In this document: positions 1 through 64,000 of the stretch, piece after piece
Layout of the letters: each line of letters starts with the position of its first letter
How positions within the stretch are numbered: the stretch's first letter is position 1
From: a virus
IMG/VR virus record: IMGVR_UViG_3300049434_000014
Span: 89,456 to 153,455 of that record
DNA: 64,000 bases
Direction: 5' to 3' (one strand)
Program-made: the position numbers and the translations under genes
The notes under the pieces: generated by a model
Seen by the model: the letters and a program-made list of their open reading frames with translations, nothing else
Databases searched by the model: none
Told to the model about the DNA's origin: nothing

Positions 1-1
1 C

Positions 2-409
2 ACCAATGAGGCTCTGAGGTTCGGTTGGTTTGCCTTGTCTAACGATCCTGCGTCGCGTGCGCAGTGGGAGAAAGACGTTGTCACCAAGGTTCCTGATCTG
101 GTGACGGCTCAGATGGGTGCTCCGTACCTGCATATTGACAACATTCTGTTGCAGAAGCCCGTACCTGGCCCTGGTTTGCTGGCTGGTCTTGCTTCGAAGC
201 AGGAAGCTCAGTTGCGTTCGGATGCTGTCGATATTGACAAGGCTGCAGCTTTGAACTTCCCTGGTGGCATCAACGCGTACGCGGATTACCAGCAGAAGTT
301 GGGTGTGCTTGCTCTGCAGCGTTCGATCGCTCGCGCTATTGATGATGGCAAGGTGAAGGCTGTTCCGGTCCCTGCGGGTTCGCCCGTGATTGTCAGCCCA
401 GGCGGGTAG
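2..409 (+). CDS. 5'-truncated protein, possibly SPFH/band-7-like C-terminus
   Basis: Frame open from base 2 to stop at 409; helical C-terminus ending VPVPAGSPVIV resembles actinobacterial SPFH proteins (recall only). Confidence 0.4.
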   Translation, partial: TNEALRFGWFALSNDPASRAQWEKDVVTKVPDLVTAQMGAPYLHIDNILLQKPVPGPGLLAGLASKQEAQLRSDAVDIDKAAALNFPGGINAYADYQQKLGVLALQRSIARAIDDGKVKAVPVPAGSPVIVSPGG

Positions 410-416
410 GTGTCTG

Positions 417-752
417 ATGGCTAAGGGTGAGATCTTCGTTTTCACTGCGCTTGTTCTTATGCTCGCATTGGGAATGCTGGTCTACAAGTTGTGGCAATAC
501 TTCAGTAAGATGGCGTGGGAGAGGGCGCGACGTACTGCTCCGTGGTTTTCACGATCTTCTATCAATCCTGATGGATCTGTGACGGTGTTGGTTCGTCGTG
601 AGGCGTGGGTGGGCTGGTCGGTTGAGATGGTCGGCGAGCCTGTCGAGGTCGCAACGATCAAGGTGGCGGATCTGGATCTGGGCTTGCTTCAGGAAGCTGA
701 GGGTCGTGCCGAGATCGTGGCTAATACCTACAACCGCACCAGTTTGCCCTAG
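417..752 (+). CDS. Membrane protein, one N-terminal TM helix
   Basis: ATG 417; hydrophobic IFVFTALVLMLALGMLVY. Confidence 0.65.
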   Translation: MAKGEIFVFTALVLMLALGMLVYKLWQYFSKMAWERARRTAPWFSRSSINPDGSVTVLVRREAWVGWSVEMVGEPVEVATIKVADLDLGLLQEAEGRAEIVANTYNRTSLP

Positions 753-762
753 CTGACACCCT

Positions 763-806
763 GCGCAGGAAGCCTCAGTTCCTTCGGGAGCTGGGGCTTC
801 CTGCGT
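763..806 (+). terminator. Intrinsic terminator hairpin
   Basis: gcgcaggaagcctcagttcc-ttcg-ggagctggggcttcctgcgt followed by T-rich tail. Confidence 0.8.
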
Positions 807-902
807 TTCTATACTTTCTTGCCTGACCTAGTTGACCTCGTAGACCTTGCATGCTACCGTATGGGTAGTACTTGATGACGGGGATCAACCCAGGAGGTAG
901 AC

Positions 903-1856
903 ATGGCAACGTCTGTACGGACCGACGAGCACCGCGAGGGTGTGCTGGTACCCGCGAACTACAGGTTTCGCGAGGTGCTGGATCTCTACGCTGGTGGACC
1001 CAAAGATGACGTGATCGCTCTGGCCAAGCAGGCAGCGGTCCCTCCGAGGTGGCTTCAGTTCGTAGAGCGTCAGCGCGCTCGGGTGAAGCAATACCAGGCT
1101 CGCGCAGTCGGCGATCGTCCTCGGTTGTCTCAGTGCAATATCTGTGGTGCGCACATTCGTTACGCGGTTGTGTGGGCATACAATCCCGAGCCGGGTGGTC
1201 ACTTCGCTGGTTACATTACTACGGGTACTGACTGTGCCTCGTCCGTCAATGCTGCACTCGAGTCGGAGATTGCTTCTCAGGCTGGCGCTCTGCGTGAGTT
1301 CGTCGCTGGCATGCGTAAGCAGGCGCGGTCGGCTGCAGCGGCGCACACGGAGCCTGCTGTGCCTGTTGAGGCGGCGTCACGGTGGTCTGCTGTGGATCGT
1401 CGTCGTCAGGCGTGGATCGCGGAGTCTAACGATCACTATCGGGTCGCGCACTTCCTGCACGCTGTGTCTGGTAACCACGCGGATCTCGGTTGCACTGGTA
1501 AATGTTTTCACTGTGACGTGACGGCTCAGTTGGTTGAGACCGGCTCGTTGTCGGAGCGTCAGGTTGAGGCTGTGCTGCGTTCTGTGCCTTCCTGGGAGGC
1601 GCATGGTCGGCTTCCTGAGCCTGCCTTCGAGATTCCTTCAGGTGAGACCACGATTACAGGCACGCTGGCTTCAGCGCGCAATGGGCACATGCTCATTAAG
1701 TGCAAGGGCTACCGTGTGTGGACGATTCCCCCGGAGGGTCTGCGGTCGGCTCAGACGGGTTCTCAGGTTCGGTTCACTGCTTATGTGGAGCCTTCCACGA
1801 AAGATCCTAAGTTTTTGATTGCTCGCGATGTTCGGGACGGAGAGGTTGTCGGTTGA
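903..1856 (+). CDS. Hypothetical phage protein with Cys/His motifs and possible C-terminal OB fold
   Basis: SD aggagg; CNIC and GTDC motifs; beta-rich C-terminus. Confidence 0.7.
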   Translation: MATSVRTDEHREGVLVPANYRFREVLDLYAGGPKDDVIALAKQAAVPPRWLQFVERQRARVKQYQARAVGDRPRLSQCNICGAHIRYAVVWAYNPEPGGHFAGYITTGTDCASSVNAALESEIASQAGALREFVAGMRKQARSAAAAHTEPAVPVEAASRWSAVDRRRQAWIAESNDHYRVAHFLHAVSGNHADLGCTGKCFHCDVTAQLVETGSLSERQVEAVLRSVPSWEAHGRLPEPAFEIPSGETTITGTLASARNGHMLIKCKGYRVWTIPPEGLRSAQTGSQVRFTAYVEPSTKDPKFLIARDVRDGEVVG

Positions 1857-2005
1857 AATGGCTAGGGGTAGACGTCCCGTTCCGGAGGGCTTCGTTCGGA
1901 TACTAGATCGTCGTAGCTCCGGTGCGGCGGGTGCGCACAAGGGTAGGACTGTGACGAGAAGTGCTGAGAGAAGCTCAGCTATTCGATCGAGCAGGGAGAA
2001 TTAAT

Positions 2006-2338
2006 ATGTGTAAGTCGATTACTGTCGGCGAGCTTTTTGCGACCGATAATCGGACTTTGACGGAGAAGATGGACGATCATTCGAAGCAAGATAATTTCGA
2101 GAGTGCTTTGACTGGTGTTCAGTATCAGCTTCGTCAGGCTCGGATCGCTATGCTGGCTGCGGGAATGAAGATGCAGGATACTGATCGCCCGGAGATTGAG
2201 GTTGACGATTTCAGGTTGTACGACACTGCGGTGGAGGCAATTCAGAATCTTCAGGCTCGTATTCGTGACATTCTTGATGATTTGGATCCTAACGCTCCCA
2301 TCCCGTCTGAGCGGCAGCTCCGCACGGATCAGGTCTAG
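2006..2338 (+). CDS. Hypothetical protein
   Basis: gggag SD before ATG 2006. Confidence 0.6.
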   Translation: MCKSITVGELFATDNRTLTEKMDDHSKQDNFESALTGVQYQLRQARIAMLAAGMKMQDTDRPEIEVDDFRLYDTAVEAIQNLQARIRDILDDLDPNAPIPSERQLRTDQV

Positions 2339-2368
2339 TCTTCCTACGTCGTGTTCAGAGAGGTAGTT

Positions 2369-2653
2369 ATGCATCCGAATTCAGCATTTGCTTGGGATGA
2401 TACTTCTCATCCTGCTCTTGCAGCCAAGGCGCGCGAGGCTCAGTTGGAGAAATTAGATACTCTGATGTATGTGCAGAAGAAGCTGATTGAGTCTCAGCGG
2501 GCACTGCTTGATGCTTTGTCGTCTCTGGTTGATACCAAGGTTGAGTTGTCTGCTGCTAGGAAGAAAGCGGCCAGTGAGACTCAGGGTTTCTTGACGGATT
2601 TGCAGCTGGCAACGCTGGAAGCATTCGCTTTGATTCAGCAGGGATCGGTTTAG
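2369..2653 (+). CDS. Hypothetical coiled-coil protein
   Basis: gagagg SD before ATG 2369. Confidence 0.6.
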   Translation: MHPNSAFAWDDTSHPALAAKAREAQLEKLDTLMYVQKKLIESQRALLDALSSLVDTKVELSAARKKAASETQGFLTDLQLATLEAFALIQQGSV

Positions 2654-2742
2654 CGGGTACGACCAGTCGTCTTCGGACAGGGCATAGTAGAGCCTGAACA
2701 GACAGAATAAACTAGATATGGGGAGCACCGAAGAGTGGTTGT

Positions 2743-3217
2743 GACTGGTCATGTCCACTCTCGGTGACTCGCTACGTTACACTGCAGATCGACTACTCAA
2801 TTCTGTTCAGGCCCGTTCGATTCATTTGACAACCCGGCACAGGCCCTCTCGCATCCATGCGACAATGCGAGTCTTGTCTCCCCCTGGCCCATGCCGACTG
2901 TCCGTCTCGCCTCCGTATCCCATCCTTTCCGTTCTGTGCCGACGAGCCAGCTCGATCCGGGTCTCTCCCACCCACCGACTAGTCTCTGCGGATCCTCCCG
3001 GGTCAGGTGACTCTGCCGATCTAGTCCCAGCGCATCATCTCGTGTCCGACTATCCGTATCCGTGCTTGTCGTTTCCAATCGACCAGTCAGTCCCGGTCAG
3101 TTCGTGCCTTGTTCCGACAGATCGCTGCTGTTCGTTTCCCGTCAGTGCGACGGACCGAGACTGTTCGCCTCCAATCAGTTCGACTACTCGACACAAGTCA
3201 CCCCAAGGCCGACGAAC
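2743..3217 (+). repeat. Pentamer-phased GAC-(NNNYC)n array 1 (~13 units), candidate ncRNA/guide array
   Basis: e.g. gac agatc gctgc tgttc gtttc ccgtc agtgc | gac ggacc gagac tgttc gcctc caatc agttc | gac tactc gacac aagtc. Confidence 0.9.
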
Positions 3218-3231
3218 CGTTAGGACTAGTT

Positions 3232-3453
3232 ATGGCACTGAGTGAGTCGGTGAAGAACCGTCTGCTGAACTGGAAGTTCGAGCAGGCGTGGCAGACCTTG
3301 TCTGAGGAGATGGGCGGGGATGCTTCGGAGGCTGAGGTTCAGACGGTGCGGGCGTTGGCGATCACGTTCGGGGATCCGGGTTGGTTTGAGGGTTCGATGG
3401 CAGACATCATCCGGGCTGTGTTGTGGTTTTTAGGAGTGACTGACGATGATTAG
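3232..3453 (+). CDS. Hypothetical protein
   Basis: ATG 3232 right after array 1; coupled to next gene. Confidence 0.6.
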   Translation: MALSESVKNRLLNWKFEQAWQTLSEEMGGDASEAEVQTVRALAITFGDPGWFEGSMADIIRAVLWFLGVTDDD

Positions 3454-3670
3454 TTTTCGACAGATCGATGAGTTTCTTACTCCTAAGGATCCGTTTTTCA
3501 AGCTTTTGATACCTGCTCTGCTTGCGGCTTATGTGTTTATGTTAACTGTGGGTGCTGTTGTCGCTATCACTTTCTTTACTATCGGGATGGCTATCGTTAT
3601 CACGTCTGCTGTGATGGGTAGCTTGTCGTTGGTGATTTTCTACGTGATCGATAAGGTAGTCACCAAATGA
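3446..3670 (+). CDS. Small membrane protein
   Basis: Two hydrophobic stretches; overlaps neighbours. Confidence 0.6.
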   Translation: MISFRQIDEFLTPKDPFFKLLIPALLAAYVFMLTVGAVVAITFFTIGMAIVITSAVMGSLSLVIFYVIDKVVTK

Positions 3671-4080
3671 CTAGGGTGTGGCGTGCTCATGGATTGCCTC
3701 ACGGGCATGCGGATATTCCTAGGAAGATACGAACAGCTGATCATCGATTGTTTGAGCATTTTGATGGTAGTTTGTTTCGTGAGCTTTCTACGTCTCAGTG
3801 TAATTATAGGCACTGGGATGAGTTGGTGTTTCCTGTTTTTGAGGTCTCGGATGTTTCTCCAGAGGCGGTGTCTGCTTCTGCGGATGGTGTGCTCACGGGT
3901 GTGTGGATGTCTGGTCAGTTCTCGGACATCGACATGATTAACGACATCGCTGATTGGTTGTTGAAGACTAAGCTTCCTGTGTTGAACGTCAGTTTTGCTG
4001 CAGCGGTGGCGGATCGTATTCGTTACCTGCTAGAAAATGATGAGGAGACTCACCTGCTGCTAGGGAGAGAAGAGCTGTGA
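3667..4080 (+). CDS. Hypothetical protein
   Basis: ATGA coupling with upstream gene. Confidence 0.6.
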   Translation: MTRVWRAHGLPHGHADIPRKIRTADHRLFEHFDGSLFRELSTSQCNYRHWDELVFPVFEVSDVSPEAVSASADGVLTGVWMSGQFSDIDMINDIADWLLKTKLPVLNVSFAAAVADRIRYLLENDEETHLLLGREEL

Positions 4081-4382
4081 GTGATCACAAGATCGTGGAG
4101 TTTCTGAATTTGTGCGTGTCGGCTGATGAGGCAACCGGGTTAGGTTCGCCGTGGGAGTTTATCTTCAAGCGACGCATCATTGTCATTCATGCCCCACGTA
4201 AAGACGATAATGAGCAGTGGGTGTGTGATGCGTGTTCGTGGATGCATCCTGAGATACGTCAGATTGTTAATGCGTACGCACCTTGCGAGCATTTGCAGTA
4301 TATGTCTATGATCTATTCTAAGCGGGCTGGGTTTGATCCGGATTGGATTCATGACGTGATCGGGTTCGCTGAGCTTCCCTAA
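4077..4382 (+). CDS. DUF6221-like hypothetical protein
   Basis: IVEFL..KRRII..PCEHL..YSKRAGFDPDW pattern recalls this actinobacterial family. Confidence 0.5.
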   Translation: MSDHKIVEFLNLCVSADEATGLGSPWEFIFKRRIIVIHAPRKDDNEQWVCDACSWMHPEIRQIVNAYAPCEHLQYMSMIYSKRAGFDPDWIHDVIGFAELP

Positions 4383-4403
4383 TACTCCGGGTTTTCCGGA
4401 TAT

Positions 4404-4906
4404 GACTACACTACTCCGATCCTTTCATGTCGTTGGCGAATCGTTCCCGTCCCGACTATTCGCCGCATGTCCCTTCGTGTCTTGCCAAGTCGACTATTCG
4501 TTTCGATCCCGGCCATTTCGTTTTGACTATTCGCATCGGATCCAGCTCCTATCGATTCGACTGATCTTGTCGACTACGCAAGTCAGTTCCGTTCTTTGCA
4601 TTGCGACTTGTCGAGCCTGTCCGTGTCCGCGCGTATCGACTACCCGATCCAGTTCCGTCCTTTCCCGCTCTTTCCGACTACGCTCGTCTCATCCGGGCAT
4701 GTCATCTCGACTACTCGATTCTTTCTCGTCGCTGCGGCTCTGTTCGACTACCCGGTTCGATACGGGACATCCCTGTCCGTTCTGACTACCCGTCTCCGTT
4801 CGCTTCTAGCCCAGTCCGTCTCGACAACCCATGTCGCGGCACTGCTCTTCTTTCCGTGACGACAGGCCAGTTCCAGTCTGTTCGTCTCTGTACGACATCA
4901 CACATC
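4404..4906 (+). repeat. Pentamer-phased GAC-(NNNYC)n array 2 (~14 units)
   Basis: gac tattc gccgc atgtc ccttc gtgtc ttgcc aagtc | gac tattc gtttc gatcc cggcc atttc gtttt | ... | gac aggcc agttc cagtc tgttc gtctc tgtac. Confidence 0.9.
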
Positions 4907-4920
4907 GGGTAGGAGTTGGG

Positions 4921-5124
4921 ATGTATACGTTTTCTGAGGGTGTGTTGATTACGGATGACATGATTGAGCGTGACGATTCGATCGAGCCTCGCGCGGGTCA
5001 GCCTTGCTGGTGTCCTGATTCGTTTATCGAGGCGTGTTTTTACGTGCGGTATTGCCCGCGCCACGGGTCGGTTCCTGATCAGGATCTCTGGAATTTCAGG
5101 GTTGCTCCATACGGGATCTCATAG
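4921..5124 (+). CDS. Small hypothetical protein
   Basis: aggag SD, ATG 4921; CWC and CPRH motifs. Confidence 0.5.
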   Translation: MYTFSEGVLITDDMIERDDSIEPRAGQPCWCPDSFIEACFYVRYCPRHGSVPDQDLWNFRVAPYGIS

Positions 5125-5358
5125 GTCTGCAGGGTTGCATGGTCTACGAGGTCATGGTATGGTTGTTCCAACAGCAAGGGAGCCAGCCATGGAGGTCAGT
5201 GACAAGATTGAGGATTACCAGTTCGAGGCGCGTGTCCAGATCCGTTGCGGGTGTGGTCGTTACGTCTCCATCGGTCCTAATGCGGTGACCGGAGATTGCT
5301 GGGGTTGTGGTCGGGTCTATCGGACGTCAGTCGAGGTGCTAGCGGGTAGGACTGGGAC

Positions 5359-5658
5359 ATGACGACAACTCGAAACACTATCACCATTAATATAGTCAAT
5401 GATGGGTCAGGTGTTACTGCTTCTGGCACTCTTGTCACGAGCCGAGTGATTGATCTCGAGGATCTTGATGAGCGTTACTGTTTGGTGTATCTCAAGATTG
5501 AAGATCCTACTGATGATCACACTCTCTCTCTTACGGTTGTAGATATGTTGGAGACGTCCGTTCCGGTTGATTTTGCTGCTATTGAGGAGTCGGTTTACAC
5601 GGCAGCGCGTGAGACTCGTAAGGCTGCGCGCGAGGCTCTTGCAGCGCAAAATCAGTAA
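5359..5658 (+). CDS. Hypothetical protein
   Basis: GGGTAGGAC motif 6 nt before ATG. Confidence 0.6.
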   Translation: MTTTRNTITINIVNDGSGVTASGTLVTSRVIDLEDLDERYCLVYLKIEDPTDDHTLSLTVVDMLETSVPVDFAAIEESVYTAARETRKAAREALAAQNQ

Positions 5659-5718
5659 CGGTTCTGACGATCGGTAGTGTATCTTCTGTAAGGGTTGTCT
5701 GCGGGGTAGGACTCGATC

Positions 5719-5946
5719 ATGTCGAGTCGTAACTACAGTGTCGCGATTCGGATTGCTTGTGTGTGCAAGCGTGGGTTCTATGTTAAGAGAGTGGATCGAC
5801 CAGCGGTGTGTCCGCATTGTGGACATCGGTTCGCTGTGAAGATCAAGTGTGTGGAGATCGGGCCAGCTGAGGAGCCTGTCTCAGACAAACGCAAGGCGGG
5901 TAGGATTCCGGTGGGTGGTGGAGTCTTGCACGGGGCTAAGACTTAA
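5719..5946 (+). CDS. Small zinc-ribbon protein
   Basis: CVC and CPHC motifs; GGGTAGGAC 6 nt before ATG. Confidence 0.55.
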   Translation: MSSRNYSVAIRIACVCKRGFYVKRVDRPAVCPHCGHRFAVKIKCVEIGPAEEPVSDKRKAGRIPVGGGVLHGAKT

Positions 5947-6009
5947 ATGACAATGCATTAACTTGCAGCGTCCACCACCCGTTTGACAACTTAACAGAGA
6001 TCCCATGAT

Positions 6010-6080
6010 GGCTTCATAGACTAATGGCAGGTCACTAGCCTCTCAAGCTAGGAGTACGGGTTCGACCCCCGTTGGAGCTA
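6010..6080 (+). tRNA. tRNA-Glu(CTC)
   Basis: Acceptor ggcttca/tggagct; anticodon arm ctagc-ctCTCaa-gctag; T arm ggttcga. Confidence 0.85.
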
Positions 6081-6092
6081 CGTTTGTATTAA

Positions 6093-6162
6093 CGTTCCGT
6101 GGTGTAGGGATAGCACGCCGGTCACGGGACCGGTAGTCCACGTTTAACTCGTGGCGGAACGA
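6093..6162 (+). tRNA. Aberrant tRNA-like element (6-nt anticodon loop)
   Basis: Acceptor cgttccg/cggaacg; arm ccggt-cacggg-accgg; T loop tttaact. Confidence 0.5.
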
Positions 6163-6209
6163 CGCACGGCCTAGGATCGCCTCTGCTTCGGGCATGCGCC
6201 TAGGTCTCT

Positions 6210-6283
6210 CGGGATGTAGGGAAGCCAGGTATCCCACCTGTTTTGGGTACAGGAAGCCGCAGGTTCGAATCCTGCCGTCCCGA
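6210..6283 (+). tRNA. tRNA-Pro(TGG)
   Basis: cgggatg/cgtcccg; cctgt-ttTGGgt-acagg; ggttcgaatcc. Confidence 0.9.
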
Positions 6284-6285
6284 CT

Positions 6286-6360
6286 GGATGGATGTAGCTC
6301 AATGATAGAGCCCTTGGATTAACGTCTAAGGAGACGTGGGTTTGATTCCCGCCACCATCC
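6286..6360 (+). tRNA. Aberrant tRNA-like element (anticodon unclear, TAA or AAC)
   Basis: tagctcaatgatagagc D arm; bulged acceptor; cttgga-ttaacg-tctaag arm; gtttgatt T loop. Confidence 0.55.
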
Positions 6361-6365
6361 TTCAT

Positions 6366-6439
6366 GGTGAATGTAGCTCAAATGGCAGAGCGCCTGATTG
6401 TGGGTCAGGTCGTTGCGGGTTCGATTCCCGTCGTTCACC
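6366..6439 (+). tRNA. tRNA-His(GTG)
   Basis: G-1 and C73 present; cctga-ttGTGgg-tcagg. Confidence 0.9.
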
Positions 6440-6523
6440 CCGAGAGGGACGGAGTCCAAAGCACATATGGTACCTGTTGCTAGGACTTAAACGACAATGT
6501 TATGTGTGTCCGTCCTTCTCCTA

Positions 6524-6595
6524 TCCTCGTTAGCTCAAAGGCAGAGCGTGCGATTGTTAATCGCAGGGTTGTTGGTTCAAGTCCAGCACGGGGAG
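6524..6595 (+). tRNA. tRNA-Asn(GTT)
   Basis: tcctcgt/acgggga; tgcga-ttGTTaa-tcgca. Confidence 0.9.
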
Positions 6596-7043
6596 CGTTT
6601 GTTTATGGGTGTGACAGGATTGTGACAGTGGAGCCCGCTGAGCGGCACTGTTGAGGGTTCGAGTCCCTCCACTTCCACGAGATGGGCAGTCGTTGTCGCT
6701 TGCTTCTTTAGCTACGGTAATCACCCCGATGGAGCGAGTGACCCTTCACGCGAGGTCGGTTGGAGGCTGACAACCTGACGACAATTGGTGGGCTTGTCAC
6801 TCACCTACCTATCTCTGCTCGAACCACTTTGTTGGCGGGTTCGCTACCCGTACGGAGTGCCGGTTTGATCCAGATAGGCTCTAAGCCGAGGTGTGGGTGC
6901 GACCCCGCTAGCCCTCGGTGCCCCGAGGATCCCTTGCCAGAGAGGAACCGGATACGGATCTGGTGTTCGAGTAGTCGAGATGGACAGGGTCTGTGTGAAT
7001 AACGCAGCTTCAACGACACTGTGGTGTGCCTGTCCTTCTCCAA

Positions 7044-7114
7044 GGTGGAATGACCGAGCGGCTAGGTAGCGGTCTGCAAAACCGCGCACGCGGGTTCGAT
7101 TCCCGCTTCCGCCT
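7044..7114 (+). tRNA. tRNA-Cys(GCA)
   Basis: ggtggaa/ttccgcc; gcggt-ctGCAaa-accgc; U73. Confidence 0.9.
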
Positions 7115-7132
7115 CGTTGGGTAGGATATGTC

Positions 7133-7528
7133 ATGACTGAAACACTGGTAACGGCGCTTCTGAGGAACAAGCCAGGGAAGTGGGCGCACGTCCTTCACGA
7201 GGACTCGGTAGCTCCTAACATTCCCTCCCATCATCTGATGGATCTTGCGTGTGACGTGAATCTGGGCAATGATGAGTGGGCTCCTGCGGGTGCGTTTTCG
7301 GCAGTGATTCGGGATGCTTCGGATCTGTATGTTCGATTCAATTCAGATAAACCTGATGTCACTGAAGTTGTGGTGTCGTACCGTGCGTCGTTGAAGTACG
7401 GTAATTGCTTTGATTGCGGCCTTCCGGGTGCGCAGTATCTGTTGGTCGACGTGGGTGTGATGAACTGTCCGCTGTGTGCGGCTGAGGCTGCGGTAGCGGG
7501 CGCTCAGGTGACTAGGTTGGAGCGTTAG
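7133..7528 (+). CDS. Hypothetical protein with C-terminal Zn finger
   Basis: CFDC..CPLC; GGGTAGGAT 5 nt before ATG. Confidence 0.6.
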   Translation: MTETLVTALLRNKPGKWAHVLHEDSVAPNIPSHHLMDLACDVNLGNDEWAPAGAFSAVIRDASDLYVRFNSDKPDVTEVVVSYRASLKYGNCFDCGLPGAQYLLVDVGVMNCPLCAAEAAVAGAQVTRLER

Positions 7529-7537
7529 TTTGTTCGT

Positions 7538-7610
7538 GGGTCGTTAGTTTAACTGGTAAAACAGGAGCCTCCAAAACTCCACGATGTGGGTTCGATTCCT
7601 GCACGGCCCG
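7538..7610 (+). tRNA. tRNA-Trp(CCA)
   Basis: gggtcgt/acggccc; ggagc-ctCCAaa-actcc. Confidence 0.85.
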
Positions 7611-7775
7611 CTTATGAATGGGTAGGATGTGACATGTGGCAACGTGAGGATATGGCGAGGTTCCTTATTTGGCTTGACGATCAGGGTTTGCTTAATCCTC
7701 CCGTTGAGATCGAGATTGATGAGATCCTCGATTTTTATGAGGATTATACAGGCGTTTTTACCTCAAGGAGTAGAG

Positions 7776-8069
7776 ATGGCTGAGTCTCAGATTTTCGAAG
7801 AGCACACTGTTCGATACCCCGAGTGCGATAAGCTGCACCGTGTATCTGGCGATGTCTCGACGCTGCATGAGTTTCTGGAGTGGCTGGCTGAGAATGGCCT
7901 GCAGGTGTGCAGCCTTGAGGAGACTGGGAAGTTTGACTGTGATGGTCCGGTCGAGCATTACTTCCCAATCCGCGAGCAGCGAGAAGCTTTGGTGCAGCGG
8001 TTCTTTTCGATTGATCCAGCCAAGCTGGAGAGCGAGCGCAGGGCTATGCTTGCTGCACTGCAGAGTTGA
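7776..8069 (+). CDS. Hypothetical protein
   Basis: aaggag SD, ATG 7776. Confidence 0.65.
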   Translation: MAESQIFEEHTVRYPECDKLHRVSGDVSTLHEFLEWLAENGLQVCSLEETGKFDCDGPVEHYFPIREQREALVQRFFSIDPAKLESERRAMLAALQS

Positions 8070-8079
8070 TTGAAGACAT

Positions 8080-8161
8080 TACCCCGTCGTCTATTTTGGC
8101 AGGACGCTGTGCGGTGGTCGCTCCCCGTGCGGAGGTGCACGTTCGACTCGTGCCGGGGTAG
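8080..8161 (+). tRNA. tRNA-like element with extended anticodon arm
   Basis: taccccg/cggggta acceptor, normal D and T arms, ~26-nt anticodon arm. Confidence 0.55.
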
Positions 8162-8276
8162 CTGGAGGATAGATGTTAGCTAACGTTGTTGGTACGTTAC
8201 TTGGGTTGATGCTTTTTCTGTTGGTGATCGTGTCACTTGTGATGCTAGTTCTGTCGTTTGCTCGTGATTGATCCCT

Positions 8277-8349
8277 GCACCGGTAGCTCAGGGGATAGAG
8301 TGTCTGATTACGGATCAGAATGTCGCAGGTTCGATTCCTGCCCGGTGCG
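8277..8349 (+). tRNA. tRNA-Arg(ACG)
   Basis: gcaccgg/ccggtgc; tctga-ttACGga-tcaga. Confidence 0.9.
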
Positions 8350-8373
8350 CTCCCTAAGTTGTGGAGGCAAGTC

Positions 8374-9474
8374 TTGACTGTTCGGGAGATTTTCTTGGCG
8401 GGGACTTATCCCTGTAGGGATAGGGAGGAGTCTCAGAGTTGGGCGTTGAGTGCGTTTTCTCCTAACATTCGTCGCATTGGTGATGGCGAGACTGGTGATC
8501 GGTCTAATTGGATTGTGGGGCTGAAGGATCGGTTGAGTCGCAGCCCGGATCTCATTCTTGAGCGGGATGGTCAGTGGGTTGACTATTACGATTCCCCTCG
8601 TTTCCGGCCTACGAGTGGTTTTGTCGACCCGGCTGGTCTCGATCTCGGGTATGCCGAAAATGCGATCGATGCTCACGATGCGCTGCAGCGTTTGCTCGCG
8701 CAGCGTCGGGCTGATCCGATTCCTTACATGGGCCTTGACAATATTGATCTTCAGGTAGGCATTCCTGGCCCTGCTGATGTGGCTGAGTTTTATCTGGCGG
8801 GGCTGCCTTCCTTTAAGGATCTGCTGGGCTGGTTGCGGGGCTTCAGAGCGTTCCTGCGCCACGTTCATGCGTTCCGGGCTGCGACGGCTAGGGAGATCTC
8901 ACGGATCGTCTCAGAGGTCTCTCCGAGCCCGGTGTTCTCGATTGAGATTCCCTTCGAGACCGTGCTCGCAGTCCGCTTCGCGGGCATGCCTTCGTTGGTG
9001 CGTAAGTGGTTGTATCGCAAGATCTCAGATGAGATCAACAAGTTGGTTATCTGTACCCCGTTGGGTACGAGGTTTGGTCTGCATTTGTGCACGGGTGATT
9101 TGGAGGGCCTTCCGTTGGCACGGCCTAAGCTTGTAGATCCGGTCGCTGAGCTTGCCGCTGCGTTGATCGCTGCCTGGCCGGATGGTTATCTCTTGGAGTA
9201 CGTTCACATTCCGTTGTGTGATGGGCAGGCGCCTCCGCATCCTCAAGAAGAGTTCTACGCGTCATTGGATATGCTTAAGGATGTGAAGCCTGAGATCTTC
9301 GCTGGTATCGTGCATCCTTCTGCTACGCTCCCGCAACAGAAGTACACGCTTCGTGTCGTTGAAGAGAGGATTGGCAAGCCGGTCGGCGTCGCAATGTGGT
9401 GCGGGTGCGGACGTATGGATCCTGCTTTGCGAGATAAGGTCGCAGAGCGTCATAGGGATCTAAGCACTGCGTGA
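8374..9474 (+). CDS. UROD/MetE-like TIM-barrel protein (start approximate)
   Basis: GLHLCTGD (HxC), EYVH and C-terminal CGCGR resemble Zn ligands of cobalamin-independent methionine synthase-like proteins; the ORF-track start at 8320 lies inside tRNA-Arg. Confidence 0.6.
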   Translation: MTVREIFLAGTYPCRDREESQSWALSAFSPNIRRIGDGETGDRSNWIVGLKDRLSRSPDLILERDGQWVDYYDSPRFRPTSGFVDPAGLDLGYAENAIDAHDALQRLLAQRRADPIPYMGLDNIDLQVGIPGPADVAEFYLAGLPSFKDLLGWLRGFRAFLRHVHAFRAATAREISRIVSEVSPSPVFSIEIPFETVLAVRFAGMPSLVRKWLYRKISDEINKLVICTPLGTRFGLHLCTGDLEGLPLARPKLVDPVAELAAALIAAWPDGYLLEYVHIPLCDGQAPPHPQEEFYASLDMLKDVKPEIFAGIVHPSATLPQQKYTLRVVEERIGKPVGVAMWCGCGRMDPALRDKVAERHRDLSTA

Positions 9475-9605
9475 TGTACTCGCATACTCTGGAGAGTTGA
9501 GCTAGGTTTGCTTTGGGGAATGATCGCCCCTCCCCACCAATGGTCTCGTGGCCTGGATGGCTGAATCCCCCCCTCCCGTCCGAGGTGACTACGAGACACT
9601 CACCT

Positions 9606-9636
9606 ACTGGCCCAGATCCCCGAGGTCTGGGCCAGT
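9606..9636 (+). terminator. Hairpin, probable terminator
   Basis: actggcccagatc-cccga-ggtctgggccagt. Confidence 0.6.
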
Positions 9637-9661
9637 GGTGTGTCTAGGGTAGAACTAGCAC

Positions 9662-10351
9662 ATGTCAGAAGCAGACCGGCTTGATCCGGCTAAACTTGTC
9701 GTGTGGTTAGACTTCGAGACGTCTGGCCTTGATACTGATTGCTCTACGGTAATCGAGGCTGGCTGGTCGATTACTGATACCAGTCTTGTGCAGCGGACTC
9801 CGTTGCGCTCGAGGTTGTGTGGGTTTGTCCCCATTCCTGGCACGGCTCGTGCGGTTACGCCTGCGTCTCCTGATTGGATGGACGTAGATGGTTACGTAAT
9901 CAATATGCATGAGAATTCAGGTCTTGCGGTGGAGTTTGAGAATACTTCTCCACATCAGGTTCTAGGATCTTTCGCGCAGTTGGATCGTTTGATTCTCGAT
10001 GATTTGTTTTCGGTCGGGTGGAATGGAGAGGCTAAGTTCGTCCTAGCCGGATCCGGGCTCGCTGCTTTTGACCGTAGGATCTTGATCGCTGGGCATTCTG
10101 TTTTACAGGATATGGCACATTACCGTGCTATGGATGTCTCGGTCGCCTACGAGACCGTTGGTTTGGCAGTTCCTAAGACTTCGGCGCAGATGCAGGCGAT
10201 CTTCGATGCGTGGCCTGGCGTCGCGGGTGTGCAGCGAGCTGACGATTCTTGGATCTTTCCTGCAGGTCTGGATCCTTTGCACCGGGCGGGCACGGATGTT
10301 GCTGCGTCGATCATGTTGTGTCGGGTGTTGAGGTCGAGAATTATGGCATGA
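9662..10351 (+). CDS. Oligoribonuclease-like DEDDh 3'-5' exonuclease
   Basis: VWLDFETSGLD, LAGSG..FDRR, HYRAMDVS, HRAGTD motifs. Confidence 0.8.
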   Translation: MSEADRLDPAKLVVWLDFETSGLDTDCSTVIEAGWSITDTSLVQRTPLRSRLCGFVPIPGTARAVTPASPDWMDVDGYVINMHENSGLAVEFENTSPHQVLGSFAQLDRLILDDLFSVGWNGEAKFVLAGSGLAAFDRRILIAGHSVLQDMAHYRAMDVSVAYETVGLAVPKTSAQMQAIFDAWPGVAGVQRADDSWIFPAGLDPLHRAGTDVAASIMLCRVLRSRIMA

Positions 10352-10866
10352 GCCTTATTGGGTTTGAGAGTCCCTTTCCGGTTGCTGTATCTCAGACGGG
10401 TGATACGGAATGGGAGCTTACAGCTGCGATGACTTATCATGGCAGGTATCAAACGTTTACGGTTCCTGTAGGGCAGACTACGGATTTCGCCAGTGTTCCT
10501 GCTGTGCTTACGTGGTTGGTTCCTATCGAGACGGGTATCCCCGCTGCGGTGCTTCACGACTATCTGTGGCGGGTGAAGGTCCCTGCGAGCGAGTTGGAAT
10601 ACCGGGAGGCTGACGGTATTTTGCGTCAGGCTTTGGGCTCTCTGGGTGTGCCTGGGCCACGGCGCTGGCTGATGTGGGCGGCGGTGCGCTGGGGCTCTCT
10701 GACGCGTCCTGGGGGCCATCAGGGCTGGTTGCGTGATGCCCCGGCTGTGGTGGCTGTGACGTTGCTGGGGCTGCCCCTCGCGTTGCCTGCAGTGCTTCTG
10801 TTGCCGTCGACGGGTGTGCTCACTCTCGCGGATTGGATTTTCGGTAGGAGTAAACGTGGAGCCTAA
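10348..10866 (+). CDS. DUF1353 family protein
   Basis: TVPVG.TTDFASVP, AAVLHDYLW, EADGIL, MWAAVR. Confidence 0.8.
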   Translation: MSLIGFESPFPVAVSQTGDTEWELTAAMTYHGRYQTFTVPVGQTTDFASVPAVLTWLVPIETGIPAAVLHDYLWRVKVPASELEYREADGILRQALGSLGVPGPRRWLMWAAVRWGSLTRPGGHQGWLRDAPAVVAVTLLGLPLALPAVLLLPSTGVLTLADWIFGRSKRGA

Positions 10867-11113
10867 ATCTGATTCTTTGGTCGATCTGCTGCGTCAAACA
10901 GTGCAAAGAATTCCTGAGATGACGGAAGAGCAGAGAGACTGGCTTTACTCGATTGTCTGTGAATGTCATATTGCAGGGTTGCGGCGCGCTGGCGATCGTC
11001 TTCGTGCGGAGGTTATTGAGGTACAGCGGGAAAACACAAAGCTGTACGCACGGATTGCTGAGTTGGAGGCCGAGTTGGCTAAGCATGCTGACGTCAGTTC
11101 AGCTCCAAGCTAG
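10856..11113 (+). CDS. Hypothetical coiled-coil protein
   Basis: aggag SD before GTG 10856. Confidence 0.55.
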   Translation: MEPKSDSLVDLLRQTVQRIPEMTEEQRDWLYSIVCECHIAGLRRAGDRLRAEVIEVQRENTKLYARIAELEAELAKHADVSSAPS

Positions 11114-11145
11114 CTCCAACCTGAACCAAATTTGGGAGCACGAAG

Positions 11146-11829
11146 ATGCCTAACAATCCAAAGACTAAATACTTCTTTGATACTGAGTTCCTTGAGGATG
11201 GCAATACGATTGATCTGATCTCGATCGGTATTGTATGTGAGGATGGACGTAAGTATTACGCAGTCAATCGTGATGCTGACTGGGTTCGTATCCTTCAGCA
11301 TGAGTTCTTAATGAAAGAAGTAGTTCCACATTTGCCTTTGTTACCTGAGTCAGAGTGGTTTAATAATGGTACGTATGCCACCATCCTTAATGAAGATGAC
11401 CCTACGGTGAAGGCATATGCTCAGATTGCAGATGAGGTATACAAGTTCTTGTTAGATGATGGTCGCGGTACGAGTCGCAATAATCGTGAGTTGTGGGCGT
11501 GGTTTGCTTCTTATGATTTTGTTGCTTTGTGTCAGCTTTACGGAACGATGATAGGACTACCTGATGGCATTCCTATGTTCATTCGTGACCTGAAGCAGGA
11601 GCATGAGCGGTTGGGTAGTCCCTCACGGCCGTCTCAGGTTAAAGGGACTGCGCATAATGCATTGTTTGATGCTGAGTATGACTATCATCTCTTTAACTTC
11701 TTACGTCAGTACGAGGCTCGTCGGCTGTCTGAGATGTCTCAACAGGTTTTGTGTTGTTCGTTTGATGTCGGCGAGGCTCACGAGTTGTTAGATGCTGTGT
11801 CTGATTGGCGTCCGAATAAGAGGGCATGA
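11146..11829 (+). CDS. Rv2179c/RNase AS-like 3'-5' exoribonuclease (DEDDh)
   Basis: YFFDTEFLEDG.TIDLISIG, LWAW.ASYD.V.LCQL.G, HNALFDA. Confidence 0.85.
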   Translation: MPNNPKTKYFFDTEFLEDGNTIDLISIGIVCEDGRKYYAVNRDADWVRILQHEFLMKEVVPHLPLLPESEWFNNGTYATILNEDDPTVKAYAQIADEVYKFLLDDGRGTSRNNRELWAWFASYDFVALCQLYGTMIGLPDGIPMFIRDLKQEHERLGSPSRPSQVKGTAHNALFDAEYDYHLFNFLRQYEARRLSEMSQQVLCCSFDVGEAHELLDAVSDWRPNKRA

Positions 11830-12521
11830 TCTGCCTGGTCAATAAATCGACTCTGCTCAAAGACGCCGATGTTCGGCTCATGGCGCGGGCGTGCGCTTCT
11901 CAGGTGAAGTTGCATCTGGCCTCGGCGTGGGGGTTGTCGCCGATTCCGGTTGTCTATCTTTCGAGCAAAGACGATGCCCCTCCAGGTGCGTGGGTGCTCA
12001 CGGTGTTAGATGATTCTGATCAGGCAGATGCTTTGGGCTGGCACTCTGAGGATGACTCGGGTCTGTACTACGGACGGATCTTCGCTCGCCCTGTTTTCGA
12101 CAATGGTGGTAACGCGCTCACCAAGAGTTTGTCTGTGGCCTCGGTGGGTTCTCACGAGGTGTGCGAGATTTTCTGCGATCCGGCTTGTAATCTCTACGCT
12201 GAGATGGATCAGCACACGGAGATTGCGGTGGAGGCTTGCGATCCGGTGGAATCTGATTCTTACGTGATCAAGGTTGACGGGATCTCGGTTACGGTCAGTA
12301 ACTTTGTGACGCGTCGTTGGTTCGATCCGCTGGCTCAAGGTGGCCGCTTCGACTATCTGGGGAAGGTCAACGCTCCGTTTACGATGACTAAGGGTGGTTA
12401 CGTCATCGTGAAGAAGGATGGTGTGATCTCTCAGCAGTTTGGTGAGAAGTACCCGGAGTGGAAGAAGGCGACGAAGCAGCATCGGCTGGCTCGCACCGCG
12501 CGGAGGTCTCTGCAGCGGTAG
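11826..12521 (+). CDS. Hypothetical protein, zincin-like
   Basis: ALGWH..SHEVCE..DP, EACDPVE; CCGAATA 7 nt upstream. Confidence 0.65.
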   Translation: MICLVNKSTLLKDADVRLMARACASQVKLHLASAWGLSPIPVVYLSSKDDAPPGAWVLTVLDDSDQADALGWHSEDDSGLYYGRIFARPVFDNGGNALTKSLSVASVGSHEVCEIFCDPACNLYAEMDQHTEIAVEACDPVESDSYVIKVDGISVTVSNFVTRRWFDPLAQGGRFDYLGKVNAPFTMTKGGYVIVKKDGVISQQFGEKYPEWKKATKQHRLARTARRSLQR

Positions 12522-12789
12522 TACCTTGCATGGATTGTCCTGGTGCGCTGCCGTCTGACCCTGATGCTCTAAACGACTATCTTGATTCGTTGGTGAGCGC
12601 TAATCGTGTCTCGGCACAAGATGCTGACGCTGTGCGCCAGTTTCGACGTTTTCTTGAGGCGGTCGCTCCCTATCGTCCCGGTCCGCTGCCGGTCTCTGTG
12701 ATTCGTGAGTACCAGGGTTACCTTGGGGTCTCTGATGTTGAGCTGGCAGAGATCGAGCGGCAGCGTCGCACGGAGGGGTAGGACCAGAC

Positions 12790-13128
12790 ATGACTTCTCA
12801 TACGCGTACCGTTTCTCAAATGAAGCTTTCGCACATTAAAGGTATTCTCAGTACGATCCCTTCGTTTGTCTCTGAGGACTACCAAGGCATTAAGGTTGGT
12901 AGTCGTAGCTCTTTGTTCTCAGATCTTGAGCGCATCATGTGTATGCATATTCATTCTGATCTACATCCTATCTTCTGGATTGCAGTTGCTACGTGGTACT
13001 GTGATCAAGAACGTCTCTACTTGCCGGACGTGCCTGAGTGGACTCCGCTGGATTTGGCGACAGACTGTATCTTAGATGATTCGCATAACATGTCGTTTCC
13101 ACACTTTGTGCTTTTGACGGAGGAGTGA
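12790..13128 (+). CDS. Hypothetical protein
   Basis: GGGTAGGAC 5 nt before ATG. Confidence 0.55.
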   Translation: MTSHTRTVSQMKLSHIKGILSTIPSFVSEDYQGIKVGSRSSLFSDLERIMCMHIHSDLHPIFWIAVATWYCDQERLYLPDVPEWTPLDLATDCILDDSHNMSFPHFVLLTEE

Positions 13129-13790
13129 TGACTTCCGTTGCTGAGGTATCTGATGCGGTTCGTGCAACGCGTCAGAGGCTGTCCGTCCGGGTGGGCGAAG
13201 CCCAGGTTTTAGCCAAGCGCGGCCAAGAGTTGGTTAATGAAGTCGCTGTGCTGTCCGACGAGCGGGCTACGGCTGATCGTGTGTCGGGTGTGCTCTCGAA
13301 GATCGGTTCAGAGCGTGACGCTGCCGCTCGGGCTCAGGTCGAGGGTCTGGTGACGTCGGGGCTGCAGGCAATCTTCGAGGAGAATCTGTCGTTTCATCTT
13401 GTGGAGAGTACGTCGAGACAAACTCCACAGATTGACTTCGTGGTGCGTACTCATTTGCCGGACAGCTCATCGTTCGAGACTGATGTAATGAATGCGCGCG
13501 GTGGCGGGCTTGCTGCAGTCGTGGGTTTGTTGTTGCGCGTTGTGCTCATCCTCTTGACAAGAGCGTCGGGGAAGAAAGCACCAGATGTATTAGTTCTTGA
13601 CGAGACGCTCGCTCATCTGTCGCGTGAGTATCTTGATGCTGCGGGTCAGTTCCTTCGGACGCTGTGCGACTCCACGGGTTTGCAGCTGATCATTGTTACG
13701 CACCAGCAGGAGTTGGTTGAGTTCGCCGATGTGTCGTATCGTCTTCGTTTGGATGCAAACGGTAGAACCGTAGCAACCAAGGAGGCATGA
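13125..13790 (+). CDS. Rad50/SbcC-like ABC ATPase, C-terminal half
   Basis: Signature-like RGGG, Walker B LVLDE, H-loop IIVTHQ; no Walker A. Confidence 0.8.
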   Translation: MMTSVAEVSDAVRATRQRLSVRVGEAQVLAKRGQELVNEVAVLSDERATADRVSGVLSKIGSERDAAARAQVEGLVTSGLQAIFEENLSFHLVESTSRQTPQIDFVVRTHLPDSSSFETDVMNARGGGLAAVVGLLLRVVLILLTRASGKKAPDVLVLDETLAHLSREYLDAAGQFLRTLCDSTGLQLIIVTHQQELVEFADVSYRLRLDANGRTVATKEA

Positions 13791-13972
13791 TGGATCGAGA
13801 GTTGTTAACTGAGCTGTTGGGCGAGGGTTTCCATACAGCATTTCGCAAAGCTACTGACTGCGACCAGGCACCAGTCATCTACAGGTTAATTGAAGAGATG
13901 CCTGAAGATGACTGGGCCAATGTTCTAGACTTTGTTGCGGATTGTTTACCTACCGAGAAGTTCAAAGACTAG
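13787..13972 (+). CDS. Small hypothetical protein
   Basis: aggagg SD, ATGA coupling. Confidence 0.6.
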   Translation: MMDRELLTELLGEGFHTAFRKATDCDQAPVIYRLIEEMPEDDWANVLDFVADCLPTEKFKD

Positions 13973-14103
13973 AAGTCGCGATTGCGCCAGGCGGATCGGT
14001 TGTCCCAGATTCGAGACATGTCAAACCAGGCTCGCCCAGTCTCAGCTCGCCAGACACCGATATGATATCCAGAGAACAAACCGAGACCAAGCAGCACGAA
14101 ACC
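13967..14103 (+). repeat. Degenerate pentamer-phased array
   Basis: tgcgc caggc ggatc; gattc gagac atgtc aaacc; tcgcc cagtc tcagc tcgcc; aaacc gagac caagc agcac gaaac. Confidence 0.5.
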
Positions 14104-14213
14104 TCCTAAGTGGAGGATGCTGTTTATGAGATCCCACATGGCTTTTCCTCGATTCCTGTCCTTTGGGTACTACTGTAGCAACGTGTCAAGGTGACTCGTT
14201 ATCGAGGGGTGAC

Positions 14214-14441
14214 ATGATGAGTAGACAAGAAAAGTGGGAAGCACTAAGTAATATTCAGAAAGCGAAGCGTCAGGCCCTAGGCGCGGTATTCTCTGTTTTT
14301 GTGCTGGTGTTCCTGCCCTTCTGGGTGCCCCTGGACGGTATTTTCAAGATCATCTGCGCGGTGATCGTCGGCCTGTTGGGGCTAATACTGGCTTTCCAGG
14401 CTGGTGTGTACTCAAGTTCTACGGACGAGGAGACTAGATAG
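14214..14441 (+). CDS. Two-TM membrane protein
   Basis: gagggg SD; two hydrophobic helices. Confidence 0.6.
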   Translation: MMSRQEKWEALSNIQKAKRQALGAVFSVFVLVFLPFWVPLDGIFKIICAVIVGLLGLILAFQAGVYSSSTDEETR

Positions 14442-14893
14442 TGACTGACTCTGCTGGTCCTTATTACGAGATCGTGGATGAAGACGATGCTGGTGTATCT
14501 GATTTGCCAGTGCAGGAGATTGTTTGGGTGGTCGACCCTGATGCCGACCCAATCGTCCCGTACGCGGGTATGGACCCTGACGAGCCAATCGTGAAGTCTG
14601 CCGATGATGGTCCTGTCGCGGGCAGTGCAGGGGATCTTCCGTGAGTACTGCTACAGTGTGTATTCCTGGTACGCGTTCTTATCGCGCGGGTGTGACTCGA
14701 GGTTACGAACGTGCGGAGCGCATGTTTTCCATGGAGGGCTGTGCTCGTATCCCTCATCGTTCTGACGTCCTGAGGGGTCTTCCCTTTTGGGTTGAGGGTC
14801 ATGATGATATTGAGAAGTATCTTGACGGGTATGCGTTAGGATTTGCACGTCGAGTGTCCGGTCATTGGCCAAACGGTATGTTGAGGACTTTCA

Positions 14894-15457
14894 ATGAGTG
14901 AACCTGTGCTTGATACACGTGATTACAATGCTGAGATGAATGAGCTTATTTCAGAGAAGATTCCTGCTGATGGGGATTTCATTCCTTCGCTGGCTGCGTG
15001 GAGCATCGTCTCAGCTCTCACCGAGACTGATCCTGAGCTTCTCGACGGTTGGCTGCGTTTGCACGCGAAGTCGTTTCTTACGGAGTTGATGCGTGCTCAG
15101 CTTCGTTCTCATCGTGCTCGGGTTCGGTCTAGTGCGAAGGCGACGGCGTTTTCGTCTGCTGCTAAGCGCTTTGAGAAAAACGGTGACCTCGCCGAGCTGG
15201 GCGGGTGGATGAAGATTCGGTATGTAGTCGATGATCAGAGTACGCAGCGTTGTCTTGGCGATATGGATCGTAATGATCTGAATTTCGTTGCTTCACGGTA
15301 TAGTCGGACGGCTCAGACTCTGTTGCTCGAGGAGGCGTTTCATCGCGCGCTAGCATCGCGGGTGGGTAGTCTGAAGGTCAGTGAGGTTTTCACTGAGGAG
15401 CAGATTAGCGCGATGTATCGTAATCTGAGTGGCAATACGCATACTGCTACTGCCTGA
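14894..15457 (+). CDS. Hypothetical helical protein, stop codon overlaps first GAC of array 3
   Basis: 187 aa ORF with gagga SD. Confidence 0.7.
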   Translation: MSEPVLDTRDYNAEMNELISEKIPADGDFIPSLAAWSIVSALTETDPELLDGWLRLHAKSFLTELMRAQLRSHRARVRSSAKATAFSSAAKRFEKNGDLAELGGWMKIRYVVDDQSTQRCLGDMDRNDLNFVASRYSRTAQTLLLEEAFHRALASRVGSLKVSEVFTEEQISAMYRNLSGNTHTATA

Positions 15458-15793
15458 CTTACCAAGACCAGTCACGGCTCATCCGTTCGATACCGTTCCG
15501 ACATGTCTAGCCTCATCCCGTCAAGTCTTGCCATTGCCGACACGTCTAAGCACGTCTATTCACGTCCGACATTCCAAGGCCAGTCGCGTCGCGTTGGGCC
15601 ATATCGCTTCCTTTCCGACTACGCACTTCTGCCCATAACTATTCACGGCGACTTCCCGTATCAGGCCAAGTCGAGCCGTTTCGACTACACACTTCTCGCC
15701 GCGCCTAGTCGGGACCGACTTCACAAGCCGGATCGTGACAGGTCAGTTCGAGACCGACTGGGCTATCCGAATCGTTTCTCATCCGACAATGTC
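15456..15793 (+). repeat. Pentamer-phased GAC-(NNNYC)n array 3 (9 complete units)
   Basis: gac atgtc tagcc tcatc ccgtc aagtc ttgcc attgc c | gac acgtc taagc acgtc tattc acgtc c | ... | gac ttccc gtatc aggcc aagtc gagcc gtttc. Confidence 0.92.
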
Positions 15794-15804
15794 AGGAGTG
15801 TCTA

Positions 15805-16119
15805 GTGACTATCTCTGCTCAAGAGATTCTTAACTTGCCGATGCAGTCTAACGATGCGCAGGCAGCTACAGTTGGAGAATACTTGGTTGCACTTGTTAGA
15901 GAAGTGTGGAGATTAAATGAGAATTTTAGCGGTAAGAGACCGTTTGGGAACAGTGGATGGCATTACGAGCTTTACGCACCGTTGGTGAGAGCAGGTTTAG
16001 TTGACGGGCTCACTAATGAGGATGGAGAGATTGAAGTTACTGATGGACGCAGGGCTGATGCGTTGATTGATTTGGCCATCTTGGGGCTCTGGAAGCCCAG
16101 CGCGGAGAGCACGCAATAG
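15805..16119 (+). CDS. Hypothetical phage protein
   Basis: aggag SD; FSGKRPFGNSGW motif. Confidence 0.7.
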   Translation: MTISAQEILNLPMQSNDAQAATVGEYLVALVREVWRLNENFSGKRPFGNSGWHYELYAPLVRAGLVDGLTNEDGEIEVTDGRRADALIDLAILGLWKPSAESTQ

Positions 16120-16204
16120 TCACGGATCGCAACCACCTCAGCTCCCATCCGTTATCTGGGTGCTGAGGTGGTTTTGCGTTGTCCCCTATTTTTGAGGAGA
16201 GACT

Positions 16205-16639
16205 GTGCTTGCTTACCGTAGGACGGTGCTCGCGGTGGTGAGTACTGCGACGCTTGGTGTGTCTTCTCTGCTGGCCGCTCCTGCCTTCGCTGATGACCCA
16301 TCGCTGCCTGGTGTGCCCAATCCCCCGTCGTGCACGAACCCGCTGCCGCTGCGGGGCAGTGAGGTCCCGATCTGTGTGACGGTCAATAACCCTCCCGACA
16401 ATGAGGGTGGCGTGAAGGCTCGCGTTCGGGTCGGAGACGTCTTGTGTGTGAAGGTCGACGCTCTTACCGAGCGTAAGACTGCTGACGCTCGCGTGATTCT
16501 GCCGTGCCCGATTCACTATGTTCCTGTGCCAGTTCCGGTGGAGGTGACTCCCGAGCCTGCTCCTGTCGAGACTCCTGAGCCCGCTCCTGTTGCACAGGCT
16601 CCTGAGATTGTACAGGCTCATTTGCCTGTTACGAATTAA
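16205..16639 (+). CDS. Secreted protein with Pro/Glu-rich tail
   Basis: Signal peptide ending AFA-DD; four Cys; EPAPVETPEPAP repeats; gaggag SD. Confidence 0.7.
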   Translation: MLAYRRTVLAVVSTATLGVSSLLAAPAFADDPSLPGVPNPPSCTNPLPLRGSEVPICVTVNNPPDNEGGVKARVRVGDVLCVKVDALTERKTADARVILPCPIHYVPVPVPVEVTPEPAPVETPEPAPVAQAPEIVQAHLPVTN

Positions 16640-16652
16640 TTCGTTTTCCACT

Positions 16653-16692
16653 GAAAGGCCCGTCCCTTTGCGCTAAGAGGGACGGGCCTTTC
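16653..16692 (+). terminator. Intrinsic terminator hairpin
   Basis: gaaaggcccgtccctt-tgcgct-aagagggacgggcctttc. Confidence 0.75.
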
Positions 16693-16772
16693 GCCTGGGT
16701 AGTACTCGGTATGGGATTCCGGTCTGTGGATACCCCATGTCTCGATGAAAAATACATCCAGGAGGAATACTC

Positions 16773-17531
16773 GTGACGGTTTCTACTTCGGCTCCTGTCA
16801 GTGTGTTTGCAAAGTACCGTGATGTCACGTGGCCTTATAGGTATGAGGGCACTCTGCACATCGATACCATTGCTGGAGGCATTCCTTCTGACGAGAAGGT
16901 TGCTGAGGCATGGTTACGTACGAAGTTGGAGAACAAAGACGACCTCATTCGTGAGGCCGTTGCTGAGACGATGGCCGCTCGCGGTGTCGGTAAGGAAGAG
17001 GCGGCACAGATCGTCGCTTCGATGAAGCACTTCACTGGTTTTAAGCGTGACAGCAATGGGCTATACATCGAAGGTCGTCAGCTGAAAGCGGCGATCAAGG
17101 AAGCGGCGATGATTGCTGTCGCCGCTGAGCGGATTCCCCTGCGCGGGTGGGGTGTTACCTCGAAGTACCTTAAGGGTTTCGTCGCGGAACACATCATGGT
17201 TGTCGATGACATCTTGTACTTGAAGGTGGACGGCACTCCTGCAAAGGAAGCTACTGGAATCACTCAGCAGTTCGTTCACACCCAGTACGGTTCGGCTCCG
17301 CACTACAAGGAGTTCGTGTCCGGTGCTACCATTGATTTCACGGTGATTACGGACTTCTTCTTCACCGAGGAGCATTGGATGCACATCTGGGCTACGGGTG
17401 AGCAGGAAGGGATCGGTGCCTCGCGCTCTGGCGGGTTCGGTCGCTACGTGGTTACTCGGTGGAATTTGGTGACTTCCCCACCAAAGAAGAAGGCTCCTGC
17501 CAAGGAGAAGGAAGCGGCTGCAGTTAGGTAG
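16773..17531 (+). CDS. Solitary RAMP-superfamily (Cas7/Csm3-like) RNA-binding protein
   Basis: aggagg SD; LYIEGRQLKAAIKEA matches the RAMP IPGSSxKGxxR motif; C-terminal G-rich loop GIGASRSGGFGRY; N-terminal strand YEGTLHI. Confidence 0.8.
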   Translation: MTVSTSAPVSVFAKYRDVTWPYRYEGTLHIDTIAGGIPSDEKVAEAWLRTKLENKDDLIREAVAETMAARGVGKEEAAQIVASMKHFTGFKRDSNGLYIEGRQLKAAIKEAAMIAVAAERIPLRGWGVTSKYLKGFVAEHIMVVDDILYLKVDGTPAKEATGITQQFVHTQYGSAPHYKEFVSGATIDFTVITDFFFTEEHWMHIWATGEQEGIGASRSGGFGRYVVTRWNLVTSPPKKKAPAKEKEAAAVR

Positions 17532-17564
17532 TGGTCTGGCGGCGCGTCTGGGTACGATGGCAGA

Positions 17565-17862
17565 GACAAGCCAAGCCGCATCCAGACGCGCCACCGCGCT
17601 TCGACTATTCGTGTCAGATCTATCCATCTCCTTCGACCAGCCGTGTCGCGATCATGTCGCTTCCTAGTCCTTTCGACCTGTCGCTACGTTGCGCTTCTTG
17701 GCATATCCACACCGACCATGCGCGCCGCGACCTTACAAATCCTCTCGCCCTGACGAGTCTCCACGCGGCTCTACAATACTCATCATTCTGACAAGTCTTC
17801 ACGCGGCTCTACAATACTCATCATTCTGACTAGCCAAACCGGTACATACCATTTCGCACGAC
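17565..17862 (+). repeat. Pentamer-phased GAC-(NNNYC)n array 4 (8 units), directly downstream of the RAMP gene
   Basis: gac aagcc aagcc gcatc cagac gcgcc accgc gcttc | gac tattc gtgtc agatc tatcc atctc cttc | ... | gac ctgtc gctac gttgc gcttc ttggc atatc cacac c. Confidence 0.92.
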
Positions 17863-17871
17863 TGAGGACTA

Positions 17872-18993
17872 ATGTCTACTGAGCCTTGGACTTTACGATA
17901 CCGACCACGCAAGTTTTCTGATGTTACTGGTCAGAAGGCGGTTCGGTTGGTGCTGCAGCGAATGGTCGTCACGGGTGACGTCCGCTCAGCTTTGCTGTTT
18001 CATGGTTCACACGGTTCAGGTAAGACTTCCATGGCACGGATACTTGCTGCCGCTTTGAATTGCGAAGCTGAGGATCCCGCTGCTCGCCCGTGCGGTGTGT
18101 GTGCGATTTGCGATTCGACAGCGCATGGCCGGTCTGCTGATGTCACGGAAATCGATGCTGCATCGTCCGGGCTCGCTGCGGATATGCGCGCGTTGCGCGA
18201 GACGGTGCGTTTCGCTGCTCAGGCTCGCTATCGTGTGGTGATCCTCGATGAGTGTCACGCTATGTCGCCTACGGGCTTTCAGACTTTGTTGAAGACTTTA
18301 GAGGAGCCTCCTGCCAACACGGTGATCATTCTCGTGACTACTGTCCTCGACAAGGTTCCGGACACGATCGTGTCTCGGTGTTTGTCGTTGGAGTTTCGTC
18401 GGTTGACGGAAGAGCAGATCGCTGGTCGACTGGCTCAGATCTCTGAGGCTGAGGGCCTTGAGCTGGCCCCTGCGCTTGCCAGGTCGGTTGCTGCCCGCTC
18501 GAGGGGGATCGCCCGTGACGCTGTCTCTCTGCTTGAGCAATGTGCTCTTGTGCGTGTACGGACTCCTGAGCAGCTGGCGGTTTTACTAGGCGACGATGAC
18601 CATGGGATCGCGATCCTGCGTGCGCTGGTCGGTCCTCCTGGTCATATGTCGCCAGGAGCCAATCACCCCTCAGATTTTTCTGTGGCATTCGGGTGTATTG
18701 AGAGCGCTCTGGCCACCTTGCCCTCACCGGGTGAGGTGGTGGCCGCGCTCGTGCGGACGCTGAAGCGGTTGCTGATTTTGACCTCTGGCGGGGATGGATC
18801 TTTCATGCATCCTCCTAGTACTGCGGGCGAAGTGGCTCTAGCTGGGCTTTTGGACTCAGCACGGTGTGTTACCGCGATGAGAGTAGTTTGGGAGTATTAT
18901 TCTAAAGTCGCACCGGTTGCTGATGCTTATGCAGCTATGGATCTTTTGGTAACGCTTTTGAGTCAGGCTCTTAAGTCGTCTTCTCGTACGTAG
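17872..18993 (+). CDS. dnaX: DNA polymerase III gamma/tau clamp-loader subunit
   Basis: RYRPRKFSDVTGQ, Walker A GSHGSGKTS, PCGVC Zn site, ILDECH, LLKTLEEPP, TIVSRC. Confidence 0.93.
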   Translation: MSTEPWTLRYRPRKFSDVTGQKAVRLVLQRMVVTGDVRSALLFHGSHGSGKTSMARILAAALNCEAEDPAARPCGVCAICDSTAHGRSADVTEIDAASSGLAADMRALRETVRFAAQARYRVVILDECHAMSPTGFQTLLKTLEEPPANTVIILVTTVLDKVPDTIVSRCLSLEFRRLTEEQIAGRLAQISEAEGLELAPALARSVAARSRGIARDAVSLLEQCALVRVRTPEQLAVLLGDDDHGIAILRALVGPPGHMSPGANHPSDFSVAFGCIESALATLPSPGEVVAALVRTLKRLLILTSGGDGSFMHPPSTAGEVALAGLLDSARCVTAMRVVWEYYSKVAPVADAYAAMDLLVTLLSQALKSSSRT

Positions 18994-18995
18994 TC

Positions 18996-19038
18996 GACTA
19001 ATCCCTATCACTTCGCTACTACTCTGATCGTCTCCGAC
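18996..19038 (+). repeat. Single-unit copy of the GAC-pentamer element
   Basis: gac taatc c ctatc acttc gctac tactc tgatc gtctc c gac, right after the dnaX stop. Confidence 0.65.
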
Positions 19039-19066
19039 GTTTCTTTGGCGTGTCGAACATTGCTGT

Positions 19067-19570
19067 GTGACGCAGCTTTATCCGGTACCTGATCAGGACA
19101 ATCTGCCTGTCTTGCAGGACCCTGACGCGACCGCGTTTGATGAGCTTCCTGAGACGATGTGGAATCTTCCCGCTGCTATTGCGGATGATTCCATGCGGGA
19201 TTTGCACGCGCAGCTCATTCGTGGGTTGCGTCGTGATGCTGCGCATTTGCCTACGGGCACGCTGCAGAGCATGCAGCTGGAGCGCATTGCGTATTACTAC
19301 ATCTTGATTCGCTACCGTGATCACACAAACACGTGGTCTTCTCCACGTGACCGGTTGGCGACTTATAAGTTATGGCGTGATCTATCGTCTGACTTTAATT
19401 CTGTGGCGTACGGAAATAAGATCTCTCCTGAGGATCTCCATGCCATTGTTGCTTCTCATACTGCCAAGCTTGTGGCGGGCGTTTTGCGCTCTATGCCGCA
19501 CAATGAGGCACGACCTCTCTACGCGAAGTTCGCCGCAGCCCTGGACTCCTCCCCAGCCGCCAGCGAGTGA
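19067..19570 (+). CDS. Hypothetical helical protein
   Basis: 167 aa ORF; no function recognised. Confidence 0.65.
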   Translation: MTQLYPVPDQDNLPVLQDPDATAFDELPETMWNLPAAIADDSMRDLHAQLIRGLRRDAAHLPTGTLQSMQLERIAYYYILIRYRDHTNTWSSPRDRLATYKLWRDLSSDFNSVAYGNKISPEDLHAIVASHTAKLVAGVLRSMPHNEARPLYAKFAAALDSSPAASE

Positions 19571-19631
19571 TCCCGAATATTCAGGTGTCCTGAGCATTCT
19601 TTTTGAGCCACCGACCCCGCGAGGTATTGAC

Positions 19632-20183
19632 ATGACCCGAGGGGGAGATATCGTTCGCGATACGACAGAAGATCGACGCATTGCTTTGGCACATGCTGTC
19701 GCTCTGCACACTCCCAGATTTAAGGGGAGTGAAAGTAATAACAAGGCTGTTCGTCTGACAGCCTCGGAGTTGTTTAACTTTTTGTCTGGGCCGGTTGCTA
19801 TGCGGCTCACTATCGGACCGGTGCTTGATCAGATCACCGGCCTTCCAACAGGAACAACAGTAGGAGGACCAGTGACTCAGCTTCGCGATACCGAGCAGTT
19901 CAGCTTGAGCGTTGATGTTTCCGATGCAAAGGGCGCTGCGATTGGCGACCAGCCAGGCATTGAAGATGACATCAGCTGGACCGTAGACAATGGTGACGTA
20001 GCGACTCTGCAGGTTAGTGCGGATTCTCGCGAGTGCACCGTCGTCGCGGGCACGGTGGGCTCTGCCGTTGTGACTGTGGCTTTGGGTGAGTTGTTTGCCA
20101 CCTTGGCCGTCGATGTCATTCCGGGTTCGGCTTCGGTCCTGACGATCAATGAGGGTCCGATCGAGCCGCAGCCGTCTGTGTGA
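19632..20183 (+). CDS. Virion protein with C-terminal Ig-like domain (second in-frame start at 19872)
   Basis: gaggt SD at ATG 19632; aggagg SD at GTG 19872; ISWTVDNGDVAT..VVAGTVGSAVVTV is Big-2-like. Confidence 0.65.
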   Translation: MTRGGDIVRDTTEDRRIALAHAVALHTPRFKGSESNNKAVRLTASELFNFLSGPVAMRLTIGPVLDQITGLPTGTTVGGPVTQLRDTEQFSLSVDVSDAKGAAIGDQPGIEDDISWTVDNGDVATLQVSADSRECTVVAGTVGSAVVTVALGELFATLAVDVIPGSASVLTINEGPIEPQPSV

Positions 20184-20211
20184 TCGTGTTATCCAGGTAG
20201 CGAGAGGAGGG

Positions 20212-20559
20212 GTGTGGACGGTGCGTTATCGCCGAGATGTACCACGTGACGATACTGATATTAATTCAGTGGTCGAGCATGTTCGGATGCACTTGGCTGG
20301 TGCCGTCTCCCACAACGACGACCCTTCTGATCGCCTTGCTGACGTCACCGTCGAGGTTCTCGACCACCTCGACGGTGACGTTGGTCAGCTCTCTGTGATT
20401 GGTGAGATTGACGGGGAGCCGGACGCGCCTTACTTGTATCCGGATTTTGATCCTTCTGCAGACCATCCTGAGATTGTGTTCGTTCCGTTCGAGCAGCCTG
20501 ATCTGGGCCGGTTTGCCGACCATAGTGAGGGAGGCCGTCATGAGCGTTGGCTTCGCTAA
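20212..20559 (+). CDS. Acidic hypothetical protein
   Basis: gaggagg SD. Confidence 0.6.
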   Translation: MWTVRYRRDVPRDDTDINSVVEHVRMHLAGAVSHNDDPSDRLADVTVEVLDHLDGDVGQLSVIGEIDGEPDAPYLYPDFDPSADHPEIVFVPFEQPDLGRFADHSEGGRHERWLR

Positions 20560-21478
20560 TGCTGTAGCGGACGGACTTCGACATAATGGTGTTGTTGTGT
20601 CGTTTGAGCCTGGCTGGGAGACTCGAGGCAACGGGTACACGTTTCCTAATGGCCGTCCGCAGGGATTGATAACTCACCACACAGGTTCAGATTACGGCAC
20701 TGGACTTTCTATTCTTGTTAATGGCCGTTCTGACTTGGATCCACCACTGTGCAATTGCTGCACCTATCCTGATGGTCGGATTCACATCATTGCGGCTCAA
20801 CCAGCTAATCATGCTGGCGCGGCTGCGGGTAAGTCTCTCGGCCCGTTCACTCCCGGTGGATTGTTCAATCCTCGGGTGTGGGGCAACGAGGTTATGTACC
20901 CAGGTACTTTGCCGTGGACGAAACAGCAGTATCGTTCGGCTCGTGTACTCGGTGCTGTTATTTGTGGAATTCTCGGATACAAAGATGCTGAGCATGTTCG
21001 TGGGCATTATGAGACCTCCGGCGAGGGTAAGTGGGATCCGGGCATTGGTCAGGGTTCCGGTCTGAGTTTTCCCATGGCTGTGTTCCGATCTGAGACGTGG
21101 TCGGCTGTTGCTCATGAAATATCAGAAGTAGGCTACGAGGAGGATGAGATGATTCCTTTCGAGATCTCCGGTAAGGGACGAAAGGTAATCATTTGTCCTA
21201 CCGGATCAATGGCTGCTAATAACCGCAGGGCTTGGTTGTCGGCCGCGTGTGCTGCGGTAAACGGGCCAGCTTGGATTCAGGTTTATGCACAGGGGGCTAC
21301 TGATGGTATTAATCCATGGCGGTGGACAGAGAAGGAATTGACGCCTTCTCCACAGAATCTTGTGAAGCGAGTAGTTGAACCGTTAAAGGACAAGACGACT
21401 CACTTGGTTGTGTCGTGGGATCTCACTAACTGCCCTGAGGGTGGTTCTCTGTTGCTGGAGACATTGCCAGGTGTCTGA
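20540..21478 (+). CDS. Endolysin, N-acetylmuramoyl-L-alanine amidase (Amidase_2)
   Basis: GWETRG, ITHHTG, ANHAG, GNE, VRGHYE..GKWDPG. Confidence 0.88.
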   Translation: MSVGFANAVADGLRHNGVVVSFEPGWETRGNGYTFPNGRPQGLITHHTGSDYGTGLSILVNGRSDLDPPLCNCCTYPDGRIHIIAAQPANHAGAAAGKSLGPFTPGGLFNPRVWGNEVMYPGTLPWTKQQYRSARVLGAVICGILGYKDAEHVRGHYETSGEGKWDPGIGQGSGLSFPMAVFRSETWSAVAHEISEVGYEEDEMIPFEISGKGRKVIICPTGSMAANNRRAWLSAACAAVNGPAWIQVYAQGATDGINPWRWTEKELTPSPQNLVKRVVEPLKDKTTHLVVSWDLTNCPEGGSLLLETLPGV

Positions 21479-21525
21479 GGTCGAATCCTTTGAGTAGGTC
21501 CCCTTTGCGAGGAGTGATATACAAG

Positions 21526-21858
21526 ATGGCTGAGTCAACCCGTAGGGCTGGTACCCCTACCAATACTTCTTCTGTTCGTGCGCACGATGATTCATCCGAA
21601 GAGCGTACTTCGCTGCGCAAGGATGAGGACAAGCCAAAGCCTCTTGCGGAGCGGACGTTTGAGGATCACTTTGGCGAGACTGCTGAATTGCAGGATCATC
21701 GTGTCTTTGACAAGACTGTGTTGGTCGAGCGCGAAGGCGTTACCGTGATGACGGATAGTCCTCGTGAGGGGGATCTGCCGCTCGGGATCGCTCAGGAGAT
21801 TAAGGCGCAGGAGCAGGTCGAGGATCAGAAGAAGGAGACTCGCCGCTCTAATGGCTGA
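21526..21858 (+). CDS. Hypothetical protein
   Basis: ggagga upstream; charged ORF. Confidence 0.55.
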   Translation: MAESTRRAGTPTNTSSVRAHDDSSEERTSLRKDEDKPKPLAERTFEDHFGETAELQDHRVFDKTVLVEREGVTVMTDSPREGDLPLGIAQEIKAQEQVEDQKKETRRSNG

Positions 21859-22234
21859 TCTCGCTGCGGCGCTGGAGAAGTTGACTGCGGTCGCTTCTCC
21901 AGCTATGTCATACAATACCGACCTGATTCGTCAGGCTTGGAATACTGTGACGCGCAAGCGTAGAAACGATGCTATTGCTAGCTCATCTTCACCGGAGCCG
22001 ATTCCGTATTCTTATGTGGACCAGTTGTGGTCAGATCACATCATTGTGCGCTTGGATGACGATAGCAGTATCAGTGGCTATCTGCGTGTGCCTTTCACGG
22101 TGAATGCACCGGGCGTTGGTATCGAAGATGTGGTGTTCGGGACACCAGAGAAGGTACGTGAGGTGTTTGTCGCTGCTTCGGCGCGTAGTCGTGAGCAGTC
22201 GTTGAATCGAGTTTTACTGGCTGCTAGCGATTAG
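21851..22234 (+). CDS. Hypothetical protein
   Basis: Overlaps upstream stop. Confidence 0.55.
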   Translation: MADLAAALEKLTAVASPAMSYNTDLIRQAWNTVTRKRRNDAIASSSSPEPIPYSYVDQLWSDHIIVRLDDDSSISGYLRVPFTVNAPGVGIEDVVFGTPEKVREVFVAASARSREQSLNRVLLAASD

Positions 22235-22246
22235 AGGGATCCACCC

Positions 22247-22537
22247 ATGGCATGGTCACGACAGGGGACTGGGCGCCCTACTGCAGCTAGTAGCTCATCT
22301 GCAGACAACCTCGCTGGACTTAAGTTAAAGAATGATCCCACTCTGCCTTCCACCCATCAGGCCGTTCAGACTCCTGATGGTAAGCGGGTGGGTGTGGTGA
22401 AGAAGGTTGGCGGCAAGTTTACCGGTAGCCACGATAATCATACGGCTAAGTTCGATTCTCCGCACGCTGCCGTCCGGGCGATGGCTGCAGCAAAGAAGAC
22501 GGCATCTAAGAAAGGCAGTGCTGTTCCTGCCAAGTAG
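22247..22537 (+). CDS. Basic hypothetical protein
   Basis: gaggg SD; Lys/Ala-rich. Confidence 0.6.
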   Translation: MAWSRQGTGRPTAASSSSADNLAGLKLKNDPTLPSTHQAVQTPDGKRVGVVKKVGGKFTGSHDNHTAKFDSPHAAVRAMAAAKKTASKKGSAVPAK

Positions 22538-22562
22538 CATTCTGTAGTGGGTAGAACGTTTT

Positions 22563-23231
22563 ATGTTACTTACTGTGCATGGTACTTTGGCGTGTTTTCG
22601 ACCGCGTTGTGAGCCTGTTCCTGTGCGTCTCGCGGGCCTGCCCTGGGGTTCTGTCTTAGATCTCCCGGCAGCGGCTCTGCAGCCCGTACAGGCTGCAGCA
22701 GCCTTGTTTGCTGAGGAGTGGCCTGTTGCAGCTGGCTGCATGGAAGCGATAGAGATCGTAGATAGTTTGACTGCTGAAGGTGCTGCTTCATCTGATGTGG
22801 CGTGTTCGATCACTGATTCGAGACTTGGCCGTGTAAGTTCTCGTGTTCAGATGTTGCTTTCGTTGTTCCTGGATCCCAATGCAGACCAACGGTTGCATGA
22901 CTGGAATGCCAGCGGAGACATAGTCTCGTCTGGTAGAGATGGCATCGTGTGGCATGAGTTCGGACACAGCTTGCTAAATCTGCTAGTCCTGCGAGTCAAT
23001 CCCTCGGCTCGCTCTGCGGAGTCAGCAGCTAAATTGATCGTGACTCGAGCTTTGTCTGCGATAACGACTGTTGACATCGCGCTTGCATCAACGAAGTTGT
23101 CTCGACAGGCTGGACGTTCTTGTGAGGAGTTTATTGCTGAGGCGATGGCTGACTTTGGCGTTCATGGACACAGGGCACACTATATTTCAGTAGCAGTTGC
23201 GTCGGTGCTAGCTGAGTTGTGGAAGGAATAA
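22563..23231 (+). CDS. HExxH metallopeptidase-like protein
   Basis: VWHEFGH plus downstream EEFIAEAMA. Confidence 0.65.
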   Translation: MLLTVHGTLACFRPRCEPVPVRLAGLPWGSVLDLPAAALQPVQAAAALFAEEWPVAAGCMEAIEIVDSLTAEGAASSDVACSITDSRLGRVSSRVQMLLSLFLDPNADQRLHDWNASGDIVSSGRDGIVWHEFGHSLLNLLVLRVNPSARSAESAAKLIVTRALSAITTVDIALASTKLSRQAGRSCEEFIAEAMADFGVHGHRAHYISVAVASVLAELWKE

Positions 23232-23237
23232 TAACAC

Positions 23238-25088
23238 GTGGTTCGACCTCCAGAGGTTGGCTTTAGTGCTAGTGATTGGTTGCTTGCACAAGCCGAGGCT
23301 GTGGAGGAGGCTGCTCCGGATGCTAATTCGTTATTGACAGATGTGTTTGCTGAAGAGCCAGTTCCCCTGGATGTGTTCATCCAGGACAAGAAGTTTATCG
23401 GAATGTCAGCTCTGTCGGGTCCGCAGTACTCTGCGCTTCGCGCTACCGAGCGTATTTATTATTCGGGGATCTACGCTTCGATGGCTGCGGAGTTCGATGC
23501 GTACTGGGCTCCCATCCCGATGGTGAACTTCTTGACTTTGTTGGTCGGTAAGGGTGGAGGCAAGGACCTACTTGCTCGGCTGGCCAGTCTGCGAATTGCC
23601 TACTTGCTTCTCTGTTTGAAGGATCCGAAGTCGTATTTCGGATTCCCGTCTGATGAGTCGATTCACATGCTTAATGTGGCGTCGACCAAAGACCAAGCTC
23701 GTCTTGCGTTCTTCGAGCCTATGACACGAATTGTCGCACGAGGTTGGTTTAAGCATCGTTGCAATCCGCTACGCGCGGTCATTGAGTGGGAGAAGGGCAT
23801 TACCTCGATCTCTGGATCGTCGGATGCTGAGACGCAGGAAGGTTTGAATCTCTTACTCGGTGTGGCTGACGAGGTGGATGCTTTCCGTACGGCTGAGGAA
23901 GTGTTGAGACATTCAGGTCCGTCTCAGCGGGCGCCTATGCGTTCGGCTGAGGGCATCATTAAGATGATGCGAACGTCGTCTCTTACGCGATTCCCACAGA
24001 CATTTAAGAACTTACGGATCTCTTACCCTCGTTATTATGGATCTCCTATTCTGCAACTTCACGCTGCAGCTATGGAGAACATTGCGAAAAAGGGCGAAAA
24101 CTCACGACATTTTGTGGTCGGTCCGATGCCGTCGTGGGAGTTTAATCCGCTACTAGCCCGGTCGGATTTCATTACAATCCCGCAGTCTCCCATCCCGGTT
24201 CCTATCGAGTTGGTAGAAGACTTCGAGAATGATCCTGACTGGTCACGGGCCGCGTATCTGTGCAGACCCGCACGTACAAGGCTTCCTCCATACTTTCGTA
24301 ATGAGACAGTGATCGATGCTGCTCTCATTGAGATGCCTGATGTCACGGTTAACTGGGAGCTGATGCGCGGCGCTTGGCATGCGACGTTTGCGATCCCTCG
24401 TGAGTTGCAGCCTGTTGAGGGTGCGGTCTATGCCTGCCATGCAGACCTCGCGTTAACGGGCGACCGCTGCGGGTTCGCTATGTCTCATGTTGTGTCGTGG
24501 GATCATTATGAGCAGCGTGATGCTGATACGGGAGATAAGATTCGTTACGAGGATCTCCCTGTGGTGCGGGTTGATATTGCTTTGACGCTCGAGGCCGACT
24601 TGCGCGCGGATCCTCCTCGAGAGATTCAGTTGCGAGCGGTGCGTCAGCTCATCTTCGAGTTGCGCAATCGTGGGTTCGGTATCGCTTGGGCGTCGTTGGA
24701 TGGTTGGCAGTCACAAGATACGAAGCAAGCATTGATTGTAGCTGGCATAGAATCATCCATCGTTAGTATGGATAAGACTGAGGAGCCTTATCGACTGTTA
24801 CGTTCTATGGTTGAAGAGGCACGGGTAACTATGCCGTCTTCTTTGCTTCTACGTGCTGAGATTCGTGGGCTGCAGCAAGATCCTCGCACTCGCAAGATCG
24901 ACCATCAACCGGGCGATGGGAGTAAGGATCTGTCGGATGCGGTGTGTGGGTCTGTGTGGGGAGCGGTGGCTTCTGGAGGACAAGAGGTGACGACGGACGA
25001 AGTCTCTAGCGACGACTTCTGGACGTCGTCGCCGATCGCTGCCCCGGTCGGTGCTGAGGCTGCATGGTGTTCGCTTTTTGCGCACTGA
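23238..25088 (+). CDS. terL: Terminase large subunit
   Basis: GKGGGKD Walker A, VADEVD Walker B, ISYPR, nuclease HADLA/DGWQS/KDLSDA; upstream of portal. Confidence 0.9.
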   Translation: MVRPPEVGFSASDWLLAQAEAVEEAAPDANSLLTDVFAEEPVPLDVFIQDKKFIGMSALSGPQYSALRATERIYYSGIYASMAAEFDAYWAPIPMVNFLTLLVGKGGGKDLLARLASLRIAYLLLCLKDPKSYFGFPSDESIHMLNVASTKDQARLAFFEPMTRIVARGWFKHRCNPLRAVIEWEKGITSISGSSDAETQEGLNLLLGVADEVDAFRTAEEVLRHSGPSQRAPMRSAEGIIKMMRTSSLTRFPQTFKNLRISYPRYYGSPILQLHAAAMENIAKKGENSRHFVVGPMPSWEFNPLLARSDFITIPQSPIPVPIELVEDFENDPDWSRAAYLCRPARTRLPPYFRNETVIDAALIEMPDVTVNWELMRGAWHATFAIPRELQPVEGAVYACHADLALTGDRCGFAMSHVVSWDHYEQRDADTGDKIRYEDLPVVRVDIALTLEADLRADPPREIQLRAVRQLIFELRNRGFGIAWASLDGWQSQDTKQALIVAGIESSIVSMDKTEEPYRLLRSMVEEARVTMPSSLLLRAEIRGLQQDPRTRKIDHQPGDGSKDLSDAVCGSVWGAVASGGQEVTTDEVSSDDFWTSSPIAAPVGAEAAWCSLFAH

Positions 25089-25103
25089 TTTCCGACGAGA
25101 GGG

Positions 25104-26780
25104 TTGGTAGTGGCTACGGCTCAAACGTTGGAAATGGCGAAGCCTACGAAGCGTGATCTAGACACTGAGATTGGTGTTCAGATTCGTGGGATGCCGTTCT
25201 CGGAAGCGTTCGCAGGGTCAGATCATGTTTTGATTCGTTCGTCTGAACCTACGGTTAAGCAACTTGTTGAGATGCGTCGCAATGATGGTCAGGCCCGTGG
25301 CCTGTTTCGTCTGTTGACCATGCCGGTCCGGGCTGCCGCGAAGCGGGCGACGTGGGTGCCTGCTGACGGTGGGGATAAAGAGGCGAAGTTCGCGGAGGAG
25401 TTGTTGACGACTCCGTTCGTGCTGGGCGGCATGAAGACGTCGTTTCAGCGGGTGGTTGCTCAGATGCTGCTTGCGGTGATGGATGGGTTCTCACCGTTTG
25501 AGTTGGTGTATACGATCCCGAAGAAGGGACCGTTGAAGGGCAAGATTGCGTTGTCTAAGATTGCTTATCGTCCTTCAGAGACCATTCAGTTCCTGGTAAA
25601 CGATGTGGGAGATTTCGAGGGACTGCGTCAGCGTACTACCGCACCTGGCGGTCGGTATATTGATGAGAAGATCGATGCTGATCATTCTTTGTATTACGCG
25701 TGCGGTGATGAGGAGAATCCGTTCTATGGAGTCTCGTACTTTAATGCGGCTTTCTATCATTACGACAAGAAGATTAAGCTCTACTATCTTGCACACTTGG
25801 CCGCTCAGCACCGCGCAGTCGGCTCGCGGGTCGGCAAGTACCCCACGTCTGCATCCCCCAATGAGATTGCTCAGTTCCGCAAGGCCCTCTCAGACTTTGG
25901 TCTCGCCCAGGCAATGTCGTTTCCTGACAAGGGATGGACGGTCGAGGAGTTAGGTCTGCGGATCGGTGACTTCCCGTTTATGGACTTTGTAAACCATCAC
26001 AACTCACAGATGTCGAAGTCGGTACTTGCCCCGTTCTTAGATGATGCTCAGGGTGGGCAGAAGTCTTTGGTGGACTTCGGCGGGCAGTCGGACTCGATGT
26101 ATCATACATTGATTAATGTGTTGGTCGCTGAGTTGGAGACGTTGATTAATGAGACTTTGGTCCCTCGCTTCATCGACTGGAATTTCGGCACTGATAAGTA
26201 TCCGCAGATCAAGTTCGGTTCGTTTACTGATGAGCAGAAAAAGTCGATCAATGACACCTTCGATAAGCTGGCTACGGCTGGCACTAATGCCAATGTGACG
26301 CGTCCGTTCCTGTTGGAGCTGGAGATGCGTATGGCTGAGGAGATGGGTCTGGAGATTGACTACAAGAAGATCGAGGAGGCGCTAAAGAAGCAGGAGGAAT
26401 TGACGCTTCAGCACTTTATGGACGAGGCGGCTATTCCTCCGATGGAGCGTCCGTTTCAGGCGGTTGGTGCGCAGGCTGCGGATCAGCAGCAGGGGGCTGC
26501 GCAGAATGCTCAGTGGATGCCTGGCCCGCAGCCTGGGATGATGCCTGGGGCTCCCCCACCACCTCCTGGCAAGCCTGGCGGTGGGCCTCCTGGCGCGGCT
26601 GCACGCGGTGTTCCCGGCAAGTCGGGTAAGCCTGGGGCACAGCCTGTTTATCCTGCGTTACCGTCGAAGCTGTCGGCCGCACGGGCTTCTGAGACGTGGC
26701 TTCACGATGATGCTCCGTTGGCGTTGTCGTGGGCTGAGTTCCGTGAGGTTGAAGACTCGCTTGCGGTGTTACGGACGTGA
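25104..26780 (+). CDS. Portal protein (DUF935-like)
   Basis: Position after terL; DGFSPFELVY, NPFYGVS, LVPRFIDWNFG; Pro/Gly tail. Confidence 0.85.
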   Translation: MVVATAQTLEMAKPTKRDLDTEIGVQIRGMPFSEAFAGSDHVLIRSSEPTVKQLVEMRRNDGQARGLFRLLTMPVRAAAKRATWVPADGGDKEAKFAEELLTTPFVLGGMKTSFQRVVAQMLLAVMDGFSPFELVYTIPKKGPLKGKIALSKIAYRPSETIQFLVNDVGDFEGLRQRTTAPGGRYIDEKIDADHSLYYACGDEENPFYGVSYFNAAFYHYDKKIKLYYLAHLAAQHRAVGSRVGKYPTSASPNEIAQFRKALSDFGLAQAMSFPDKGWTVEELGLRIGDFPFMDFVNHHNSQMSKSVLAPFLDDAQGGQKSLVDFGGQSDSMYHTLINVLVAELETLINETLVPRFIDWNFGTDKYPQIKFGSFTDEQKKSINDTFDKLATAGTNANVTRPFLLELEMRMAEEMGLEIDYKKIEEALKKQEELTLQHFMDEAAIPPMERPFQAVGAQAADQQQGAAQNAQWMPGPQPGMMPGAPPPPPGKPGGGPPGAAARGVPGKSGKPGAQPVYPALPSKLSAARASETWLHDDAPLALSWAEFREVEDSLAVLRT

Positions 26781-29362
26781 CCGCACCTGCTACGTCGGTA
26801 GGGTCGCTGGCGTCTTTGCTGTCGTTGGTTGATGACTCAGCCGCACGCAATGTAGCGACTGAAGACCAACTCATTGCTGAAGTAGACAATCTTTACGCTC
26901 AGCGGTTGGTTGCCTATCTTGCGTCTTTGCAGAGCCAGCCTCAGGCACCGGAGGAGGGTGATCTTCATCCATTCTTGGATGCGGCATTGCTCGCTGCAGT
27001 GGTGCTTTTGCTGCGACGCGCGTTCCGGGCTGGAGTTGTAGAGGGCCTTAATTTCGGCGGGGAGAATTTAAGCAAAGTCGGGATCACTTTAGATCCAAGC
27101 TTAGTAAAGATCGATAACGCTTTTAGTGACTCTGTCGTTACGGACTTCTTGCAGGGTCAAGTTAATCAGGCTTCGAGTTGGGGCAGCAAAGATCCACAGG
27201 TGCTGGCTGCGACGCTGTCTCAGCGTGCTGATCTTGGTGTGTTGACGGCCTTTCATGGTGGACGTAATGCTGCGTCGGAGGCGTCGTTTGCGCAGGCACC
27301 GGGTCAGGTACATAAGTTGTGGGTCGCTCGTTTCGATTTAGAGACTGCACCTTGTAGTTTGTGTGTTCGTCTACACGGCATGCATGTTCCGTTAGCTGAT
27401 AATTTCCACGTTCATGATGATGAGCCTGGGCCTTATCTCGGGACGCTGTCTCGTCCTCCGAGGCATCCTCGTTGTCGGTGCAGTGTGGTGTTGTACATGC
27501 CTACGGAGATGAAGACCGATTCAGGTCCGGCTCCGTTGTCGATGGTGCAGTATGCCGATCAGGTGTTGCGGATAATCGGTGCGGAGCGCCACGATTTCAT
27601 CGCAGCCTCAGTAGTCCGGGTTGAGGGATATACGCGTGTTGTAGGTGGAAAGACCGAGCAGGTAAGTGGTTACTTTTATGACATTAAGACGGGGTTAAAG
27701 GTTCCGTCGTCTCAGGTTCCTGGCAATAAAGCACCGAAGGTGTCTTTGCAGAAGGCTCGCGCGATGGAGCAGAAAGCTAAGTCAGCGGGCGTTGGTAAAA
27801 CTTCTGGTGGTCCTGGACAGGCTGCTGCTGTTTGGCCTAAAGGTACGTATCACATTAATATGCCTGATGGTTCTGTGACTCAGGTGATTGTTAGTGATGA
27901 TGGTTCTTCTCGAGCTACGTCTAATGGTCAGACGGAGAATGCCGATCCTGCTCAGACACATCAGTTTATGTCTTACTGGCAAGAGCATCTTCAGCAGGTT
28001 GACAATGCTGATTCTGGACTTCACGATGTGCAGCATCCTGAGCATAATATCGGTGGTGTCTCAGTCACGTCTGACCATGTTAAAGAAGCTATCAGCATTC
28101 TGAAAAACGAGCCATCGACTTCTGTTAAGGCTCCACTAAAGATTGCAGATCACCCTCTCGCGTCTGCGGATCTGCGCGGGTTTGCGACCGAGCATGCAGG
28201 CACGCCACAGCATTACTCGAAGCTTAAGCAAGGTGTGATCGACGCGCTTCAGGCAAAGCTGAAGGGTAAGGACGGAGCTCAGCCAAATGCCGGAAAGCCT
28301 GAGGCTCCTGGTGCCCCGACGCCTCCTGATGCACCGTCTGCGCCGAGCGCTCCCGTGTCGGATAAGCAGAAGGCTCCTGACAAAAAGTCGGTTGCTAACC
28401 CACCTAGCGCTCCAAACAAGAGTGCGACTCCTCCTGCTGTGCCAGCAGATCAGGCAAAGACTTGGAAAGACCATCTGGAGAATGCGCGTGTTGCGTTCAA
28501 GGTCTCTCCACAACCTGGCGATCACGGGTCGGGGATTGCCGCCGCTCAGCAACGGGTCGCTACTACGAGACACAAGTATTACGTTCGTAGTGATCAGGGG
28601 AATACTCAGATCAGTATGAAGCCGCTTCCCGTGACGGGAAATGGACATGATTTGCTAGTGCATTCCAACGGGTCGGTGTATTCACGTTCGTTAGACGGTA
28701 GTGGTGCTGAGCAGTTGCATCCTATGTCGCCTGATGAGGTTTCGTCTTTGACGAGTCCTCATTTTCAGTCTTCTGACAAGGTGTCTCTTGATCGTGCGTT
28801 GTCTAATCCTCGTTCGATTAAAGATAATAAGCTTGACGGGTTAATGCAGGAAGCATTGACCAGTAACAATATGGATGCGTTTGATAAGTTGGCTGCTGAG
28901 GCTGATCGTCGCAGCGCGTCTGAGAAGCGTTCGTCTCAGCAGGAAGAGCAGCGTGCTGCGCAGCTAGAGAAGCTTCTGATGGAGGGTAAGAACGAGTCTG
29001 ACGCCATTGAGAAGGTATACGGCGTCTCGGGTGAAGGACAGAAACGAAAGTTAGCAATTACTTCATTGCGATCTGATGGTTACACGGGAGTTAACCTTTC
29101 GGAGCTGGCTCGTAAGGCTTTCCGAGACGATGTGTATAGCAGATATATTGAAGCTGAGAATTCGATGCAAGGACATATGCTTTCGAAGGAAGGTGAGGCT
29201 AAGAATATATCTCCAGTGAAGTTGTTTACTGGCTCAGAGGCTACGGCTATGAAGTACGCGTCTCCTGAGTTGATTGATTACTGGGGAATTCACGGCCGTC
29301 CTTCGTTCGATGAATGGTTAAATGATTTTATGGGTGGCTTCGGTAGTAGTGGAGGTGCCTGA
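26777..29362 (+). CDS. MuF-like head morphogenesis protein with long C-terminal extension
   Basis: KLWVA..CSLC..LHG..PPRHPRCRC motif after the portal. Confidence 0.75.
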   Translation: MTAPATSVGSLASLLSLVDDSAARNVATEDQLIAEVDNLYAQRLVAYLASLQSQPQAPEEGDLHPFLDAALLAAVVLLLRRAFRAGVVEGLNFGGENLSKVGITLDPSLVKIDNAFSDSVVTDFLQGQVNQASSWGSKDPQVLAATLSQRADLGVLTAFHGGRNAASEASFAQAPGQVHKLWVARFDLETAPCSLCVRLHGMHVPLADNFHVHDDEPGPYLGTLSRPPRHPRCRCSVVLYMPTEMKTDSGPAPLSMVQYADQVLRIIGAERHDFIAASVVRVEGYTRVVGGKTEQVSGYFYDIKTGLKVPSSQVPGNKAPKVSLQKARAMEQKAKSAGVGKTSGGPGQAAAVWPKGTYHINMPDGSVTQVIVSDDGSSRATSNGQTENADPAQTHQFMSYWQEHLQQVDNADSGLHDVQHPEHNIGGVSVTSDHVKEAISILKNEPSTSVKAPLKIADHPLASADLRGFATEHAGTPQHYSKLKQGVIDALQAKLKGKDGAQPNAGKPEAPGAPTPPDAPSAPSAPVSDKQKAPDKKSVANPPSAPNKSATPPAVPADQAKTWKDHLENARVAFKVSPQPGDHGSGIAAAQQRVATTRHKYYVRSDQGNTQISMKPLPVTGNGHDLLVHSNGSVYSRSLDGSGAEQLHPMSPDEVSSLTSPHFQSSDKVSLDRALSNPRSIKDNKLDGLMQEALTSNNMDAFDKLAAEADRRSASEKRSSQQEEQRAAQLEKLLMEGKNESDAIEKVYGVSGEGQKRKLAITSLRSDGYTGVNLSELARKAFRDDVYSRYIEAENSMQGHMLSKEGEAKNISPVKLFTGSEATAMKYASPELIDYWGIHGRPSFDEWLNDFMGGFGSSGGA

Positions 29363-29363
29363 G

Positions 29364-29567
29364 ATGTCTGTGGAGCGAGAGATGGTTGACGCCTACCGAG
29401 CGGGTGAGGTGGCGGCCCGCTCTGGGCAGCTGGTGGCGACTAATCCTTTCGATGCTGAAGCGACGACGGCTCGCGATCGAGTGCAGGCTTTGATGTGGAT
29501 GCGCGGGTACGGCGCGGGCAATCCGGTGGAAGACGATGCGGGGGAGACGTCTTCATCTGCCGAATAA
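29364..29567 (+). CDS. Small Rmf/CrpP-like protein
   Basis: AYRAG..A..G...NPF......R...WMRGY pattern. Confidence 0.45.
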   Translation: MSVEREMVDAYRAGEVAARSGQLVATNPFDAEATTARDRVQALMWMRGYGAGNPVEDDAGETSSSAE

Positions 29568-29573
29568 TGAGGC

Positions 29574-30770
29574 ATGGATCCGAAGTGTGTAATCGCACCT
29601 AGTCCACTTTCGGACTGGACTGCGGTCGATGAAGATACGGTTGAGCTTGCCCGCAAGAAGCAGGGCACTTTGTACCGTAAGCATATCTTGAATCGTGGCG
29701 AGTTGCACCATCCACTTACCGGCACAAAGATTACCATTGACGATGCTTTTGTAACGCATCTTCAGACTAACTTCGCGAACAATGTTTGCGACATTGTTCA
29801 GGTTCCTTTGGCTAATGACCAAAATGAGCATGTTGAAAATCCTGCCGCGAATGTCGGTGAGGTTCTCGGCATTGAGGATGATAAGAAGACCGGCAAGATT
29901 TACGCATTGGTTGATGCGCGTAAGCATGCTGATGACTTCGGCAAGACGATCCTCGGTGCATCTGCTTTCCTGCATTTGAATTACAAGGACTCGAAGACCA
30001 ATAAGCGTGTCGGACCCACGCTTTTACATGTCGCTGCCACTAACCGCCCGTACGTCACGGGTCTGGATCCTTATGAGCCAGTCGTGGCAGCGAGTGCCGA
30101 ATACTTGGGCGAGCCCGCTCTTATGCAGATGAGCGGTGGGAACGATCGGGAGAGTGCTATGCCCCGCAGTTTGGAAGAGGTGCTCACCGAGCTGCGCACC
30201 GATCATGAGATCGATGTTAACGCTCTCCGCACCCAGCTTACTGATGTTGAGAAGGCGAAGGCCGACGAGGCTGCTCGGGCTGAGGCTGCAATTGTTACTG
30301 CCAAGGCTGCGGAGGACAAGTTGGCTGCTACTACCACGAAGCTTACTCAGGCTCTTGCAGGGTCTGAGGAGGGTACCAAGCTTACCGGTTCTGGCGATGT
30401 GAGTAGTGAGGATGTCGTCAATGCAGTTGCCGAGTTGGCTCAGCGCAACGTGGCTCTCAGCGCAGCTCAGGAAGCTTCGGTCGACCGCATCGCGGCTTTG
30501 GAAAAGCGCAACGTCGAAGCGGAAATCGACGGACTGATCAAGGAGGGTCGTATCCTTCCGGCCAAGCGTGAGGTTTTCCTTACGATGGCTTTGACCAGTC
30601 GTGAGATTTTTGATCAGGTTGTTCCAGACGAGCCGATTGTGGCTTTGAATGCAGAGCGTGGCGTTGCACCTCGCGCTGATGAGCACGGCAAGCGTGAGTT
30701 TGACGTGGAGGCCGAGCTTGCTCGTTTGACGGCCCCCGGTGGTCCTGCAGCGGAGTACGTGCGGTCGTAA
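29574..30770 (+). CDS. Capsid maturation protease / scaffold
   Basis: GPTLLHVAATNRPYV (Mu gpI-like), coiled-coil C-terminus with GRILPA. Confidence 0.82.
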   Translation: MDPKCVIAPSPLSDWTAVDEDTVELARKKQGTLYRKHILNRGELHHPLTGTKITIDDAFVTHLQTNFANNVCDIVQVPLANDQNEHVENPAANVGEVLGIEDDKKTGKIYALVDARKHADDFGKTILGASAFLHLNYKDSKTNKRVGPTLLHVAATNRPYVTGLDPYEPVVAASAEYLGEPALMQMSGGNDRESAMPRSLEEVLTELRTDHEIDVNALRTQLTDVEKAKADEAARAEAAIVTAKAAEDKLAATTTKLTQALAGSEEGTKLTGSGDVSSEDVVNAVAELAQRNVALSAAQEASVDRIAALEKRNVEAEIDGLIKEGRILPAKREVFLTMALTSREIFDQVVPDEPIVALNAERGVAPRADEHGKREFDVEAELARLTAPGGPAAEYVRS

Positions 30771-30812
30771 TCGTGTGACCGCTGCCGGTCACTAGCGAGA
30801 GGATAAGCAGCC

Positions 30813-31217
30813 ATGGTTGTGGAGTACGTCGGCAATATCATCCCGGCGCCTAGTTACATTAAGGGCAACACTTCTACTGACGATGAGTTGCTCGCGTCAA
30901 CTGCACGGTTCACTCAGAAAGGTGTGACCCTCGCCCCCGGCTTGGGCATTATCAATTTGGGCACCGTTATGGCGCAGCGTACGTCGGATAAGAAGTGGAT
31001 TCCGTATAGCGACGCTGGCTCTGGGGGTGCGAGTGTCGCGCGCGGTGTTCTCCGTCGTGGTGTTGATACTGGCACTGACGTGAATGGTCGTGTGTTCCAG
31101 GGCAACGTTGTTATTTCAGGTGTCCTCAAGCTCGACCGCGTGGTCGGGTCGGATGCTGCAGCGATCTCTGATTTGAATGCACGTACCGACACTGTTTTGA
31201 ATATGTTCATCTTCTAA
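30813..31217 (+). CDS. Head decoration protein
   Basis: GVTLAPG..LGTVMA..GVL pattern, between scaffold and capsid. Confidence 0.75.
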   Translation: MVVEYVGNIIPAPSYIKGNTSTDDELLASTARFTQKGVTLAPGLGIINLGTVMAQRTSDKKWIPYSDAGSGGASVARGVLRRGVDTGTDVNGRVFQGNVVISGVLKLDRVVGSDAAAISDLNARTDTVLNMFIF

Positions 31218-31332
31218 TAGCTAGCTAGGCCAGCCGGTTGACGCGTAAGCGTGGCGCAGGTCGGGATCCAAGACGGATTCGCTGATGGATGGCAAGTTTC
31301 GCAGTCAGGTAAGGATGGCTGCATGAGCGAGA

Positions 31333-32343
31333 GTGGTGGCTACTTTGCCTGATATCGGCCTTCTAGAACCTGTGGTGTTGCGCGGGGTTGTTGAGAAGCT
31401 TCAGACCCCGGAAACGCTCATCATGAAGAATCGCATTCCTAGTGGTCCGTGGCCGTACCCGGTTGCACGTTGGGATGTGATTCGTGGTTCGCGAGCGGTG
31501 GCGCGCCCGAACGTCCCTAACTCTGAGGCGCACATTGTGCCTCGGCTGGGCCGGTCGCAGGAAAGCGCGAGCTTCATCTACCTGCGTGAGAAGAAGATCT
31601 TCGAGCCGACCACGTTGCACTGGCTTCGTGAACCGGGTCAGCTGGCTGCGATCAATGCGGAGAAGGCTGTTCTTCGTGAGATCAATGACCTGAACATTCG
31701 ATTCGACAACTTCGTTGAGTTCTGTTCTTGGCAGGCTCTGAAGGGTCGCATCGTTTTGGACTATACCGATGTGCAGGCTGACATCGACTATAAGTTCACC
31801 ACAGCGCATAAGCCCACGGCGTCGACTCTGTGGACTACTGCAACGGTTCCGCAGATCATCTCCGACATCCGGGCGTGGAAGCGGCTTATTCAGCGCGACG
31901 GCCAGGTGCCTGTTCGTGAGGCGTTCGCGACGGAGAACACGCTGGCGTTGATTTTCGAGGCGTTCGCTCGGGACAATAACGCTGCCGGTTTGATGTCGGA
32001 TCGTATGCGTGATGAGTACTACTCATCTGGCATGCTTCCGGGATTCCTTGGAATGAACTGGATTGCTGTCGAGTCAATCTATGAGACCGATGATGGTACT
32101 CAGACTCGATTCCTCGAAGAGGGCACGTTGATTCTTGCCAACATGGAAGACAACCGTCCGATTGAATTCCTTGAGGGTCCGACCGCTGACGACGACGCTC
32201 CCCCGGGCCACACTGGGAAGTTCTCGAAGACGTGGAAAGAGGAAGACCCGAGTCATCGTCAGTACCTCCTCGAGTACTCGTTCTTGCCGATCATCACCCG
32301 TCCCGAGCAATTTGTGGTGGCGTCCGTAGGCGTTCACCCCTGA
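31333..32343 (+). CDS. Major capsid protein (lambda gpE-like family)
   Basis: 336 aa; EFCSWQALKG, IDYK, W..EDP, LPII; synteny. Confidence 0.88.
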   Translation: MVATLPDIGLLEPVVLRGVVEKLQTPETLIMKNRIPSGPWPYPVARWDVIRGSRAVARPNVPNSEAHIVPRLGRSQESASFIYLREKKIFEPTTLHWLREPGQLAAINAEKAVLREINDLNIRFDNFVEFCSWQALKGRIVLDYTDVQADIDYKFTTAHKPTASTLWTTATVPQIISDIRAWKRLIQRDGQVPVREAFATENTLALIFEAFARDNNAAGLMSDRMRDEYYSSGMLPGFLGMNWIAVESIYETDDGTQTRFLEEGTLILANMEDNRPIEFLEGPTADDDAPPGHTGKFSKTWKEEDPSHRQYLLEYSFLPIITRPEQFVVASVGVHP

Positions 32344-32365
32344 TAAGCAATTAGTATAGGAGCAC

Positions 32366-32857
32366 ATGATGCCCACTGATTCGCCTAAGTTTGCGAGCCC
32401 TCCTACTCGGAGGGTTATCGCTCCTAGCATTCCTGATGCTGTTCCACCTCCGTTGGATAATCAGGGGGATGTAGTAGCGAGTGCTGCTCCACTTGATGAC
32501 GATTTGAGCGATCTTCTTCCTGAGGTGACACCTTCTGTCGCTGCGCAGGATGGATCAACTGTCTTGATTCATATTCTCGAAGACGGTTTTACGGCGGCTG
32601 GTCAGGTTTGGTATCGCGGTCAGGAGATTGAGTACGTCGTCGGTGAGCAGGCTTTCGAAGACACCAAGGATCGTTATGGCCGTTCCTGGCTCGCTCTCGA
32701 TGACGCGGGTCAGATGCAGCATTGGGGTCGTGTGATGTTTCGACGCGGTCCGTGGACAGGCACTAGTTATGACGATCCTCGTGCGGCTGCAGCGGAGCTT
32801 GCTCGCGCTCGTCGTCCGAAGTCGCTAGCTGGTATCGCGCCTCCTGGTCGGAGGTGA
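32366..32857 (+). CDS. Hypothetical protein after capsid
   Basis: aggag SD. Confidence 0.65.
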   Translation: MMPTDSPKFASPPTRRVIAPSIPDAVPPPLDNQGDVVASAAPLDDDLSDLLPEVTPSVAAQDGSTVLIHILEDGFTAAGQVWYRGQEIEYVVGEQAFEDTKDRYGRSWLALDDAGQMQHWGRVMFRRGPWTGTSYDDPRAAAAELARARRPKSLAGIAPPGRR

Positions 32858-32972
32858 ACAAGCTTTGAGTATTGAACGCGCGATCGTTGTTTGTATCATG
32901 GTGATACTTGCATTGATTGTGATTGCTTTCTTGTTTCACATCCTCGGTGTTCTTATCTGAGTAGGTGAGGTC

Positions 32973-33524
32973 ATGGACTCCGGACTGACCCTCATCGACT
33001 TAGCTGATTTCACTGGTAAGGCTACTACTTATTATGGTCGCTACGTCACTGAGGCTTTGGAACAGGCGTCTGATCTCTTTGAGCTGGCCACAGCTTTGGA
33101 AGAGATGCCCGATCCTGGGTTGAACTTTCGTCTCGCCAAGCGCGGCATTCTCTCTATGGCCGAGGTGCTTTATGAGGGACAGGTTGTTCGAGATCTGCGA
33201 TTCTCTCCGTTTAAGTCTGAGACGATTGGTTCGTACACCTATTCGTTGGCCCAGGCTGCTGTGCTCGAAGGGATTCCTACGGGGATCTCCTGGTTTGACC
33301 TTGCTGTCGCTCGATTGAAGACGGGGGTAACTACAATTGGGTCCTCAAAAATACGTGTCTTCGACCGCCCAGGAGATCTCGTCACGACTCCCGACGGTGA
33401 AACCTATCTCCCTGGTCCTGCGGACTCAAACTCATTCAAGGGGTCTCCTTCATTACGTAATCGTTTTCTCCGTGGTGATATTGGCGATCCTTATTACGAA
33501 GAAATTGATGGAGTTGTCCCTTGA
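32973..33524 (+). CDS. Head-tail adaptor
   Basis: SETIGSYTYS motif; synteny. Confidence 0.75.
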   Translation: MDSGLTLIDLADFTGKATTYYGRYVTEALEQASDLFELATALEEMPDPGLNFRLAKRGILSMAEVLYEGQVVRDLRFSPFKSETIGSYTYSLAQAAVLEGIPTGISWFDLAVARLKTGVTTIGSSKIRVFDRPGDLVTTPDGETYLPGPADSNSFKGSPSLRNRFLRGDIGDPYYEEIDGVVP

Positions 33525-33907
33525 TAGGGAGTCACCTGATGCCGTCTCGGGTGAGGGTTCTGAGACCGAGAGTATCGACTGAGGACGGCATTCTCTCCAC
33601 GTCATGGTCGGCTGTGTCGGGCATGGAGAGTTTGATGTGTCGCTTGGAGGTAGGGCTGTTTCGTCCGGGTAAGGATCAGCCTCTGCCTATCCAGGCGGGT
33701 CGTGCTCCTGATCGGGTGGCTGTGGTGTGGGTGGCTCCTGACACAGACTTACGCCCAGGAGATCATCTGGAGTGCGTAGGCGGGCCGGTTAAAGGTACGT
33801 GGGAGATGCGTACGACTCTTGATGCTGCGGTTGCGATGAATCGACTGCATCATTTAGAGGGGCAGGTGGTGGAGTTGCCGCCATCGGTTGTGGCTGGCTC
33901 GCAGTGA
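33521..33907 (+). CDS. Head closure (stopper) protein
   Basis: DTDLRPGD..HHLE; synteny. Confidence 0.7.
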   Translation: MIGSHLMPSRVRVLRPRVSTEDGILSTSWSAVSGMESLMCRLEVGLFRPGKDQPLPIQAGRAPDRVAVVWVAPDTDLRPGDHLECVGGPVKGTWEMRTTLDAAVAMNRLHHLEGQVVELPPSVVAGSQ

Positions 33908-34281
33908 CGGTTCATTTTCAGATTGAGATGCAAGGTTGGTTTGACGCTCTAGACGCTATTACGGGTCCGGGGGATGCGACTGTTGCTGCTCTGACAGCGG
34001 TAATGGAGGCAGGGTTCAAAGAGACTCAGGCGCTGGTGCACGTAATTACGGGATCGTTGAAGAATTCTGGACGCGTGGTTTTCGAGCGGTCCGCTGCGGA
34101 GTGGTCCGGGGAGATCATTTATGGTGGTGCCTCCCCTGGGTTTCCCAATGATCCCGTCGATTACGCCTCGGCTGAGTTTGGTCGTGGGGGACTTCATGAT
34201 GCATTGAAGAATACTGACCTCATGCATCATGATTTGCTTAAAGCAATGTACGCGTCAATGGAAGCGGGGATGGCTGAGTGA
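33904..34281 (+). CDS. Neck protein, HK97 gp10-like
   Basis: VHVITGSLKNSG..YA..EFGRG. Confidence 0.7.
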   Translation: MTVHFQIEMQGWFDALDAITGPGDATVAALTAVMEAGFKETQALVHVITGSLKNSGRVVFERSAAEWSGEIIYGGASPGFPNDPVDYASAEFGRGGLHDALKNTDLMHHDLLKAMYASMEAGMAE

Positions 34282-34787
34282 CCCTTTCCGCTCCTGCCAC
34301 TCTCGACGTTGCGCTGGCGGCTCGTAGGTTCCTTGCTGCTATTCCTGCGTGTAGGGCTGTGTTAGGGCCTTCAGGAGCGGACACGGAGTCAACGGTGTGG
34401 TTGTTTACGCGTTCGATGTCTGTGGTTGTGGAGGGCACTTCGCGGTGCGCTGCAGTGTTGTCTGTTGCCGGTCCGTGGGCTCGACCCAATGAGCACAACA
34501 CAGCGCGGTTCCCTCGTTTGCAGCTGGAGATCTTTGCGGATCCGTCTCGTTCGGGCGGTGCGATTACGACGCGAGATGCCGAGGCTCGAGCGTGGGCGGC
34601 GTGGGATCCTTTTGACAAGGTGTTGCACAGACCTCGTGGGTTCTCCGAGATGTGGGGAGCGAAGGATTCCGATTTAGGTCTACGGGTGTGGGGGTCGTTG
34701 AGGACATCAGATCCAGATACGTTTCCTACACCTGATTGGGATGGCGGTCAGAGACTCTTAGTCCATTACGGCCTGTGCACGGGGTGA
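34278..34787 (+). CDS. Tail terminator / completion protein
   Basis: Synteny; FPRLQLEIFAD. Confidence 0.6.
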   Translation: MTLSAPATLDVALAARRFLAAIPACRAVLGPSGADTESTVWLFTRSMSVVVEGTSRCAAVLSVAGPWARPNEHNTARFPRLQLEIFADPSRSGGAITTRDAEARAWAAWDPFDKVLHRPRGFSEMWGAKDSDLGLRVWGSLRTSDPDTFPTPDWDGGQRLLVHYGLCTG

Positions 34788-35965
34788 CATTGAAGGTTTT
34801 AGTTTCTACTCCTGTTAATTCTGTTACTGGTTACGGTAACGATGGTATCGAGCTTATTCAGGCATTGGTTCGTTGGGGTGCTGATGTCTATACCGTCCCA
34901 GCGTCAGTGTTTCCGCCCGTTCCGCGCGAGGTTGCGGCTGTTTTTACGAAGCCTATTCCCTCACATGTTGACTTGCTGATCTCTCATAAATGTCCACAAG
35001 AGTTGGCTCATCCGGATCGATGTGGCATCTTCTCGGTCGCCACGGTTGCTTTGGCTTGGACGATGTGGGAGTGGGATTCGATAGCTAATGTTGACACGAT
35101 TAGTGATTTGAATTGCGAGCATGCGTTTCGGGTAACGGATAATTTGCGTGATTCGTTGGCGCGTTTCGACGCGACTCTGGCTTACGATGAAGTGTCGAAG
35201 TCTGCACTGGATCCCTTCCATGATAACATTCATGTGTTGCAGGGTGGTGTGACTCCGTTAGATTACATGGCTCGTGACTGGTTTTCGAATCCTTTTCGTT
35301 TTATAATGTGTGGTGTTCTGTCTGCTCGCAAGAACCCGTTTGCTGCGATTAATGCATTTAAGAAGTTGCGCGACGCGGGTGAGCTTGAGCATGCGACATT
35401 GACGCTGAAGAGTACGTATCCTGGACTTCACCCTCGGATGGAGAAGTGGTGTCCTGGACTGCATTTGATTCACGATTTGTGGCCTATCGAACAGGTACAT
35501 GAGTTTTTCGGACAAAGTCACGTGATGGTGGCACCCTCGTGGGGTGAAGGCAAGAACCGACCGGCTATTGAGTTTGCGACGTCTGGCGGCGCTGTAGTCG
35601 CACCCATGATTGGCGGGCATGCGCAGTGGATGTCTTCTGAGTATACGTGGCCGGTCAGATATAATCTTAAAGACTTTGGGTCTGGCTCGCACGGTGCGGA
35701 TGTAGATGTCGATCATCTTGCTGAGATCATGTTGGAGCTTTATACCGACCGTGCGTCTACGAGATTGCGCGCTGAAAGAGCAGCTCAATGCCTGCCAGCG
35801 CAGGTGGCTTGGCCGTCTGTGTTAGAGAGGCTCATGTTTCGTCTCCCGGCTATCGCGGGCGGTCGAGGCTCGGAGGTGTCCGCGCTGATGCGGGCTTGCC
35901 GCCGCGCTCCTGCGTCTGAGGGTGTTCATTTAGCTTCTGCACGTAGTGCACTTGATCCTGTATGA
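34784..35965 (+). CDS. Glycosyltransferase (GT-B, family 4-like)
   Basis: TGYG, TMWE, RKNP, PSWGEGKNRPAIEFATSG (EX7E). Confidence 0.85.
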   Translation: MTLKVLVSTPVNSVTGYGNDGIELIQALVRWGADVYTVPASVFPPVPREVAAVFTKPIPSHVDLLISHKCPQELAHPDRCGIFSVATVALAWTMWEWDSIANVDTISDLNCEHAFRVTDNLRDSLARFDATLAYDEVSKSALDPFHDNIHVLQGGVTPLDYMARDWFSNPFRFIMCGVLSARKNPFAAINAFKKLRDAGELEHATLTLKSTYPGLHPRMEKWCPGLHLIHDLWPIEQVHEFFGQSHVMVAPSWGEGKNRPAIEFATSGGAVVAPMIGGHAQWMSSEYTWPVRYNLKDFGSGSHGADVDVDHLAEIMLELYTDRASTRLRAERAAQCLPAQVAWPSVLERLMFRLPAIAGGRGSEVSALMRACRRAPASEGVHLASARSALDPV

Positions 35966-35990
35966 TTCGACGCGCGCCGAATACGCAAGT

Positions 35991-36266
35991 GTGCCTACGG
36001 TGACATTCCCTCACGAAGTTGAGCTGCGGTGTCCTGTTGGGCCTCGGAAGTTGTTTGCCAAGCTGAGACTTGATGGCGTACAGCCGACTGTGACTTCAGG
36101 CAATCTCTTGGAGATGGCCTGTCAGGATTGTAGACGTCGGGCTCGTTCTGAGGGTCGTACTGATGTGGGATTCGTTCTCCACCGTTTCGATATTGTGGGT
36201 CGCCTTGTCGAGACTGTGATCGTCGCGCCAGTGGTTGACGGTGCCGAATACCCCAGCGAAGGCTAG
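35991..36266 (+). CDS. Zinc-ribbon protein
   Basis: LRCP..CQDC; GTG 7 nt after CCGAATA. Confidence 0.65.
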   Translation: MPTVTFPHEVELRCPVGPRKLFAKLRLDGVQPTVTSGNLLEMACQDCRRRARSEGRTDVGFVLHRFDIVGRLVETVIVAPVVDGAEYPSEG

Positions 36267-36345
36267 CGCCGTCATCGGTGTTGAGAGCAGTGAATGCCAA
36301 TAGCCAGTTAGCGTCCGCGTTGTATGTAGACGAGAGGTTATTGGT

Positions 36346-36891
36346 ATGCCGTCAACTGGCATTTATGAGGCATTTAGCGTCTCGCATGCAGCGATTCTGG
36401 ATGGTACGACTGGCGCTGAGTCTGCGGACATCTATGGTGTTCGTCAGGGTTCTGTTTCGATCAACTCAGACTCGCACGACAATACCGGCGATAACGCTGT
36501 TTTGTCCAACTGGTTTTGGTTCAACTATGCAGAGATCACGATCTCTTCAGGTTACATTCCATTCAGTGTTATTGCCTTGCTCACTGGGGCTCCTGCTACG
36601 TCGTCTGGTGACACGTGGTCGCTACCGATGTGGACGGCGGATAGCCTCAACCAGCCTGCTCGCCCAGTCCTGATCCGGGTTCCGTCTAAGGATTCTGCTG
36701 GCGCAGCACGAATCATGGACATCATTTTGTACAAGGTTCAGTTCATGCCAATTGCGTTTGACGGTCCTAACTACAAGGACGGCATGACTTTGAACTATAC
36801 GGGTCGGGCAGTGATCTCTCCGGTTGATGAGTTGGGTGCGTCACTTACTACCCACGCTATTGGTCGGTTGGTCAACAAGCCGTCTCCGTGA
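36346..36891 (+). CDS. Major tail (tube) protein
   Basis: 181 aa beta-rich, gagagg SD, upstream of chaperone and tape measure. Confidence 0.8.
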   Translation: MPSTGIYEAFSVSHAAILDGTTGAESADIYGVRQGSVSINSDSHDNTGDNAVLSNWFWFNYAEITISSGYIPFSVIALLTGAPATSSGDTWSLPMWTADSLNQPARPVLIRVPSKDSAGAARIMDIILYKVQFMPIAFDGPNYKDGMTLNYTGRAVISPVDELGASLTTHAIGRLVNKPSP

Positions 36892-36932
36892 TCCTTCGTT
36901 AATCATCTTTTACTAAGACGCCAAGGAGCGCA

Positions 36933-37610
36933 GTGAATCAGACAGTAATGCCCCCTACTGTTGTGTCCTTTCCAGATGTGATCAGTTCCGAGACTGATCG
37001 TCTCGATCCCGTTCCTGAGTTCGCCACTTTGGAGTCAGGGACTCGGGTGCGTGTCTTGTCTTTGAAGATGCGTCAGTTGTTTCGACTGCTGCGAATTGTG
37101 ACACGAGGTGGTGCGCAGTATCTGCCGTTGCTTCGCGATGCGCTACTGACGTCAGATGAGAATTCAGCCGAGGCTTTCGGTACTCAGCTGTTAGCTATTG
37201 CGTTGATCGCATTGCCTGAAGCTGAAGACGAGGCTGTGCAGTTTGTGCAGTCTGTTGTCGAGCCTGCTGATCTGCACATTCGTAATGACAAGCAGAGTCG
37301 TGAGCTTAACGAGCAGCTTCGCATTGCTCTCGATGCTGAGCTGGACAATCCTGATCTCAACGATTTGGTCACCATTCTCGAGACTGTGATTAATCGTGAG
37401 AAGGATGATTTGGTCGCTTTGGGGAAACGCCTAGGGGCGATGTTCAATCTCGCCCTCAAGACCGGCCAGGTTCCCGACGTTCCGACCCCCCAGGGATCTT
37501 CCGAGCAGACCCCACCGTCGCAGGAGCATTCGCCCGTTCCTGCGATCTCATCTCCTCAGAGTACGGGTGGACTGACGACATCGTCCTCGACCTCACCGTC
37601 TGCCGGGTAA
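36933..37610 (+). CDS. Tail assembly chaperone (G)
   Basis: Synteny; slippery GGGGAAAC at 37421-37428. Confidence 0.8.
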   Translation: MNQTVMPPTVVSFPDVISSETDRLDPVPEFATLESGTRVRVLSLKMRQLFRLLRIVTRGGAQYLPLLRDALLTSDENSAEAFGTQLLAIALIALPEAEDEAVQFVQSVVEPADLHIRNDKQSRELNEQLRIALDAELDNPDLNDLVTILETVINREKDDLVALGKRLGAMFNLALKTGQVPDVPTPQGSSEQTPPSQEHSPVPAISSPQSTGGLTTSSSTSPSAG

Positions 37611-37900
37611 GGCAGGTGGTTGAGGTCATTCGCGAGCGCGTTTCTTTATTTGATGCTCGGTCACGTGCTTATGTCGAATGGCAGACTAAGGTCCTAGCAG
37701 GATTCATTGCGTCTACTGCTCAGACTGAGGATGGCGCACGGAAATTGCACAAGGCAGCGGAGGGGCTGTCTATGTTGCCTTCTGATGATACTGCACCTGT
37801 TGAAGATCCATCTAAGCCCGCAGGTCCAATACCGGCTGAGGCTCGGGTTGGTTCCTTCGAGAAGTTGAGCGGATTTTTCGGAGGCGCGCTGGCGCACTAG
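37424..37900 (+). CDS. Tail assembly chaperone -1 frameshift extension (GT)
   Basis: The -1 frame is open from the slip site to 37900 and encodes SEYGWTDDIVLDLTVCRVRQ. Confidence 0.75.
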   Translation, partial: ETPRGDVQSRPQDRPGSRRSDPPGIFRADPTVAGAFARSCDLISSEYGWTDDIVLDLTVCRVRQVVEVIRERVSLFDARSRAYVEWQTKVLAGFIASTAQTEDGARKLHKAAEGLSMLPSDDTAPVEDPSKPAGPIPAEARVGSFEKLSGFFGGALAH

Positions 37901-37946
37901 TGATTGACGTGAATGTGTGCTCAGCGTACGAAGTGGGGTGAATTAG

Positions 37947-40900
37947 GTGCCGTCGTCTACAGCGGTGTTCCGTGCGGTTGCCGATTTCGCTTCATTGAAT
38001 CGGGAGCTTCGCAAGACTCGTGTTGAGATGGAGTTGCTCAAACGCGAGTCTGCGGATGGGTCTTCATTTAAGGCTTTCGATTCGGCTTTGAACAAGACGG
38101 CTGCAGCTCAGACGAAGCTTCAGACTAATACGAAGAACCTCACAAAAGAACGTAAGGCTCTCGCGACTGCCGAGAGGTCACTTACAGGATCTATTGACAA
38201 GACTTCACGGTCTCAAAAGGATGCTGGGACTTCTGCGAAGTCTTATGAGAAGTCTGCTAGTTCTGCTGAGAATGCTATTCGTAAGCTGCATGAGACGCAG
38301 CAGAAAGCTCGGCAGTCTACTGACTCACTGACGACTGCGAGAGGTAAAGCGGGCGCGGCTGCTAGTGATGCAGCATCTCATCTTTCCGCACTCTCCAAGG
38401 CTGAGTCTGATGCTGTTGATTCTGCCAAACGACATACGACTGCTCTTAAAGATGAGAAGACTGCTGCTCAGTCGAAGTTGGGAATCCTGCAGAAGCTGGC
38501 TTCCGGGTTAGCCAGTCTTGCGGATAACGAGAATGCAGCTTCCGGTGGAGCAGACAATCATTCGGCTGCACTTGGGCGTGAGACTTCTGCTCTCGGTGGA
38601 GCTACGGCGGCTCATCGAACGCATGCCGACAGTATTGACCGTACTGGTAAATCTTCCGATGATGCTTCTAGGTCGAGTGATCGGTTCGGCGATTCAGTAA
38701 GACGGACAGGTTCGTCGTCTAATTCGTCACGAAGTGGTATTGACTCGCTCGAGAATTCACTTCGTAAGTATTCTAGTAGCGCTGATAGTTCTAGTAACCA
38801 CAGCGTACGACTTCGAGCGATGCTTATCGGGTTGGCGATCCCTGCCATCCCAGCAGCTGTCTCGCTTCTAGTTGGCGCCATCGTGTCTCTGGGTGGCGCG
38901 CTGGTCGGTGTTATTGGGGCAGCGGCGCCCGCAGCTGGGGCCATCGCTGCGCTCGTGCCTGCTGCCGCTGCAGCGGCAGCTGCGGTTGGCACGGTGATGT
39001 TGGCCTTCCGTGGAGTAAAGACTGCATTAAAGGAGATGACGCAGGCTCAGACCACGGCGGCTACGGATGCTGCTAATGCGGCTGAGCAGGAAAAGCAGAA
39101 TGCTGCCGCTCGAGCTGCTGCTTTGAGGCGGGTGGCTGATGCACAATATGCTCTAAAGCAGGCTCAGCAGTCGCAGGCTGATACGGCTATTTCGAATGAT
39201 CGTTCTATTGCGGCTGCTGAGAGAGATCTCATTAAGTCGCAGGACGATGTTCGTCGTTCTCTTGAACAGCTAGATGCAGAACGTAAGCAAGCTGTTCAGG
39301 ATTTAGTTGATATTAAGAATGCTTCGATTGATGCGACGTTGTCTGAAGAGGCAGCGCAGATTGCATTGATTGAAGCACAGCAGGCGCAGGTCAAGGTTAA
39401 TGCTGATCGACGTTCTACGGATCTCGATCGACGTAAGGCTGCTCTGGCTGTCGCGGAAGCACAGCAGCGGTTGTCTGAAGCTCAGACTCAGACAACTCGG
39501 ACTGCCGCTGATTTGAATACGGCTAATCAACAGGGTGTTGAGGGAGCACCTAGAGTTGTTGCGGCTAAGCAGGCTGTTGCTGATGCTAACGAGAAGCAGG
39601 GTCTTTCAGAGCAGAATCTTTCTGACGTAAAGAGGCAGTCGGCTGAGCAGCAGGCTGCTGCTGACGATGCGGTTGTTAAGGCTAATCGCAATCTACAGGA
39701 TGCGCTGGCTGCGACCACTGATGCTGTGCAGAAGCAGACTACAGCACAGACTAAGTTGCAGACGACTCTAGCGAATATGTCGCCAGCCGGACGTGCTTTT
39801 GTTCAGTATTTGATGTCGTTGCAGCCATTAATTAATTCGTTGTCGCAGGCTGCTCAGACGGCGTTGTTCCCAGGGTTGCAGAAGGCTCTGGAGATCATCA
39901 TGCCGATGATCAATACAGTAGCCATACCAACGGTTAATGCATTCGGCGCTGTGTTGAGTGATCTCGCCATTCGTGGTGGCACCGAGATCAAAGGTTTTGA
40001 GGGGGACTTAGTAAGTTTCGGAACGGGCGATGGTCCGAAACTGATGGACAAGTTTGGCACGGTGTTGCTGAACTTGATGAGTGCTCTCGAGAATATCATG
40101 ATGGCGGCATTGCCGTTTACACAATGGCTTGCCGACTGTGCTGTTAAGTTCTCGGAGTACATCAAGAACACGACTGAGGCTGCTCGCGAGTCTGGACGTT
40201 TGGCTGACTTCTTTGATCACGTCAAGGAAGTGTTGAAGGTTCTTGGTGGCATCCTGTTTAATATCGGGGGCATTTTGCACCAAGTGTTCCAGGGTGCTGC
40301 TCCTATGGGCATGCGTTTGCTAAAGACTTTCCAGGATGTTACTGGCGCCACAAATGAGTGGATGCATTCAGCTGAGGGTATTGCAACCATCAAGAAGTAC
40401 TTTGATGACATGGAACCTTCGATTCGTATTCTTTTTCACTGGGTCGATCTTCTTGCGCGAGCAATGCTTAATATCGGCGGATCAGCTACATACTTCAATC
40501 TTCTTAAGCAGATCAATGATGAATTAATACCTGCCTTCCAGCGTTTGTTTAAGGCTATTGGAGATGTAGCCGGACCGTTGGGAGGGAACTTCATTGATAC
40601 CCTCTCAAACATTGCAGACATGCTTGCCAAGCTAATCGATGCTGGCGGTGGGGGCCTCTCTGCGTTCGTCTTCGTTCTCGATGCCTTGTCAAAGGTTTTG
40701 AAGTTCATTCTCGACATTCCGGGTATGGCTCAGCTCGGGTCGATCTTGCTGGCCATCGCGGGTGGGCTGACAGCTATCAAGCTGGTAGGCAAGATCCCTG
40801 GTGTTGGAGCTATCGGGCGCGGACTTAATACTCTCGCTGGTAGCGCTATAGCTGCAGGTACTGGGGAGACGATAGCTAAGGGCTCTCCCTCGACCTTTAC

Positions 40901-43565
40901 GAAGGGTGTAGCTGCAGGTTTGAGTGGTCCTGGCGCTGCGCCTGCTAAGACGCTGACCGCTCGAGCTGGCTCCGTAGCGGGCTCGGCTGCACGTTCGTTG
41001 GCTGCTGTGACACCGGGTATTTCACGATTTATTAAGCCTGCAGAGGTGGTTGCTGCTCCTGTTGAGACTTTGCGTCCTGCGTTGCCTGTGCAGGATCCTC
41101 TGACGAAGGCTACGACTGGGCCGGTTCCTTACCCTGCTGGCTCGCCACGTACGTCTTCTACGGCTCCTATTACGGTTGAGTCTAAGGGTCCTGTCACGGT
41201 CGAGGCTAAGGGTCCGTCAAAGCTCGCTTCAGCGGCTGGTGCGGTTGGTCGGGGCGCCAAGATTGTGGGCGGTATCGGCGCGTCGATCGCGGGTTCGATC
41301 GGTGGTGGGATGGCTGGTGAGGCCATCGGTACCAAGATCGGCGGTGAGACCGGTGGGATGGTCGGGTCGCTGGCTGGCTCGGTGGCCGGTGCGTTTGCTC
41401 CCAACATCATTACTGCGGGCCTGGAGAAGATCGGTCCGCTCGCAGCGGGCGCGAAGGCTGCGCTGGGTAGCGTCATGGAGGGCTTTGGCAAGGCAGCGGG
41501 GGCTGCGGGTCAGGTTGCTGTGTCAGTGGCTAGCGCGGCTGCGAGCTTCATTAAGTTGGGCATTGAGACTTTGGCTGCTAATGCCAAGCAGCTGCTGTTC
41601 GCAGCGGGTTCTGCAATTGTTCGAGGTGCGGTACTTGCTTGGGCTGCAGTGCAGTGGGTGTTGAATGCAGCTCTAGATGCAAACCCAATTGGTCTTATTG
41701 TTATTGCGATTGCTGCATTGGTTGCAGCTTTCATTTACGCTTGGACACACTCTGAGAAGTTCCGTGAGATTGTCACTGGTGCTTTGCAGGCTGTGGGCGA
41801 CTTCTTTACATGGGTATGGACTACGCTGCTCAAGCCTGTCTTTGATATGTTCATGGAGGGCTTGCACCAAATTGGTGACGCTGCGATGTGGTTGTGGAAC
41901 AATGCAATTAAACCATCCATGGATGGTATTGGAGCTGCAGTTGGTTGGGTATGGAATAACATAGTCAAGCCTATTGTTGACGAGTACATTTTAGGGTTGC
42001 ACCAAATTGGTGACGCAGCGATGTGGTTGTGGAATAACATTATTGTTCCTGCCTGGAATGGCATAGGCGCACTGATTTCAGGTGTTTACAATAACGTCAT
42101 CAAGCCTATTTTCGATGCGTTTATGTATGTTGTACATCTTCTCGTAGATTCATTCAATATTGGCATTGAGGCCATTAAGGTTGCTTGGAATAGACTGGGG
42201 GATATCGCAAAGGCACCAGTTAACTTCGTCATTGATTTTGTGTACAACCGTGGTATCGTCCCGATGTGGAACGGGCTAGCTGGGTTGTTCGGACTAGGCA
42301 AGCTTGCGCCTGCTGCGTTGCTGGCCGAGGGTGGTGTGCTCCCTGGCTACGCGCCTGGTCGAGACACCGTTCCTGCAGTGCTGTCGCCAGGTGAAGGTGT
42401 TCTAGTTCCTGAGGCTGTGCGTGGACTTGGACCTGACTTTGTTTACAAGGCGAACGAGCACTTCTCTCGAGGACGCGCTCGCGCAGACAGTTCTAATCGT
42501 TTCGCTGGCGGCGGTATTGTTGGAGACATCGGTGGTGCCATAGCTGGGATGGTCACCGACCCGGTCGGTTCTATCAAGAGACTGTTTAGCGGTGTGTTGG
42601 GATCCGTCGTCCCAGGCTCAGGTGAGCTTCGCGAGGCAATGGTTCGGATCCCGATTAAGGTTGTCGACGCGATTGTTACGAAGGCTCAGGAATACGCATC
42701 TCGCATGATGGCTGCCGTTGGTTTCGGTAGCAGCGGTGGCTCCGTTGAGGGTGGAGGCACGGCAGGCACGGAGCGGTGGCGCGCGGTGGCGTTGCAGGCG
42801 CTCGGCATTGCTGGCCAGGATGCGGGCAACGTTGGTCGGTTGCTTATGCAGATGGGCACGGAGTCGGGCGGTAATCCTACAGCTATTAACCGACAGGATA
42901 TTAACTGGCAGAAGGGCACTCCGTCTGTCGGTCTAATGCAGGTCATCGGACCAACGTACGCGCGCTATCACAATGCAGGATATAATGCTGGACCGTTTGA
43001 GTATGGTGTGTCTGAGGATCCACTATCCAACATTCTTTCTAGTATTAACTATACGGTAGCTAATTATGGATCGCTAGCTCGTGGTTGGCAGGGCCACGGG
43101 TACGCCAAGGGCGGGATCGTCGCTGATGCATTCGGACGTATCCCGGCACAGCTTTCACGTAAGCGCAACGTTGCGTTGGGCAGTTCTCCCTCCCTAGGTA
43201 CCGGGCGAGCGGATAGCGTTCCGGCAATGCTGACGCCGGGCGAGTTCGTTATCAATCGCAAAGCAGCAGCCGTCCTTGGTCCGGACATGCTCGAGAAGCT
43301 CAATGCGGCGGATCTGTTCGCTCCGATTGGAATGCCTGCGATTCCGCACTTCGCGATGGGTGGGCATGTGCGCGCGGCGTTTGATTCAGCGCTCGCTAGT
43401 CGAGGTGGACCTACGTATAACCAGTCAGTGACGAATGCTGGAGATACCACTAATCGCCCAGTTGTTATTAATACTAACGTGTACAACCCGACTGCCGAAC
43501 CTGCAAGTGACTCGGTTGCTAGTCGTATGCGTACGTTGTCTTTGCTGGGGGCGTTCTCGTCGTGA
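37947..43565 (+). CDS. Tape measure protein with C-terminal lytic transglycosylase domain
   Basis: 1872 aa Ala-rich helical; ANPIGL, Trp-periodic repeats; ESGGNP..GLMQVI SLT motif. Confidence 0.93.
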   Translation: MPSSTAVFRAVADFASLNRELRKTRVEMELLKRESADGSSFKAFDSALNKTAAAQTKLQTNTKNLTKERKALATAERSLTGSIDKTSRSQKDAGTSAKSYEKSASSAENAIRKLHETQQKARQSTDSLTTARGKAGAAASDAASHLSALSKAESDAVDSAKRHTTALKDEKTAAQSKLGILQKLASGLASLADNENAASGGADNHSAALGRETSALGGATAAHRTHADSIDRTGKSSDDASRSSDRFGDSVRRTGSSSNSSRSGIDSLENSLRKYSSSADSSSNHSVRLRAMLIGLAIPAIPAAVSLLVGAIVSLGGALVGVIGAAAPAAGAIAALVPAAAAAAAAVGTVMLAFRGVKTALKEMTQAQTTAATDAANAAEQEKQNAAARAAALRRVADAQYALKQAQQSQADTAISNDRSIAAAERDLIKSQDDVRRSLEQLDAERKQAVQDLVDIKNASIDATLSEEAAQIALIEAQQAQVKVNADRRSTDLDRRKAALAVAEAQQRLSEAQTQTTRTAADLNTANQQGVEGAPRVVAAKQAVADANEKQGLSEQNLSDVKRQSAEQQAAADDAVVKANRNLQDALAATTDAVQKQTTAQTKLQTTLANMSPAGRAFVQYLMSLQPLINSLSQAAQTALFPGLQKALEIIMPMINTVAIPTVNAFGAVLSDLAIRGGTEIKGFEGDLVSFGTGDGPKLMDKFGTVLLNLMSALENIMMAALPFTQWLADCAVKFSEYIKNTTEAARESGRLADFFDHVKEVLKVLGGILFNIGGILHQVFQGAAPMGMRLLKTFQDVTGATNEWMHSAEGIATIKKYFDDMEPSIRILFHWVDLLARAMLNIGGSATYFNLLKQINDELIPAFQRLFKAIGDVAGPLGGNFIDTLSNIADMLAKLIDAGGGGLSAFVFVLDALSKVLKFILDIPGMAQLGSILLAIAGGLTAIKLVGKIPGVGAIGRGLNTLAGSAIAAGTGETIAKGSPSTFTKGVAAGLSGPGAAPAKTLTARAGSVAGSAARSLAAVTPGISRFIKPAEVVAAPVETLRPALPVQDPLTKATTGPVPYPAGSPRTSSTAPITVESKGPVTVEAKGPSKLASAAGAVGRGAKIVGGIGASIAGSIGGGMAGEAIGTKIGGETGGMVGSLAGSVAGAFAPNIITAGLEKIGPLAAGAKAALGSVMEGFGKAAGAAGQVAVSVASAAASFIKLGIETLAANAKQLLFAAGSAIVRGAVLAWAAVQWVLNAALDANPIGLIVIAIAALVAAFIYAWTHSEKFREIVTGALQAVGDFFTWVWTTLLKPVFDMFMEGLHQIGDAAMWLWNNAIKPSMDGIGAAVGWVWNNIVKPIVDEYILGLHQIGDAAMWLWNNIIVPAWNGIGALISGVYNNVIKPIFDAFMYVVHLLVDSFNIGIEAIKVAWNRLGDIAKAPVNFVIDFVYNRGIVPMWNGLAGLFGLGKLAPAALLAEGGVLPGYAPGRDTVPAVLSPGEGVLVPEAVRGLGPDFVYKANEHFSRGRARADSSNRFAGGGIVGDIGGAIAGMVTDPVGSIKRLFSGVLGSVVPGSGELREAMVRIPIKVVDAIVTKAQEYASRMMAAVGFGSSGGSVEGGGTAGTERWRAVALQALGIAGQDAGNVGRLLMQMGTESGGNPTAINRQDINWQKGTPSVGLMQVIGPTYARYHNAGYNAGPFEYGVSEDPLSNILSSINYTVANYGSLARGWQGHGYAKGGIVADAFGRIPAQLSRKRNVALGSSPSLGTGRADSVPAMLTPGEFVINRKAAAVLGPDMLEKLNAADLFAPIGMPAIPHFAMGGHVRAAFDSALASRGGPTYNQSVTNAGDTTNRPVVINTNVYNPTAEPASDSVASRMRTLSLLGAFSS

Positions 43566-44374
43566 CTCTTTATGCGAATGGCATAAATCTTTCTACTCTC
43601 GCGTTCAATATCTCAACGCTAGAGGGTCGTTGGACTACTCCGCAGCGTAGAGGTAAAGACATAGATGTTCCAGGTAGACATGGTACGGTGCGTACTCCTG
43701 GGAAGAAGTTCACTGCGGGTTCGGTCGTTCTCCCTATGTGGGTAGTGGGAGCTAATGAAGACGGAAGTATCCCGCACAATGCTTCTAGTCAAGAAGTTGT
43801 GCATGATAATATTGATCGTTTGACACGGTTGTTTAGTTCGGACACTGTGAAGTTGGTTCATGTCTTGCCTGATGGATCTGCTCGTCAGATTGTCGGCCAG
43901 GTAATGGACGCGATCGACTTCAGTGCGATGGCTGGCGCCACTCGAGCGGAGTTCGGTGTCACGCTAACTACTGCCGGTGCTTTTTGGGAAGATGTCGATG
44001 CTGTCGTTGCTACGCGCACGGGGACTGGTGCGTGGGATGTCCTTCCTTTTTCTGGTGCGACAGCTCCTATGGGCGACCTCGTCGTGAAATTCACGGGTCC
44101 GGCTACGAACCCTAGAGTTACTAGTCCGTCTGGAGTTTATGTTGCTTATAACGCAATTCTAACTGGATCTCAGACAGTTAGCGTTGATTCTTCTGCCTGG
44201 AGTCTTTCCGGTACTGGGATTACTCCTTCGTATAGCGCACTCGATCACGGTGGTGATCCTCGTTGGTTCGTAATGGATCCAGGCGATCCAGTTCCGAAAG
44301 TGACGGCATCGCAAACAGCGGGTTCTACGGGTGTGTTTTCCCTATCTGGCCGACGAAAGTACATGGTGGGATGA
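43562..44374 (+). CDS. Distal tail protein (Dit)
   Basis: Follows TMP; VPGRHG, GPATNP. Confidence 0.75.
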   Translation: MTLYANGINLSTLAFNISTLEGRWTTPQRRGKDIDVPGRHGTVRTPGKKFTAGSVVLPMWVVGANEDGSIPHNASSQEVVHDNIDRLTRLFSSDTVKLVHVLPDGSARQIVGQVMDAIDFSAMAGATRAEFGVTLTTAGAFWEDVDAVVATRTGTGAWDVLPFSGATAPMGDLVVKFTGPATNPRVTSPSGVYVAYNAILTGSQTVSVDSSAWSLSGTGITPSYSALDHGGDPRWFVMDPGDPVPKVTASQTAGSTGVFSLSGRRKYMVG

Positions 44375-44577
44375 AAACTTTTATTTTGTATAGAGATAAA
44401 GACGTTTCCGGCGTCAGTGGCACTGGTGCGGTGGCTGAAGGTGTGCAGTTCAGCGATGGTGTTGTGGTGTTGCGCTGGCGTGGAACGAACGCATCTACGG
44501 TGGTGTGGGCATCTATAGATGACGCCTTAGCTATTCACGGCCACGATGGCTTGACGAGAGTGGTGTGGGATAGCTAG
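44371..44577 (+). CDS. Small conserved actinophage protein
   Basis: F.LYR..DVSGVSGTG.VAEGVQFSDG..HGH. Confidence 0.65.
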   Translation: MKTFILYRDKDVSGVSGTGAVAEGVQFSDGVVVLRWRGTNASTVVWASIDDALAIHGHDGLTRVVWDS

Positions 44578-47500
44578 TGCTAGTTGAATTCTGGGCGCTC
44601 AATACAGACGGGACACTTCGCTGTCCTTTGCCTGATGTTGAGACTTGGGGAATCTCACCCATCATTAATGATGCTGGTGCGATCACTCTTACGTATCCAG
44701 TTAGTGGTGTGAACTGGTCAGTTCTTAATGAAACTATTACGGCTGATCGTGATTTGATTGTACAGATTCGTTTTGATGGGGTAGTTCAGTCTGAGCTTCA
44801 AGCTACGTTGTCCGAGTCGTCTGGCGATGATGTAGCTGAAGGATCTATTTGGACGTATACGGGCACGCTTGCATTGGGTAGGCTTGACGAGGCTGTGGTG
44901 AAGCCTCAGGGTGGGATGGCTCCTCAAGGCGATGATACCGCCAGTATTAGCGCTAATGAGGCTCTGTACTATTCCTGCACTGCTGGTACGATTTTCTCTA
45001 CTCTCATGGTGGAGGCACAGTCTCGAGGTGCTCTTACGGATGTTACGTATGGATCGTTTACTGGTACACATGATTCGAATGGTGTTGCGTGGACTCAGGT
45101 AATCACTTTGAAGTTCACGCCAGGCATTAGTTTATTGAAGTGTTTGCAGTCTCTAGTTGAGGCTGGCATGGTCGAGGGGCATATGGTCGGTAAGGACCTA
45201 CGTCTCTACGAGCCTCCGTGGGGGGTGGATAAGACCCTCTCCAGTCCTCCTGTGGTGTTTCGGGAAGGCCAGAGCCTGCTGGACTCCCCTCGTAAGCACA
45301 CGGTGCGCAACACGGCCACGGCGGTGCTAATCGCGGGCGCGGAGGGAACGTATAAGTGGGCGGAAGACGCTGCCGCGTTGACGCGTCGTGGCCGTCGTAT
45401 TGAGATCGGCGTTTCGCAAGGACAGATTTCAGACGATGCTACGGTTACTGCTTACGCTCAGTTCTATCTGACGAATGTTGTACCTGGACGAATGGAGAAG
45501 ACTCACGGCTTATCTCTCACTGAAGGCCCTATCCCTATTCGTGATTTCAATGTTGGTGACTGGGTGTGGTCGGATCTCGGGTCGGCTCTGGAGCGTTTGC
45601 GTGTAGCGCAGTGGACGCTGTCTATGGATGTAGACGGAACCTTAACGGGAACTGTTGTTCTTAATGACTTGATTGCTGATCGTGAGTCAGCACTGGCCCG
45701 TAGGCTGCAGGGTATCGAGGGCGGAACTACAATCACGGGTACGAGTAATGCTCGTACGATTCCGGATCATCTGGTGGACGGTGTGTCGCCCGGTACGCCG
45801 GGTGGTTTGACTGCATCGTCGGTGGCTTACACTACCGATCAGAATGTGACTCTCGCTGCTGTGCATGTGGAGTGGAATCCTGTTCTGCTTAACGCTAATG
45901 GCACAGCAATGACTGATCTTGGTGTTTACACCACGTATTGGCGTTATACTAACCCGGCGATGCACACTGGATCTTCGATCCTTTCGTGGACGTTGGCTGG
46001 AAGTTCGGCGGATACGTTCGCTAACTTCTCCGCTGTCCGTCCGGGTCAGGTCATTGAGATTCGGGTCGGTGCAACGGATACGGTCGGTAACTTCAGCGGT
46101 TGGTCGACCACCATCACGCATACCACCGCTTCAGATACGTCTGCTCCTCCTGTTCCGTCTTCTCCGTTGTTGACAGCTTTGATCGGTGCTCTCCGAGTTG
46201 AGTGGAATGGGTTAGGACAATTCGGGGAGGCGATGCCTTCAGACTTCCGTTTTGTGGAAGTCCACGTTAGTACGGTAAGTGGTTTCACACCTACGTCTGC
46301 TACGCTTTATGATACGATTGGAAGCGCGGCAGCGCTTGGTTATACTAAGGGTGCTTACGGAGTTACGCAGTTCGTTAAGTTTGTTGGAGTAGATACTAGT
46401 GGGAACCGTTCATCTGCCTCTGCGCAGTCGTCGGCTACTCCCCGTCAGATTCAGACTCCTGACTATGCAGCGTTGTCTATCGGTAGCGCGCAGATTAGCG
46501 ATCTAGATGTCGGTCGAGTCACAAGCGGTACGCTCTCAGCTACGGTAACTCTTTCAGGACAGATAGCGACAGCTGCGTCTGGCGCTCGGTTTGGGATGAA
46601 CAGCTCGGAGTTCTTTGCCTTCAACGGCGCGGGAACGAAGACTGTAAGTATTACCAATGCTGGTGCTGTCTCTGTGTTGGGTGAGATTAAGACAGCTATT
46701 ACCGGCGCTCGGATAGTTATCAATCCTGGCGGCATTGCGCCTACCGAGATGCGACTCTATCCTGCCAGTAGTGCATTAGGTAAATATGTTTCATTGTTCT
46801 CATCTGATGCCACAGGTTATCCAGGATATTCACTTACTTACCTTAAGGGTGACCGCTACGCCGGGTTGGGCGGCGAGGCTGTCCTTCGCATGTGGTGGTA
46901 TGAGGCTGCGTTTGGATGGTTCGACTCGACAGCGGATGTGCTCTCGTCTACTGAATCGGCGGTCTATGCCCGACAGTATTCAGCTGGGATGAATGGTTCC
47001 AGACTGTTGTTTGTTGCTCACGGGTTACGGGATGTCCCTTATCACGAGTTTGCGTTTACTACTGACGCTTCAACAATTTCTGTCGGTATGGGACGAATGA
47101 AGAAGGACTCCCTGGATGCTTTGATCTTTGGATGCCCTGCAAAGGGTAGTGCCTTCGCTTTCCAGAATAACTGGATCTATGCTGTTGCCGAAGGTGATAC
47201 TTCTCTCCATGTTGGATTTACAGCTAACACTGTGACTCAGGATTCTGGTGTTGCTGTGAAGACAAACATCAGAGAGATTCCTCATGATGTTTTGTCTGTT
47301 TTAGACAATGCTCCTGCTAAGCAGTGGGAGTATATTCGTGATCATAAGAAGCGACCACGGCCTGATCCTATGCGTCATCGTAGACAGAATCTAAAGGAAG
47401 GAGAGGATCCTGACGAGATCATCCAGGTCGTGCTAGAGCCGTATCCGCTTTCGGTGCAGCATCACTTCGGTCCCATGGCTGAGGATCTTCCTGAGGGTGT

Positions 47501-47651
47501 TCGGGTCTACACGCCCGCTGCTCCCGACAAGCCACACATTGATCATGGTTCTATGATGGGTTTGCAGTGGGAGATCCTCCGTAAGTTGTATGGGTTGATT
47601 AAGGCTCAGGACATTGTAATTCGACAGTTGAAAGCTAAGGCGGGTTTGTGA
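44577..47651 (+). CDS. Tail tip / minor tail protein with FN3-like domains and probable C-terminal chaperone
   Basis: 1024 aa; DFNVGDWV, FN3-like repeats, KTNIR..FGPMAED (S74-like). Confidence 0.8.
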   Translation: MLVEFWALNTDGTLRCPLPDVETWGISPIINDAGAITLTYPVSGVNWSVLNETITADRDLIVQIRFDGVVQSELQATLSESSGDDVAEGSIWTYTGTLALGRLDEAVVKPQGGMAPQGDDTASISANEALYYSCTAGTIFSTLMVEAQSRGALTDVTYGSFTGTHDSNGVAWTQVITLKFTPGISLLKCLQSLVEAGMVEGHMVGKDLRLYEPPWGVDKTLSSPPVVFREGQSLLDSPRKHTVRNTATAVLIAGAEGTYKWAEDAAALTRRGRRIEIGVSQGQISDDATVTAYAQFYLTNVVPGRMEKTHGLSLTEGPIPIRDFNVGDWVWSDLGSALERLRVAQWTLSMDVDGTLTGTVVLNDLIADRESALARRLQGIEGGTTITGTSNARTIPDHLVDGVSPGTPGGLTASSVAYTTDQNVTLAAVHVEWNPVLLNANGTAMTDLGVYTTYWRYTNPAMHTGSSILSWTLAGSSADTFANFSAVRPGQVIEIRVGATDTVGNFSGWSTTITHTTASDTSAPPVPSSPLLTALIGALRVEWNGLGQFGEAMPSDFRFVEVHVSTVSGFTPTSATLYDTIGSAAALGYTKGAYGVTQFVKFVGVDTSGNRSSASAQSSATPRQIQTPDYAALSIGSAQISDLDVGRVTSGTLSATVTLSGQIATAASGARFGMNSSEFFAFNGAGTKTVSITNAGAVSVLGEIKTAITGARIVINPGGIAPTEMRLYPASSALGKYVSLFSSDATGYPGYSLTYLKGDRYAGLGGEAVLRMWWYEAAFGWFDSTADVLSSTESAVYARQYSAGMNGSRLLFVAHGLRDVPYHEFAFTTDASTISVGMGRMKKDSLDALIFGCPAKGSAFAFQNNWIYAVAEGDTSLHVGFTANTVTQDSGVAVKTNIREIPHDVLSVLDNAPAKQWEYIRDHKKRPRPDPMRHRRQNLKEGEDPDEIIQVVLEPYPLSVQHHFGPMAEDLPEGVRVYTPAAPDKPHIDHGSMMGLQWEILRKLYGLIKAQDIVIRQLKAKAGL

Positions 47652-47845
47652 CAGTTCCAGCTGAGAAGGTTTCCGTTGATGTCGCTGAAGTAATGAAGCA
47701 TCTTGAGCAGATGCTTTTGATACATATTCGTGAGATTGCTGTTTGTCGGGCTCGTATCGATCAGCTTGAGTCTGAGAATGAAGAGTTGCAGAGACAAGTA
47801 CGTGTTAGTGAAGCTTCAAAGGTTGTAGACCTTAAGTCTTCGTAG
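47648..47845 (+). CDS. Small coiled-coil protein
   Basis: GTGA coupling after tail tip. Confidence 0.55.
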   Translation: MTVPAEKVSVDVAEVMKHLEQMLLIHIREIAVCRARIDQLESENEELQRQVRVSEASKVVDLKSS

Positions 47846-47909
47846 GTTTTCCACGCGCGCCGAATACTCCTGGCGAATCTCTTATTCCCAGGTTGAGGGG
47901 GTATTTGCG

Positions 47910-48269
47910 GTGGCCTTTGACGGTACGTTGGGGAATACGCTTGCGGCAATAGACATTGGTCCTACGATCATTAGTCTGCTTGTGGGTATGATCATTCCAC
48001 ATATTGTTGATTTGGTTACGCATTCCTCTGCTCCTAAGTGGATGAAGTCGTGGCTTGCTGTGGTGTGTGCGGCTATCACGGGTGCGTTGACTACTGTCAC
48101 GTGGCAGGGATGGGATGACTGGAGGGTTTTCGTATTTAACGTTTTCATTGCTACTGTGTCTGCGTTCACTTCGCATACTGCTGGCGCGAGTGAGTTCGTG
48201 CAGCGGTCGACTGCCGACTTTGGTATCGGCAAGCGACATGCCCCACCTCCTGACCCTGTGCACATCTAA
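47910..48269 (+). CDS. Holin-like membrane protein
   Basis: Three TM segments, LVTHSSAP..K; after tail genes. Confidence 0.7.
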   Translation: MAFDGTLGNTLAAIDIGPTIISLLVGMIIPHIVDLVTHSSAPKWMKSWLAVVCAAITGALTTVTWQGWDDWRVFVFNVFIATVSAFTSHTAGASEFVQRSTADFGIGKRHAPPPDPVHI

Positions 48270-48327
48270 GTCATCCGGTCGGGCTATCGATGTTCACTAG
48301 TAGCCCTTGCACGATTGCTGGTGAGCT

Positions 48328-48522
48328 TTGATTACCCCGTCGCTCGCTAACTTTGTGATTATCATTGTCACGATTGTTTGGGTTACGTCGTTTGTCGTAT
48401 CTTTGGCGTCTGCGTCTTACCATCCTGATCCACAGATCAATGTGATTTTCATGGCCATCGTAGGTGGAGCCATGGCTCTGAAAGCCAAGCGCGGTACGGG
48501 TTCCGACGAGAAGAAGCCGTGA
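48328..48522 (+). CDS. Two-TM membrane protein
   Basis: Hydrophobic helices. Confidence 0.6.
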   Translation: MITPSLANFVIIIVTIVWVTSFVVSLASASYHPDPQINVIFMAIVGGAMALKAKRGTGSDEKKP

Positions 48523-49136
48523 GAGGTATAGTGCCTGGATTCTATATTATTAACTCACTGATCTGGTCGTTTGTTGGCGCAGTCGTAGGTTACAAGTATT
48601 GTAAGATGCAGCTTGATGTTAACGAGATGAAGAGGCGCCTGCACATGGTAAGTAATTCTCCGTCTGATGAGGCGTCTGTTGTTCCGATTGAGGGTCCTCT
48701 ACCGTCTGAGGAGGCTCGTTGGGCATTGCACAAGCCTAACGTGCAGCAGTTGATCGGGATCGTCGTTGTGGTTATGGCGATTATCTCGGTGAGCGTTGCC
48801 GTGGGTTACGCACGACAGCTAAACTCTGTTAGTACGTGTTTGAATGGTTATGTCAATGCGTACAACAATGTACTCAAGGAACGTGATACTTTTGCAAATC
48901 AGTCTCGAACGAGTTTGCGAGATTACGTCATCGCTAGCGATGATCTATGGGCGGGCTTTCTGAAGAATGCCCCGGCTCCTGGGGAGTCGACAACTTCAGC
49001 GCAGCGCGAAGCGTCTATCGCGGTGTTGACGCAGTACTTTGCGAAGTCGAAAGTTGTCGTTAGCTCCCTTGATGCTACGAGTGAGGCAAGGCTGCGTTTT
49101 CCAATTCCTGACAATCATTGCCCGGATTCCCATTAG
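48519..49136 (+). CDS. Membrane protein
   Basis: Two TM segments and an extracellular helical region. Confidence 0.65.
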   Translation: MRGIVPGFYIINSLIWSFVGAVVGYKYCKMQLDVNEMKRRLHMVSNSPSDEASVVPIEGPLPSEEARWALHKPNVQQLIGIVVVVMAIISVSVAVGYARQLNSVSTCLNGYVNAYNNVLKERDTFANQSRTSLRDYVIASDDLWAGFLKNAPAPGESTTSAQREASIAVLTQYFAKSKVVVSSLDATSEARLRFPIPDNHCPDSH

Positions 49137-49174
49137 AATTGGTGTTTTATTGACTTCTCTGGAAGGGGGAGTTT

Positions 49175-49819
49175 GTGCGACATTCCCCCTCGGGAAGCGG
49201 TCTGTTGTCGTGGTTGCGGAAGGATCGTCCGGCTCAGGTTGCTGCGGTGCTGATGTTGGGTTTAGGTGCTTTCGTTACTATTCATGATGTGTCTAGCAAT
49301 AGACATTTACAGGAAATGCAGGCTTCTCAAGTGGTGGCTGAGGTGGTCACTGAGAAGAATGTGGTTGCTCAACGTGGTTTGAGTCTGGCCGAGCAGGTTC
49401 GTGCAGCTTGTCTCGCGGGTGGGGCGTCTTCTGCGGAGCTGCAGCGTCAGGGAGCGTGCGGTGCAGCGGATCGAGTAGTGGCCTCTCCTGGCGTAGGGCT
49501 TCGAGGCTCGCCAGGGCCATCTGGCTCGCCAGGGCCATCTGGCTCTCCGGGTGCGCAGGGTTCCCCTGGCCCAGCAGGCTCTGTAGGCACGTCGGGTCCG
49601 GTAGGGCCTCCTGGTATAGACGGTAAGAATGGTAAGGATGGGAAAGATGGTAAGAATGGAACAGATGGTCAGCCACCGTCTGGTTGGGTAGTAACTAATT
49701 CTGATGGTTCCATGATCACGTGTTCACGAGCTAAGGATTTTAATTCGGTAGCACCACGTTATACGTGCGCCAGTAGTCCTGTTCCTGCGCCGGAGACTCC
49801 CGCTATTCCAGGAGGGTAG
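49175..49819 (+). CDS. Membrane-anchored collagen-like protein
   Basis: TM segment, then Gly-X-Y repeats (GSPGPS, GKDGKN). Confidence 0.8.
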   Translation: MRHSPSGSGLLSWLRKDRPAQVAAVLMLGLGAFVTIHDVSSNRHLQEMQASQVVAEVVTEKNVVAQRGLSLAEQVRAACLAGGASSAELQRQGACGAADRVVASPGVGLRGSPGPSGSPGPSGSPGAQGSPGPAGSVGTSGPVGPPGIDGKNGKDGKDGKNGTDGQPPSGWVVTNSDGSMITCSRAKDFNSVAPRYTCASSPVPAPETPAIPGG

Positions 49820-49821
49820 TT

Positions 49822-50166
49822 TTGTTTTTGATTGATTGTATACCTGTGATTTGTAGTCCAGTCGGTCCTGGGATTCCTTTTGGTACATGGTATATCGCGT
49901 TGTTTGATCTTATACGTGTACTGTGTGTGATTGCTTCGTTCGTTTTGATTTCAAGTATCGTTGCTGCATGGCATCGTTCGCAACCACATGGTGGTCAGCG
50001 AGATCGGTACTTGGCTTTAGGGTTGTTTGCTTTTATTATCATCGGTACAGAGATTTCGAATCTTGGCAACATTGCGTCGTGGAGACTTGCTTTTTCTGTC
50101 GTGGCTATTGTGTTCGCTCTGCGTGGGTTGCATCGTTTTGATCACGAGCAGCCAGCGTCTCCTTAG
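49822..50166 (+). CDS. Membrane protein
   Basis: Three TM segments. Confidence 0.6.
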   Translation: MFLIDCIPVICSPVGPGIPFGTWYIALFDLIRVLCVIASFVLISSIVAAWHRSQPHGGQRDRYLALGLFAFIIIGTEISNLGNIASWRLAFSVVAIVFALRGLHRFDHEQPASP

Positions 50167-50523
50167 AGTCAGCTGTGTCTCGGGTGTGTCAGTTATCGCT
50201 CTCTGCAATTGGCAGTGTAGTCTCTTTTCACGGATGCGGTGCGGTATCTGATGCCGTGAGCACTTTTCGTACGATCCGTCACATCTAACCCCACGGTCGT
50301 GCGAGGTGTCTGTGACGTCTGTACTTTCTGCTGACTATGTGTCAGAAGCTTTACGAGCTTTCAGTACCGATTTAGGGTACGCGGTTCAGTTGGTTACTCC
50401 GATTCCAGTCCCTCGAAAACCTGCCCCATTACCTACTCGGGTACTTTGGGGATCACCTCCACGTTTTGTGCCTGCCGTCGTCTTGGGTAGGACTGATCAC
50501 TAGTCCGGCTTTGACGTGCGAAG

Positions 50524-52197
50524 TTGTGGAGGATCTCGGTGGCGTCGGCTTTAGATCTTGTCAATCAGGAGGCTCTTGCCCAGGCCGCTGAGCGTGCTCG
50601 TGTCGCCCACGATGTAACACTGCCGAATCTTCGTTACTGGAATGCGGCGCCGTGTTCAGCCCATGTTGAGTTGGGTGAACCACAGCAAGACTGCCGCCGC
50701 TGCGGTGTGCTAGTGCTGCGTCATCAGCGGGTCGCTGTGAGCTGGATGTTCCTTATCCGTACTGGCTTGCTTGCCGATCAGGTAGGGCTCGGTAAGACTG
50801 TAATGGTCAACGGCCTTTTGGCTATGTTGCACCAGGCTGGTGAAATGGATTCACGGCGTGGCGGTGGGCGCGCTCTGATCGTGTGTCGTCCTGCAGCGTT
50901 GGATCAGTGGCAAGACCAGCTTCGTCGGATGGTGCCTTCGCTGTCGTCTGTGATTGTTACGGGTACGCAGCGAGAGCGTAGTGATGCGTGGGCTAATCCG
51001 TGGGATGTCGCTTTCATTGGCCATCAGGCTTATCTGCGCGATGTCGAGCAAGTAACTGGTATGGGTATTCATCATCTGATTGTCGACGATGTCGATCCTA
51101 TTCGAGATACGGATAACAAGACTGCGTGGGCTGTTAAGCGAATGGCTACGCGCATCCCTCGCGCCATTCTTACGACTGCTTCTCCGTTGCAGAAGAATCT
51201 CGAGGAGTTGTACGCGGTCTTCGACTGTCTTGGTAAGGCTCGTCCTCTCTTTGGAGATATTAACGCTTTCCGTCGACGTTACATGCGTCGGGAGAAGGTG
51301 ACATTTTATACTCCCGGAGGCAAGAAACGTACGAAGATGAAGACGGTTGGTTACCGTAACATCGATGAGTTCAAGGCGAAGATTGCGCCGTGGTCTTTGC
51401 GTCGCGGGCCTGATGATGTCGAGGGCCTGGATCTTCCTTCGGTGATGCCTAACCCTGTGTATCTGGATCTGCATCCTGCGCAGCGTGATCGTTACGATGA
51501 GCTTGCGCGTGGCGTACTTCAGATGACGCGTAATGGTTTGACTACGGTTAAGCGTGTCGCCGCGTCTGCGAAGATGGTTGCTGCAGCTCACATCTGTGAG
51601 AGTTTGGCGATTCTCGACGGTGTGGATGGACCGCAGTCGTCGGTAAAGTTCGACTGGATTGTCAATCAGCTATTGGGTGACTGGGCAGGTGAGACTGAGA
51701 ATTCAGAGCCTGAGAAGGCTGTGGTGTTCATTCACTACAAGCTTGGTCTCGAATCCCTTGCTTCACGGCTAAATACACACGGCATTGGTAATGTCCGGGT
51801 GTGGGGCAACGAGCGTGATCCGAAGGTTCGGCGTGAGGCCAAGGAGCGGTTTTGGGATGATCCGACGTGTCGCGTTCTGTTGGGCACGTCGGCTATTGAG
51901 CAAAGTCTAGATTTGCAGTGTGCTCGCCATGAGATCAATGTGGATCGACTTCCTAATCCTCAGCGTATGACGCAGTTGGCTGGTCGGATTCGTCGCGGTG
52001 GATCTAAGTTTAAGACTGTGTTTGTGCATAACTTGATTGCTGTGGATACTCATGAGCAGCGGATTGTTCTGTCAAATGAGACAGAGGCTGCTCTTTCTAC
52101 GGCGGTGTGGGATGAAGACGATCCTCTGCATACTCCGCTGTCGCCTGCTCGGATGATGCAGCTTATTGCCCCTTCGGTAGGTAGGCGCGTGGCGTAG
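50524..52197 (+). CDS. SNF2-family helicase-like ATPase
   Basis: LLADQVGLGKT, IVDDVD, TASPLQKNLEELY, SLDLQ, QLAGRIRR. Confidence 0.85.
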   Translation: MWRISVASALDLVNQEALAQAAERARVAHDVTLPNLRYWNAAPCSAHVELGEPQQDCRRCGVLVLRHQRVAVSWMFLIRTGLLADQVGLGKTVMVNGLLAMLHQAGEMDSRRGGGRALIVCRPAALDQWQDQLRRMVPSLSSVIVTGTQRERSDAWANPWDVAFIGHQAYLRDVEQVTGMGIHHLIVDDVDPIRDTDNKTAWAVKRMATRIPRAILTTASPLQKNLEELYAVFDCLGKARPLFGDINAFRRRYMRREKVTFYTPGGKKRTKMKTVGYRNIDEFKAKIAPWSLRRGPDDVEGLDLPSVMPNPVYLDLHPAQRDRYDELARGVLQMTRNGLTTVKRVAASAKMVAAAHICESLAILDGVDGPQSSVKFDWIVNQLLGDWAGETENSEPEKAVVFIHYKLGLESLASRLNTHGIGNVRVWGNERDPKVRREAKERFWDDPTCRVLLGTSAIEQSLDLQCARHEINVDRLPNPQRMTQLAGRIRRGGSKFKTVFVHNLIAVDTHEQRIVLSNETEAALSTAVWDEDDPLHTPLSPARMMQLIAPSVGRRVA

Positions 52198-52266
52198 ATC
52201 TTGGGTAGTACTCCTAGTACATGTGACGCCATTGAGCGCGACGCTTTTTCGAAGGGATCAAGTATT

Positions 52267-54960
52267 ATGGTGGATAGTTCGAGCATTCCGCGTCCAAAGA
52301 CGAATCGGAAGCAGAACTTTGGGTTGGAGATTGCTAGGTACTTTACTTCCCCTGATCGTCATCCTTATGATGAGGTTACGTGGGAGACCACTGATATCGT
52401 TATGACGAATTGGCGGGACGGAAAGGTCAATTTCGAGCAGTGTGGTGTGGAGTTTCCCTCCGATTGGTCGTTGTCTGCACGTCAGATTGTGGCTAGTAAA
52501 TACTTCCGTGGACAGATGGGTACGTCTGAACGAGAGTATTCATTGAAACAGTTGATTGATCGTGTCGTGGATACATATGTCGATAACGGTACTTTGTTTG
52601 GTTACTTTGCTTCTGATAAGCATGCTAACATCTTCAGTGATGAATTAAAGTACATGCTCTTGCACCAGATGTTCGCATTCAATTCTCCGGTGTGGTTCAA
52701 CATTGGTACGAATGCTCCACAACAGGTGTCGGCGTGTTTCCTTCTCTCTGTAGATGATGACATGCATTCGATCCTAAATTGGATCACTGAAGAGGGCATG
52801 ATCTTCAAAGGTGGATCTGGCTCGGGTGTGAACCTTTCGAGGTTGCGCGGGTCGATGGAGTTGCTGTCCTCAGGTGGTACCGCTTCCGGACCGATCAGTT
52901 TCATGCGCGGGGCCGATGCCTCTGCGGGTGCGATCAAGTCTGGCGGGTCGACCAGGCGGGCAGCGAAGTTAGTGTGCCTCGACGTCGATCATCCTGATAT
53001 TCGTGACTTCGTGCGTTTGAAGGTGGAAGAAGAGCGCAAGATCCGAGTCCTCGCCGATGCCGGGTTCGACATGGATCTTGGCGGCAAAGACATGGCATCT
53101 GTGCAGTATCAGAACGCCAACAACTCCATTCGTTTGTCCAACGAGTTTATGCAAGCTGTGGAGAATGGAGATCAGTTCGCGCTGCGGGCTCGCCTGGATG
53201 GTTCGGTGGTAGAGCGTATTGACGCTCGCGAGTTGTTCACTGAGATGGCTGCGTCTGCACACGCATGTGCAGATCCTGGTGTTCAATATGACGACACCAT
53301 TAACGCATGGCATACGTGTCCTGAAGATGGGCGAATTACGACGAGCAATCCATGCAGTGAGTACATGCACTTGGATAACTCGTCTTGCAATCTTGCTAGT
53401 TTGAATCTTTTGATGTTCCGCACCGGACAGGGATTCAATACATCAGCTTTTATTCATGCAGTGGAGTTGGTCATCACTGCAATGGATATCTCGATTTCGT
53501 TTGCTGACTTTCCCACTGACAAGATTGCACAAGTTTCTCGAGCGTATCGTCAGTTGGGTATTGGTTACTGCAATCTCGGTGCTCTTTTGATGTCTCTCGG
53601 CAAAGCATACGATAGTGATGGTGGTCGGGCTTTGGCTGCGTCGATCACTTCGCTGATGTCTGCAGTGGCGTGGCATCGTTCGGCTGAGCTTGCTGGTGAG
53701 GTCGGTTGTTATGACGGCTATCATCGTAATGCTAACGCGCATAATGCAGTAATTAAATATCATCTGGATGCTGCTTTGTCTCCGGTATCTGCTTCCGTGG
53801 ATGCACTTGATAGTCGTATCTCTGGTGCGGCTCTCCAGGTGTGGAGCAAGGCCATCGAGCTAGGTTCGAGTTTCGGATACCGTAATTCCCAAGTGAGTTT
53901 GATTGCTCCTACGGGTACGATCAGTTTCATGATGGATGCGGATACGACTGGTATTGAGCCTGAGTTCGCTCTGGTCAAGCTTAAGAAGCTAGTTGGTGGT
54001 GGGTCGCTGCAGATCGTTAACCAGTCAGTTCCACAGGCTTTGGCTACGCTTGGTTACGATCGATCTGAGATTGATCCCATCATCGAGTATATTGCAGAGC
54101 ATGGAAATGTGATCGGTGCACCGGGATTGGATCCTCAGCATTACGAGGTATTCGATTGTGCTGTTGGTGAGCGCAGTATTGCTTCAATGGGGCATGTTCA
54201 CATGATGGCTGCGGTTCAGCCGTACCTCTGTGGAGCGATCAGTAAGACCATCAACATGCCTGAAGATGCAACGGTGGCAGACATTGAATATGTCTACATG
54301 CAGGGTTGGAAGCTGGGATTGAAGTCTCTTGCTGTCTATCGAGATAATTGTAAGTCTGGTCAGCCACTTACTCACAAGAAGAAGGAGGTTGCTTCTACCG
54401 AGGCCACTCCGCATACGGTTGTTCCGGTTCGCCATAAGCTTCCACCGCGTCGTCCCTCGGTGACCACCTCGATTCATGTAGGCGGTGCCGAGGCTTATCT
54501 GACGGCGTCTCGTTATCCGGACAACGGTGTGGGCGAGATCTTCCTGAAGTTGGGCAAGCAGGGGTCGACCCTCGCGGGTGTGCTGGATGCTCTGTCGATT
54601 GCGATCTCTATTGCTTTGCAGTACGGAGTTCCGCTGTCGACGTTCGTGGAGAAGTTCACGGGCATGCAGTTCGAGCCACGAGGAATGACCAACGATCCTG
54701 AGCTTCCTATGGCTACGTCGTTGTTGGATTACGTGTTCCGTCGCATGGCTTTGGATTATCTCCCGCTCGAGGAGCGGGCTGCGCTTTCGGTGTTCTCAGC
54801 TGCTGAGCGGACTGAAGCAACGGAGGTTCCTGTTGAGGCGTCTCCTGGGCATCGGTTCGATCAGGATGCTCCTTTGTGTTCTAGCTGTGGGATTCACATG
54901 ACACGAGCTGGTGTGTGTTTCGCGTGCAGTTCGTGTGGAAGTACCAGCGGTTGTAGCTAG
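52267..54960 (+). CDS. nrdJ: Class II (B12-dependent) ribonucleotide reductase with TSCPD-like C-terminal domain
   Basis: FNSPVWFN, SACF, TSNPCSEY, CNLASLNL, IAPTGTI, GAISKTIN, YRDNCK; C-terminal Zn ribbon. Confidence 0.95.
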   Translation: MVDSSSIPRPKTNRKQNFGLEIARYFTSPDRHPYDEVTWETTDIVMTNWRDGKVNFEQCGVEFPSDWSLSARQIVASKYFRGQMGTSEREYSLKQLIDRVVDTYVDNGTLFGYFASDKHANIFSDELKYMLLHQMFAFNSPVWFNIGTNAPQQVSACFLLSVDDDMHSILNWITEEGMIFKGGSGSGVNLSRLRGSMELLSSGGTASGPISFMRGADASAGAIKSGGSTRRAAKLVCLDVDHPDIRDFVRLKVEEERKIRVLADAGFDMDLGGKDMASVQYQNANNSIRLSNEFMQAVENGDQFALRARLDGSVVERIDARELFTEMAASAHACADPGVQYDDTINAWHTCPEDGRITTSNPCSEYMHLDNSSCNLASLNLLMFRTGQGFNTSAFIHAVELVITAMDISISFADFPTDKIAQVSRAYRQLGIGYCNLGALLMSLGKAYDSDGGRALAASITSLMSAVAWHRSAELAGEVGCYDGYHRNANAHNAVIKYHLDAALSPVSASVDALDSRISGAALQVWSKAIELGSSFGYRNSQVSLIAPTGTISFMMDADTTGIEPEFALVKLKKLVGGGSLQIVNQSVPQALATLGYDRSEIDPIIEYIAEHGNVIGAPGLDPQHYEVFDCAVGERSIASMGHVHMMAAVQPYLCGAISKTINMPEDATVADIEYVYMQGWKLGLKSLAVYRDNCKSGQPLTHKKKEVASTEATPHTVVPVRHKLPPRRPSVTTSIHVGGAEAYLTASRYPDNGVGEIFLKLGKQGSTLAGVLDALSIAISIALQYGVPLSTFVEKFTGMQFEPRGMTNDPELPMATSLLDYVFRRMALDYLPLEERAALSVFSAAERTEATEVPVEASPGHRFDQDAPLCSSCGIHMTRAGVCFACSSCGSTSGCS

Positions 54961-54971
54961 TCACTTAGTTT

Positions 54972-55015
54972 CGATTACCCGGCACACCAGCCATTCTAGG
55001 TGTGCCGGGTAATCG
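54972..55015 (+). terminator. Hairpin terminator
   Basis: cgattacccggcacacc...ggtgtgccgggtaatcg. Confidence 0.75.
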
Positions 55016-55033
55016 TGTCTTTCCATAAGGGAG

Positions 55034-55807
55034 TTGATAGTGCTATCACCACAACAGCGTAAGTTGATTGAAGATAGAGTTGGACTGGCTCGCGCTGTAG
55101 GTCATAAAGAGTGGAAGAAGTTATCAGGATACGAACGCGACGAAGTGATCGCGTGGGCTCTGCATGGGTTGGTGTCTGCTGCGGTGCGCTGGCCAGCTTA
55201 TTGCGAAGAGCATGGTTATGAAATGTATACTGAGACTGCTCAGTCTTGGTTCAATACTTATGCGTCGCAGCGGATTCATGGTGCTGTGATTGACGCATTA
55301 CGTTCTTTAGATCCTGCTACGCGACGAGAGCGCGCGATAGTTAAGGACATTATTGCTCACGGTGTGGACTTGTATTCTCCGTGGGATCATGATTCTCCTG
55401 AGTCGATCGCTGCTGCCACGGGCCTGCCTATCGCGGACGTCTCAGCGGCGATCTCAGCGCTCATGCGGGTGCCTCTGAGCCTCGATGAGGCCGTGGAGCT
55501 TGAGCAGGCTCCTGACCCTCGCAACGTCGAAGCTGAGGCGCTGGCGGCTGATCTGGCGGGCCGTGTGGTGGCAGCGGTGTCCGCGCTGCCTCGGCTTCAT
55601 CAGCGTGTATTGATCTTGTCGGTGCATCTCGGCTATTCTGATGTTGAGGTGGCCAAGGCTCTCCCTGAGATCTCGCGGGATCCTGTTATGAGACGCTGGT
55701 CTGTGCAATGGATTGTGTTCCTTCGCAGGCAGGCCCAAGACTCATTGATTGCTACCCTGCGAGCTGAGCTAGATCCGGGTGAGGAATCTTGGGCTGCGAG
55801 CGGGTAG
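55034..55807 (+). CDS. Sigma-70 family factor, FliA/WhiG-like
   Basis: FNTYASQRIHGAVIDALRSLD (region 2.3-2.4 of sigma28), PLSLDE, LPRLHQRVLIL region 4. Confidence 0.8.
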   Translation: MIVLSPQQRKLIEDRVGLARAVGHKEWKKLSGYERDEVIAWALHGLVSAAVRWPAYCEEHGYEMYTETAQSWFNTYASQRIHGAVIDALRSLDPATRRERAIVKDIIAHGVDLYSPWDHDSPESIAAATGLPIADVSAAISALMRVPLSLDEAVELEQAPDPRNVEAEALAADLAGRVVAAVSALPRLHQRVLILSVHLGYSDVEVAKALPEISRDPVMRRWSVQWIVFLRRQAQDSLIATLRAELDPGEESWAASG

Positions 55808-55944
55808 GAGCAAACCAATCCGGGCGGGGCATAGGGATAGCCGGACAGACTTCCCATTACAGGATAATCCAGACATATACCCTATATCTCAACAGTGTAT
55901 GCTAGGATGCTTCATCGGACTCCGGGTCGCCGGATACATCTTGT

Positions 55945-58900
55945 GACTAGTCGAGTGCACTCCCCATCCCTTCTCGTCTCGCGACTAGTCGAGTTCCCGT
56001 CCCGGCACCTCCTGTCGTATCGACTAGTCGCTTACCGTCTCGTCAAGTCAGATCCGTATGACTAGCCGAACCCGTACCGTCCTCGCCGTTTCCAGACCGA
56101 CATGTCTATGCCCTGCTGAGCAGCTCGTGTCTGTCCGACTGTTCTGTCTCGACTTGTCGAGTCGGATCCTCCCGTTCCCGACAAGTCGACTCGGGTCGAT
56201 GCGGTCGACTGTTTTTATGACAAGTCGATACCGTCCAGGTCAGATCAGGTCGACCATTCTCACGACAAGCCGAGATTGTGCCGGGTCCGTCCGGGTCGAC
56301 AAGCCACGTCTTTACCAGTCTTCTCCGTTCGACAGGTCGAGTCATAGCGATTCGTGCGACTCTACTGTTTCGATTCTGCTGTCTCGACTGTATCCTCACG
56401 ACAAGCCGACTCGGGCTCACGTCCCGCCAATATGACTTATCAGTTCGACTGATCAACGCGACAAGTCAAGTCCCCTCGGGTCCATTCGTGTCATTGCGTT
56501 TCGACAAGTCAAGTCGCACCGAGTCTAGTCACGGTGACTATGCTATGCGGGTCAGTACCGTCCCAGACAATTCTGTTCTGTCGACCACGCTATCCGGGTC
56601 AGGGCTAAGCCAAGCGACCGCGCTTGCCTGTTCGTTCCATTTCATTCGACTTCTCACTTACGACTTCTCATGTCTGGGCACGTCATCTCGAGAGACAATC
56701 CAAGTCTGAACACAACAGCTCGACTCAGAAGACAACTCAAGTCACGCCTTGCCCAGTCATCCCCGTGCGACTACTCCTGTCACTGCGAACCAACCCGGTC
56801 CTTACGACTATTCCTTGCATAGCGAAGCACATCGTTTCCTTCTGACTTTGCACTCAGACCATACAGAACGACTTCTCTGTTCGAGACAGTTCGCGGCGAT
56901 TCCTTTCGACTGTTCCCTTTCCTGACAGAGCCAGTCATTTCAATTCACTGCCTTCCCGACGAGTCAGATCCGTTCGCGTCCGGGTCCTGTCTTCTCGTTT
57001 CGACCTGTCCGATCAAATCTGGGCCTGACGGTTCTGTACCGACTCTTTCAACATGACTATTTCAAACAGACTGTTCCAGCCAGGTCAATACGGCGCTCCC
57101 CGACTTATCAGTACGACAAGTCAACTCAAGGCAATGCAGCTCCTCCCCGTTTCCGACTGGCCCAGTCAGGTCAATACAGGGCTCTCTGACGGTTCTGTTC
57201 CGACAAGCCAGCTCACGACAAGTCAAAGCAAGTCAGTTCGGGTCCGTTCGTTTCGACAAGTCCTCTCAGGTCTGATCTCTCCGACAAGCCAGCTCACTGC
57301 GGATCCGTTCGTTTCGACTATTCGGGTGTGGTCACGTCAATGCGGATCGGTATGACTAATCGACTCCTGTCCGATCAGCTCTCTGCCGACTTGCCTTGTC
57401 CAACCCGACTCAGTGCAAGCGACTTGTCCTGACGCGGCGTGTCAGTCCAGCATCGACTATTCTGGTCCTGACGGCCCCGATCATGTCGCCTCGACTTCCC
57501 CTCCCACGCCGGGTCACCTCCCTTCTTTCGACAGTTCGGATCCAGTCACTTCCCATACACTTCGACATGTCCTATCCGTTCGAGTCAGATTCAGATCCTT
57601 ACCGACTACTCCTGTCAGTTTCGATACCGTTCAATCCAAGTCAGTGCGACTACGCATGTCGCGGCGAGTCATTTCCGGGTCAGCTCCGACTCTACGAACC
57701 CGACTGGTCGCGTCTGATCCTTGGCCCTTCCGTTCTTTCCCGACTGGTCAAGACAAGTCCTTTCCCGTCTGTTGACAGGTCAGATCCAGTCATGTCCCTT
57801 CATTGCGACGAGTCTCCGCACTTCGGGTCTGCACGTTCCGACGAGTCTACGCAATTCGATCCCGTACATTTTCGACTGGTCGCATCTGGTCTATGCCATT
57901 TCACGTCGACTAGTCGCACCTGCCCGCTACCTTTCCACGTCGACTGGCCAAGCCGTTGCGGTGACACGTCATTTCAGATCGCCTTCTGCCCCGACACTGC
58001 GAGTCACGTCACTGTCTCTGCGGGCCAGTTCTGATCACTTCGACTATTCGACACGAGCCTTACCGAGTCTGTTCGACTAGACGATCCGTTACCAGTCGCT
58101 ACGACTATATGTTCACGACTATCCGATGCGATCCTTAGCTGATCTAGTCGCTCTGACTACTCGATTCGTTTCGTGTTCTATCCCGACTATGCGAGTCTTC
58201 TCCCATCGAACCGTTCTGACTACTCGATCCATTTCGACGCCGCTTCGTATCTGCCCCGACTACTCGAGCCAATTCTATTCACGTCGACTCAGATGACTGG
58301 CTTATGACAATACAGCCCGCACCGTTTCCCTGCCTCCCCAATCCATGCAGTCCCGACTGCGCGCATCATCTCCATACCCTTCCACTCCCTACATCACTGA
58401 CTGACCAAGTCGAGACACGTCATTTCATCACCGACTGACCAAGTCGGGTCAACTCCACCTCATCTCCGACTCCACGGACCACTTCCCTTCCGTTCGCCAC
58501 GACTCTTTCGATACGATTCTTTTAATACGATTCTTTTAATACGATTCTTTTAATACGATTCTTTTAATACGACTGTTCAGCTCGCCTTCATTGCCACGAC
58601 CATTCCTTTCCCTTCTGACTGTTCATCTCGGTTCATGTCCGTCCATCTCTAGTCGACTACTCTTGCCGGGTCTGTGCTGCTCCGACTACTCCCGTCAGGC
58701 CCGAGCATTTCGCTTACCGACTACTCCGATCCTCCCACGTCCCATCACCTCGGTACGACTGTTTCGTTGCGACTACTCAGGTCACTCCATTCCCCTTCGA
58801 CTACCGACTGTTCGTGTCACGACATTTCCACCCTTATCAAGACGACTCATCATTACGACACGTCGTGGCGAGGCGACACATTCCGCACACGTCTTTTCCG

Positions 58901-60215
58901 ACACGTCATTATCGAGTCGTCTCGACACCGCTTCCCTTCACGTCCGACTCTACGAATCTACACATTCGACCGACCACTTCGGATCCAGTCATGGCTGCCC
59001 CCTTCCGTTCTCTTCCGACAAGTCGCATCGCGTCCTGTACGCTGTCAAGTCACTGCACATGACTAGTCGGCTTCGTTTCGCTGTCTCCCCGTGTCATTTC
59101 CCGTCCGACAAGCCGCAATCAACACGCGTCCCGTCATACCGAGACGACTGGTCAATATGACAAGCCGCTTTCAACTCGCCTACGCGTCATGCCGACAAGT
59201 CGACACGCTTACCATCCATTGCTCTGCCGACCACCCAAGCCTGCCCCCTGCCGCTGCGCCTCGATGCCGACCAAGCGCTTCTTTGCTGTCCGCGCCCGTT
59301 TCGATACCGACCAGCCGCTTCTTTGCCAGTCCGGGTCAGTTCCTTTCCGACTTGTCCCTGCTGATCAGTACAATCCGAGTCGACAAGCCATGCCAATTCA
59401 AATCACTTCACTGTGACAAGTCACGACGGATCCATTCATTTCTGAGCGACAAGTCACGACGATTCCTCCCACTTCTGGTCGACTGTTTCGGTGCGACTAC
59501 CCGTGTCCCTGCATGTCTTGTCAAGTCTTGTCAATGCCGACTATTCGGGTCATGTCTGCGCGCGTCGACAACACCACTCAAGTCCACCGCAGTCGATTCT
59601 ATTCCGACAAGTCAGGTCAAAGCGGGTCAGCTCTCACCGTTACCGACAAGTCAGATCAGGTCGAGTCAGTTCCTATCAATGCGACAAGTCGCATCCCATC
59701 CGTGCGGGTCTGCTCGCCTGCTGACAAGTCACGTCGCTTCCCCTCGCCACGACTCGTCAAATCAAGCCGTGCCATGTCTACTCGTTTCGACAAGCCAGGT
59801 CACAGCAAGTCGGCTCATTGCGACGAGCCAGGTCACGACAAGTCCCCTCCCGTCCGACGAGTCAGAGCCGTACAAGTCCCTTCCTTACCGACTACTCTGG
59901 TCAATACGATTCCAGTCCTGTCGACAAGTCAGATCAGAACGCGCCACCTCATTTCAGCCCGACAAGCCTAATCGGGTCCTGCCATTTCGGTTCAGTGCGA
60001 CTACTCGTCTCGTGTCCCTTCCTGTCATTGCGCTCCCCGTCCGACAAGTCATTTCCGCGTCGACCCAACGCGCTGCGACATGTCAAGTCGGGTGCGCGTC
60101 ATGGCTCTGCACTTCCCTTCCGACTACTCCCGACAAGACCCGTCTGGCCGGTTTCGAGCCGGATCTCTGCGAGCCAATCCGACTGCTCCGTTCGTGACAT
60201 GCCGTTGACGTCTTC
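55945..60215 (+). repeat. Large pentamer-phased GAC-(NNNYC)n array 5 (~4.3 kb, roughly 110-130 units estimated from unit length)
   Basis: gac aagtc aagtc ccctc gggtc cattc gtgtc attgc gtttc | gac aagtc aagtc gcacc gagtc tagtc acggt | gac tatgc tatgc gggtc agtac cgtcc; no credible CDS. Confidence 0.93.
58511..58570 (+). repeat. Perfect tandem repeat (atacgattctttta) x4.3 inside array 5
   Basis: Directly visible. Confidence 0.95.
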
Positions 60216-60453
60216 ACGGGTAAGCCGGTAGGACGGGGAGGTGACTAACCACAACTGAGCCTCGGAGGCCGTTGTGACAGACATGAGCTTGTTTGAGTTA
60301 CAGTTCCCGCTTTGTGGGGAAGAGTTGCACGGTAATCCTGACGAGGTGTTCGCTTGTGTAGAGCTGGAGGGGCACAAGGTGTGGGAGGTTCCGCTGCCGT
60401 GTCGTGATAGCCTGGGTCTGGTGTGGTAGGGGCTCTGCGTTAGGATTTTCCTA

Positions 60454-60807
60454 ATGGGGCGGGGATCTGTTGTGGGGAGTCTGTTGGCGCTTCATCGTCG
60501 GGCTGAAGGCTCCACAGAGCGAGTGAAACGACAATGGTTGGTTTGTAACTCTCCTGATTTATATCATGTTCCGAATACTCCGTGTGCGGCTCGTGATTGT
60601 AAGACGTGTGGTGAGCAGGTTTGGGTTCCGATGTTGTTTCTACCGTTGGTGGAGTCTGGGGAGTTGTCTCCGGTGTGCTGGCCGTGTCATGATGCGACGG
60701 GTCGGCGGGTGGGGATGCATCGGTTAGAAGAGCCCATCATCAAGTCGATGGGTAAGATGGGTGAAGCACAGGAACTTCTCGATTACCTGAATTCTCATCT
60801 CGACTGA
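60454..60807 (+). CDS. Zn-finger hypothetical protein (start uncertain)
   Basis: CKTC..CWPC. Confidence 0.55.
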   Translation: MGRGSVVGSLLALHRRAEGSTERVKRQWLVCNSPDLYHVPNTPCAARDCKTCGEQVWVPMLFLPLVESGELSPVCWPCHDATGRRVGMHRLEEPIIKSMGKMGEAQELLDYLNSHLD

Positions 60808-61490
60808 TTTATTACGACTGATTTACTACGACTGATCTAATCGTGTCCCATCGTTACGTTTCGACTGGCCGATTCTGTTCCCGACTGAGCTAGTCGCGTT
60901 CGCTCATATCAGTTCCCTTCCGACTATTCATTCGCTTCAGCGCATCTCGGTCCATACGACAAGTCCGCTCGCGGCTACTCGTGTCGAGTGACATGCCATG
61001 TCAAGTCCTTACGTTTCTTTTCGACGTGTCAAGCCAATACCTCACAGCTCCCGTCTTAAGACTCGGCTGGGCGACCCAGATCTCATCACGTCATTGCGAC
61101 CAGTCGAGCCAACCCCTGTTCGCGTCTATGTGACCAGCCGCTTCGAGCCAGCTCGCGAACGCTTCCCGTCAGTACCGACTCACCTGCTCAAGCCCATTCG
61201 GTTTCCGGCCCGACTAGCCTCGTCGCCTCTTGCCCTTTCTGTTCGACTTGTCTCCGCTCCCCCACTCATCTCCTGGCCGACTACTCACCTCGTGCCCATC
61301 CGGGTCCCCCCGTTTCGCGGCGACTACTCAAGACAGCACACGATCTCGTCTATCCGCTTCGACTACTCCAATCCGCTCAATTGCGTCTTGCCAGATCACA
61401 TCCGACTACCCATAGCCATATCGAGTCTTGTCTCGGCGACTCCGACTACCCGATCCGTCGCACTTCTTTTCATCCCTGTTCGACTGTCCT
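60802..61490 (+). repeat. Pentamer-phased GAC-(NNNYC)n array 6 (~18 units)
   Basis: gac tgatc taatc gtgtc ccatc gttac gtttc | ... | gac tactc acctc gtgcc catcc gggtc ccccc gtttc gcggc | gac tactc aagac agcac acgatc tcgtc tatcc gcttc. Confidence 0.9.
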
Positions 61491-61508
61491 TATAACTGGG
61501 GAGTGAGA

Positions 61509-61706
61509 ATGGACGATGAAGAACCGATTTTTGTTAAGGGAGACAATAGTGTATATGTTGAGGGGGCTAATCACGGCACGCTTGATGGTTGGATACGGGC
61601 TGGGTGTGGTTGCTCGTGCTGTCGCTCCGCTGCCATGAAGGCGAATCTGATCTCTCCAGCGCAGCGTCCGCACAAGCCGACTCTCCCGACTCAGCGCTCG
61701 AAGTAA
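61509..61706 (+). CDS. Small Cys-rich hypothetical protein
   Basis: HGT..G...GCGCSCCR motif; gggag SD. Confidence 0.6.
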   Translation: MDDEEPIFVKGDNSVYVEGANHGTLDGWIRAGCGCSCCRSAAMKANLISPAQRPHKPTLPTQRSK

Positions 61707-61767
61707 CGAATCGTCCCTCTGTGTCGATGTACCTCGGATCGACAGATCACAATGAGGGAGTTGCGTA

Positions 61768-61941
61768 ATGCAGATCTCGAGTATTTTCTCTGCGGGTATT
61801 AGCCCGACAGACCGGGATGGCGATCGTGAGCGTGAGCGCGACCGTGATCGTGAGCACCGCTACCACGAGGATCACCGTCGTCACGGTGGACGCTGGGATT
61901 ACGACTGGCGTCACCGCAGCTGGTACTGGCACCGCTGGTAA
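61768..61941 (+). CDS. 57-aa Arg/Asp/His/Trp-rich peptide (absent from the ORF track)
   Basis: gagggag SD, ATG 61768, TAA 61939-61941, terminator follows. Confidence 0.6.
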   Translation: MQISSIFSAGISPTDRDGDRERERDRDREHRYHEDHRRHGGRWDYDWRHRSWYWHRW

Positions 61942-61953
61942 ACCCGCACTATC

Positions 61954-61994
61954 GAGACCGGCCTCACTTGGATCTTTCAGGTGAGGCCGGTCTC
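61954..61994 (+). terminator. Hairpin terminator
   Basis: gagaccggcctcacttg-gatcttt-caggtgaggccggtctc. Confidence 0.75.
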
Positions 61995-62019
61995 GTGTGT
62001 CACGGGGTAGGACCGAGAC

Positions 62020-62367
62020 GTGACTTCTAAGATCTTGTATGTGTCCGGACCTATGTCTGGCTACGATGATTACAACTGGCCTTCGTTTAAGGAGGCTACG
62101 CGCCAGCTTCGTGAGGCTGGCTATGAGGTGCGCTGTCCTACGGAGTCTGGTGCTGGATTTGACATGCCGTGGACTGAGTGTTTGAAGTTGTCGCTTAAGG
62201 CGATGATGGATTGTAATGCTGTCGCGCTCCTTCCGGGCTGGGAGGATTCTCGCGGTGCAGCGATCGAGGTTGATCTGGCTCGCAAGTTGGACATGGCGGT
62301 TTGCTCTTTAGAGCATTGGTTGAGTCCACCTGTCGTGGCGGTTTTTGCTGGGAAGGATGGTTTGTGA
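62020..62367 (+). CDS. DUF4406 / nucleoside deoxyribosyltransferase-like protein
   Basis: YVSGPMSG...NWPSF, LPGWEDSRGA.IE. Confidence 0.85.
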   Translation: MTSKILYVSGPMSGYDDYNWPSFKEATRQLREAGYEVRCPTESGAGFDMPWTECLKLSLKAMMDCNAVALLPGWEDSRGAAIEVDLARKLDMAVCSLEHWLSPPVVAVFAGKDGL

Positions 62368-62615
62368 TGTATGAGTTTTATGCTGAAGATTTGCCTGATG
62401 GTGTGTGGACGTTAGTTGGGTTGGATACATTCGAGAATGAGTGGTATCCACTCGATGGTGATTTCACTTCTGAAGCGGAAGCTCGCCTGGCTGCAGCGAC
62501 TCGCCTGGATTACTTAGACGTGACTCAGCCGGTGGAGTCATCCGGGGGCCAGAGTGGGATACAAGATCAGGTATGGGTGGTCCGTCCGGACAATTCGAAG
62601 TTTCGGGTGTGGTGA
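62367..62615 (+). CDS. Hypothetical protein
   Basis: TGATG coupling. Confidence 0.55.
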   Translation: MYEFYAEDLPDGVWTLVGLDTFENEWYPLDGDFTSEAEARLAAATRLDYLDVTQPVESSGGQSGIQDQVWVVRPDNSKFRVW

Positions 62616-62794
62616 TTTCTAATGGCGTTACCTCCTGGATATCTGATTTTGTTTGAGGCTGCTGCGCAGCTTGATTTCGCAAATGTTACTCGTGAAGACG
62701 CGATTCAGATTGAAACATGGATGCGTGATCGAGGTTGGGTGATTGTTCCATCGTGGCTGGCGATTGATCCTCCTGTAGGTGTTGTGGTGGAGGA

Positions 62795-63328
62795 ATGACT
62801 CAAATTGTAGATATGCCAGAGCGTGTTTGTGCGAACCCGAATTGTAGTGCGAATTTCCGGCCTAAGCCTGGTGGTTGGAATGCTAAGTATTGTTCGGAAG
62901 GATGTAAGAATCAGGTTCGTTGGTCTACTAAGGCTCGTCCAAGTAGAGCAGGGCAGACGACTTATTATCGTCGAGTGACGAAACTTGATCCTGAAAAATT
63001 AGCAGCACATAATGAAAGTGTTTCTAAGGCTAGACGAGAGTTACGTCAGTGGTTGTACGATTATAAGTTAGAACGTGGGTGTATGGATTGTGGTTTTAAT
63101 TCTCATCCTGCGGCTTTGCAGTTTGATCACAACGGTGAGAAGGTTGCTGACATTTCATTGTTACGATCTAGTATTAAGCGTATGCTGATCGAGATAGAGT
63201 CGGGTAAGTGTGTTATACGATGTGCTAACTGTCATTCGATCAAGACTTGGGCCGAGAAGAACGGACTTCCCAACCCCAGTGGATTCTCTGCATATGTTCG
63301 TGCGGAGGATTTTGCTCCGGAGGCGTGA
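62795..63328 (+). CDS. HNH endonuclease with N-terminal Zn finger
   Basis: CMDCG..ALQFDH..KC.IRCANCH. Confidence 0.85.
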   Translation: MTQIVDMPERVCANPNCSANFRPKPGGWNAKYCSEGCKNQVRWSTKARPSRAGQTTYYRRVTKLDPEKLAAHNESVSKARRELRQWLYDYKLERGCMDCGFNSHPAALQFDHNGEKVADISLLRSSIKRMLIEIESGKCVIRCANCHSIKTWAEKNGLPNPSGFSAYVRAEDFAPEA

Positions 63329-63696
63329 CGAGCGGGTATGACTGTGTTATGCGCACAGAGACTTTCGATCTGACTGATGAGTTGCTTACGTTGTTGAGTA
63401 GCTCTTGGGTCAACGAGCGTTTGAGTGAGGCTGAGTGGGGTGCTGCGGAGATCGATCCTAAGCGCCCTTACGGCAATGGTGACATTGTTGAAGACATTTG
63501 TAGGATACTAGGTCTGCCGTGTGATGAAGACGGGCCTAGCGCTGAGCATCGGACTCTGGCGTTTGCTTTGCACGCCAAGACTCCTATCGCGCTGCAGATC
63601 GTGCTGTCGACTCGCTCATTCGTTCCGGGTGTTTACCGTCTTAAAGAAAGCTACGGTAAGGACTGGGAGTTTGTTCGAGGGTTTGATCAGACATGA
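63325..63696 (+). CDS. Hypothetical protein
   Basis: IDPKRPYGNGDI motif; ggagg SD. Confidence 0.65.
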   Translation: MTSGYDCVMRTETFDLTDELLTLLSSSWVNERLSEAEWGAAEIDPKRPYGNGDIVEDICRILGLPCDEDGPSAEHRTLAFALHAKTPIALQIVLSTRSFVPGVYRLKESYGKDWEFVRGFDQT

Positions 63697-64000
63697 CCAG
63701 TCCTAATACGCGGCCGGTGCGCGCAGGTTCGCATTGGTATGACGATGTGCCGATGGAGGTTGTCGATCCGTCGACGTGGGATCCTGATTCGATTATCGCG
63801 GGTGAGATCGTTCCGTCGCAGCGTGCGTTGCCGGTACGTCGACGGCGTGCCCCGAGGATGCCTCGCTTGCCCGCTGTGCGCCTTCCTGCCGTGCGGATGG
63901 ACTGGGTGCGTCCGTTGGTGGTCAACGAGGATCTCCATCGCCCTCAGACGCTCGTACAGGTGTTGGCTCCTGCACTGGCTATCGCCTTGCCGCTGTTCGG

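What the first reader, a model, noticed from the sequence alone, without database searches (positions are those of the whole stretch)
4384..4906. Array 2 shares a leader hairpin with array 5
Seen: array 2 is preceded by actccgg-gtttt-ccggata (4384-4402) and array 5 by actccgg-gtcg-ccggata (55919-55936). The stem is identical and the loop differs. A TAGGAT -10-like box lies just upstream of the second copy (~55903). Most array 2 units begin GACTA. Inference: a conserved 5' leader for stability, processing or RAMP loading.
Basis: partly seen in the sequence, partly recalled or inferred. Interest (0 to 1): 0.72.

Follow-up and report, generated by a model that had tools for sequence, protein, structure and literature searches.

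The report
Shared leader hairpin before phage guide arrays
Two of this phage's non-coding guide-RNA-like arrays begin with the same small hairpin, which recurs before arrays in three related phage contigs (once with matching changes on both sides of the stem), so it is probably a real start-of-transcript signal, though its job is untested.

Summary
The hairpin AC-TCCGG-loop-CCGGA-TA occurs twice in the 153-kb phage genome, at window 4384-4402 and 55919-55936. Both copies are on the coding strand, 3 and 10 nt before the first GACTA unit of a five-base-periodic array.

It is not array-flank duplication: the same stem and flanks, with a third loop, precede arrays in two IMG/VR contigs. Their Cas7-like (Vipr-like) protein is only 42-48% identical to this phage's.

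In the syntenic 146-kb relative G001, both large arrays have the same layout. Its stem is CCCAG/CTGGG, which is two compensatory pair changes.

In five of six array leaders a TANNNT -10 box ends 6-10 nt before the AC. For array 5 this is TGCTAGGAT.

My reading is a promoter-proximal stem-loop at the 5' edge of the array precursor RNA, most likely protecting or defining its 5' end. This is inferred, not shown.

Limits:
- Five of the seven arrays here lack it, as do almost all arrays in 93 related loci.
- G001 has one exact copy in a protein gene's 5' UTR.
- The array 2 copy has a decayed -10.
- Stability is ordinary, about -8 kcal/mol.

The arrays themselves were already read in this scan as a divergent VIPR system. 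The hairpin is a modest new detail.

The parts
4077..4382 (+). Upstream ORF (101 aa, no Pfam match). Its TAA stop lies 2 nt before the array 2 hairpin module.
4367..4375 (+). Decayed counterpart of the extended -10 box (cgcTGAGCT). It aligns with TGCTAGGAT / TGCTAGGCT of the other leaders but lacks the A at the second position of the hexamer. It lies 8 nt before the AC of the hairpin.
   Evidence: alignment; sequence
4384..4402 (+). Leader hairpin of array 2: AC, stem 4386-4390 / 4396-4400, loop GTTTT, then TA.
4404..4906 (+). Array 2: about 15 units, mostly starting GACTA, spaced 33-39 nt, with C at every fifth base. It is followed by an RBS-like TAGGAG and an ATG at 4921.
55034..55807 (+). 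Divergent FliA/WhiG-like sigma factor gene immediately upstream of the array 5 leader (context). Its G001 homolog also sits directly upstream of a hairpin-led array.
55900..55908 (+). Extended -10-like box TGCTAGGAT, ending 10 nt before the AC of the hairpin.
   Evidence: the same box type lies 7 nt before the hairpin in L068 and L180
55919..55936 (+). Leader hairpin of array 5: AC, stem 55921-55925 / 55930-55934, loop GTCG, then TA.
55945..60203 (+). Array 5: a 4.3-kb gene-free, C-rich array (102 runs of at least five C at 5-nt spacing) on the coding strand.
16773..17531 (+). Stand-alone Cas7/Csm3-fold (Vipr-like) protein gene, the presumed partner of the arrays. It lies 12 kb from array 2 and 38 kb from array 5.

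Best explanation
The element is a short cis-acting stem-loop: AC, a 5-bp stem, a 4-6 nt loop of free sequence, then TA. It is encoded at the 5' edge of some array transcription units of this phage's VIPR-like system, a Cas7-like protein with five-base-periodic guide arrays.

Proposed mechanism:
- Where the array has its own promoter, a TANNNT -10 box ends 6-10 nt before the AC. Transcription would then start at or just before the AC, and the hairpin would form at the very 5' end of the long, untranslated, C-rich precursor.
- There it most likely shields or defines the 5' end against 5'-end-dependent RNases (RNase J and RNase E in actinobacteria).
- In array 2, which seems to be read through from the upstream gene, it would act as a barrier that fixes a stable 5' end just before the first unit.

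Shown here: the sequence, its uniqueness, its strand and position, its recurrence in relatives, and compensatory stem changes.

Inferred: that it is transcribed, where transcription starts, and the protective role.
For: 1. Uniqueness and placement. There are only two copies in 153 kb, both on the coding strand and both within 12 nt of an array start.

2. Recurrence with the stem kept and the loop free. L068 and L180 carry ACTCCGG-GACCTT-CCGGATA directly before arrays. Their Vipr-like proteins are only 42-48% identical to this phage's. Loops across all copies are GTTTT, GTCG, GACCTT, TCATT, TGGT and TTGT.

3. Compensatory change. In the syntenic 146-kb relative G001, both large arrays are led by AC-CCCAG-loop-CTGGG-TA. 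One of them lies downstream of the same sigma-like gene as array 5. That is two pairs changed on both sides, with the same stem length, flanks and position.

4. Promoter context. TGCTAGGAT (array 5), TGCTAGGCT (L068), TGCTAGCGT (L180) and GGGTATGAT (G001, twice) end 6-10 nt before the AC.
- GGTAYGAY is strongly strand-biased: 26:4 in this genome and 31:1 in G001.
- The same motif lies 6 nt before the first unit of two hairpin-less arrays.
- In L068 and L180 the hairpin-led array is inverted relative to its neighbours and carries the -10 box with it.

5. The array 2 copy keeps a perfect hairpin although its -10 counterpart has decayed. This suggests selection on the hairpin itself.

6. Variable loop length (4-6 nt) and non-palindromic conserved flanks fit a folded single strand better than a dimeric DNA operator.
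Against: - No RNA data. The transcription start and the presence of the hairpin in RNA are inferred from consensus boxes only.
- The stem is short and its energy ordinary: -7.5 to -8.3 kcal/mol, z about -1.
- Stem covariation rests on one lineage. The two G001 copies are paralogs, and the other five copies have identical stems, so the stem sequence itself may be what is read.
- Most arrays do without it. Five of seven here lack it, and only L178 and L180 carry it among 93 related loci.
- It is not array-specific. G001 has an exact GGACTCCGG-loop-CCGGATACA copy in the 5' UTR of a protein gene.
- Array 2 has no credible -10 at the right place, so there the hairpin would be internal to a longer RNA.
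- Array 5's -10 is 10 nt from the AC, so up to about 5 unpaired nucleotides may precede the stem.
Confidence: 0.5

Rival explanations
1. Boundary or loading signal for the Cas7-like protein. The hairpin would stop the protein filament from spreading 5' of the first unit, or mark where precursor processing begins. This would be analogous to the structured cap on known VIPR guide RNAs.
For: - The hairpin is always immediately 5' of the first unit, in both promoter-led and read-through contexts.
- In L180 a second, operonic array also starts with a CCGG-core hairpin right after a stop codon.
- The identical stem in phages with about 45% identical Vipr proteins hints at sequence-specific reading.
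- In SUSP1 VIPR a structured element caps the guide RNA (10.64898/2026.04.26.720927).
Against: - The distance from hairpin to first unit varies from 3 to 11 nt, so there is no fixed register.
- It occurs once per array, not once per guide, whereas the known cap is a 3' element on every guide.
- Most arrays next to Vipr genes lack any hairpin.
- G001 has an exact copy before a protein gene.
Confidence: 0.15
2. Processive antitermination signal. Long, untranslated, C-rich, G-poor RNA is an ideal substrate for Rho. A leader hairpin could recruit factors or modify RNA polymerase so that a 0.5-4.3 kb array is transcribed to its end, as boxA leaders do for long CRISPR arrays (recalled from the literature, not checked here).
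For: - The arrays are strongly C-rich with negative GC skew over 4.3 kb.
- The hairpin precedes the longest arrays of both phages (4.3 kb here, 4.0 kb and 0.6 kb in G001) and sits just after the promoter.
Against: - Loops are not conserved, unlike lambda boxB, and no boxA-like motif is shared by the copies.
- Arrays of 440 and 650 nt here lack it, while the 500-nt array 2 has it.
- Nothing was tested.
Confidence: 0.12
3. DNA-level element: an operator for a regulator, or part of a promoter read by the phage's own FliA/WhiG-like sigma factor. The 3' arm plus flank (GCCGGATA) resembles the sigma-28 type -10 box GCCGATAA (consensus recalled from memory).
For: - A divergent FliA/WhiG-like sigma gene lies directly upstream of array 5 and of its G001 counterpart.
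- The site is an inverted repeat near the start of transcription.
- Stem sequence is identical in five copies.
Against: - Arm spacing varies from 4 to 6 nt, which is unusual for a dimeric operator.
- Conserved flanks are not symmetric, and the element is always on one strand (0 reverse hits).
- The G001 arrays changed both arms in a complementary way, while the same genome keeps a TCCGG copy. This fits pairing, not a linear box.
- No TAAA-like -35 lies 15 nt upstream.
- In array 2 and L068 the first unit starts 0-2 nt after the putative box.
Confidence: 0.13
4. No function of its own: a relic of a duplicated or horizontally moved promoter cassette. Alternatively, a weak U-less terminator for the upstream gene.
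For: - Within each genome the leaders are paralogous copies, with similarity extending upstream (GCTTC-N5-6-AC here, a 40-nt shared leader in G001).
- Folding energy is ordinary.
- The array 2 copy follows a stop codon.
Against: - Sixteen flank-and-stem bases are kept exactly while loops and all surrounding sequence diverge, across phages with about 45% identical marker proteins.
- There are compensatory changes in G001.
- The hairpin is intact beside a decayed -10.
- There is no T-run, and the terminator scan finds nothing at either site.
- A terminator directly after a promoter, as in array 5, L068 and G001, makes no sense.
Confidence: 0.1

Closest known systems
5'-terminal stabilising stem-loops of bacterial and phage transcripts (e.g. 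the ompA 5' UTR hairpin in E. coli; 5' stem-loops that block RNase J1 in Bacillus). Recalled from the literature, not checked here.
   Same: A short stem-loop within a few nucleotides of the predicted transcript start. Loop sequence is free, the stem is kept, and the element acts in cis and is modular (found before both arrays and a protein gene).
   Different: Here it precedes non-coding guide arrays. The stem sequence and the AC/TA flanks are conserved far more than a generic stabiliser would need. The transcription start and any effect on half-life are unmeasured.
VIPR systems (Vipr + vap + vrRNA): bioRxiv 10.64898/2026.04.26.720920 and .720927. Non-canonical pentamer motifs are reported in 10.64898/2026.10.21.760802.
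   Same: A lone Cas7-fold protein gene in a phage with five-base-periodic arrays of fixed trinucleotide and variable dinucleotide. Structured RNA elements bound the guide in known systems.
   Different: Known vrRNAs carry a structured 3' tail on every guide and a GGY/NN repeat. Here the repeat is NYC/NN on the coding strand, units are about 35 nt with a short GACWA anchor, and the hairpin occurs once per array at its 5' end. I found no leader hairpin described in the three VIPR papers I searched.
CRISPR leaders
   Same: A promoter-bearing sequence immediately upstream of the first unit of a guide array.
   Different: There are no direct repeats. I did not search for adaptation genes. The leader here is about 45 nt with a hairpin, rather than an A/T-rich region with integration signals.
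Lambda nut boxB / other leader antitermination hairpins
   Same: A 5-bp stem with a 4-6 nt loop close to the promoter of a long transcription unit.
   Different: The boxB loop is sequence-specific, whereas here loops differ in every copy. No shared boxA-like motif is present.

Membership tests
VIPR-type guide array locus | Stand-alone RAMP/Cas7-fold (Vipr) protein gene in the same element | tested here: met
   AlphaFold model of window 16773-17531 (pLDDT 73). Foldseek top hits are Csm3 / type VII Cas7 chains, E about 7e-7, probability 1.0. No sequence-level PDB hit.
VIPR-type guide array locus | Arrays with 5-nt periodicity (fixed trinucleotide / variable dinucleotide) | tested here: met
   C at every fifth base in seven clusters, including 4406-4893 and 55958-60203.
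VIPR-type guide array locus | Canonical GGY/NN repeat with a structured 3' tail on each guide | tested here: not met
   The repeat is NYC/NN on the coding strand with a short GACWA anchor. Non-canonical motifs are reported in 10.64898/2026.10.21.760802.
VIPR-type guide array locus | Guide RNAs expressed and bound by the protein | not testable with these tools
   No RNA-seq or biochemical data available.
5'-terminal stabilising stem-loop | Hairpin within a few nucleotides of the transcription start | tested here: inconclusive
   A TANNNT box ends 6-10 nt before the AC in five of six array leaders. Array 2 has a decayed box. No start site is mapped.
5'-terminal stabilising stem-loop | Pairing, not sequence, is conserved | tested here: inconclusive
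   Two compensatory pairs in the two G001 array leaders. The other five copies have identical stems.
5'-terminal stabilising stem-loop | Removal shortens transcript half-life | not testable with these tools
   Needs an experiment.
Intrinsic (Rho-independent) terminator | G+C-rich stem followed by a T/U run | tested here: not met
   No T-run after either copy. The terminator scan reports nothing at 4384-4402 or 55919-55936.
boxB-type antitermination hairpin | Conserved loop sequence and an adjacent boxA | tested here: not met
   There are six different loops among seven copies, and no shared linear motif beyond AC/TA.
Sigma-28 (FliA/WhiG) promoter | GCCGATAA-like -10 with TAAA-like -35 about 15 nt upstream | tested here: not met
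   Only a one-base-longer resemblance in the 3' arm, and no TAAA at the right distance in any copy. The consensus is recalled from memory.
Any Rfam family | Match to a curated covariance model | tested here: not met
   No hit at E up to 5 in 4250-4600 or 55750-56100. Only tRNAs in the window at gathering score.

The most novel reading that the evidence does not exclude
The hairpin is a specific recognition element of this actinophage VIPR-like lineage, not a generic stabiliser. It would be read by the Cas7-like protein or another phage or host factor. Its role would be either to insulate the first guide from upstream RNA or to make RNA polymerase resistant to Rho over kilobases of untranslated C-rich array. 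That would be a leader function with no described counterpart in VIPR systems.
Probability: 0.2. Interest if true: 0.6.

Novelty: new member of a known kind. Interest (0 to 1): 0.4.

Why it matters
VIPR-type systems were described only in 2026. The papers I searched say nothing about how their arrays are transcribed, where precursors start, or how very long arrays such as this 4.3-kb one are kept intact.

A small, portable promoter-plus-hairpin cassette recurs before arrays in distinct phages. It gives a concrete handle for three things:
- mapping array transcription units;
- choosing the transcribed strand, here the C-phased strand, which differs from the canonical G-phased guides;
- designing expression constructs.

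If the hairpin turns out to be read specifically (boundary or antitermination), it would add a new regulatory layer to these systems. If it is a plain 5' stabiliser, it is an ordinary element in an interesting place.

Tried and rejected
1. General feature of this phage's promoters? No. The 35 nt after 26 (this genome) and 31 (G001) GGTAYGAY sites fold no better than random windows.

2. Other stems of the same architecture before arrays in 93 Vipr-family loci. There were 19 generalised hits in 1.36 Mb, and only L178 and L180 are array-linked. A looser scan gave mostly noise in high-GC DNA.

3. Census in IMG/VR.
- The 14-base pattern is swamped by chance hits.
- Two tighter patterns give only L068 and L180/L240 as true cases.

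4. Relatives through flanking proteins. The sigma-like protein finds only G001 in viral contigs and nothing in metagenomes. The phage GenBank set has no DNA match and only a 31% Vipr match in a Microcystis phage.

5. The next relative of L068 (L220, Vipr 70% identical to L068's) keeps the TGCTAAGTT box but has no equivalent hairpin.

6. A bulged-C extension (A pairing with U outside the stem) is energetically neutral at best, so I do not claim it.

7. Transcription of the opposite (G-phased) strand. No consensus -10 motifs lie at the far ends of arrays on that strand. In addition, 95 of 100 arrays in relatives are on the Vipr coding strand.

8. MAFFT misplaced a gap inside the stem for L068 and L180, so I read the pair changes directly instead of using count of structure pairs.

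The closest Vipr homologs (92-63% identical) could therefore not be inspected.

Full report
**What is there**

The window is the last 64 kb of a 153,455-bp phage genome. Nearly all long ORFs are on the + strand.

Counting runs of C at 5-nt spacing maps seven arrays on the + strand:
- one just before the window;
- 2770-3209;
- 15453-15783;
- 17567-17855;
- 55958-60203 (array 5, 4.3 kb);
- 60832-61481.

The gene at 16773-17531 encodes a protein whose AlphaFold model matches Csm3 / type VII Cas7 backbone subunits (Foldseek E about 7e-7). Earlier reports of this scan read the whole system as a divergent VIPR system. I read the VIPR preprints and agree that this is the right frame. The repeat here is NYC/NN on the coding strand rather than GGY/NN.

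**The observation**

Both hairpins are exactly where stated.
- The motif TCCGG-N3-8-CCGGA occurs only at these two places in the whole genome.
- The generalised form (AC, 5-bp Watson-Crick stem, loop of 4-6, TA) gives 2 forward and 0 reverse hits. Shuffled genomes gave a mean of 0.3.
- Each copy lies 3 or 10 nt before the first GACTA anchor of its array.
- TAGGAT is at 55903-55908 and is preceded by TGC.
- Ten of about 15 units of array 2 start with GACTA.
- The first units and the wider flanks of the two arrays are unrelated, so this is not a recent segmental duplication. Similarity does extend a little upstream (GCTTC, 5-6 nt, AC).

**Relatives**

A pattern scan of IMG/VR, filtered for a periodic array downstream, found L068. 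It carries the same AC-TCCGG...CCGGA-TA with loop GACCTT, directly before an 800-nt array.
- L068 encodes a Vipr-like protein on the other strand, about 45-50% identical to this phage's.
- Fetching 76 Vipr-family loci added L180, which has the same hairpin before a divergent array.
- Two tighter scans show these are the only array-linked exact copies in IMG/VR.

The closest whole-genome relative is G001 (146 kb, 95% complete, syntenic at 65-73% DNA identity). I fetched it in full.
- Its two large arrays lie in roughly the same genomic neighbourhoods as arrays 1-2 and array 5 here.
- Both start with GGGTATGAT, then 6-8 nt, then AC-CCCAG-(TGGT or TTGT)-CTGGG-TA, then 2-6 nt, then GAC.
- This is the same architecture with two base pairs changed on both sides.
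- G001 also holds an exact GGACTCCGG-TCATT-CCGGATACA copy, which shares 18 bases with array 5's copy. It sits in the 5' UTR of a protein gene. This phage has a different hairpin at that homologous spot.
- A fourth generalised hit in G001 lies in a tRNA-like region and is probably unrelated.

**Promoter context and strand**

- In array 5, L068 and L180 an extended -10 (TGCTAG-N-N-T) ends 7-10 nt before the AC. In G001 a TATGAT box ends 6-8 nt before it.
- GGTAYGAY is a strongly strand-biased motif in both genomes (26:4 and 31:1). It stands 6 nt before the first unit of two hairpin-less arrays here. Arrays therefore have their own promoters on the C-phased strand.
- In relatives, 95 of 100 clean arrays are on the Vipr coding strand. 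Of the 92 that could be classified, 72 begin at the stop codon of the upstream gene.
- L068 and L180 are the exceptions: the array is inverted and has taken the -10 box and hairpin with it.
- No consensus -10 motif sits at the far ends of arrays on the opposite strand.
- All this supports transcription of the C-phased strand, with the hairpin at about +1 to +5 of the RNA.

Array 2 differs. Its counterpart of the box reads TGAGCT, with the key A lost, and it follows a stop codon by 2 nt. It is therefore probably read through from upstream, yet the hairpin is intact.

**Mechanism**

The pattern is a fixed stem length, loops free in sequence and length, asymmetric conserved flanks, one strand only, compensatory change in a relative, and a constant distance to the -10 box. 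This fits a folded RNA element at the 5' edge of the array precursor.
- The most economical role is protection or definition of the 5' end of a long untranslated RNA.
- The variable distance to the first unit (3-11 nt) argues against a ruler-type processing or loading signal.
- The free loops and the absence of a shared linear motif argue against a boxB/boxA type antiterminator.
- The variable arm spacing and complementary arm changes argue against an operator or a linear sigma-factor box. A divergent FliA/WhiG-like sigma gene does sit just upstream of array 5 and of its G001 counterpart.
- It is not a terminator: there is no T-run.

**Weak points**

- There are no RNA data.
- Folding energy is ordinary.
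- Covariation comes from one lineage only.
- Five of seven copies have identical stems across distant phages, so the stem sequence itself may be recognised.
- The element is absent from most arrays and is not a general property of this phage's promoters.
- No Rfam family matches.

**Verdict**

The reading 'conserved 5' leader' is supported by comparison, while its function is open. In the VIPR papers I searched there is no mention of a leader, hairpin or stem-loop before arrays. This is therefore a modest new detail of a recently described kind of system, and a new instance of the well-known class of promoter-proximal 5' stem-loops.

One tool (look-up of encoding contigs) was closed, so the closest protein relatives could not be examined.

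Noticed in passing
window 55034-55807: The gene directly upstream of the array 5 leader encodes a divergent FliA/WhiG-like sigma factor. It hits FliA chains in the PDB (E 1e-8) and TIGR02479 (E 8e-12, below the curated cut-off). Its G001 homolog (60% identical) also sits directly before a hairpin-led array.
   Followed up: partly
whole genome (e.g. G000 70636, 70948, 71744, 72328, 73034; window 2656, 17551): GGTAYGAY is a strongly strand-biased -10-like motif (26 forward, 4 reverse). Outside the window, a series of five intergenic copies share GTAACGTTTGC about 7 nt upstream, which looks like a phage promoter family. Two arrays start 6 nt after such a box.
   Followed up: partly
window 58499-58572: A perfect 14-nt tandem repeat (ACGATTCTTTTAAT, 5.3 copies), A/T-rich, sits in the middle of the 4.3-kb C-rich array and splits it into two halves. 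A similar 14-nt repeat (2.6 copies) opens the array at 60801-60836.
   Followed up: no
L180:11224-11260 (+): A second array in this contig is operonic and follows the ORF after the Vipr gene. It also begins with a hairpin (CCGGAG-CCGTT-CTCCGG) 10 nt after the stop codon and 4 nt before the first unit. It shares the CCGG core but has a different arrangement.
   Followed up: partly
L145:5990-6065 and 7860-7936 (+): Two arrays in another Vipr locus share a different leader: a 9-bp inverted repeat (GCCGGGGAG / CTCCCCGGC) enclosing a TTGAC-type -35, followed by TAAGGT. So leader cassettes shared between arrays of one genome recur with unrelated sequences.
   Followed up: no
G001 (L214:19606-19626, - strand), between tRNA-Glu and tRNA-Cys: An AC-CCGGC-GAGGG-GCCGG-TA hairpin lies in a tRNA-like stretch that has a canonical T-arm (GGTTCGATTCC) but is not called by ARAGORN. 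It may be an odd tRNA or another small RNA.
   Followed up: partly
G000 18771-18880 (outside the window) versus G001 (L211:5891-6090, - strand): The 5' UTRs of a homologous protein gene each carry a hairpin about 8-20 nt after a -10-like box, but with unrelated stems. G001 uses the array-type TCCGG hairpin. This phage uses CACAATCC / GGAGTGTG.
   Followed up: no
window 4906-4923: Array 2 runs straight into an RBS-like TAGGAG and an ATG at 4921. A 520-nt untranslated C-rich array is therefore embedded between two co-directional genes.
   Followed up: no

What the first reader, a model, noticed from the sequence alone, without database searches (positions are those of the whole stretch)
14894..15793. 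Array 3 is fused to the stop codon of an unknown 187-aa gene, a possible accessory component
Seen: the TGA of 14894-15457 overlaps the first GAC of a very regular 9-unit array with 5-9 pentamers per unit, about 1 kb upstream of the RAMP gene. Unit lengths vary in steps of 5 nt, as expected if each pentamer binds one subunit. Inference: the gene may be a co-inherited partner (effector, loader or regulator).
Basis: partly seen in the sequence, partly recalled or inferred. Interest (0 to 1): 0.7.

Follow-up and report, generated by a model that had tools for sequence, protein, structure and literature searches.

The report
Helper gene of phage VIPR-like system
The unknown 187-aa gene is real and always travels with a lone Cas7-like protein gene and five-base-periodic guide arrays in dozens of phages, so it is the dedicated helper gene of a divergent form of the VIPR RNA-guided silencing systems first described in 2026.

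Summary
ORF 14894-15457 ends in a TGA that overlaps the first GAC of a nine-unit array (15456-15784). Each unit is GAC+NN followed by xxC+NN pentamers, with C at position 3 in 67 of 68 pentamers.

The inference of a co-inherited partner is strongly supported:
- The protein (p187) belongs to a large unannotated family: 638 clusters, about 170-190 aa, no Pfam or PDB fold match.
- Among 72 distinct homologue loci, none with enough downstream sequence lacks the partner elements.
- 57 of these loci have a Cas7-fold Vipr-like gene downstream on the same strand. In 41 an array starts within 60 nt of the p187 stop and fills the gap.
- 11 more loci run as array to the contig end.
- The two proteins co-diverge (Mantel r 0.75).
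- In this phage two moron-like genes with terminators were inserted between array 3 and the Vipr-like gene. A syntenic 146-kb relative lacks them.

p187 is unrelated to SUSP1 Vap1, and its biochemical role is unresolved. I read it as the vap-type accessory of a non-canonical (DYC/NN) VIPR clade.

The parts
14894..15457 (+). p187 gene: 187-aa accessory (vap-type) candidate of the VIPR-like module
   Evidence: ORF and translation. The family has 638 clusters at E<=1e-3. The AF2 model has pLDDT 93.6 and is helical with one beta hairpin. The gene always lies upstream of the Vipr-like gene or an array. It is single-copy in the 153-kb genome.
15456..15784 (+). Array 3: nine guide-like units, each GAC+NN followed by xxC+NN pentamers
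   Evidence: Unit table, logo and shuffle test. The predicted RNA is unstructured, z +0.79. No self-target was found under skip 0-2.
15805..16119 (+). Inserted 104-aa gene (phrog_15618, function unknown); not part of the conserved module
   Evidence: PHROG hit at 1.5e-15. The gene is absent from the p187-to-Vipr gap of the syntenic relative L013 and of the other loci.
16124..16184 (+). Hairpin followed by UUUUGCGUU: intrinsic-terminator-like element after the 104-aa gene
   Evidence: Fold energy -36.9 kcal/mol, z -7.4.
16205..16639 (+). Inserted 144-aa gene, secreted-looking and Pro-rich; not part of the conserved module
   Evidence: ORF. The sequence shows a signal-peptide-like N-terminus. 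No family hit. Absent from L013.
16647..16700 (+). 18-bp perfect hairpin after the 144-aa gene (terminator-like)
   Evidence: Fold energy -38 kcal/mol, z -5.8.
16773..17531 (+). Vipr-like gene: stand-alone 252-aa protein with a Cas7/Csm3 fold
   Evidence: AF2 pLDDT 86.4. The top Foldseek PDB hits are type VII Cas7 and type III Csm3, best E 1.6e-7, with 148 hits at <=1e-3. Weak collinear hhalign match to SUSP1 Vipr, E 0.0019.
17546..17860 (+). Array 4: C-phased array directly after the Vipr-like gene
   Evidence: C-rich, G-poor stretch. Detector segments at 17567-17630 and 17677-17855. Sequence.

Best explanation
ORF 14894-15457 encodes the dedicated accessory protein, in the sense of a 'vap' gene, of a divergent VIPR-type RNA-guided module. 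The ancestral layout of this module is p187 gene, then guide array, then Cas7-fold Vipr-like gene, all on one strand.

Shown:
- The three elements are co-inherited across dozens of otherwise unrelated phage contigs.
- The array begins at or within about 35 nt of the p187 stop.
- Where there is no array in between, the two genes abut or overlap.
- The two proteins co-diverge.
- The array RNA is predicted to be unstructured.
- The Vipr-like protein has a Cas7 fold.

Inferred:
- p187, array 3 and (ancestrally) the Vipr-like gene are transcribed together on the + strand.
- The array RNA is a single-stranded track on which one Vipr-like subunit binds each xxC+NN pentamer, with the NN dinucleotides spelling a gapped DNA target, as in published VIPR.
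- p187 has no catalytic motif and no known fold. It probably acts as a non-enzymatic cofactor that the filament needs in vivo, as Vap1 is needed by phage SUSP1.

My split within the partner reading:
- about 40%: it acts with the loaded filament at the DNA target.
- about 25%: it helps to assemble, phase or process the tail-less guide units at their GAC anchors.
- about 20%: it only regulates the module.

In this phage two moron-like genes with their own terminators have since been inserted between array 3 and the Vipr-like gene.
For: Forward test:
- In 9 of 9 informative IMG/VR loci the Vipr-like gene lies directly downstream. None of 13 other window genes is conserved there.
- De-duplicated over viral and metagenome loci there are 72 loci: 41 p187-array-Vipr-like, 11 adjacent, 5 other-then-Vipr-like, 11 array to contig end, 4 uninformative, 0 without.
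- Genome contigs L124 and L125 show the same layout.

Reverse test: 52 of 63 Vipr-like loci with upstream sequence have p187. Five more have a very divergent collinear ORF in the same slot.

Spacing:
- Arrays start -12 to +39 nt from the stop in most loci, often as TGAC.
- Where the genes are adjacent, the gap is -4 to +84 nt. In Mae-JY09 the stop and start overlap.

Other evidence:
- Mantel r 0.75, p 0.001, n=51.
- Relative L013 shares synteny on both sides but has a compact 342-nt array gap.
- Vipr-like fold matches Cas7/Csm3.
- Array logo and statistics.
- Array RNA is unstructured.

Literature:
- VIPR loci are vipr plus vap plus pentamer vrRNAs, and vap families differ by type (10.64898/2026.04.26.720920).
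- Deleting vap1 gives the same phenotype as deleting vipr (10.64898/2026.10.15.759431).
- Non-canonical triplets such as GAC/NN and CAC/NN are reported (10.64898/2026.10.21.760802).
Against: - There is no direct evidence of expression, of a p187-Vipr or p187-RNA contact, or of any target.
- p187 is unrelated to SUSP1 Vap1 (hhalign E 0.42) and lies upstream of vipr, not downstream.
- It is slightly acidic (pI 5.8; family median 6.1), which is unusual for a nucleic-acid binder, although residues 61-95 are basic.
- No fold match supports DNA binding.
- Six Vipr-like loci with arrays or upstream sequence have no detectable p187 (L044, L045, L052, L067, L081, L082), so it is not strictly required by every member of the clade.
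- Distant arrays in this genome (2.7-4.9 kb and 55.8-61.5 kb) have no p187 next to them.
- No fused p187-RAMP protein was found (weak evidence).
Confidence: 0.8

Rival explanations
1. p187 is a guide-RNA biogenesis or loading factor. It recognises the GAC anchors, or the start of the array next to its own stop codon, and it nucleates, phases or processes Vipr-like assembly on tail-less, closely packed units, possibly acting in cis while it is being translated.
For: - The array starts at or within about 35 nt of the p187 stop in most loci, often sharing TGAC.
- Units have no 3' tail, ribozyme or hairpin that could define their boundaries.
- Unit lengths fall in the 5k+3 and 5k+4 classes, which implies precise phasing at each GAC.
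- p187 has a basic central helix.
Against: - In 11 loci and in Mae-JY09 the arrays lie after the Vipr-like gene, not after p187.
- GAC anchors persist in p187-less loci L044 and L067.
- Large arrays in this genome lie 10-45 kb away from p187.
- No nuclease motif or RNA-binding fold was found.
- TGA followed by C is common in such genomes, so the exact overlap may be chance.
Confidence: 0.2
2. p187 is only a transcriptional regulator of the module, such as an autorepressor at the head of the operon like the Aca proteins of anti-CRISPR operons, and is not part of the effector machinery.
For: - It is the first gene of the module in all loci.
- It is a small helical protein with helix 85-96, then a conserved Gly97-Asp98 turn, then helix 99-106 and a beta hairpin, which resembles a winged helix-turn-helix. 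This is read from secondary structure only.
- The vap genes of VIPR types II, VI and VII are predicted DNA binders (10.64898/2026.04.26.720920).
Against: - In this phage p187 has no upstream intergenic region. Its start overlaps the preceding ORF, so there is no obvious operator or promoter of its own.
- No HTH or winged-helix match was found by Pfam or by fold search.
- Translational coupling to the Vipr-like gene in the adjacent layouts suggests a stoichiometric partner.
Confidence: 0.15
3. p187 is a passenger gene that happens to sit in a conserved phage region, with no functional tie to the arrays or to the Vipr-like protein.
For: Any two neighbouring genes of related phages will co-occur and co-diverge to some degree, so part of the Mantel correlation could be shared ancestry.
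Against: - Flanking genes are not conserved in 12 of 12 distant loci, while the pair is.
- The pair recurs in contigs with 28-62% Vipr-like identity, in a phage annotated as infecting a cyanobacterium, and in contigs from an Actinomadura genome and a MAG labelled Burkholderiaceae.
- There are no solitary occurrences.
- The genes overlap where there is no array between them.
Confidence: 0.04
4. p187 is a self-protection or antagonist protein, an inhibitor or immunity factor that restrains Vipr-like filaments (its own or those of rival phages), not a helper.
For: - It is slightly acidic with an acidic N-terminal third, as many nucleic-acid mimics and inhibitors are.
- It evolves faster than the Vipr-like protein (mean p-distance 0.68 against 0.47).
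- Published VIPR work describes conflict between VIPR-bearing elements (10.64898/2026.10.15.759431).
Against: - An inhibitor would be expected to occur also in phages without the system, and none was found.
- It is strictly co-oriented with, and often translationally coupled to, the Vipr-like gene.
Confidence: 0.05

Closest known systems
VIPR systems (Vipr + vap + vrRNA), bioRxiv 10.64898/2026.04.26.720920, 10.64898/2026.04.26.720927, 10.64898/2026.10.15.759431
   Same: - A phage-borne, minimal two-gene locus.
- A lone RAMP protein with a Cas7-like fold.
- Flanking non-coding arrays of pentamers with a fixed triplet and a variable dinucleotide.
- One small accessory gene tightly linked to the RAMP gene.
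- No self-targets, as the preprint reports for its own systems.
   Different: - The fixed triplet is D-Y-C with only the C invariant, not GGY.
- Units are 29-49 nt, anchored on GAC, have no 3' tail or pseudoknot, and are packed with a 0-1 nt spacer.
- The genome holds well over 100 units, against 4 in SUSP1.
- The accessory gene lies upstream of vipr.
- The Vipr-like protein is only marginally similar in sequence to SUSP1 Vipr (E 0.0019).
Vap1 of Escherichia phage SUSP1 (ALH47068.1; type II VIPR)
   Same: - A small protein (146 aa against 187 aa) encoded next to vipr in the same operon.
- In SUSP1 it is required for VIPR function during natural infection, which is the role I infer for p187 by analogy.
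   Different: - No detectable sequence relationship (hhalign E 0.42).
- The gene order is reversed: vipr then vap1 in SUSP1, p187 then vipr here.
- I could not establish whether p187 equals one of the preprint's vap2-6, because its supplementary data are not held.
Non-canonical VIPR-like arrays from the Evo-PIN survey (10.64898/2026.10.21.760802; motifs such as GAC/NN and CAC/NN)
   Same: Period-5 arrays whose fixed triplet ends in C, next to a protein with a Vipr-like fold.
   Different: That paper describes arrays of about 10 repeats and, in the text I read, names no accessory family. I could not check whether its clusters include this clade.
Class 1 CRISPR-Cas backbone (Csm3/Cmr4, type VII Cas7) on crRNA
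   Same: The fold of the RAMP protein, and the idea of one subunit per fixed-length RNA segment.
   Different: - No CRISPR repeats.
- No other cas genes were detected among the four module-region proteins scanned. PADLOC gave only a chance-level hit.
- The register is 5 nt, not 6 nt.
- The system is encoded by a phage.

Membership tests
VIPR system | Stand-alone RAMP (Vipr) protein with an RRM core, G-loop and Cas7-like fold, outside a CRISPR locus | tested here: met
   The P0002 model (pLDDT 86.4) matches type VII Cas7 and Csm3 chains, best E 1.6e-7, with 148 hits at <=1e-3. It has a conserved C-terminal G-rich motif, GxGASRSxGxGxY. No cas genes were detected among the four module-region proteins scanned.
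VIPR system | Sequence homology of the RAMP protein to a characterised Vipr (SUSP1) | tested here: inconclusive
   hhalign of A3 against SUSP1 ALH47069 gives E 0.0019 and probability 14%. The match is collinear over 121 columns and includes the G-loop.
VIPR system | Arrays of tandem pentamers with a fixed trinucleotide alternating with a variable NN (canonical GGY/NN; published alternatives NNNGG, YNNNG, NNNNG, GAC/NN, CAC/NN) | tested here: met
   Position 3 is C in 67 of 68 pentamers, and positions 4-5 use all 16 dinucleotides. The triplet is D-Y-C, not GGY, so the feature is met only in the non-canonical sense.
VIPR system | A linked accessory (vap) gene next to vipr | tested here: met
   p187 lies directly upstream on the same strand in all 57 loci that have enough sequence.
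VIPR system | Arrays are transcribed and the RNAs are bound by Vipr | not testable with these tools
Sense-strand transcription is inferred from the operon layout and from the + strand terminator at 16124-16184.
VIPR system | The NN code matches natural dsDNA targets under the 1-nt skip rule | tested here: inconclusive
   No match above shuffled controls was found in the phage's own 153-kb genome or in about 1.1 Mb of related loci searched on both strands. The host and its mobile elements are unknown.
Vap1 (type II VIPR accessory) | Sequence homology to SUSP1 Vap1 | tested here: not met
   hhalign of A2 (75 sequences) against ALH47068 gives E 0.42 over 12 columns.
Vap1 (type II VIPR accessory) | Gene located directly downstream of vipr | tested here: not met
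   SUSP1 has vipr at 28474-29061 and vap1 at 28031-28471 on the minus strand. p187 is upstream of the Vipr-like gene in every locus.
CRISPR-Cas (class 1) | CRISPR array of identical 25-40 nt direct repeats separated by spacers | tested here: not met
   TRF finds no such repeat at 15456-15784. The units share only the GAC anchor and the C phase.
CRISPR-Cas (class 1) | Adaptation and other cas genes (cas1, cas2, large subunit, Cas5/Cas6) nearby | tested here: not met
   Pfam, NCBIfam and PADLOC scans of the neighbouring proteins give none. The only hit is a chance-level Cas5_IIId match at E 0.032.

The most novel reading that the evidence does not exclude
p187 founds a new class of VIPR accessory protein with no known fold that works on the guide RNA and not on the target DNA. 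Made right next to the emerging array RNA, it would nucleate or phase Vipr-like assembly at the GAC anchors, or direct cleavage there. That would explain how tail-less, ribozyme-less units packed with a 0-1 nt spacer are turned into discrete guides, and why the arrays so often begin at its stop codon.
Probability: 0.17. Interest if true: 0.75.

Novelty: new variant of a known kind. Interest (0 to 1): 0.55.

Why it matters
VIPR was described only in 2026. Its accessory proteins are its least understood part, even though deleting vap1 abolishes function in SUSP1.

This analysis contributes:
- A large unannotated protein family (638 clusters at 50% identity) with no match in Pfam or NCBIfam and no clear structural match in the PDB. 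It is the constant companion of a Cas7-fold protein and of non-canonical C-phased guide arrays in soil phages.
- A conserved module grammar: p187, then array, then vipr.
- A cultured phage that carries the module, Microcystis phage Mae-JY09, where it could be tested.

If p187 acts on guide biogenesis or filament phasing, it would reveal how tail-less VIPR arrays are read. If it acts at the target, it is a new kind of partner for a programmable DNA-binding filament.

Tried and rejected
Function by homology:
- Pfam, PHROGs, NCBIfam and PADLOC on P0001 gave nothing.
- Pfam on all 75 family members gave only scattered chance hits.
- PHROGs gave phrog_4604, function unknown, for 8 of 75 members.
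- A PDB profile search gave only MatP at E 0.0098, which I did not trust.
- Foldseek against PDB gave nothing below E 1.
- VIA-align wide gave a best Z of 5.7, for a C-terminal helical hairpin only. The VIA second look gave a best Z of 4.7.
- BFVD's best hit was an unnamed 172-aa viral protein, E 1.7e-3, TM 0.5.
- ESM Atlas gave no usable hit.
- The winged-helix idea rests on secondary structure alone.

Wider searches:
- tblastn of P0001 against 50,697 GenBank phages found no match.
- A search for fused p187-RAMP proteins found none.
The first genome-contig scan found nothing.

Targets:
- Searches with skip 0-2 on the phage's own genome and skip 1 on related loci found nothing above controls.
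- I did not scan the public collections with unit patterns, because 14-18 specified bases would give chance matches at that scale.

Rejected readings:
- The C-rich stretch is not coding. The 100-aa ORF at 15503-15805 lies inside the array.
- It is not a Rho-site artefact alone. That would not give a strict 5-nt phase shared with dozens of loci next to a Cas7-fold gene.

Full report
**Setting.** The window is the last 64 kb of a single-contig 153,455-bp phage genome. It carries a clamp loader, an endolysin and other phage genes. Several stretches are C-rich and G-poor on the + strand: about 2.7-3.2 kb, 4.4-4.9 kb, 15.4-15.8 kb, 17.5-17.9 kb and 55.8-61.5 kb. The finding concerns the third of these and the ORF in front of it.

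**Observation.** ORF 14894-15457 is open and encodes 187 aa.
- Its ATG overlaps the stop of the preceding ORF, and a GAGGA lies 7-8 nt upstream.
- Its TGA (15455-15457) shares G and A with the first GAC (15456-15458).
- Splitting the downstream 329 nt at GAC gives nine units of 44, 39, 29, 49, 33, 33, 34, 39 and 29 nt.
- Written in fives, every unit reads GAC+NN, then xxC+NN repeated, ending in xxC or xxC plus one base.
- C occupies position 3 in 67 of 68 pentamers.
- Position 1 prefers G, T or A, and position 2 prefers T or C.
- Positions 4-5 use all 16 dinucleotides.
- A detector that asks for six consecutive C at 5-nt spacing covers 258 of 329 nt, against a mean of 8 (maximum 72) in 1000 shuffles.
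- In the whole window it fires only at the known arrays, and never on the G strand.
- Unit lengths fall in two classes, 5k+4 (seven units) and 5k+3 (two units). The same two classes dominate anchor spacings in the window and in related loci.
- The array RNA is predicted to be unstructured, z +0.79.

**What the system is.** Earlier notes of this scan pointed to VIPR, so I read the papers.
- VIPR loci hold a lone RAMP gene (vipr), an accessory gene (vap) and vrRNAs.
- The vrRNAs are made of GGY/NN pentamers whose NN bases spell a dsDNA target with a 1-nt skip.
- Seven types differ in vap family and array architecture. These include 'staggered' arrays and alternative motifs (10.64898/2026.04.26.720920).
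- Vap1 is required in natural SUSP1 infection (10.64898/2026.10.15.759431).
- Non-canonical triplets such as GAC/NN and CAC/NN have been reported (10.64898/2026.10.21.760802).

I tested the RAMP claim myself.
- A 46-sequence alignment of the 252-aa protein at 16773-17531 gave an AF2 model of pLDDT 86.
- Its best PDB matches are type VII Cas7 and type III Csm3, E 1.6e-7, with 148 hits at <=1e-3.
- Profile comparison with SUSP1 Vipr is collinear but weak, E 0.0019.

**Is the 187-aa gene a partner?**

*The family.*
- A word-indexed search found only 8 relatives.
- An exhaustive phmmer search found 638 clusters at E<=1e-3 and 400 at E<=1e-10. Nearly all of the 150 best hits listed are 165-200 aa.
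- It is therefore a real, sizeable and unannotated family.

*Forward test (what lies next to p187 homologues).*
- Twelve IMG/VR loci encoding homologues (28-42% identity) were fetched.
- In all nine with downstream sequence, a Vipr-like gene follows on the same strand. None of 13 other genes of the window is conserved there.
- The detector showed arrays starting 5-50 nt after the p187 stop and filling the gap.
- Thirty metagenome loci and two genome contigs behave the same way.
- De-duplicated, there are 72 loci:
  - 41 are p187-array-Vipr-like.
  - 11 have the two genes adjacent.
  - 5 reach the Vipr-like gene after a longer gap or an undetected array.
  - 11 run as array to the contig end.
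  - 4 are uninformative.
  - None lacks both partner elements.

*Reverse test (what lies next to Vipr-like genes).*
- Seventy Vipr-like loci were fetched with a 9-sequence profile.
- 52 of the 63 with upstream sequence have p187 directly upstream.
- Five more (L070-L074) have a collinear but very divergent ORF in the same slot.
- Six have none.
- One of these six, L067, has an SNF2 helicase before the arrays and a PD-(D/E)XK nuclease after the Vipr-like gene. This recalls the helicase and nuclease vap genes of other VIPR types.

*Further support.*
- Where there is no array between the two genes, they abut or overlap, gap -4 to +84 nt.
- The two proteins co-diverge: Mantel r 0.75, p 0.001, n=51. 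p187 evolves faster.
- Both are single-copy in this genome.
- GenBank phages contain no p187 match by tblastn.
- The only GenBank phage with a Vipr-like match is Microcystis phage Mae-JY09. Its upstream overlapping gene is a p187 family member by hhalign (probability 96%, E 1.7e-9). A CGAC-anchored array follows the Vipr-like gene.

**This phage's locus is a derived form.**
- L013, from a 146-kb contig, is syntenic with the window: ATPase, p187, Vipr-like gene, clamp loader and lysin at 51-67% identity.
- In L013 only a 342-nt array lies between p187 and the Vipr-like gene.
- Here, two extra genes sit between array 3 and the Vipr-like gene. They encode 104 aa (phrog_15618) and 144 aa (secreted-looking, Pro-rich).
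- Each is followed by a strong hairpin, z -7.4 and -5.8. These look like moron insertions.
- The first hairpin is followed by UUUU on the + strand. Together with the absence of any gap between p187, array 3 and the 104-aa gene, this means the array must be present in + strand RNA. An antisense, G-phased transcript is neither needed nor excluded.

**What p187 is.**
- The AF2 model is confident: pLDDT 93.6, eight helices and one beta hairpin.
- It has no convincing relative in the PDB or in BFVD, and no family in Pfam, NCBIfam or PADLOC.
- It is unrelated to SUSP1 Vap1, E 0.42.
- It is mildly acidic overall, with a basic segment at 61-95.
- Conserved residues include D46-P47, W53, R74, R78, F86, G97-D98, Y136 and F149. 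None forms a known catalytic motif.
- Helix 85-96, a Gly-Asp turn, helix 99-106 and a hairpin resemble a winged helix-turn-helix. This is read from secondary structure only.

**Mechanism.** The best-supported reading is that p187 is the clade's vap-type accessory.
- It is co-transcribed with the guides and the RAMP gene.
- It is non-enzymatic.
- It is needed alongside the filament.

Whether it acts at the target DNA, in phasing or processing the tail-less units, or only as a regulator cannot be decided here. Arguments for each are given under the best explanation and the rivals. No target of the nine units was found in the phage's own genome or in about 1.1 Mb of related loci searched on both strands. 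The host is unknown.

**Novelty.**
- The kind of system is known (VIPR, 2026), and non-canonical motifs have been published.
- New here are the identification and quantified linkage of this accessory family, the conserved p187-array-vipr grammar with arrays starting at the stop codon, the lack of any known fold, and a cultured phage that carries the module.
- The family may already be one of the preprint's vap2-6. Its supplementary data were not available.

**Limits.**
- No multimer prediction was possible.

Noticed in passing
window 17750-17830: A 38-bp tandem duplication (2.1 copies, 95% matches). Each copy carries a promoter-like CTGAC(A/G)-16 nt-TACAAT on the + strand, at the end of array 4 and just upstream of the clamp-loader gene at 17872.
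   Followed up: partly
window 15805-16700: Two small genes, each followed by a strong hairpin, lie between array 3 and the Vipr-like gene. One encodes 104 aa (phrog_15618); the other encodes 144 aa with a signal-peptide-like start and a Pro-rich tail. The syntenic relative L013 lacks them, so they look like moron insertions that split the module.
   Followed up: yes
L123 (Microcystis phage Mae-JY09, PP395641.1: 37174-38976): A deposited, cultured phage carries the same module: WWT39993 (p187 family) overlaps WWT39994 (Vipr-like), followed by an array of about 300 nt with CGAC anchors at the genome end. All are annotated as hypothetical.
   Followed up: partly
L067:1132-6411: In a locus without p187, an SNF2-family helicase (705 aa) precedes about 1.2 kb of arrays, and a PD-(D/E)XK nuclease (334 aa) follows the Vipr-like gene. 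This may be an alternative accessory set, or it may be ordinary phage replication genes.
   Followed up: partly
L005:10034-10036 (IMGVR_UViG_3300049259_000177): The p187 homologue has an in-frame TGA near codon 37 (VVAD*AIRDL), and the rest of the gene is intact. This could be a sequencing error, a recent pseudogene or read-through.
   Followed up: no
window arrays and loci L001-L125: Spacings between successive CGAC(A/T) anchors are mostly 5k+3 (39 of 74 in the window; 332 of 719 in the loci) and 5k+4 (16; 165). Units therefore end on a fixed triplet with 0 or 1 spacer base before the next GAC. Array 3 is unusual in being mostly 5k+4.
   Followed up: partly
L001, L003, L030, L039, L066 (first ~45 nt after the p187 stop): A subclade shares a conserved leader of about 30 nt (GGCCGAYACACCGCGCCCCRCACCGA-like) between the p187 stop and the first anchor. 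This window has no such leader.
   Followed up: no
L124 (DATCRO010000952.1): A 9.7-kb contig binned into a Burkholderiaceae MAG carries p187-array-Vipr-like with 51% identity to the Streptomyces homologue. It is probably a phage contig placed in the wrong bin.
   Followed up: no

What the first reader, a model, noticed from the sequence alone, without database searches (positions are those of the whole stretch)
17752..17827. Recent whole-unit duplication defines the unit and suggests how arrays grow
Seen: gacgagtctccacgcggctctacaatactcatcattct followed by gacaagtcttcacgcggctctacaatactcatcattct. These 38-nt copies (GAC plus 7 pentamers) differ at two positions, both in the variable first or second base of a pentamer. 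Inference: guides diversify by duplication and point mutation rather than Cas1-type acquisition, and the YC positions are constrained.
Basis: partly seen in the sequence, partly recalled or inferred. Interest (0 to 1): 0.72.

Follow-up and report, generated by a model that had tools for sequence, protein, structure and literature searches.

The report
Duplicated guide unit in phage VIPR array
Two adjacent 38-base copies are a freshly duplicated guide unit in an actinophage's VIPR-type (CRISPR-related, Cas1-free) guide array; relatives suggest that young copies change first at the two 'code' letters of each five-base repeat, one way such phages could make new guides.

Summary
Positions 17752-17789 and 17790-17827 are tandem 38-nt copies (GAC plus 7 pentamers) that differ at two bases, the first and the second letter of a pentamer.

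The array lies just downstream of a 252-aa gene with a Cas7/RAMP fold. It belongs to a VIPR-type system, a kind published in 2026 preprints, which this scan has already met in over 100 other genomes.

- **Family.** In 54 of 56 related loci the same GAC-anchored, C-phased array sits directly upstream of that gene on its sense strand.
- **Targeting rule.** With pentamer letters 1-2 as code, the published 1-nt-skip rule gives 94 perfect hits against 10 for shuffled units. Three guides spell conserved motifs of rival vipr genes.
- **Age.** The closest relative has one copy of the unit, so the duplication is recent. Each copy carries one derived change.
- **Substitution pattern.** Between orthologous units changes fall at letters 3-4 (69 of 90), while letters 1-2 and the C at 5 are conserved. 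In three young duplicates 4 of 5 differences hit letters 1-2.

Duplication plus point mutation is therefore a real route to new guides, without Cas1, but it is not shown to be the main one. The transcribed strand and the targets of this window's units remain unknown.

The parts
17752..17789 (+). Copy 1 of the duplicated unit (GAC + 7 pentamers). It carries a derived G at 17755 (pentamer 1, letter 1).
   Evidence: Polarity comes from the single-copy orthologue in L003.
17790..17827 (+). Copy 2 of the duplicated unit. It carries a derived T at 17799 (pentamer 2, letter 2).
17565..17871 (+). Array of 8 units between the Vipr-like gene and the clamp-loader gene. Unit 17635 has two 1-nt insertions that break the phase relative to L003.
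   Evidence: Parse. Orthologous array in L003 with whole-unit indels of 33, 40 and about 38 nt.
16773..17531 (+). Vipr-like stand-alone RAMP (Cas7-fold) gene, 252 aa.
   Evidence: AF2 model pLDDT 77. Foldseek top 70 hits are all Csm3/Cas7. VIA Z 9.9 to Csm3. More than 900 homologues. Motifs align with the SUSP1 Vipr.
14894..15457 (+). Conserved 187-aa neighbour, the candidate accessory (vap-like) gene.
   Evidence: Homologue upstream on the same strand in 41 of 44 loci with enough flank. No fold or family match.
15456..15807 (+). Array of about 10 units directly after the vap-like gene.
   Evidence: Syntenic arrays in L005, L006, L011 and L012.
55945..60207 (+). 4.3-kb array of over 100 units with the same grammar. 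It includes older tandem duplicates (for example 59415/59448 and 57874/57908).
60802..61490 (+). Further array with the same grammar.
2766..3211 (+). Further array with the same grammar.
4404..4894 (+). Further array with the same grammar.
17552..17560 (+). GGGTACGAT, a possible -10-like element 5 nt before the first GAC of the array. It is conserved in L003. This is an inference only.
   Evidence: Sequence. The generic promoter scan was not run on this stretch.

Best explanation
The two 38-nt copies are neighbouring guide units of a VIPR-type system. Such a system has a stand-alone Cas7-like RAMP protein (16773-17531), a conserved partner gene (14894-15457) and arrays of pentamer-built guide RNAs. 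Each pentamer has two code letters (1-2), a loosely constrained letter 3, a pyrimidine at 4 and a near-invariant C at 5. A (C)GAC anchor punctuates the units. By analogy with published VIPR, one protein protomer would hold each scaffold triplet, and the code letters would pair with double-stranded DNA while skipping every third target base. That rule is shown here in silico for relatives of this system, not for this window. The pair arose by a recent tandem duplication of one whole unit in this phage's lineage. Since then each copy has acquired one change in a code letter, so the copies should now read targets that differ in two codons (inferred). Arrays of this family change by whole-unit gain, loss and duplication plus point mutation, with no Cas1. 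In retained guides selection keeps the code letters while letters 3-4 drift.
For: The duplication is real and unique in the genome.

The closest relative, L003 (91% aa identity in the RAMP gene), has a single copy. Both local copies share 7 differences from it, and each has one private change at a code letter. The arrays differ by whole-unit indels.

The RAMP fold is supported by Foldseek E 1.3e-5 with all of the top 70 hits being Cas7/Csm3, and by VIA Z 9.9 (rmsd 4.3, 159 aligned).

Linkage of gene and array: 54 of 56 loci have arrays within 700 nt upstream on the sense strand, with 624 chains against 1 on the antisense strand. The partner gene is conserved in 41 of 44 loci.

Code and rule: 553 units searched against 575 kb gave perfect hits of 10, 94, 13 and 14 for skips of 0, 1, 2 and 3 nt, against 8-10 for shuffled units. 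The excess comes from three guides of 8-11 pentamers. They match conserved motifs (HTFRGTGIQYE, GINQRFVH, PTDPKVAE) of 20, 16 and 43 other loci's vipr genes, with the skipped base at the wobble position and no site in their own gene.

Orthologous units (15 pairs, 117 pentamers) differ at letters 1-5 by 7, 7, 27, 42 and 7 changes (chi-square p 1.5e-11). Four-fold sites of the gene differ by 0.15-0.31.

Young duplicates in three lineages (own, L009, L079) have 4 of 5 differences at letters 1-2. This gives p 0.0026 against the orthologue spectrum.

In this genome adjacent units are more alike than distant ones (0.379 vs 0.316, p 4.5e-6), and the excess lies in the code letters (0.378 vs 0.303, p 0.005).

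There is no Cas1 in the complete genome.

Published model: bioRxiv 10.64898/2026.04.26.720920 and .720927.
Against: No target was found for any unit of this window. Against the fetched loci the hits equal the shuffled controls.

The skip-rule signal rests on three guides from other loci.

The young-duplicate tally is tiny: 5 differences, and only p 0.087 against a uniform null.

Orthologue pairs are partly non-independent, because the same unit is compared among four related loci.

Across the family most neighbouring units are unrelated. Code identity of at least 0.6 occurs in 4.1% of adjacent pairs against 1.4% of distant pairs, so duplication explains only a visible minority of units.

The scaffold is not GGY on the gene-sense strand, and there is no structured tail.

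Sequence similarity to the SUSP1 Vipr is weak (hhalign E 0.099).

Expression, strand and processing are untested.
Confidence: 0.7

Rival explanations
1. The duplication is a neutral replication-slippage event in a repetitive region. The two differences fell on letters 1-2 by chance, and duplication plays no real part in making new guides. New units come mainly from recombination or cassette exchange between phages, or from an unknown acquisition route.
For: Two hits on letters 1-2 have a chance of about 0.14-0.16 on their own. Four metagenomic variants with identical RAMP genes (L020-L023) differ by replacement of whole units and are mosaics of each other. Most units have no detectable paralogue (mean identity 0.317 vs null 0.312; family-wide adjacent 0.297 vs far 0.285, p 0.14). 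Partial-unit slippage repeats of 14 nt exist in the large array.
Against: Recent whole-unit or two-unit duplications recur in three independent lineages. Their differences avoid letters 3-4, which are the fastest between orthologues (p 0.0026). Similar neighbours are enriched (Fisher p 0.008; p 4.5e-6 in this genome).
Confidence: 0.25
2. The arrays are not guides. They are periodic protein-binding RNA or DNA, for example Rho-loading YC tracts, polar recognition sequences for the phage's TraB/FtsK-like translocase, primase sites (NNGTC) or iterons. Unit duplication would then simply add binding sites.
For: The + strand is C-rich and G-poor, lies on the sense strand and has no RNA structure beyond shuffles (z -0.8 and -0.6). 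Many pentamers end in GTC, and GAC-NN-GTC is palindrome-like.
Against: None of these accounts for three results: the tight linkage to a Cas7-fold gene in 54 of 56 loci; conserved letters 1-2 beside drifting letters 3-4; and the skip-1-only, codon-phased perfect matches to rival vipr genes.
Confidence: 0.04

Closest known systems
Type II VIPR of Escherichia phage SUSP1 (Vipr + vap1 + four vrRNAs; bioRxiv 10.64898/2026.04.26.720920 and .720927)
   Same: It is phage-encoded, with a small stand-alone RAMP carrying a G-loop and a partner gene. Guide RNAs are built of tandem pentamers with three scaffold letters and two code letters. Targets follow the 1-nt-skip rule with the skip at the wobble position. 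Guides aim at rival VIPR genes, there is no Cas1, and no self-targets are found.
   Different: Here the scaffold on the gene-sense strand is S-Y-C, not G-G-Y. In SUSP1 the GGY repeats lie on the vipr-sense strand. The SUSP1 G-loop residues that hold the two guanines, D177 and W178, align with A and S here (weak alignment). Units have 4-11 pentamers (mode 6-7) rather than 9-16. There is a 5' (C)GAC anchor instead of a structured 3' tail. About 185 units lie in 7 arrays, one of 4.3 kb, rather than 4 vrRNAs. The partner gene is unrelated to vap1.
Other VIPR types with NNNGG / YNNNG / NNNNG repeats and 'staggered' arrays (same preprint, methods and fig. S18 legend)
   Same: Read on the antisense strand, these units are NNNNG (this phage) or NNNGG (high-GC relatives). 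They abut one another without spacers or tails, as described for staggered arrays.
   Different: The preprint text gives no taxa, strands or sequences for these types, so I cannot tell whether this actinophage clade is among its seven types. It does not discuss how vrRNAs arise.
CRISPR-Cas class 1 backbone (Csm3/Cas7 filament on crRNA)
   Same: The best structural matches of the 252-aa protein are Csm3/Cas7. In both, the RNA is held periodically, one protomer per repeat step.
   Different: The period is 5 nt, not 6. There is no repeat-spacer array, no Cas1/Cas2 and no other cas gene seen nearby. Here new guides arise by duplication and mutation, not by spacer acquisition.

Membership tests
VIPR system | Stand-alone RAMP protein (RRM core, glycine-rich loop, thumb hairpin) outside a CRISPR locus | tested here: met
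   AF2 model. Foldseek best E 1.3e-5, and all 70 hits below 1e-3 are Csm3/Cas7. VIA-align Z 9.9, rmsd 4.3, 159 aligned, with the top ~22 rows all RAMPs. The conserved GIGASRSxGFGRY loop is seen.
VIPR system | Sequence homology to a published Vipr | tested here: inconclusive
   hhalign of the family profile against the SUSP1 Vipr gives E 0.099 over 129 columns, with the helix-1 and G-loop motifs aligned.
VIPR system | Tandem pentanucleotide repeats next to the vipr gene, with scaffold letters conserved and two letters hypervariable | tested here: met
   54 of 56 loci have the arrays. Across 659 units, letters 1-2 are near-uniform, letter 4 is Y in 84% and letter 5 is C in 96-99%.
VIPR system | GGY scaffold on the RNA strand | tested here: not met
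   The gene-sense strand reads S-Y-C and the antisense strand G-R-S. In SUSP1 GGY lies on the gene-sense strand. The preprint allows a 'related consensus'.
VIPR system | Targets follow the 1-nt-skip rule, with the skip at the codon wobble position | tested here: met
   Met for the protein family: 94 perfect hits at skip 1 against 10-14 at other skips and 8-10 for shuffled units, all codon-phased. Not shown for this window's own units.
VIPR system | Conserved structured 3' tail capping each vrRNA | tested here: not met
   Only a roughly 10-nt anchor (CC-GAC-TACCC consensus) is conserved. Folding is no better than shuffles. There is no Rfam family in the arrays.
VIPR system | Adjacent accessory (vap) gene | tested here: inconclusive
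   A conserved ~185-aa gene lies upstream in 41 of 44 loci. It has no similarity to SUSP1 vap1 and no fold match, so a DNA-binding role is unsupported.
VIPR system | No self-targeting | tested here: met
   Own units against the own genome at skip 1 give 3 perfect 6-pentamer hits against 2 for shuffled units.
VIPR system | vrRNAs are expressed and co-purify with Vipr | not testable with these tools
   This needs small-RNA sequencing and a pull-down.
CRISPR-Cas | Repeat-spacer array and Cas1 adaptation gene | tested here: not met
   No Cas1 in the complete 153-kb genome, while the control rang in 7 of 14 genomes. Units share no repeat beyond the anchor and the phase.

The most novel reading that the evidence does not exclude
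This actinophage clade is a distinct VIPR type. Its guide scaffold is S-Y-C with a 5' GAC anchor, read on the gene-sense strand. Each genome holds well over a hundred short guides. New guides are born by whole-unit tandem duplication followed by selected changes in the code letters, a Cas1-free, mutation-driven way of updating an RNA-guided repertoire.
Probability: 0.35. Interest if true: 0.75.

Novelty: new variant of a known kind. Interest (0 to 1): 0.6.

Why it matters
VIPR preprints describe how the guides read DNA but not how a phage obtains new ones without Cas1. This pair is polarised by a single-copy relative, and the contrast between orthologues and young duplicates gives a testable answer: copy a unit, then mutate its code letters. 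The conservation of letters 1-2 beside drifting letters 3-4 is also independent, purely evolutionary evidence for which letters carry the information. It extends the 1-nt-skip rule to a clade with a different scaffold and very large arrays. If the scaffold really is S-Y-C, the protein-RNA recognition code of this protein family is itself variable.

Tried and rejected
- **No close relatives in the phage collection.** blastn of the region against GenBank phages found nothing. tblastn found only Microbacterium phage Magritte for the clamp loader, whose first 22 kb hold no arrays, and Microcystis phage Mae-JY09 for the RAMP gene.
- **No family names.** Pfam and PHROGs gave nothing for the RAMP gene or its neighbour, and a PDB sequence search gave nothing.
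- **Partner gene.** The fold of the 187-aa protein had no PDB match.
- **Literature.** The first two searches, on 5-nt periodicity and on pentanucleotide repeats, found nothing. The third found the VIPR preprint.
- **Other readings considered and dropped.** These were Rho rut-like YC tracts, T7-primase-like NNGTC sites, TraB/FtsK recognition 8-mers, iterons and a TRAP-like ring. The gene linkage, the substitution pattern and the skip-rule matches ruled them out.
- **Array RNA structure.** Folding is no different from shuffles, and Rfam finds only tRNAs at 6010-8349.
- **Targets of this window's units.** Against the own genome and the fetched loci the hits equal the shuffled controls. Two 9-pentamer units scanned against IMG/VR gave 2 and 1 exact hits, by my rough estimate about what chance would give for 18 specified bases, and their frames are ambiguous. 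The duplicated unit has only 14 code letters, too few for a database-wide scan.
- **Methods that proved unreliable.** Automated global alignment of whole arrays mixes non-homologous units, and low-threshold unit matching picks up chance pairs. Neither was used for the tallies. Four-fold-site estimates involving L102 failed because the frame was ambiguous.

Full report
**1. The observation**

The window is the right-hand 64 kb of a complete 153,455-bp virus record with terminal repeats. At 17752-17789 and 17790-17827 lie two head-to-tail 38-nt copies, each GAC plus seven pentamers. They differ at 17755/17793 (G/A, pentamer 1, letter 1) and at 17761/17799 (C/T, pentamer 2, letter 2).

Among 130 parsed units of this genome this is the only near-identical pair (26/28). 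Units otherwise share nothing beyond position-specific composition (mean identity 0.317 against 0.312 for a composition-matched null).

**2. The grammar**

Non-coding stretches on the + strand consist of units of (C)GAC followed by mostly 6-7 pentamers with C at every fifth base.
- GAC followed by at least 5 such pentamers occurs 126 times on the + strand and 6 times on the - strand.
- C-C spacing is enriched 1.66-fold at lag 5 and 1.42-fold at lag 10, then shifts to 5k+3 because each anchor adds 3 nt.
- About 185 units lie in seven arrays, one of 4.3 kb.
- The arrays have no RNA structure beyond shuffles and no Rfam family.

**3. What it belongs to**

The array holding the pair starts 34 nt after the stop of a 252-aa gene (16773-17531). 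That gene has no Pfam or PHROG name but more than 900 homologues in actinobacterial phages and prophages. Its AlphaFold model (pLDDT 77) matches Cas7 proteins in two independent searches:
- Foldseek: best E 1.3e-5, and all 70 hits below 1e-3 are Csm3 or type VII Cas7.
- VIA-align: Z 9.9, rmsd 4.3, 159 residues aligned, with the top ~22 rows all RAMPs.

A literature search then found the 2026 preprints on VIPR systems. These describe a phage-encoded stand-alone RAMP (Vipr), an accessory gene (vap), and vrRNAs of tandem GGY/NN pentamers. The NN letters pair with DNA while every third target base is skipped.

**4. Family-wide test**

I fetched 90 more loci with a profile of the protein. They include Streptomyces, Nocardiopsis, Streptosporangium and Actinomadura genomes.
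- Of 56 loci with at least 300 bp of upstream flank, 54 have the same GAC-anchored, C-phased array within 700 nt upstream on the gene-sense strand, and none on the antisense strand (624 chains against 1).
- A ~185-aa gene homologous to 14894-15457 lies upstream of the array in 41 of 44 loci.
- Across 659 unique units the consensus is CC-GAC-TACCC, followed by pentamers in which letters 1-2 are near-uniform and letter 3 is weakly biased. Letter 4 is a pyrimidine in 84% of cases, with its C/T ratio following genome G+C (r 0.52). Letter 5 is C in 96-99%.
- A homologue of only 31% identity in the record named Microcystis phage Mae-JY09 is followed by the same grammar.

**5. The code**

I took letters 1-2 as code and searched 553 units against 575 kb of fetched loci plus this genome, with the arrays masked. 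Perfect matches numbered 10, 94, 13 and 14 for skips of 0, 1, 2 and 3 nt, against 8-10 for shuffled units.

The excess at skip 1 comes from three guides of 8 to at least 11 pentamers. They match the most conserved motifs of the Vipr-like genes of 20, 16 and 43 other loci. The code letters fall on codon positions 1-2 and the skipped base on the wobble position. Each guide's own gene lacks the site. This reproduces the published rule and the published remark that some guides target other VIPR systems. It also fixes which letters carry the information.

For the units of this window I found no targets: hits equal the controls. Two IMG/VR scans gave 2 and 1 exact hits, which by my rough estimate is about what chance would give.

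**6. Age and polarity of the duplication**

The closest relative is L003 (91% aa identity; four-fold-site divergence 0.30). It has the orthologous array with a single copy of this unit.
- Both local copies share seven differences from the L003 copy.
- At each of the two sites where the local copies differ, one copy keeps the L003 state.

So the duplication post-dates most of the split, and each copy has gained one change. The alternative is old copies homogenised by gene conversion.

The two arrays also differ by whole-unit indels of 33, 40 and about 38 nt. There is no Cas1 in the genome.

**7. Where substitutions fall**

In 15 orthologous unit pairs (80-99% identical, 117 pentamers) from loci whose genes are at least 85% identical, differences at letters 1-5 number 7, 7, 27, 42 and 7 (chi-square p 1.5e-11). 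Of the 42 changes at letter 4, 28 are C/T.
- When I collapse these by hand into variable columns per unit family and add own-L003 and L005/L011/L012, the picture is the same: roughly 9, 8, 32, 43 and 6.
- Letters 3-4 change at or above the four-fold rate of the neighbouring gene (0.15-0.31). Letters 1-2 change several-fold more slowly. The pairs are partly non-independent.

Young within-locus duplicates show the opposite pattern. The three pairs of at least 93% identity are own 17752/17790, L009 9785/9819 and L079 30/91. They carry 5 differences, 4 of them at letters 1-2 and none at letter 4. This gives p 0.0026 against the orthologue spectrum and 0.087 against a uniform null. The second unit of the L079 two-unit block adds more changes at letters 1-2, but its end is ambiguous.

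**8. How much of array growth is duplication**

- In this genome adjacent units are more alike than distant ones (0.379 against 0.316, p 4.5e-6). The excess lies in the code letters, not in letters 3-4.
- Family-wide the effect is small. Only 4.1% of adjacent pairs against 1.4% of distant pairs reach 0.6 code identity (Fisher p 0.008).
- Four metagenomic variants with identical RAMP genes differ by unit replacement and are mosaics.

Duplication is therefore a demonstrated route, not a demonstrated main route.

**9. Open point: the strand**

- In SUSP1 the GGY repeats lie on the vipr-sense strand. Here that strand reads S-Y-C.
- For sense transcription: arrays run from the stop of the partner gene to the ribosome-binding site of the RAMP gene, leaving no room for an antisense promoter. 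-10-like elements precede arrays in this phage, L003 and L006. The SUSP1 residues that hold the two guanines (D177, W178) align with A and S here (weak alignment).
- For antisense transcription: the antisense strand reads NNNNG or NNNGG, which the preprint lists as variants. The reverse complement of the anchor consensus, GGGTAGTC, also resembles the start of the SUSP1 tails, GGGTAGTTAGTC.

I put sense at about 60%.

**10. Verdict**

It needs correcting on which letters are free. The kind of system is already published and has been met repeatedly by this scan. New here are the evolutionary evidence on guide birth and on the code letters, and the unusual architecture of this clade.

Noticed in passing
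L051:59, L054:216, L059:237 (metagenome loci): [quoted passage not shown] Their own genes lack the site. In two of the loci the guide is the unit nearest the gene start.
   Followed up: yes
L016 (Escherichia phage SUSP1) 27500-29500 vs unit anchors in the window: The reverse complement of this family's anchor consensus (GGGTAGTC) matches the first 7 bases of the SUSP1 vrRNA tail (GGGTAGTTAGTC). This could mean a shared handle and antisense transcription here, or it could be coincidence.
   Followed up: partly
L020-L023 (four metagenomic variants, identical RAMP gene): Arrays of about 24 units are mostly identical, but a few units are replaced or carry clustered changes, and the variants are mosaics of each other. 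One inserted unit is a paralogue of a unit two positions away.
   Followed up: partly
window 17635-17674: This unit has two single-base insertions relative to the perfectly phased L003 orthologue, so its phase is broken twice. It may be a decaying guide.
   Followed up: partly
window 58499-58572 and 60801-60836: Short tandem repeats of 14 nt (5.3 and 2.6 copies) lie inside the arrays. They are partial-unit slippage products rather than whole-unit duplications.
   Followed up: no
window 17545-17587: An inverted repeat CGTCTGG...CCAGACG encloses the -10-like GGGTACGAT and the first unit of the array. It is conserved in L003.
   Followed up: no
L014 (PP395641.1, Microcystis phage Mae-JY09) 4745-5140: A 31%-identical homologue of the RAMP gene is followed by a GC-rich array with the same CGACTACCC anchors and then a strong hairpin. 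The sequence looks actinophage-like for a record assigned to a cyanobacterial host.
   Followed up: partly
window 6010-8349: A cluster of eight tRNA genes on the + strand lies between arrays.
   Followed up: no
window 17531-17791, 59091-60197 and others: Long open frames cross the arrays (86 to 368 aa). In a relative a gene caller called such a frame as a 148-aa protein (L006 10848-11294). These are probably artefacts of stop-poor, C-rich sequence.
   Followed up: partly

What the first reader, a model, noticed from the sequence alone, without database searches (positions are those of the whole stretch)
55945..60215. 4.3-kb non-coding array of over 100 distinct pentamer-phased units
Seen: continuous (C)GAC-punctuated units, mostly 33-43 nt, with C at every fifth base and mostly T before it. 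Units differ in sequence, so this is neither a satellite nor CRISPR. The pyrimidine-rich + strand contrasts with the G/T-rich coding DNA. Inference: a very large guide repertoire served in trans by the RAMP gene 38 kb away. A phage retaining 4 kb without genes suggests selection.
Basis: partly seen in the sequence, partly recalled or inferred. Interest (0 to 1): 0.92.

Follow-up and report, generated by a model that had tools for sequence, protein, structure and literature searches.

The report
Pentamer-phased arrays partnered with phage Cas7-like
A 4.3-kb gene-free stretch of this actinobacterial phage is a real array of about 100-140 short units with a C at every fifth base, and the same kind of array sits next to a stand-alone Cas7/Csm3-like protein gene in dozens of other phages and prophages, pointing to an undescribed, CRISPR-independent RNA-protein system whose role is still unknown.

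Summary
Window 55945-60215 is non-coding and C-rich. It has very strong 5-nt periodicity (lag-5 z = 20.7) and GAC-headed units whose lengths step by five.

It is the largest of seven such arrays, which make up 4.7% of a complete 153-kb phage genome.

- The 252-aa protein at 16773-17531 folds like Csm3/Cas7 (Foldseek E 4e-7, Z 10.3).
- In about 40 of 47 independent viral and prophage loci, its homologues have an array of the same grammar on the sense strand directly beside the gene. The grammar is CGAC, then (T/A)A.., then pentamers ending in C.
- A conserved helical 170-185-aa protein is usually encoded just upstream.
- Complete relatives that lack the gene have no arrays.

The 'guide repertoire' reading is not supported by what I could test:
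- Variable positions are near maximum entropy.
- Units arise by tandem duplication.
- No unit matches the phage's own genome above controls.

My best reading is an unstructured RNA platform on which the Cas7-like protein polymerises in a 5-nt register. Its biological role is open.

I found no description in the literature I could search. First readers of this scan noted the same pairing in another genome. There is no experimental evidence.

The parts
55945..60215 (+). Main array: about 100-140 GAC-headed units, each made of pentamers that end in C. By the C lag-5 detector it spans 55917-60229.
55803..55810 (+). Promoter-like motif GGTAGGAG, overlapping the stop codon of the sigma-like gene, 114 nt before the detected start of the array (55917).
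   Evidence: The motif GGTAG[GT]A[CG] occurs 71 times on the + strand and 9 times on the - strand of the genome; sequence.
60227..60234 (+). The same promoter-like motif (GGTAGGAC) at the 3' edge of the array, ahead of the next small ORFs.
60767..61339 (+). Second array about 0.55 kb downstream of the main one, with the same grammar.
16773..17531 (+). Gene for the stand-alone Cas7/Csm3-like protein (P0001, 252 aa).
   Evidence: AF2 model with pLDDT 76. Foldseek top hits are all Csm3/Cas7, best E 3.6e-7. VIA Z 10.3, with all 50 top entries being Cas7 proteins. No Pfam, PHROG or NCBIfam hit.
14894..15457 (+). Gene for the conserved all-helical partner family (P0004, 187 aa), which lies upstream of the array and the Cas7-like gene in most loci.
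15407..15855 (+). Array that starts at the stop codon of P0004, upstream of the Cas7-like gene.
17567..17942 (+). Array directly downstream of the Cas7-like gene. It is preceded by TGGGTACGAT and contains a 38-nt unit duplicated in tandem.
18996..19070 (+). Mini-array of 1-2 units in the gap after dnaX.
   Evidence: read by eye
2727..3243 (+). Array upstream of the tRNA cluster.
4307..4975 (+). Array upstream of the tRNA cluster. The 4.1-kb array of relative G002 lies at the matching position.
55034..55807 (+). FliA/WhiG-type sigma-like gene immediately upstream of the main array. It is the candidate reader of the promoter-like motif.
   Evidence: NCBIfam TIGR02479 E 8e-12, below the curated cut-off. 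Homologous to Magritte gp47.

Best explanation
The 4.3-kb tract is an expanded copy of a conserved non-coding element. That element belongs to a three-part phage module: a helical 170-185-aa protein, then the array, then a stand-alone Cas7/Csm3-like protein.

Most likely mechanism (inferred, not shown):
- The array is transcribed in the sense direction from the phage's own GGTAG(G/T)AC-type promoter.
- The transcript is a C-rich, G-poor, weakly structured RNA.
- The Cas7-like protein polymerises on it, one subunit per pentamer. It reads the invariant C and the pyrimidine before it.
- Each (C)GAC(T/A)A head resets the register. Heads either nucleate assembly or mark a cut, giving units of 5n+3 nt (28, 33, 38, 43...).

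This parallels Cas7 backbones, which measure crRNA in 6-nt steps, but here the step is 5 nt and the positions are base-specific.

The free positions drift and units multiply by tandem duplication. So the array acts as a high-capacity binding platform or store of units rather than as a library of acquired guides.

What the RNA-protein complex then does is open. My leading guess is that the coat controls whether this ideal Rho substrate terminates transcription at module boundaries, acting as a timing switch or insulator. Roles as a guide or a decoy are not excluded.
For: Shown:
- Real periodicity and grammar.
- The tract is non-coding.
- There are seven arrays, all on the + strand, totalling 7.1 kb or 4.7% of a complete genome. 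Locally shuffled genomes do not exceed the detection threshold of 0.075.
- P0001 has a Cas7/Csm3 fold.
- Across 36 viral loci, the sense-strand C lag-5 signal peaks from -800 to -100 relative to the gene start. The antisense signal never passes the threshold.
- The same holds in 10-11 of 11 actinobacterial prophage loci, in a Nocardiopsis prophage and beside a homologue only 31% identical in phage Mae-JY09.
- Pooled over 42 loci, head-to-head distances peak at 33, 38, 43, 48 and 53 nt, and 144 of 304 distances are 3 mod 5. C frequency is 0.78-0.90 at every fifth base after the head, and the control DNA is flat.
- Presence and absence agree: G000, G002 and G001 have both the gene and arrays, while G005 and Magritte have neither.
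- The helical partner family is found in 46 of 60 loci.
- Arrays run up to the ribosome-binding site of the Cas7-like gene.
- Promoter-like motifs bracket the big array.
- The + strand folds weakly: -23.6 kcal/mol per 120 nt, against -37.8 for coding DNA.
- Arrays are replaced completely between phages whose Cas7-like genes are 86-92% identical, while the format is kept.
- Adjacent units are related by duplication (TRF).

Inferred by analogy with established knowledge: Cas7 filaments kink crRNA every sixth base, and type III crRNAs mature in 6-nt steps.
Against: - There are no expression data, so RNA rather than DNA is inferred only from strand, position and promoter-like motifs.
- No known Cas7 reads bases or uses a 5-nt step.
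- The Pfam RAMP model does not detect the protein.
- The helical partner, not the Cas7-like protein, could be the periodic binder.
- In G000 the biggest array lies 38 kb from the gene.
- About 860 subunits would be needed to coat one full-length transcript.
- Complete turnover of arrays between close relatives is faster than simple drift. It would also fit a diversifying, guide-like role.
Confidence: 0.5

Rival explanations
1. Guide repertoire. The array is cut at the GAC heads into 28-43-nt RNAs. These load into Cas7-like filaments and base-pair with host or rival-phage nucleic acids through the variable positions. The fifth base is flipped out, like the sixth base in CRISPR complexes.
For: The protein has a Cas7 fold. 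Units are distinct: 136 of 137. Unit lengths are quantised as crRNAs are. Arrays turn over very fast between close relatives, as spacer content does.
Against: Positions 3 and 4 are biased to the same bases in every unit and every phage, which natural targets could not mirror. Only 2-3 of every 5 bases are free. New units come from tandem duplication. No adaptation genes, Cas6 or Cas10 are present. No unit matches the phage's own genome above controls. Host targets were not testable.
Confidence: 0.15
2. Rho-dependent termination or insulator zone acting on its own. The long, untranslated, C-rich, G-poor, YC-dense RNA simply loads Rho and stops read-through between gene modules of a genome in which all genes point the same way. 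The Cas7-like protein would be unrelated or only modulatory.
For: The C:G ratio is 1.6 here and about 2.5-3 in high-GC relatives. The YC dinucleotide is the conserved core of each pentamer. The RNA is weakly structured. Arrays are intergenic and on the sense strand. There is no intrinsic terminator at the array ends beyond chance. Established knowledge: Rho primary sites bind YC and prefer unstructured RNA with more C than G.
Against: Rho needs no exact 5-nt phase, no GAC heads and nowhere near 4 kb. This does not explain the tight linkage to the Cas7-like and helical genes, nor the absence of arrays in relatives without them.
Confidence: 0.18
3. DNA-level element: a replication origin or iteron field, a zone of primase recognition sites (T7-type primases recognise pentamers ending in GTC), or a decoy for DNA-binding host factors.
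For: The main array lies between the SNF2/RNR/sigma genes and the DnaB-primase-PolI module. GTC-ending pentamers are the commonest. The heads are partly palindromic (GAC..GTC).
Against: In high-GC relatives the pentamers end in CC, not GTC. The arrays sit at several non-origin positions, including a 5' UTR that runs up to a ribosome-binding site. The strict single-strand polarity follows the direction of transcription in all loci. The associated protein has an RNA-binding Cas7 fold.
Confidence: 0.07
4. RNA decoy or sponge. Together with a Cas7 mimic, the arrays soak up a host factor, such as type III/I CRISPR subunits, an RNase or Rho, as an anti-defence measure.
For: A Cas7-like protein is encoded by a phage. 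The array has large binding capacity. The hosts are Actinomycetota, where type I and III systems are common (general knowledge). RNA anti-CRISPRs set a precedent for RNA decoys (from memory, not checked here).
Against: The grammar resembles no CRISPR repeat. Nothing tested here links the module to any host system. The module is also kept in temperate prophages, in the early lytic operon.
Confidence: 0.08

Closest known systems
Type III CRISPR-Cas backbone (Csm3/Cmr4 Cas7 filament on crRNA)
   Same: The protein fold matches (Foldseek E 4e-7, Z about 10). It has a G-rich loop. Short RNA-sized units of about 30-45 nt have lengths quantised by a fixed step. The units begin with a constant 5' mark.
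   Different: There is no repeat-spacer CRISPR array. G000 has no Cas1, Cas6 or Cas10. The Pfam RAMP model does not match. The step is 5 nt rather than 6. The phased positions are base-specific (YC). The units are not captured sequences.
Type IV-B Csf complex (Cas7-like Csf2 plus Cas11 assembled on non-CRISPR RNA; bioRxiv 10.1101/2020.07.31.231399)
   Same: A Cas7 filament that works without a CRISPR array, carried on mobile elements of Actinobacteria and paired with a small helical protein.
   Different: Type IV-B binds heterogeneous cellular RNA and has Csf1 and Csf3. Here a dedicated, genome-encoded RNA grammar accompanies the protein. The helical partner shows no detectable Cas11 fold (inconclusive).
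TRAP binding to 11 (G/U)AG triplets spaced by 2-3 nt (Bacillus trp attenuation)
   Same: An oligomeric protein reads a short motif repeated about every 5 nt on unstructured RNA. The free spacer bases in between are unconstrained. The outcome is control of termination. (Established knowledge.)
   Different: The protein fold and motif are unrelated. TRAP has one site of about 55 nt, not kilobase arrays. There is no head motif.
Rho utilisation (rut) sites
   Same: C-rich, G-poor, unstructured and YC-dense untranslated RNA.
   Different: rut sites have no strict phase and no heads, are about 80 nt long, and are not linked to a dedicated phage protein.
RNA anti-CRISPRs / solitary repeat units of phages
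   Same: Phage-encoded non-coding RNA elements that engage Cas-family proteins. (From memory, not checked here.)
   Different: Those elements mimic host CRISPR repeats. These arrays do not resemble repeats, and they come with the phage's own Cas7-like gene.

Membership tests
CRISPR-Cas effector (type III-like) | Cas7/RAMP fold of the backbone protein | tested here: met
   AF2 model with pLDDT 76. Foldseek top hits are Csm3 and type VII Cas7, E 3.6e-7. VIA Z 10.3 over 171 residues, with all 50 top entries being Cas7 proteins.
CRISPR-Cas effector (type III-like) | Sequence membership in the RAMP superfamily models | tested here: not met
   PF03787 finds nothing in G000 at E <= 1. P0001 has no Pfam, PHROG or NCBIfam hit. 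The alignment profile finds no PDB sequence.
CRISPR-Cas effector (type III-like) | CRISPR array of identical repeats alternating with unique spacers | tested here: not met
   TRF and my parse show no conserved repeat longer than the 3-9-nt head. Units are contiguous pentamer runs.
CRISPR-Cas effector (type III-like) | Accompanying cas genes (cas10, cas6, cas1) | tested here: not met
   No Csm1/Cas10, Cas6 or Cas1 match in the complete genome. Cas5 and Cas2 were not searched.
CRISPR-Cas effector (type III-like) | 6-nt periodic grip on the RNA | not testable with these tools
   The sequence period of the presumed RNA is 5 nt.
Type IV-B-like (Cas7 + Cas11 on non-CRISPR RNA) | Cas11-type helical-bundle small subunit | tested here: inconclusive
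   P0004 is all-helical (AF2 pLDDT 84). It has no fold match at Foldseek E < 1 or VIA Z > 5. Cas11 proteins are known to align poorly with each other.
Satellite / microsatellite DNA | Near-identical units, with decay uniform across positions | tested here: not met
   136 of 137 units are distinct. Position 5 is 97% C while positions 1-2 are near maximum entropy.
Protein-coding gene | 3-nt periodicity, or homologues of the ORFs | tested here: not met
   Autocorrelation at lags 3, 6 and 9 is below shuffles. Five ORFs in the tract, including the longest, have no Pfam hit. The ORFs arise from the scarcity of stop codons on the pyrimidine-rich strand.
Rho-dependent terminator (rut) | C>G, unstructured, YC-rich untranslated RNA | tested here: met
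   C 34% and G 21%. MFE is -23.6 against -37.8 kcal/mol per 120 nt for coding DNA. Only the composition is met; termination itself was not testable.

The most novel reading that the evidence does not exclude
Actinobacterial phages carry a CRISPR-independent Cas7 system. A genome-encoded RNA written in a pentamer code (free-free-K-Y-C, with GAC start marks) programmes the length and placement of Cas7-like filaments. The resulting particles act either as guides through the free bases, or as a protein switch that masks Rho-loading RNA to time gene expression. The 4.3-kb array would be the largest known store of such units.
Probability: 0.3. Interest if true: 0.95.

Novelty: categorically new. Interest (0 to 1): 0.86.

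Why it matters
If the pairing is functional, a CRISPR backbone protein has been taken over by phages. It would work with its own hard-wired, non-CRISPR RNA grammar, and it would read bases in a 5-nt step that no known Cas7 uses.

That would add a new class of viral RNA-protein machinery. It would explain why large phages keep kilobases of gene-free DNA against their own mutational bias.

It would also give a simple, sequence-programmable rule (a C every fifth base plus a GAC start) for placing protein filaments on RNA. The rule could be tested and possibly engineered.

The module is common: more than 900 homologues across Streptomyces, Nocardiopsis, Actinomadura and freshwater Actinomycetota. 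Yet it appeared in only one record of the 50,697-record phage collection, which may explain why it has been missed.

Tried and rejected
- blastn of the tract against 50,697 phage records: no match.
- Rfam, whole window: only tRNAs.
- Complex prediction (Cas7-like with the helical partner) was unavailable.
- A metagenome scan with the sigma-like protein found no relatives.
- The Atlas search on P0004 was uninformative.
- P0004 fold searches (Foldseek on PDB, VIA wide): nothing above background.
- My plain lag-5 identity detector missed arrays in high-GC DNA. This first made me think, wrongly, that the Cas7-like gene was not tied to arrays. A C-specific lag-5 detector fixed this.
- Idea: T7-type primase pentamers (..GTC). 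Dropped because high-GC relatives use ..CC.
- Idea: tandem promoters. Dropped because there are no -10/-35 pairs beyond chance and no internal TGGGTA motifs.
- Idea: the tract is under selection for being unstructured beyond what its composition gives. Not supported: MFE z is about 0 against shuffles.
- Pure (NNGTC)n arrays found in 41+ other viral contigs looked like relatives. The DNA I hold for them has no Cas7-like homologue, and they lie antisense to their neighbouring genes. I do not merge them with this system.
- Six literature searches found no description. The library lacks most subscription journals.
Full report
**1. The observation**

The tract 55945-60215 was read directly.
- Its composition is C 34%, G 21%, T 26%, A 19%. 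The rest of the window, where essentially all genes lie on the + strand, has G 30% and C 23.5%.
- Base autocorrelation against 200 shuffles gives z = 20.7 at lag 5, 11.2 at lag 10 and 8.5 at lag 15.
- Lags 3, 6 and 9 are negative, so there is no codon signal.
- At longer range the peaks move to 28, 33, 38 and 43, and the FFT period is 4.75-4.8. The reason is that each unit contains one 3-nt step.

A dynamic-programming parse shows the anatomy: (C)GAC followed by 5-8 pentamers.
- Over 721 pentamers, position 5 is C in 97%, position 4 is T in 58% and position 3 is G or T in 72%. Positions 1-2 are nearly free.
- There are 138 in-phase GAC heads. Head-to-head distances peak at 33-34, 38-40 and 43-45 nt.
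- 136 of 137 segments are distinct.

Long + strand ORFs exist only because stop codons are rare on this pyrimidine-rich strand. They have no Pfam hits. Rfam finds nothing in the tract.

**2. Genome context**

The window is the last 64 kb of a 153,455-bp contig. Its ends overlap by exactly 127 bp. IMG/VR classes it as complete with terminal repeats. I read the overlap as a closed circular assembly, so the contig ends are arbitrary.

The phage is actinophage-like, with a Mu-type portal, protease and F protein. Its nearest cultured relative is Microbacterium phage Magritte, with 46% portal identity.

Upstream of the array lie an SNF2 helicase, a class II ribonucleotide reductase and a FliA/WhiG-like sigma factor. 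Across the contig junction comes the DnaB-primase-PolI-SSB-RecA module.

A C-specific lag-5 detector finds seven arrays, all on the + strand, totalling 7.1 kb or 4.7% of the genome. Locally shuffled genomes do not exceed the detection threshold of 0.075.

A promoter-like motif, GGTAG[GT]A[CG], occurs 71 times on the + strand and 9 times on the - strand. It often lies just before genes. It occurs 114 nt before the detected start of the main array (55917) and again at its 3' edge.

**3. Relatives keep the format, not the sequence**

A 146-kb IMG/VR phage (G002, 65% portal identity) has a 4.1-4.3-kb array plus two smaller ones. A 186-kb phage (G001) has about 1 kb.

The arrays sit at the same three syntenic places, but their sizes are swapped. 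G000's giant array follows the sigma gene. G002's giant array sits before the tRNA cluster.

The arrays do not align between the genomes. G005 and Magritte, both complete relatives, have no arrays.

**4. The link to the 'RAMP' gene**

P0001 (16773-17531) has no Pfam, PHROG, NCBIfam or PDB-sequence match. It has more than 900 homologues at about 60% identity.

An AlphaFold2 model from a 29-sequence alignment (pLDDT 76) matches Csm3 and Cas7 chains:
- Foldseek E is 3.6e-7.
- VIA Z is 10.3 over 171 residues.
- All 50 top entries are Cas7 proteins of types III-A, III-B, III-D, III-E and VII.

At first I thought the gene was not tied to arrays, because my identity-based detector was blind in high-GC DNA. 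Reading the 426-nt gap before the homologue in a Nocardiopsis prophage showed the same grammar written with C instead of T: CGAC TACCC, then NNNCC pentamers.

With the C-specific detector, the association is clear:
- About 30 of 36 viral loci that include upstream DNA have an array on the sense strand directly before the gene.
- The averaged signal peaks from -800 to -100 relative to the gene start. It is zero inside the gene and elsewhere, and it never appears on the antisense strand.
- An independent set from bacterial genomes gives 10-11 of 11. The genera include Streptomyces, Nocardiopsis, Streptosporangium, Actinomadura, Streptacidiphilus and Pedococcus.
- The only homologue in the 50,697-record phage collection, in phage Mae-JY09 at 31% identity, has the array immediately downstream instead.

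Pooled over 42 loci:
- Head-to-head distances peak at 33, 38, 43, 48 and 53 nt.
- 144 of 304 distances are 3 mod 5.
- C frequency is 0.78-0.90 at every fifth base after the head.
- Control DNA is flat.

A second conserved gene, an all-helical protein of 170-185 aa (P0004 here), lies upstream of the array in 46 of 60 loci. Its model (pLDDT 84) has no fold match.

G000 has no Cas1, Cas6 or Cas10 and no CRISPR array.

**5. How the arrays evolve**

- Pairs of phages whose Cas7-like genes are 86-92% identical have arrays that share only the last 40 nt or so, next to the ribosome-binding site.
- Within the big array, adjacent units share variable positions far more often than distant ones. At 11 or more of 18 positions, this holds for 8 of 57 adjacent pairs against 0.3% of distant pairs.
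- TRF also sees unit-length tandem duplications in the arrays: 33-34 nt in the main tract and 38 nt at 17750-17830.
- Information content is high only at the head and at pentamer positions 4-5.

So units are born by duplication and diverge quickly at unconstrained positions.

**6. Test of the guide idea**

I compared 76 well-phased units with both strands of the phage genome outside the arrays, ignoring every fifth base. The best matches were 15-18 of 24 positions, the same as for column-permuted control units.

The shared bias at positions 3-4 in all units and all phages cannot mirror natural targets. Host targets could not be tested because the host is unknown.

**7. Mechanism**

Shown:
- a strand-specific, phased, non-coding element
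- a Cas7-fold protein and a helical protein that co-occur with it at fixed geometry
- presence and absence that agree across related genomes.

Inferred:
- the element acts as RNA, judged from sense polarity in every locus, the promoter-like motifs, continuity up to the ribosome-binding site and weak folding
- the Cas7-like protein binds one pentamer per subunit, with GAC heads setting the register. This is by analogy with Cas7 filaments and the 6-nt quantisation of type III crRNAs.

The composition makes the RNA an ideal Rho substrate. A protein coat that competes for the same YC dinucleotides would give a simple read-through switch at module boundaries. That is my leading functional guess, but it is untested. 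Guide, decoy and DNA-level readings are listed as rivals.

**8. Comparison with known systems, and novelty**

The protein is a structural relative of Csm3, but the locus fails the defining features of a CRISPR-Cas system. It has no repeat-spacer array, no other cas genes and no match to the RAMP sequence model.

The nearest precedent is type IV-B, in which a Cas7 and Cas11 filament assembles on non-CRISPR RNA. That system has no dedicated RNA grammar.

TRAP is the nearest precedent for reading a motif every 5 nt or so on RNA.

Six literature searches found no description. Earlier first-reader notes in this scan record the same pairing in this genome and in one other. Those notes are unchecked AI notes and do not count as independent evidence.

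**9. Limits**

Everything here is computational. No RNA data could be obtained. No complex prediction could be run. The Cas7 assignment rests on a predicted model of middling confidence, although every top structural hit is a Cas7 protein.

Noticed in passing
L184 7890-8470; L019 6540-7220; also L199, L203, L213, L223 and others: Pure (NNGTC)n pentamer arrays of 150-850 nt occur in at least 41 unrelated IMG/VR contigs. In L184, blocks of about 24 pentamers are separated by a conserved 35-nt spacer. In L019 the array lies just upstream of a TnpB/Cas12f-like gene. The DNA I hold for these contigs has no Cas7-like homologue. Neighbouring genes lie on the opposite strand: a Mu-F-like protein, a lambda-type portal, and an unknown family of about 190 aa in 19 loci. 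Unexplained.
   Followed up: partly
window 55803, 60227, 16698, 52204 and others; genome-wide: The motif GGTAG[GT]A[CG], often extended to TGGGTAG(G/T)AC, occurs 71 times on the + strand and 9 times on the - strand. It mostly lies 10-60 nt before gene starts. It resembles the GGGTA-type -10 elements of SigF/SigB-group sigma factors, and the phage encodes a FliA/WhiG-like sigma (55034-55807).
   Followed up: partly
window 6010-8350: A cluster of eight tRNA genes lies just downstream of two arrays. In relative G002 the 4.1-kb array sits at this position.
   Followed up: no
window 58499-58572: Inside the main array, a 14-nt unit (ACGATTCTTTTAAT) is repeated 5.3 times at 95% identity. This is a local slippage event that breaks the pentamer phase.
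   Followed up: no
window 60233-60800: Small ORFs between the two terminal arrays encode Cys-pair motifs, which look like zinc ribbons. I read them only by eye.
   Followed up: no
whole genome G000 and G002: Strand composition is extreme. G+T makes up 58% of the coding strand in G000 and 63% in G002. The arrays run against this bias.
   Followed up: no
genome ends (1-127 = 153329-153455): The terminal repeat is exactly 127 bp. This looks like an assembler k-mer overlap of a circular contig rather than true terminal repeats.
   Followed up: partly
L172 15562-15771: A relative that carries the Cas7-like module also encodes an Acb2/Tad1-hairpin protein, an anti-CBASS/Thoeris sponge family, near its lysis genes.
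   Followed up: no
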